Shown: positions 1 through 4,880 of the stretch, in pieces | How the letters are laid out: each line of letters starts with the position of its first letter | How positions within the stretch are numbered: the stretch's first letter is position 1 | Virus record (IMG/VR): IMGVR_UViG_2711768016_000011 | Source: a virus | Taxonomy: Duplodnaviria > Heunggongvirae > Uroviricota > Caudoviricetes | Length of the DNA: 4,880 nt | Reading direction: 5' to 3' (one strand) | Program-made: the position numbers and the translations under genes | Notes under the pieces: model-generated | Databases searched by the model: none | What the model was told of the DNA's origin: nothing | The model's input: only the letters and a program-made list of their open reading frames with translations

Positions 1-47
1 CTTAAGGAAACAACATGTTGGGTGGAGCGGACAATCCAAATGGCGAA

Positions 48-155
48 TTACCGTCTTATATCACTGGCGCTGACAAAAACAATGATTTTCTGGTGCGTAC
101 CGGGTTGAGAAGCGGTGTAAGTGAACTGCAGTTGCCATGTTTTCATACTTCGCAT
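48..155 (-). CDS. Possible small ORF (35 aa from ATG 155..153, or 32 aa from ATG 146..144) whose core 21 codons equal an internal piece of IS1 InsA ([21 protein letters not shown])
   Basis: Manual translation of the - strand: [35 protein letters not shown], stop TAA at 50..48. No convincing Shine-Dalgarno. Below the size cutoff of the supplied ORF track. Confidence 0.25.
88..151 (-). mobile_element. 64-bp segment identical (as recalled) to the interior of IS1 (insA linker region), with unrelated sequence on both sides; IS1 remnant or recombination scar
   Basis: Reverse complement of 88-151 reads AAAACATGGCAACTGCAGTTCACTTACACCGCTTCTCAACCCGGTACGCACCAGAAAATCATTG, matching IS1 insA codons for [21 protein letters not shown]. 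Flanks on both sides fall to background-level identity with IS1. Confidence 0.6.
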
Positions 156-165
156 GGCAACATAA

Positions 166-507
166 TTATTTAGACAAACTATCTAATTTTTGCGTCGCTT
201 TTTGTGTTAGGTCGCTGTAACTGATAAACCCTACGTTAGCACCTACAATTAACACTAAGAACACTAAGCTGCATATGGATAGAGTGGCAGATTTATGCTT
301 ATGGAAAACAAAATATGCTACTATTGCACTTAATATGAAGGAAATGAATAGAAATATAGATGTTGATGTTTTTAGATATTTTTCAGGAAATAATGGGTGA
401 GCAATAATGTATACAAGATTAAGTAGTATATAAATTGCTACCGGAATGAAAATCATGCTCCAGTGTGTATCTTTTTTGGGAGGGATTGGCTGCAAATAAT
501 CAGACAC
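166..507 (-). CDS. Hypothetical small integral membrane protein, 113 aa, three predicted transmembrane helices (about residues 18-40, 49-68, 76-96); GTG start as given by the ORF track, alternative ATG at 456
   Basis: ORF track. Three long hydrophobic stretches separated by short charged loops (PEKYLK, HKHK). AT-rich (about 33% G+C by hand count). Co-oriented with, and 82 nt downstream of, ORF 590-967. No family recognised. Confidence 0.55.
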
Positions 508-589
508 CGTTTTTCCATCAGTTTCAAGAAGAATTACTAGATCTCTTACTTCACCACTGACTTGAGTGCATCCTTAGTAGTAATGTTAA

Positions 590-967
590 TCATTTTTTCC
601 CTCCAAATACGATGCCCTCTACGTCTTTGGAAGCTTTTTGTGATGACCACTCCTCTGAATCAGGTGATTTAATTAAAAATATTGTATCTCCATCAAAAAT
701 CGTATTTGTTCCGTAAAAATTCACATTTGATAGATCACCACCAAAAACCCTCTGCCCACTCGAGGTAATTGCCTCACCTAATTTAGTAAAATTACCAGCA
801 ATAGATGATTTTCTTTTTCCACTTCTATTCAAAGTGGCTTTAATTACACCACCACCATCCTTAGAGTTAAATAATTGAATGTCCACTCCAGCAGTTGGTT
901 GTATATATTTTGAAAGCTCTTTCTTGAACTTGTTAATATATTTATCTTTGTTTTCTTTGTTGGTCAT
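590..967 (-). CDS. Hypothetical soluble protein, 125 aa, Lys/Gly/Ser-rich, no Cys or His, no signal peptide or TM segment; first gene of the AT-rich two-gene cassette
   Basis: ORF track, ATG at 967..965, stop TGA at 592..590. AT-rich (about 34% G+C by hand count over 601-960). No motif I can assign to a known family. Confidence 0.55.
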   Translation of the reverse strand: MTNKENKDKYINKFKKELSKYIQPTAGVDIQLFNSKDGGGVIKATLNRSGKRKSSIAGNFTKLGEAITSSGQRVFGGDLSNVNFYGTNTIFDGDTIFLIKSPDSEEWSSQKASKDVEGIVFGGKK

Positions 968-1054
968 TGGTTAGATCCATAGTTCTGGCTGTGATTAGGT
1001 GAAAGTATACAAGGTTTTTAAAGCGAAGATCACTGTTTTGGCTTCAAGATAGTT

Positions 1055-1083
1055 TTGATTTATCGTAATCAATCCGCCATAAT
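1055..1083 (+). promoter_or_regulatory. Candidate sigma70-type promoter upstream of ybcN: TTGATT (1055-1060), 17-nt spacer, CATAAT (1078-1083)
   Basis: Hexamer match and spacing read directly from the sequence. No experimental or comparative support available here. Confidence 0.25.
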
Positions 1084-1120
1084 CCTCTCATCGGAGCCTG
1101 AACAACTCCGGTGACTTCTG

Positions 1121-1144
1121 CGCATTTAAGGGGACTTAAATGCG
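1121..1144. repeat. Perfect 10-bp inverted repeat CGCATTTAAG-GGGA-CTTAAATGCG (hairpin or operator candidate) in the 5' region of ybcN
   Basis: Exact reverse-complement arms with a 4-nt spacer. A second 9-bp inverted repeat lies at 1176-1184 / 1197-1205 (ATGCAGAAA ... TTTCTGCAT), just before the ybcN ribosome-binding site. Confidence 0.5.
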
Positions 1145-1231
1145 ACCACAATCTGAACTCATCACCTTGTCACAGATGCAGAAATGCACCTGCGATTTTC
1201 TGCATTCTGCGGTTTCCGTTAGGGAGGCCGT

Positions 1232-1687
1232 ATGACTCTGCCAGTAGACGGCATCAAACTCCATCGCGGTAACTTCGCGGCCATCGGCCAGCAGATTCAG
1301 CCATTGCTGGATGCCGGGCAATGCTTACGCCTGCAGGTTAAGCCGTGGCGCGAGAAGCGCAGCCTGTCGCAGAACGCGCTCAGCCACATGTGGTACACGG
1401 AGATCAGCGAATATCTCATCGCCCGCGGCAAGACCTTCGCTACGCCTGAGTGGGTCAAAGACGCGATGAAGCACACCTATCTCGGCTACGAAAGCAAAGA
1501 CCGTGTAGATGTCGTGTCCGGCGAGGTCACCACCGTCCAATCCCTCCGCCATACGTCAGAGCTGGAAACCGGCGAGATGTACATCTTCCTGTGCAAAGTC
1601 GAAGCCTGGGCGATGAATATCGGCTGCCACCTGACAATTCCGCAGAGCTGTGAATACCAGCAGCTGCGCGATAAGCAGGAGGCGTAA
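1232..1687 (+). CDS. ybcN: NinB/Orf-family recombination (DNA-binding) protein, 151 aa, YbcN-like
   Basis: ORF track. Shine-Dalgarno AGGGAGG at 1221-1227, ATG 1232. Length and position immediately upstream of ninE-ybcO-rusA match DLP12 ybcN. Stop TAA overlaps the ninE ATG (TAATG). Symbol assigned from synteny and length, not from remembered sequence. Confidence 0.85.
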   Translation: MTLPVDGIKLHRGNFAAIGQQIQPLLDAGQCLRLQVKPWREKRSLSQNALSHMWYTEISEYLIARGKTFATPEWVKDAMKHTYLGYESKDRVDVVSGEVTTVQSLRHTSELETGEMYIFLCKVEAWAMNIGCHLTIPQSCEYQQLRDKQEA

Positions 1688-1857
1688 TGGCTACACCGCT
1701 TATTCGTGTCATGAACGGGCACATCTACAGAGTATCAAATCGTCGTAAGCGTAAGCCTGAGCTGAAGCCATCCGAAATACCAACACTGCTCGGATATACC
1801 GCTAGCCTGGTTGATAAAAAATGGTTGCGACTGGCAGCAAGGAGGAATCATGGCTGA
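1687..1857 (+). CDS. ninE: NinE-family small protein, 56 aa
   Basis: Manual translation: [62 protein letters not shown] at 1677-1682 with a 4-nt spacer. Not in the ORF track (short). 3' end overlaps the ybcO start by 8 nt. Confidence 0.85.
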   Translation: MATPLIRVMNGHIYRVSNRRKRKPELKPSEIPTLLGYTASLVDKKWLRLAARRNHG

Positions 1858-2140
1858 TTTGAGAAAAGCAGCGCGTGGTCGGGAATGCCAGGTAAGAATC
1901 CCTGGCGTATGTAATGGCAATCCTGAAACGTCAGTACTGGCACATATCCGGCTGGCTGGATTGTGCGGTACCGGTATCAAACCGCCAGACCTGATTGCCA
2001 CCATTGCATGTTCTGCCTGTCACGACGAAATCGACCGCCGCACATATTTTGTCGATGCTGAGTATGCAAAAGAATGCGCGCTGGAAGGTATGGCGAGAAC
2101 GCAGGTTATCTGGCTGAAAGAGGGGGTTATTAAGGCGTGA
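1850..2140 (+). CDS. ybcO: DUF1364-family prophage protein (putative nuclease) YbcO, 96 aa
   Basis: ORF track frame 1811-2140, but the start is placed at ATG 1850 ([15 protein letters not shown]...), preceded by GGAGG at 1841-1845. Cys-rich (C-x-V-x-I-P-G-V-C ... C-S-A-C-H) pattern typical of this nin-region family. Confidence 0.9.
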
Positions 2141-2499
2141 ATACCTACAGCATCACATTACCCTGGCCTCCGAGCAATAACCGCTATTACCGCCATAATC
2201 GCGGGCGCACACACATCAGCGCAGAAGGGCAGGCATACCGCGATAACGTCACCCGAATCATTAAAAACGCAATGCTGGATATCGGCCTGGCTATGCCAGT
2301 GAAAATCCGTATTGAGTGCCACATGCCGGATCGCCGTCGCCGTGACCTGGATAATCTGCAAAAAGCCGCTTTTGACGCACTCACCAAAGCAGGTTTCTGG
2401 CTGGATGATGCTCAGGTCGTTGATTACCGCGTTGTGAAGATGCCTGTTACCAAAGGTGGGAGGCTGGAACTGACCATCACCGAAATGGGGAATGAATGA
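2137..2499 (+). CDS. rusA: Crossover junction endodeoxyribonuclease RusA (Holliday junction resolvase), 120 aa, GTG start
   Basis: ORF track. Protein [26 protein letters not shown]... recognised as RusA. GTG at 2137 overlaps the ybcO stop (GTGA). Confidence 0.95.
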
Positions 2500-2636
2500 T
2501 GTTTGAGTTTTATATGGCAGAACTTCTTCGCCACCGCTGGGGGCATCTGCGCTTATATCGTTTCCCCGGTTCTGTTTTGACCGATTACCGAATACTGAAG
2601 AATTACGCCAAAACCCTGACAGGAGCAGGAGTATGA
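2496..2636 (+). CDS. ylcG: Small prophage protein YlcG, 46 aa
   Basis: Manual translation: [46 protein letters not shown], stop TGA 2634-2636. Start overlaps the rusA stop (ATGA). Position and length match DLP12 ylcG. Confidence 0.75.
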
Positions 2637-2721
2637 AGTCAGAGATAACAATCAACTAATACTGTTTTGTTGATTTTTGCTTGTAATTGGCGTTCTGGTC
2701 TGATTTTTGTGGAGTAAGTTG

Positions 2722-3105
2722 ATGCGTGATATTCAGATGGTTCTTGAGCGTTGGGGAGCGTGGGCGGCTAATAATCATGAAGATGTGACCTGGTCGTCCA
2801 TTGCCGCCGGTTTTAAGGGATTAATTACTTCAAAAGTAAAATCTCGCCCGCAATGTTGTGACGATGACGCGATGATTATTTGCGGGTGCATGGCCCGTCT
2901 GAAAAAGAACAACAGCGATTTGCACGATTTATTAGTAGATTATTATGTAGTCGGTATGACATTCATGTCACTGGCAGGTAAGCATTGCTGCTCTGATGGT
3001 TATATCGGGAAAAGGTTACAGAAGGCTGAGGGCATAATTGAAGGGATGTTAATGGCATTAGATATCCGGTTAGAGATGGATATCGTTGTTAATAACTCTA
3101 ATTAA
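2722..3105 (+). CDS. quuD: Q-family late-gene transcription antiterminator, 127 aa
   Basis: ORF track frame 2707-3105 (TTG). Start preferred at ATG 2722 with GGAG at 2711-2714 and a 7-nt spacer. Protein [22 protein letters not shown]... recognised as DLP12 QuuD-like. Confidence 0.9.
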
Positions 3106-3120
3106 TATGCCAATTGTTTA

Positions 3121-3156
3121 CTAAAAATTATTAAAAATGGGGCGTTGCAACGCCCC
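3121..3156 (-). terminator. Rho-independent terminator reading on the - strand: perfect 18-nt palindrome GGGGCGTTGCAACGCCCC (3139-3156) followed on the - strand by ATTTTTAATAATTTTTAG
   Basis: GC-rich perfect palindrome plus a T-run on the - strand only. On the + strand it is followed by CAAAAATAAA, so it is not a + strand terminator. Confidence 0.6.
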
Positions 3157-3222
3157 CAAAAATAAAGGGTAATATATAACAGAAGGTTTATATAGTTAGA
3201 AGCAAGGTTGTGCTCCTAAAGG

Positions 3223-3278
3223 AAGTGGCTTGAGGGAGCCACTTATATGTTGGGGAGGCAAAGCCTCCCGCAACATAT
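3223..3278. repeat. Two adjacent hairpins just 3' of the nmpC stop: AAGTGGCT-TGAGGG-AGCCACTT (3223-3244) and ATATGTTGGGGAGGC-AAA-GCCTCCCGCAACATAT (3245-3278, 15-bp stem with one bulged G)
   Basis: Reverse-complement arms read directly from the sequence. Followed by CTTTT on the + strand and TTCCTTT on the - strand, so either could be a weak terminator. Confidence 0.45.
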
Positions 3279-3293
3279 CTTTTAGTAATCAAA

Positions 3294-4376
3294 TTAGAAC
3301 TGGTAAACCATACCTACAGCAACGATATCATCGGTAGCAACGCCAGATGCTTTCGTGAAATCGCTCTTATCAATCAGGTTGATTTTGTAATCAACAAAAG
3401 TGGACATATTTTTGTTGAAGTAATAGGTTGCACCTACATCAATATATTCAACCAGGTCCTGATCACCCCACGCACCCAAGTCTTTTCCTTTAGATTGCAG
3501 GTAAGCAACGGACGGACGCAGACCGAAGTCGAACTGATATTGTGCAACTACTTCGAAGTTTTGTGCTTTGTTGGCAATATGGTTATTACCAAAAACAGTC
3601 ATGTTCTGGGTTTCAGAATAGGTGGTAGCCAGATAGATGTTGTTCGCATCATATTTCAGACCAGCTGCCCATACTTCAGCATTTTGACCAGATGCATTCA
3701 GGCTGTTGTTACCGTAGATAACCTGATTATTAGTGCGGTCAGATTTAGCATAGGTTGCACCTACACCGAATCCTTCATACTCATAAGTAGTGGAGAAACC
3801 GAAACCATCACCATTAGCTTCAGTTACGTCAGTGCGGTCATTTTTACCCTGATACTGAGCAGCAAAGTTCAGACCATCAACCAGACCAAAGAAGTCGTTG
3901 TTACGATAAGTTGCAACACCAGTGGTGCGACCAGTCATGAACACATCTGTTTGAGTCCAAGTGTCACCACCGAATTCTGGCAGGACGTCAGTCCACGCAC
4001 CGATGTCGTATGCTACACCGTAGTTACGGCCGTAATCGATGGAGCCGTAGTCACCGAATTTCAGGCCAGCGAAGGCAAGACGGGTTTTATCTTTGGAGGA
4101 ACCTTGAGATTCAGCGCGGTTGCCTTTGAATTCATATTCCCACTGACCGAAACCAGTCAGTTGATCGTTGATTTGGGTTTCACCTTTGAAGCCAAGACGG
4201 GCATAAGTAGTATCACCATCATCTGCATCATTAGAGGAGAAGTAGTGCTTAGCATTAACTTTCCCGTACAGATCCAGCTTGTTACTGTCTTTATTATAAA
4301 TTTCAGCTGCCTGAGCAGACATCGCCATCAGTACTGATGCAGCTACAGCAGAAATTGCCACTGTTAATTTTTTCAT
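3294..4376 (-). CDS. nmpC: Outer membrane porin NmpC (OmpC/OmpF/PhoE family), 360-aa precursor with a 23-aa signal peptide ([23 protein letters not shown]), intact
   Basis: ORF track frame 3294-4436. Start moved to ATG 4376 where the canonical porin signal peptide begins. C-terminal ...VAVGMVYQF with terminal Phe typical of beta-barrel porins. Convergent with quuD, as in DLP12. Confidence 0.93.
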
Positions 4377-4655
4377 CGTGAGCCCTTTTTTTGAACTATT
4401 ATTAAAAAATGATGTCATTGCGCGATAAATATTCATCTAATCAATGTGATTATTTCAAGATGTAAGTTTTGGTTTCTCGTTTGATTTGTGAAGTAGATCT
4501 CTATTTTTATCTGAACTTTTTTCTATCGAATCCTATTCATGGCTCTTGACTGAATAAAAATAAATCTATTAGCCAATTTATATTAACGGCTGTTATTTAT
4601 AAGTGCTCTATAATTTGAAGGTTCAATTTAAACCGGCTAAAAATAACACTGGAAA

Positions 4656-4677
4656 TTATTTGTTGGTTATTTGTTGG
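4656..4677. repeat. Perfect tandem direct repeat, 2 x 11 bp (TTATTTGTTGG TTATTTGTTGG)
   Basis: Read directly from the sequence. Lies in the AT-rich region between the nmpC 5' end and the IS1 end. Confidence 0.5.
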
Positions 4678-4766
4678 GATTTGCTTATGTATTTGTAGTG
4701 GTGTTTTCAATACTCGGTAGCATTCTCGCAAATATCATTTAGTGGTTTACGTACGTAAAAAATTGG

Positions 4767-4880
4767 GGTAATGACTCCAACTTATTGATAGTGTTTTATG
4801 TTCAGATAATGCCCGATGACTTTGTCATGCAGCTCCACCGATTTTGAGAACGACAGCGACTTCCGTCCCAGCCGTGCCAG
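4767..4880 (-). mobile_element. IS1 right end (terminal inverted repeat GGTAATGACTCCAACTTATTGAT...) with the element body continuing beyond the window; IS1 is in - strand orientation
   Basis: Reverse complement of 4767-4880 matches the last ~114 nt of IS1 as recalled (...CTGGCACGGCTGGGACGGAAGTCGCTGTCGTTCTCAAAATCGGTGGAGCTGCATGACAAAGTCATCGGGCATTATCTGAACATAAAACACTATCAATAAGTTGGAGTCATTACC). Confidence 0.9.
4782..4880 (-). CDS. insB: IS1 transposase InsB, C-terminal 32 codons plus stop (partial; 5' part outside the window)
   Basis: Minus-strand translation from the window edge gives [32 protein letters not shown], with the stop at 4784..4782. Matches the InsB C-terminus. Confidence 0.85.

Follow-up and report, generated by a model that had tools for sequence, protein, structure and literature searches.

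A 64-bp internal fragment of IS1 between an IS21 end and DLP12-like prophage DNA: probable remnant of an IS1 copy truncated twice

How did 64 bp from the interior of IS1 come to lie, with neither end of the element beside them, at the left edge of a prophage segment? The question arises from a stretch of 4,880 nucleotides, hereafter the window, which is the complete 4880-bp short-read draft contig CWWB01000211.1 (GCA_001247865.1). It begins in IS21 on the left and stops in IS1 on the right; short-read assemblies normally break in insertion sequences. A preliminary description of the window had placed a block identical to the interior of insA at 88-151, between sharp boundaries and unrelated flanks, and had proposed, among other origins, the scar of an IS1-mediated deletion. 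The features of the window that bear on the question are listed here with their positions.

1..75, minus strand: IS21 terminus, lying upstream of istA; position 75 is the last base of its outer end (...CTGACA) and the element runs leftward off the contig
76..79, no strand: AAAA spacer of 4 nt, not IS1, between the IS21 end and the IS1 fragment
80..143, minus strand: internal IS1 fragment, IS1 nt 227-164, 64/64 exact, without inverted repeat, start codon or insB
131..161, no strand: hybrid hairpin over the junction, with left arm GTTGCCATG (131-139) from IS1 and right arm CATGGCAAC (153-161) from the prophage
144..165, plus strand: start of the prophage sequence, intergenic DNA after replication gene P in relatives, colinear with strain A7 (L002) from 4001
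166..594, minus strand: first cassette gene, predicted membrane protein, phrog_16940, frameshifted by a 1-nt deletion near 569/570
590..967, minus strand: second cassette gene, phrog_18061, 125 aa
4767..4880, minus strand: IRR end of IS1, nt 768-655, 114/114 exact, running off the contig

As the IS1 reference we used the complete 768-bp IS1A copy of strain CV839-06 (L003 4690-5457), which is bounded by IRL and IRR. The longest exact match to it in the left 300 bases of the window was 80-143 on the minus strand, where 64 of 64 nt are identical to IS1 nt 227-164. A megablast search with window 60-180, run on 5426 complete E. coli genomes, set the same limits: query 21-84, corresponding to window 80-143, was 100% identical to IS1, and IS1 matches of at least 99% to the query were present in 8183 records. 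A match of 64/64 nt to IS1 is far beyond what is expected by chance. The length and identity of the block were therefore as first described, and its coordinates were 8 bases off. The boundaries are indeed sharp, with exact breaks at 79/80 and 143/144, and similarity to IS1 stops at both of them. At the right edge IS1 would go on with ACGG (ACGGCAG) at 144, where the window has CATA; at the left edge window 76-79 is AAAA, where IS1 has ATAT, both in the IS1A copy and in L009.

Among the properties of a functional IS1, the block has the sequence identity (64/64 nt, IS1 nt 164-227). The IRL and IRR of about 23 bp were looked for around 80-143 and neither adjoins the block, and complete insA and insB' frames with the A6C frameshift site are absent. 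The start codon of insA is at IS1 nt 56, so the block covers insA codons about 37-58, which fall between the zinc-finger and helix-turn-helix parts of InsA; this start codon, the frameshift region and insB are all missing. Without an inverted repeat, a promoter, a start codon or any complete domain, the block is inert, and it can neither transpose nor make functional InsA. The sole plausible activity of the relic would be to pair, as a 64-bp stretch of homology, with other IS1 copies in RecA recombination, and recombination of this kind with the directly oriented IS1 copy 4.6 kb to the right could delete the DNA between them.

Two open reading frames cross the block, and both are treated as artefacts that join the IS21 end, the IS1 fragment and the prophage. 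The ORF at 15-173 on the plus strand (52 aa), which is a gene call in a public collection, spans the pieces and is chimeric, and it matched no Pfam family. The ORF at 48-155 on the minus strand (35 aa) is also chimeric, with 21 InsA residues in frame; by inspection, no Shine-Dalgarno sequence was found upstream of it.

The flanks had been called unrelated. They are not derived from IS1, which agrees with that description, but both of them can be identified: IS21 is on the left and prophage DNA on the right, and flanks derived from a divergent iso-IS1, once considered for this block, were rejected for this reason.

On the left side, blastn with window 1-90 found IS21 ends in 2593 genomes. The IS21 copy of FDAARGOS_943 is 100% identical over window 1-79, of which 76-79 is flank, and its annotated istA starts 27 nt leftward of where window 1 aligns. 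The copy in pVTB432v-2 differs from the window terminus by one mismatch. The terminal ...CTGACA typical of IS21 (TGTCAG on the opposite strand) is found beside istA, and the outer end was set at window 75 by comparing three independent insertions (L001, L004 and L006). One sharp boundary of the block is thus explained, because its left flank is the end of IS21.

The AAAA spacer has the length of an IS21 target duplication, with one side of IS21 present on the contig: the duplications that we measured were 4 bp, AAAA in L004 and CATA in L006. In L006, used as a control, IS21 lies inside IS1B with the 4-bp CATA duplication, and IS1 is contiguous on either side of it; in a second control, L001, IS21 abuts IS1 nt 232 without a spacer. 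Simple insertion of IS21 into an intact IS1 was rejected for the window, because the 4 nt next to IS21 are AAAA and not ATAT, while L001 and L006 are contiguous. Models of intramolecular inversion or deletion by IS21 that could give AAAA/TTTT were worked through by hand and were rejected too, as all of them need IS1 nt 227 to be joined beforehand to TTTT/AAAA. Since IS21 duplicates 4 bp of its target, these results suggest that the AAAA was joined to IS1 nt 227 before IS21 inserted there, a reading in which the spacer is explained by assumption. With IS21 inserted at such a pre-existing joint, the left truncation of IS1 would be older than IS21.

Three independent IS junctions lie within 5 nt in insA: at nt 227 in the window (window 75-80), at nt 232 for IS21 in pVTB432v-2 (L001 1516), and at nt 227 for an IS3-family element in S1-CHI-01-A (L008 2501). 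The cluster at IS1 nt 227-232 may have arisen by coincidence or may mark a local hot spot of insertion.

On the right side, window 144-4766 aligned in a single piece of about 4.6 kb with strain A7 (L002 4001-8625), with 98.5% identity and 2 gaps. A comparison with the syntenic position in related prophages had been proposed at the outset, and A7 is colinear from 144. In A7 the genes are ordered as replication protein, replication protein P, two minus-strand hypothetical genes, ybcN, ninE, ybcO, rusA, ylcG and quuD, followed by a porin gene on the minus strand and then by essD and rrrD. The ORFs and Pfam families of the window, together with the colinearity with A7, give the DLP12-like nin/Q order ybcN-ninE-ybcO-rusA-ylcG-quuD with the porin next on the opposite strand. 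By this gene order, the right flank is a decayed DLP12-like lambdoid prophage.

Position 144 corresponds to a point 56 nt past the stop codon of P in A7 (P ends at L002 3944), and the stop of the first cassette gene is 22 nt further on. The cassette was found in 46 of the 5426 complete E. coli genomes, and all 46 match the window from 144 onward only. It means that the sequence normally left of 144, gene P and beyond, is replaced here by the IS1 fragment and IS21. The preliminary description was broadly right in seeing a rearrangement product that bounds the left side of an AT-rich cassette, with the 143/144 joint so close to the first cassette gene. The alignments show directly what each of the four pieces is, where exactly it begins and ends, and that the IS1 fragment lacks the ends of IS1.

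The cassette at window 166-967 is AT-rich (30-37% GC) and consists of two minus-strand genes between gene P and ybcN. Its proteins, phrog_16940 and phrog_18061, gave no Pfam match above the cut-off and no PADLOC match, and the cassette is a moron-like insert without assigned function. At 569/570 the CC of A7 is changed to C, which breaks the 142-aa membrane-protein gene and leaves a 113-aa ORF at 166-507; the frameshift in the phrog_16940 gene is either a pseudogene mutation or a sequencing error.

At the far right of the window, 4767-4880 is a true end of IS1, oriented like the fragment, just as first described. Its IRR at 4767 is the single IS1 terminus in the contig and is part of a separate copy, inserted at what in A7 is 8625/8626, in the interval from the porin gene to essD. 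This copy sits about 390 nt upstream of the porin start codon, before essD.

The 143/144 joint has a further structural feature. The prophage DNA that normally precedes the joint reads ...GCAGCCATG, and the native prophage carries here a hairpin composed of GCCATGC, the loop ATACTTC and GCATGGC, with a 7-bp stem (L002 3995-4018, about window 138-161). The breakpoint falls in the left arm of this hairpin. IS1 nt 168-176 (CATGGCAAC) is identical to prophage window 153-161 on the opposite strand, and the hybrid hairpin over the junction has a stem of 9-10 bp, in which 131-140 pairs with 152-161. The fold energy was -14.7 kcal/mol for the hybrid hairpin versus -14.9 for the native one (51-nt region for the native). 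An inverted match of at least 9 nt across the junction was present in 0.16% of simulated random junctions, in a test that was designed after the repeat had been seen. This figure decomposes into weak direct homology, the native palindrome and three extra bases, and the hairpin is a curiosity and not a proof of mechanism. The native hairpin, lying between gene P and the cassette, may be a terminator common to these convergent genes.

Several mechanisms were considered for this joint and rejected. For microhomology-mediated deletion, the closest direct microhomology is GCCATG; it is offset by 4 nt from the junction register, and 10% of 20,000 simulated IS1/prophage junctions equalled it, which gives no significance (p about 0.10). 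Quasi-palindrome correction, or fold-back self-templating, was rejected because the sequence left of the 9-mer follows IS1 (CTGCAG...) and not the complement of the prophage arm. By hand we also worked through models of template switching, fold-back and inversion, and none of them yields the observed sequence.

Taken together, we think that the block is probably the inert remnant of one IS1 copy that was truncated twice, with neither event using the ends of IS1 itself. We infer the following order and mechanism of events, and likewise that the contig represents a real chromosome. The IS1 copy, in minus orientation, would have formed the left border of what survives of the DLP12-like prophage. 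On the right, a transposase-independent (illegitimate) deletion would have joined IS1 nt 164 to prophage DNA just past gene P; it would have taken IS1 nt 1-163, with IRL and the start of insA, together with adjacent DNA, and IS1 nt 168-176 would now stand in for the lost hairpin arm. On the left, a second event would have cut IS1 at nt 227/228, where IS21 now adjoins through AAAA. Disruption of IS1 by nested IS elements is common among complete genomes (L001, L006 and L008). Nested or truncated IS copies are routine in E. coli, and an internal fragment that has lost both ends is less common and not a new kind of object. The feature is ordinary IS debris with two small oddities, the AAAA spacer and the rebuilt hairpin.

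It is unlikely that the arrangement was created by assembly, through the threading of two real junctions of different IS1 copies via a shared 64-nt segment. In that case the 64-bp island would not exist, and a longer 5'-truncated IS1 (nt 768-164) would border the prophage. The window is a whole draft contig with its ends in IS21 and IS1, IS1 has a median of about 10 copies per E. coli genome, and the arrangement is unique among all collections searched, all of which is consistent with such a join: neither junction was found elsewhere in the 5426 complete E. coli genomes, PLSDB plasmids, GTDB representatives, JGI metagenomes or IMG/VR, and no intermediate state was found in those same collections. 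However, the shared 64 nt are shorter than an ordinary Illumina read, and reads of at least 100 nt should span both junctions. A false join needs a shared k-mer, and IS1 shares no sequence of k-mer length with either flank; each junction would then have to be real alone, and each is probably backed by reads. The same contig was also reported in 2 samples. A literature search with the assembly accession gave no match.

We regard as quite unlikely a single complex event, a deletion joining the IS21 flank to the prophage whose repair copied in templated filler, 64 nt plus AAAA, from an IS1 elsewhere; no IS1 copy would then ever have been at the locus. Both edges of the block are non-canonical joints and one of them has a 4-nt spacer that does not look templated, which would fit such repair, and the inverted 9-mer, at its frequency of 0.16%, could mark the annealing of strands during the switch. 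Nevertheless, we found no template-switch path that gives the observed orientation together with the retained TTTT, and by sequence inspection the nascent 3' ends would have no homology to the acceptor at either joint. To our knowledge, templated filler of such length is rarely documented in enterobacteria, which counts further against it.

Very improbable, in our judgment, is a 143/144 joint directed by structure, where the hairpin captured, or was selected to keep, an IS1 segment that rebuilds its stem. If it were so, the locus would be a natural case of hairpin-guided illegitimate recombination between the interior of an IS and phage DNA. We give equally little weight to a separate idea about the two pieces of IS1: the relic and the copy at 4767, being in direct orientation, could mark a former IS1-bounded unit of 4.6 kb with the cassette, rusA, quuD and the porin gene.

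The classic scar of an adjacent deletion or rearrangement mediated by the IS1 transposase, as first proposed, would fit IS1 sequence at a truncated prophage edge with a second IS1 in the same orientation 4.6 kb away, but it is unsupported and effectively refuted, because deletions and inversions mediated by this transposase retain an intact IS1 terminus at the new joint, whereas both joints here lie inside IS1 (nt 163/164 and 227/228), no intact IS1 end or inverted repeat abuts either novel junction, and no IRL or IRR occurs in the left 4.7 kb of the contig.

For the twice-truncated IS1 copy that we prefer, the meaning is modest. The locus documents the erosion of a defective lambdoid prophage by nested IS activity, with little reach beyond this genome. 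It also illustrates how identifying the flanks can account fully for an "orphan" IS fragment, and it carries a caveat for annotation and assembly, in that a 64-bp block of this kind can seed spurious IS1 matches or mis-joins. The rebuilt hairpin is a small curiosity for students of illegitimate recombination.

Among known systems, the closest to the window are partial IS1 pseudogenes made by nested insertion, with IS21 in ECOCN22 and pVTB432v-2 and an IS3-family element in S1-CHI-01-A. Such pseudogenes are annotated as [quoted passage not shown]. As in the window, IS1 is interrupted in insA or insB and the remnants are non-functional, and the interruptions in insA (nt 227 and 232) lie within 5 nt of that in the window. 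The pieces of these pseudogenes keep their own inverted repeat, whereas the piece in the window has lost both ends and is 64 nt long. Their IS1 is contiguous to the inserted element apart from the target duplication, while in the window 4 non-IS1 bases precede IS21. Adjacent deletions mediated by IS1 also have IS1 at the deletion boundary, but the window is without the intact IS1 end that defines them.

The prophage side can be compared with DLP12 of K-12, a cryptic lambdoid prophage with the order ybcN-ninE-ybcO-rusA-ylcG-quuD-nmpC, in which nmpC is disrupted by IS5. IS-driven decay of DLP12-type prophages is well known. The window shares with DLP12 the order of the nin, Q and porin genes and the theme of IS-mediated decay in a defective prophage. 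The upstream module is different, being ybcL/ybcM/ylcH in DLP12 and the AT-rich two-gene cassette in the window. The borders are different as well: DLP12 is bordered by IS3 and IS5, while the window has IS21, the IS1 relic and the IS1 copy at its borders, and its porin gene is intact.

What the first reader, a model, noticed from the sequence alone, without database searches (positions are those of the whole stretch)
166..1035. AT-rich two-gene cassette (125-aa soluble protein + 113-aa 3-TM membrane protein) at the nin-region cargo site: candidate undescribed defence or exclusion module
Seen in sequence: two co-oriented - strand ORFs (590-967 and 166-507) separated by 82 nt, antisense to the prophage early-right gene string. 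Hand-counted G+C is about 34% (601-960) and 33% (181-480), against about 58% in a 60-nt sample of ybcN (1241-1300) and about 45% in a sample of nmpC, so the cassette is compositionally foreign. Protein A is Lys/Gly/Ser-rich with no Cys or His, no signal peptide and no TM segment. Protein B is almost entirely three hydrophobic helices. I recognise neither as a known family. Established knowledge: the segment between replication genes and ninB in lambdoid prophages is a variable cargo site, and several abortive-infection or exclusion systems pair a cytoplasmic component with a small membrane effector (for example lambda RexA/RexB). Inference: this pair is an accessory module of that kind, with B as a membrane-disrupting effector and A as sensor or regulator. 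The function is not demonstrated.
Basis: partly seen in the sequence, partly recalled or inferred. Interest (0 to 1): 0.78.

Follow-up and report, generated by a model that had tools for sequence, protein, structure and literature searches.

The report
Conserved soluble-plus-membrane gene pair, here decayed
The two AT-rich genes are a real, widely conserved but uncharacterised pair (a small cytoplasmic protein plus a three-helix membrane protein) carried by prophages, plasmids and genomic islets; it is probably a toxin-antitoxin-like or phage-defence module, and in this Shigella sonnei copy the membrane gene is broken by a frameshift.

Summary
The ORFs, coordinates and G+C values are correct (34%/33% against 58% in ybcN). 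However, the "113-aa protein" and the "82-nt gap" come from a 1-nt deletion at about 569 that is fixed in Shigella sonnei. In intact relatives B is 142 aa, its ATG overlaps A's TGA (ATGA), and its best-conserved part is a 36-aa cytoplasmic N-terminal domain that the frameshift cuts off.

A belongs to an unnamed family of about 111 clusters at 50% identity, with no Pfam, NCBIfam, PADLOC or PDB match. In every neighbourhood examined, the A-like gene is followed, usually with a 4-nt overlap, by a B-like protein with a short soluble N-terminal domain and three TM helices. These include lambdoid prophages with different replication and nin modules, another phage type, ColE2-type plasmids, a conjugative element and chromosomal islets rich in TA or defence genes. 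The one exception is an A-domain fused to an HNH nuclease.

Both genes are under strong purifying selection (dN/dS about 0.1).

Best reading, which is inferred and not demonstrated: a TA-like or abortive-infection module in which A holds or senses for the membrane effector B. The window's copy is probably inactive and is bracketed by IS1 sequence. The family is an uncharacterised, testable candidate; this locus is a degraded example.

The parts
590..967 (-). Gene A: 125-aa cytoplasmic protein, intact (identical to WP_000182282.1); member of an unnamed family of about 125-aa proteins
   Evidence: ORF. Identical translation in E. coli A7. PHROG 18061, E 9e-85. 111 family representatives in the exhaustive profile search. 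dN/dS 0.08-0.11.
546..593 (-). Stub of gene B: the ancestral ATG (593-591, overlapping A's TGA as ATGA), then 15 codons and a premature TAA caused by the frameshift
   Evidence: Translation MINITTKDALKSVVK*, against MINITTKDGTQVSGEV... in relatives.
568..570 (.). Site of the 1-nt deletion (one C of CC on the + strand, equal to GG to G on the coding strand) that frameshifts B
   Evidence: Three-way alignment with L001 and L002. The same lesion is in IMG/VR locus L033. The 113-aa product is found only in Shigella sonnei records.
166..507 (-). Remainder of gene B: residues 30-142 of the 142-aa protein (three TM helices and a polar C-terminal tail), readable as a 113-aa ORF from an internal GTG
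   Evidence: ORF. Matches positions 30-142 of 142 in PHROG 16940. Alignment with 142-aa relatives. TM helices in the AF2 model, pLDDT 82-90, and hydropathy peaks.
1004..1009 (-). Candidate -10 hexamer (TATACT) of the cassette's own promoter, 37 nt upstream of A's ATG
   Evidence: TATACT / TATAAT / TATGAT sit at the same position in three otherwise unalignable upstream regions. The consensus scan did not call it, so it is tentative.
974..978 (-). Shine-Dalgarno-like GGATC (GGAATC in relatives), 7-11 nt upstream of A's ATG
   Evidence: Conserved columns in alignment A6.
1..143 (.). IS1-family remnant that replaces the prophage O/P replication genes and ends 22 nt from B's stop codon (left boundary of the cassette in this genome)
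   Evidence: Homology to relatives starts at 144. Bases 1-143 match IS1-family transposase genes.

Best explanation
Shown: A and B form one translationally coupled two-gene operon that is conserved as a unit across distantly related bacteria and moves between mobile elements. A is a small cytoplasmic alpha/beta protein. B is an inner-membrane protein with a conserved cytoplasmic N-terminal domain of 30-40 aa, three TM helices and a short tail; the N-in/C-out topology comes from the positive-inside rule.

Inferred: it is a toxin-antitoxin-like or abortive-infection conflict module. A is made first and in at least equal amount. It binds the cytoplasmic N-terminal domain of B and keeps B inert. 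When A is titrated, degraded or changed by an invading phage, or lost together with the element, B oligomerises in the membrane and collapses membrane integrity or potential. That stops phage growth or kills cured cells. In lambdoid prophages the cassette is a lysogen-expressed moron with its own promoter, antisense to the pR operon.

In this window, from Shigella sonnei, the module is decayed. B has lost its N-terminal domain through a fixed frameshift and the prophage is cut by IS1, so the locus is most likely non-functional.
For: Pairing and coupling: the A-like gene is followed by a B-like gene in all 7 enterobacterial prophage loci, in 17 of 17 IMG/VR loci with a complete A, and in 11 further lineages or contexts (L010, L014/L048, L018/L047, L022, L023, L028, L049, L050, L051, L053). 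Most have an ATGA overlap.

Shared architecture: all 15 partners have a soluble N-terminal domain plus three TM helices.

Co-divergence and selection: A and B diverge in parallel (0.76/0.68/0.42 against 0.66/0.66/0.41 amino-acid identity) with dN/dS 0.08-0.13. The N-terminal domain of B is its most conserved part.

Mobility: the pair occurs in lambdoid prophages with unrelated replication, nin and Q modules, in another phage type, in ColE2-type plasmids directly after rep (Replicase PF03090, E 2e-44), in a conjugative element and in chromosomal islets. Enterobacterial copies have 33-36% G+C against 46-55% in the flanks.

Conflict-system neighbours: PD-Lambda-3_B immediately downstream (E 6e-83), together with BrnA and a Gp49/HTH pair. 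DndB and a PtuB-like HNH, and a colicin-like/immunity pair. PIN and DUF4160/DUF2442. Peptidase_C14 and DUF4238. An Xre-MbcA/ParS antitoxin.

Effector swapping: one A-domain is fused to an HNH nuclease (PF01844, E 1.3e-12) with no B gene on the contig.

Decay pattern: two independent frameshifts in B leave A intact (S. sonnei/L033 and L041).
Against: There is no functional data of any kind. No sequence or fold similarity to any known toxin, antitoxin, sensor or defence protein was found. The AF2 model of A is weak (pLDDT 58.5). No A-B complex could be modelled, so the proposed A / B N-terminal domain contact is inference.

Several contexts are housekeeping or neutral (L050, L028). The lambdoid slot also carries non-defence cargo. 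Only about 10 independent neighbourhoods were seen, so no enrichment statistic can be given. A carries no recognisable DNA-binding domain, unlike typical type II antitoxins. In one locus A itself is cut by IS1 (L046); if an intact B lies beyond the contig end, that argues against B being toxic when unopposed. The pair is absent from the DefensePredictor supplements. The Brenes and Laub 2025 prophage screen could not be consulted.
Confidence: 0.45

Rival explanations
1. A pure addiction (post-segregational killing) module. B is a membrane toxin and A its labile antitoxin. It stabilises plasmids, prophages and islands and has no role against phages.
For: The gene order and 4-nt overlap are typical of antitoxin-toxin pairs. 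It sits directly downstream of, and overlapping, rep on small ColE2-type plasmids. It lies in islets made of other TA pairs. B is lost before A in two lineages.
Against: The A-HNH fusion and the neighbours PD-Lambda-3_B, DndB and DUF4238 fit defence at least as well. Many TA modules also act in defence, so the two readings are not exclusive. No toxicity data exist.
Confidence: 0.2
2. A superinfection- or entry-exclusion function. B sits in the inner membrane and blocks DNA injection or transfer by incoming phages or plasmids, as P22 SieA, HK97 gp15 or T4 Imm do. A is an assembly or regulatory partner. No cell death is involved.
For: It is a lysogen-type moron in prophages, antisense to the lytic operon and with its own candidate promoter. 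B is a small inner-membrane protein. The pair is also carried on plasmids and a conjugative element.
Against: From my own knowledge, known Sie proteins act alone; here a cytoplasmic partner is strictly conserved and translationally coupled. The best-conserved part of B is cytoplasmic, not periplasmic. The HNH-fusion variant has no membrane part. Copies at housekeeping chromosomal sites fit exclusion poorly.
Confidence: 0.1
3. Non-conflict cargo: a small membrane protein with a cytoplasmic partner that alters host physiology (stress tolerance, transport or envelope function) and is simply carried along by mobile elements.
For: The same lambdoid slot carries adhesins, a hydrolase and other fitness cargo. 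Some family members sit among housekeeping genes. Weak sub-threshold hits of B-like proteins to assorted membrane families (Yip1, ECF_trnsprt, 7TMR-DISM_7TM) show only generic TM character.
Against: All those Pfam hits are below the curated cut-offs. The patchy, mobile, compositionally foreign distribution, the tight two-gene unit without transporter or enzyme partners, the HNH fusion, and the repeated TA and defence neighbours are more typical of conflict systems.
Confidence: 0.15
4. A lysis-timing accessory: B is a holin- or antiholin-like protein with A as its regulator.
For: B is a small three-TM protein like class I holins (my own knowledge). It occurs in phages.
Against: It lies in the early region on the opposite strand, far from the holin/endolysin/spanin cassette, which is separately present in every prophage locus. 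No holin Pfam family is hit. The predicted topology is N-in/C-out with a cytoplasmic N-domain, unlike class I holins. It also occurs on plasmids and chromosomal sites with no phage.
Confidence: 0.03
5. Chance ORFs in AT-rich non-coding DNA; not genes.
For: AT-rich DNA yields long ORFs easily. No known domain is present. The consensus scan found no promoter.
Against: dN/dS is 0.08-0.13 with saturated synonymous change. Full-length protein homologues reach about 25% identity with conserved motifs. Gene order and overlap are conserved. Both have their own PHROG families.
Confidence: 0.01

Closest known systems
Lambda RexA/RexB abortive-infection system
   Same: A prophage-expressed pair of one cytoplasmic protein and one small polytopic inner-membrane protein. 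The proposed logic is the same: the soluble partner controls a membrane effector that collapses membrane potential.
   Different: There is no sequence similarity, and no PADLOC model matched A, B or nine diverse relatives. From my own knowledge, RexA is about 279 aa and RexB has four TM helices, and they are co-transcribed with cI in the immunity region. Here A is 125 aa, B has three TM helices plus a conserved cytoplasmic N-domain, the genes overlap by 4 nt, and the site is the P-ninB slot.
Two-protein toxin-antitoxin modules with a membrane toxin (for example CptA/YgfX-CptB, or PanA-associated membrane toxins)
   Same: Two small co-directional genes, upstream soluble and downstream membrane protein, with overlapping stop and start codons. 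They are carried on plasmids, prophages and TA-rich islets. The putative toxin decays first.
   Different: No homology to any catalogued toxin or antitoxin domain. A has no DNA-binding or Panacea-type domain. Toxicity and neutralisation are untested.
Defence systems with a sensor plus a TM effector and swappable effectors (CBASS, retron or Pycsar TM effectors; the hydrolase-3TM pair from P2/P4 hotspots)
   Same: A soluble component is coupled to a small multi-TM effector. One family member replaces the TM partner with an HNH nuclease, the kind of effector swapping seen in these systems. The pair resides in mobile-element hotspots.
   Different: No signalling enzyme, hydrolase or other recognisable catalytic domain is present in A. 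PADLOC gave only a non-significant hit of B to a '4TM effector' model (E 0.17). The resemblance is architectural only.
PHROG 18061 and PHROG 16940
   Same: The window proteins are full-length members: E 9e-85 for A, and E 2e-74 over positions 30-142 for B.
   Different: Both PHROGs are annotated 'unknown function', so membership gives no mechanism. The wider A family found here extends far beyond phages.

Membership tests
Lambda RexAB-type abortive infection | Sequence homology to RexA / RexB | tested here: not met
   No PADLOC, Pfam or NCBIfam hit for A, B or diverse relatives.
Lambda RexAB-type abortive infection | Four-TM membrane partner and a soluble partner of about 280 aa, in the immunity region with cI (my own knowledge) | tested here: not met
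   B has three TM helices. A is 125 aa. The site is between P and ninB/ybcN.
Lambda RexAB-type abortive infection | Phage-triggered loss of membrane potential and exclusion of specific phages | not testable with these tools
   Needs infection assays.
Type II-like toxin-antitoxin module | Two small adjacent co-directional genes, usually overlapping, inherited as a unit | tested here: met
   ATGA overlap and strict pairing in all loci.
Type II-like toxin-antitoxin module | Antitoxin with a recognisable DNA-binding or neutralising domain; toxin of a known family | tested here: not met
   No domain detected in 72 A-family members or in 6 B-like proteins.
Type II-like toxin-antitoxin module | Toxin is growth-inhibitory and is neutralised by the cognate partner | not testable with these tools
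   Only indirect evidence: B is frameshifted twice independently while A stays intact.
Known or candidate defence systems in PADLOC-DB v2 (including the PD-Lambda and PD-T4/T7 series) | Match to a system HMM | tested here: not met
   no significant hits. The PD-Lambda-3_B match belongs to a neighbouring gene in L018.
Class I holins | Three TM helices, encoded beside the endolysin in the late lysis cassette, match to a holin family | tested here: not met
   Three TM helices are present, but the gene is in the early region on the opposite strand. Separate holin/lysozyme genes are present in the same prophages. No holin Pfam hit.
E1-type pore-forming-colicin immunity proteins (three TM helices) | Match to colicin-immunity families and adjacency to a pore-forming colicin gene | tested here: not met
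   B has no Colicin_im hit. The colicin-like/immunity pair in L003 consists of separate genes. Other loci have no colicin.
PHROG 18061 (A) / PHROG 16940 (B) | Full-length HMM match | tested here: met
   E 9.3e-85 over 1-125 of 125, and E 2.2e-74 over profile positions 30-142 of 142. Function unknown.
Superinfection-exclusion membrane proteins (P22 SieA, HK97 gp15, T4 Imm) | Single inner-membrane protein sufficient to block DNA entry; homology to those proteins | tested here: inconclusive
   There is no PHROG or Pfam link to an annotated Sie family, but these proteins are poorly represented in profile libraries. Function is untestable here.

The most novel reading that the evidence does not exclude
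A/B defines a previously unrecognised, phylogenetically broad family of abortive-infection systems. The 125-aa A domain would be a new kind of phage-sensing or guard module that can be wired either to a three-TM membrane-disrupting partner (through B's conserved cytoplasmic N-terminal domain) or, by fusion, to an HNH nuclease.
Probability: 0.3. Interest if true: 0.7.

Novelty: new variant of a known kind. Interest (0 to 1): 0.5.

Why it matters
If the inferred function holds, this adds a compact defence or addiction module of about 0.8 kb with no relation to any catalogued family. Current tools (PADLOC models, Pfam, NCBIfam) miss it entirely. It is spread across prophages, plasmids, conjugative elements and chromosomal islets. 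It also offers an experimentally tractable pair: two small proteins, an obvious interaction hypothesis, natural loss-of-function alleles in S. sonnei, and a natural effector-swap variant.

It shows too that the P-ninB slot of DLP12-like prophages is a mixed cargo site, so position alone should not be read as evidence of defence.

For this particular window the practical message is more modest. It is a decayed S. sonnei prophage remnant in which the module is probably dead.

Tried and rejected
- **Family libraries.** Pfam, NCBIfam and PADLOC on A and B, on 72 A-family members, on 9 diverse A/B relatives and on 6 B-like partners gave nothing above the curated cut-offs.
- **PDB by profile.** Only chance-level hits: Spc97 at E 0.025 and FtsA at E 0.53.
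- **AFDB50.** The library was unavailable.
- **GenBank phages.** tblastn gave no match.
- **The search for related loci.** With narrower queries it returned a single locus each from genome contigs and metagenome contigs, and little from viral contigs beyond the enterobacterial branch.
- **Literature.** The accession numbers and PHROG ids appear in no held paper and not in the DefensePredictor supplements. Vassallo et al. 2022 does not describe a matching system. Tai systems are unrelated. Brenes and Laub 2025 is not held.
- **Conserved third gene.** Rejected: the downstream genes of five loci are mutually unrelated.
- **RNA gene in the 508-589 'gap'.** No Rfam match anywhere in the window; the gap is simply the frameshifted 5' part of B.
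- **Repeats bounding a mobile unit.** None found.
- **PD-Lambda-3.** Considered as the identity of the pair and rejected: the hit is to a separate neighbouring gene.

Full report
**1. What is in the window**

The right two-thirds of the window is a DLP12-type lambdoid nin/late-regulation block on the + strand. It comprises ybcN/ninB (1232-1687), ninE, ybcO, rusA, ylcG and quuD, followed by a minus-strand ompC/nmpC-like porin gene.

The finding's two minus-strand ORFs exist as described. A is 590-967 (125 aa) and B is 166-507 (113 aa, GTG start), 82 nt apart. A has no Cys or His and is rich in Lys, Gly and Ser.

**2. The anatomy given for B comes from a frameshift**

The closest complete genomes (E. 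coli A7, L001; BH100N, L002) annotate B as 142 aa (WP_000608370.1). It overlaps the end of A (WP_000182282.1) by 4 nt.

A three-way alignment shows one base missing in the window at about 569. The ancestral ATG at 593-591, which forms ATGA with A's stop, now opens a 15-codon stub. The '113-aa protein' is the rest of B read from an internal GTG. PHROG 16940 independently shows that the window protein covers only positions 30-142 of 142.

The exact 113-aa sequence is on at least 100 contigs, all labelled Shigella sonnei. The same lesion is in IMG/VR locus L033. So the frameshift is a fixed lineage allele, and the window is S. sonnei DNA.

This fits other signs of genome decay. Window 1-143 is IS1-family sequence that replaces the O/P replication genes found left of B in relatives. 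Window 4767-4880 is an IS1 end, identical to the element that cuts gene A in L046.

The part of B that is lost, residues 1-36 (MINITTKDGTQVSGEV.DL.ILLE..GK.VSDYLQP), is the most strongly conserved part of the protein. The copy in this window is therefore probably inactive.

**3. Are they real genes?**

Yes. Between copies 66-76% identical, dN/dS is 0.08-0.13 for both genes, with synonymous sites near saturation. The two proteins diverge in parallel.

**4. How wide is the family?**

The word-indexed searches found only close enterobacterial relatives: Escherichia, Shigella, Enterobacter and Klebsiella, with 13 hits for A and 17 for B.

An exhaustive profile search of 1.84 billion representatives found 111 clusters at E of 0.001 or better, 30 of them at E of 1e-10 or better. 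Nearly all are 120-135 aa and match end to end. Shared motifs include Y10, G39, F84-x-G86-T87-N88, K100, W107 and D115.

None of 72 members hits Pfam, NCBIfam or PADLOC. The family profile finds nothing significant in the PDB.

**5. The decisive result: pairing**

In all seven enterobacterial prophage loci fetched by exact look-up, A is followed by a 142-aa B. The genes overlap by 4 nt, or abut in L003. The pair always lies antisense between the replication genes and the first nin gene, although the neighbouring modules differ:
- replication module: O/P, DnaB-type or DnaC-type;
- first nin gene: NinB or DUF1367;
- Q protein: different types.

All 17 IMG/VR loci with a complete A have the same arrangement between P and NinB/DUF1367.

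Relatives only 20-45% identical to A show the same pairing in quite different settings:

| Locus | Setting |
|---|---|
| L010 | chromosomal site next to smc-zipA-ligA |
| L014/L048 | an unrelated phage |
| L018/L047 | islet with BrnA, a Gp49/HTH pair, GNATs and a transposase |
| L022, L023/24 | small plasmids, where the pair follows and overlaps a ColE2-type rep (Replicase PF03090, E 2e-44) and precedes mobC/relaxase |
| L028 | Salinisphaerales MAG |
| L049 | islet with PIN and DUF4160/DUF2442 |
| L050 | housekeeping site |
| L051 | phage-like element; A has an N-terminal extension |
| L053 | conjugative element; a remote member (E 8.7e-4) |

All 15 partner proteins have the same build. It is a short soluble N-terminal domain with a recognisable (E/D)GT...(V/I)..(L/F)...G...S.Y(L/I)..P signature, then three hydrophobic helices, a basic loop between TM2 and TM3, and a polar tail. 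The positive-inside rule places the N-terminal domain in the cytoplasm, where A is (inference).

There is no conserved third gene. The only family member seen without a B partner is P0104. In it the A domain is fused to an HNH nuclease (PF01844, E 1.3e-12), and it occupies a whole 1.67-kb contig seen in separate sequencing runs.

**6. Unit boundaries and expression**

Upstream of A, three diverged versions are alignable only for about 45 nt. That stretch holds an SD-like GGA(T/A)TC and a positionally conserved -10-like hexamer (TATACT, TATAAT or TATGAT), which in the window lies 37 nt before the ATG. The simple consensus scan did not call a promoter, so this is tentative.

No Rfam RNA and no bounding repeats are present.

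Enterobacterial and plasmid copies have 33-36% G+C against 46-55% in the flanks. Copies in other hosts match their flanks. This suggests the enteric branch was imported from a lower-G+C source.

Because the cassette converges on the pR-O-P transcript, lytic read-through would be antisense to it. This follows from the gene layout and is not shown.

**7. Context**

The P-ybcN slot is a general cargo site. The ybcN block is in 2907 of 5426 complete E. coli genomes but the cassette in only 46. Elsewhere the slot holds an inverse autotransporter with or without an alpha/beta hydrolase, or an antirepressor fragment plus a HEPN protein. Position alone is therefore not evidence for defence.

Family members do repeatedly neighbour conflict genes:
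- PD-Lambda-3_B directly downstream in L018 (E 6e-83);
- DndB (E 7.5e-36), a PtuB-like HNH and a colicin-like/immunity pair in L003;
- PIN and DUF4160/DUF2442 in L049;
- Peptidase_C14 and DUF4238 in L053;
- an Xre-MbcA/ParS antitoxin in L010.

With about ten independent neighbourhoods this is suggestive, not statistical.

**8. Most likely mechanism**

Shown: a translationally coupled, co-evolving, horizontally mobile pair of a cytoplasmic protein and a three-TM protein with a conserved cytoplasmic N-domain.

Inferred: a TA-like or abortive-infection module in which A, made first, holds or guards B through that N-domain. Loss, titration or modification of A then lets B damage the membrane. The HNH fusion suggests that A is the sensing or controlling part and that the effector can be exchanged.

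The two independent frameshifts in B with A intact (S. sonnei/L033, and L041 within TM1) fit a costly or toxic B. They are also compatible with neutral decay. L046, where IS1 cuts A, could count against the model if B is intact beyond the contig end.

I put about 0.45 on the defence/abortive-infection reading. I put 0.2 on addiction only, 0.1 on injection or entry exclusion, 0.15 on non-conflict physiology, and very little on lysis or artefact.

**9. Comparison with known systems**

The operating logic resembles lambda RexAB, TA pairs with membrane toxins, and sensor-plus-TM-effector systems. Every membership feature that could be tested failed: homology, TM number, protein sizes and locus. 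The only formal memberships are two PHROGs of unknown function.

No held paper mentions these proteins. One directly relevant screen, Brenes and Laub 2025, could not be read. That leaves some risk that the pair has already been tested.

**10. Verdict**

The copy in this window is a degraded S. sonnei allele.

I rate the family an uncharacterised, testable candidate ('new variant of a known kind'). Overall interest is 0.5.

Noticed in passing
window 1-143 and 4767-4880: The window is bracketed by IS1-family sequence. Bases 1-143 match IS1-family transposase genes but stop short of an IS end, so this is a truncated copy that has deleted the prophage O/P genes up to 22 nt from B's stop. Bases 4767-4880 are an IS1 terminus, 100% identical to the element that cuts gene A at codon 48 in IMG/VR locus L046. 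It lies about 330 nt upstream of the porin gene and could affect its expression.
   Followed up: partly
window 3294-4436 (-): The nmpC/ompC-like porin gene is intact here. It is annotated as a 360-aa OmpC-type porin in relatives; the 380-aa ORF in the list starts at an upstream in-frame ATG. From my own knowledge, the E. coli K-12 DLP12 copy is interrupted by IS5.
   Followed up: no
window 15-173 (+): A 52-aa ORF runs from the IS1 remnant across the junction into the antisense strand of B's 3' end. It is a chimeric junction ORF and almost certainly not a gene.
   Followed up: no
window 182-206 and 618-642: A 25-nt direct repeat at 72% identity lies in the C-terminal coding parts of B and A (...TQKATQKLD... 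against ...SQKASKDVE...). It is probably chance, but it is the only similarity seen between the two proteins.
   Followed up: no
L003 5665-7348: In the most diverged enterobacterial prophage, the slot next to A/B also holds a 377-aa protein with a weak pore-forming-colicin hit and an oppositely oriented 174-aa protein with a weak colicin-immunity hit. On the other side lie DndB-like and PtuB-like HNH genes. Together these form a small accessory or defence island inside the nin region.
   Followed up: partly
L018 5908-6483: A 191-aa Hypoth_Ymh-domain protein immediately downstream of the A'/B' pair is a strong match to PD-Lambda-3_B (E 6e-83), but only over positions 1-183 of a 222-270-position model. 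The contig ends before a possible PD-Lambda-3_A partner.
   Followed up: partly
[not shown]
   Followed up: no
L020/L021 246-1589 (protein P0104): A 447-aa protein fuses the A domain (residues 7-119) to an HNH nuclease (191-231) and to a C-terminal region of about 200 aa with no Pfam match. It is seen in separate sequencing runs on contigs of about 1.67 kb that hold nothing else.
   Followed up: partly
L007 and L009 13685-14446: Two of the Klebsiella/Enterobacter-type prophages that carry A/B also encode a BstA-family protein (KilA-N + BstA_C) next to the repressor. A/B can therefore coexist with a validated prophage abortive-infection system in one prophage.
   Followed up: no
protein P0015 (161 aa) and P0013 (127 aa): These database entries look like artefacts. 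P0015 is B with a 19-aa N-terminal extension from an upstream in-frame start inside A. P0013 joins the C-terminal 50 residues of A to an unrelated pentapeptide-repeat segment.
   Followed up: no
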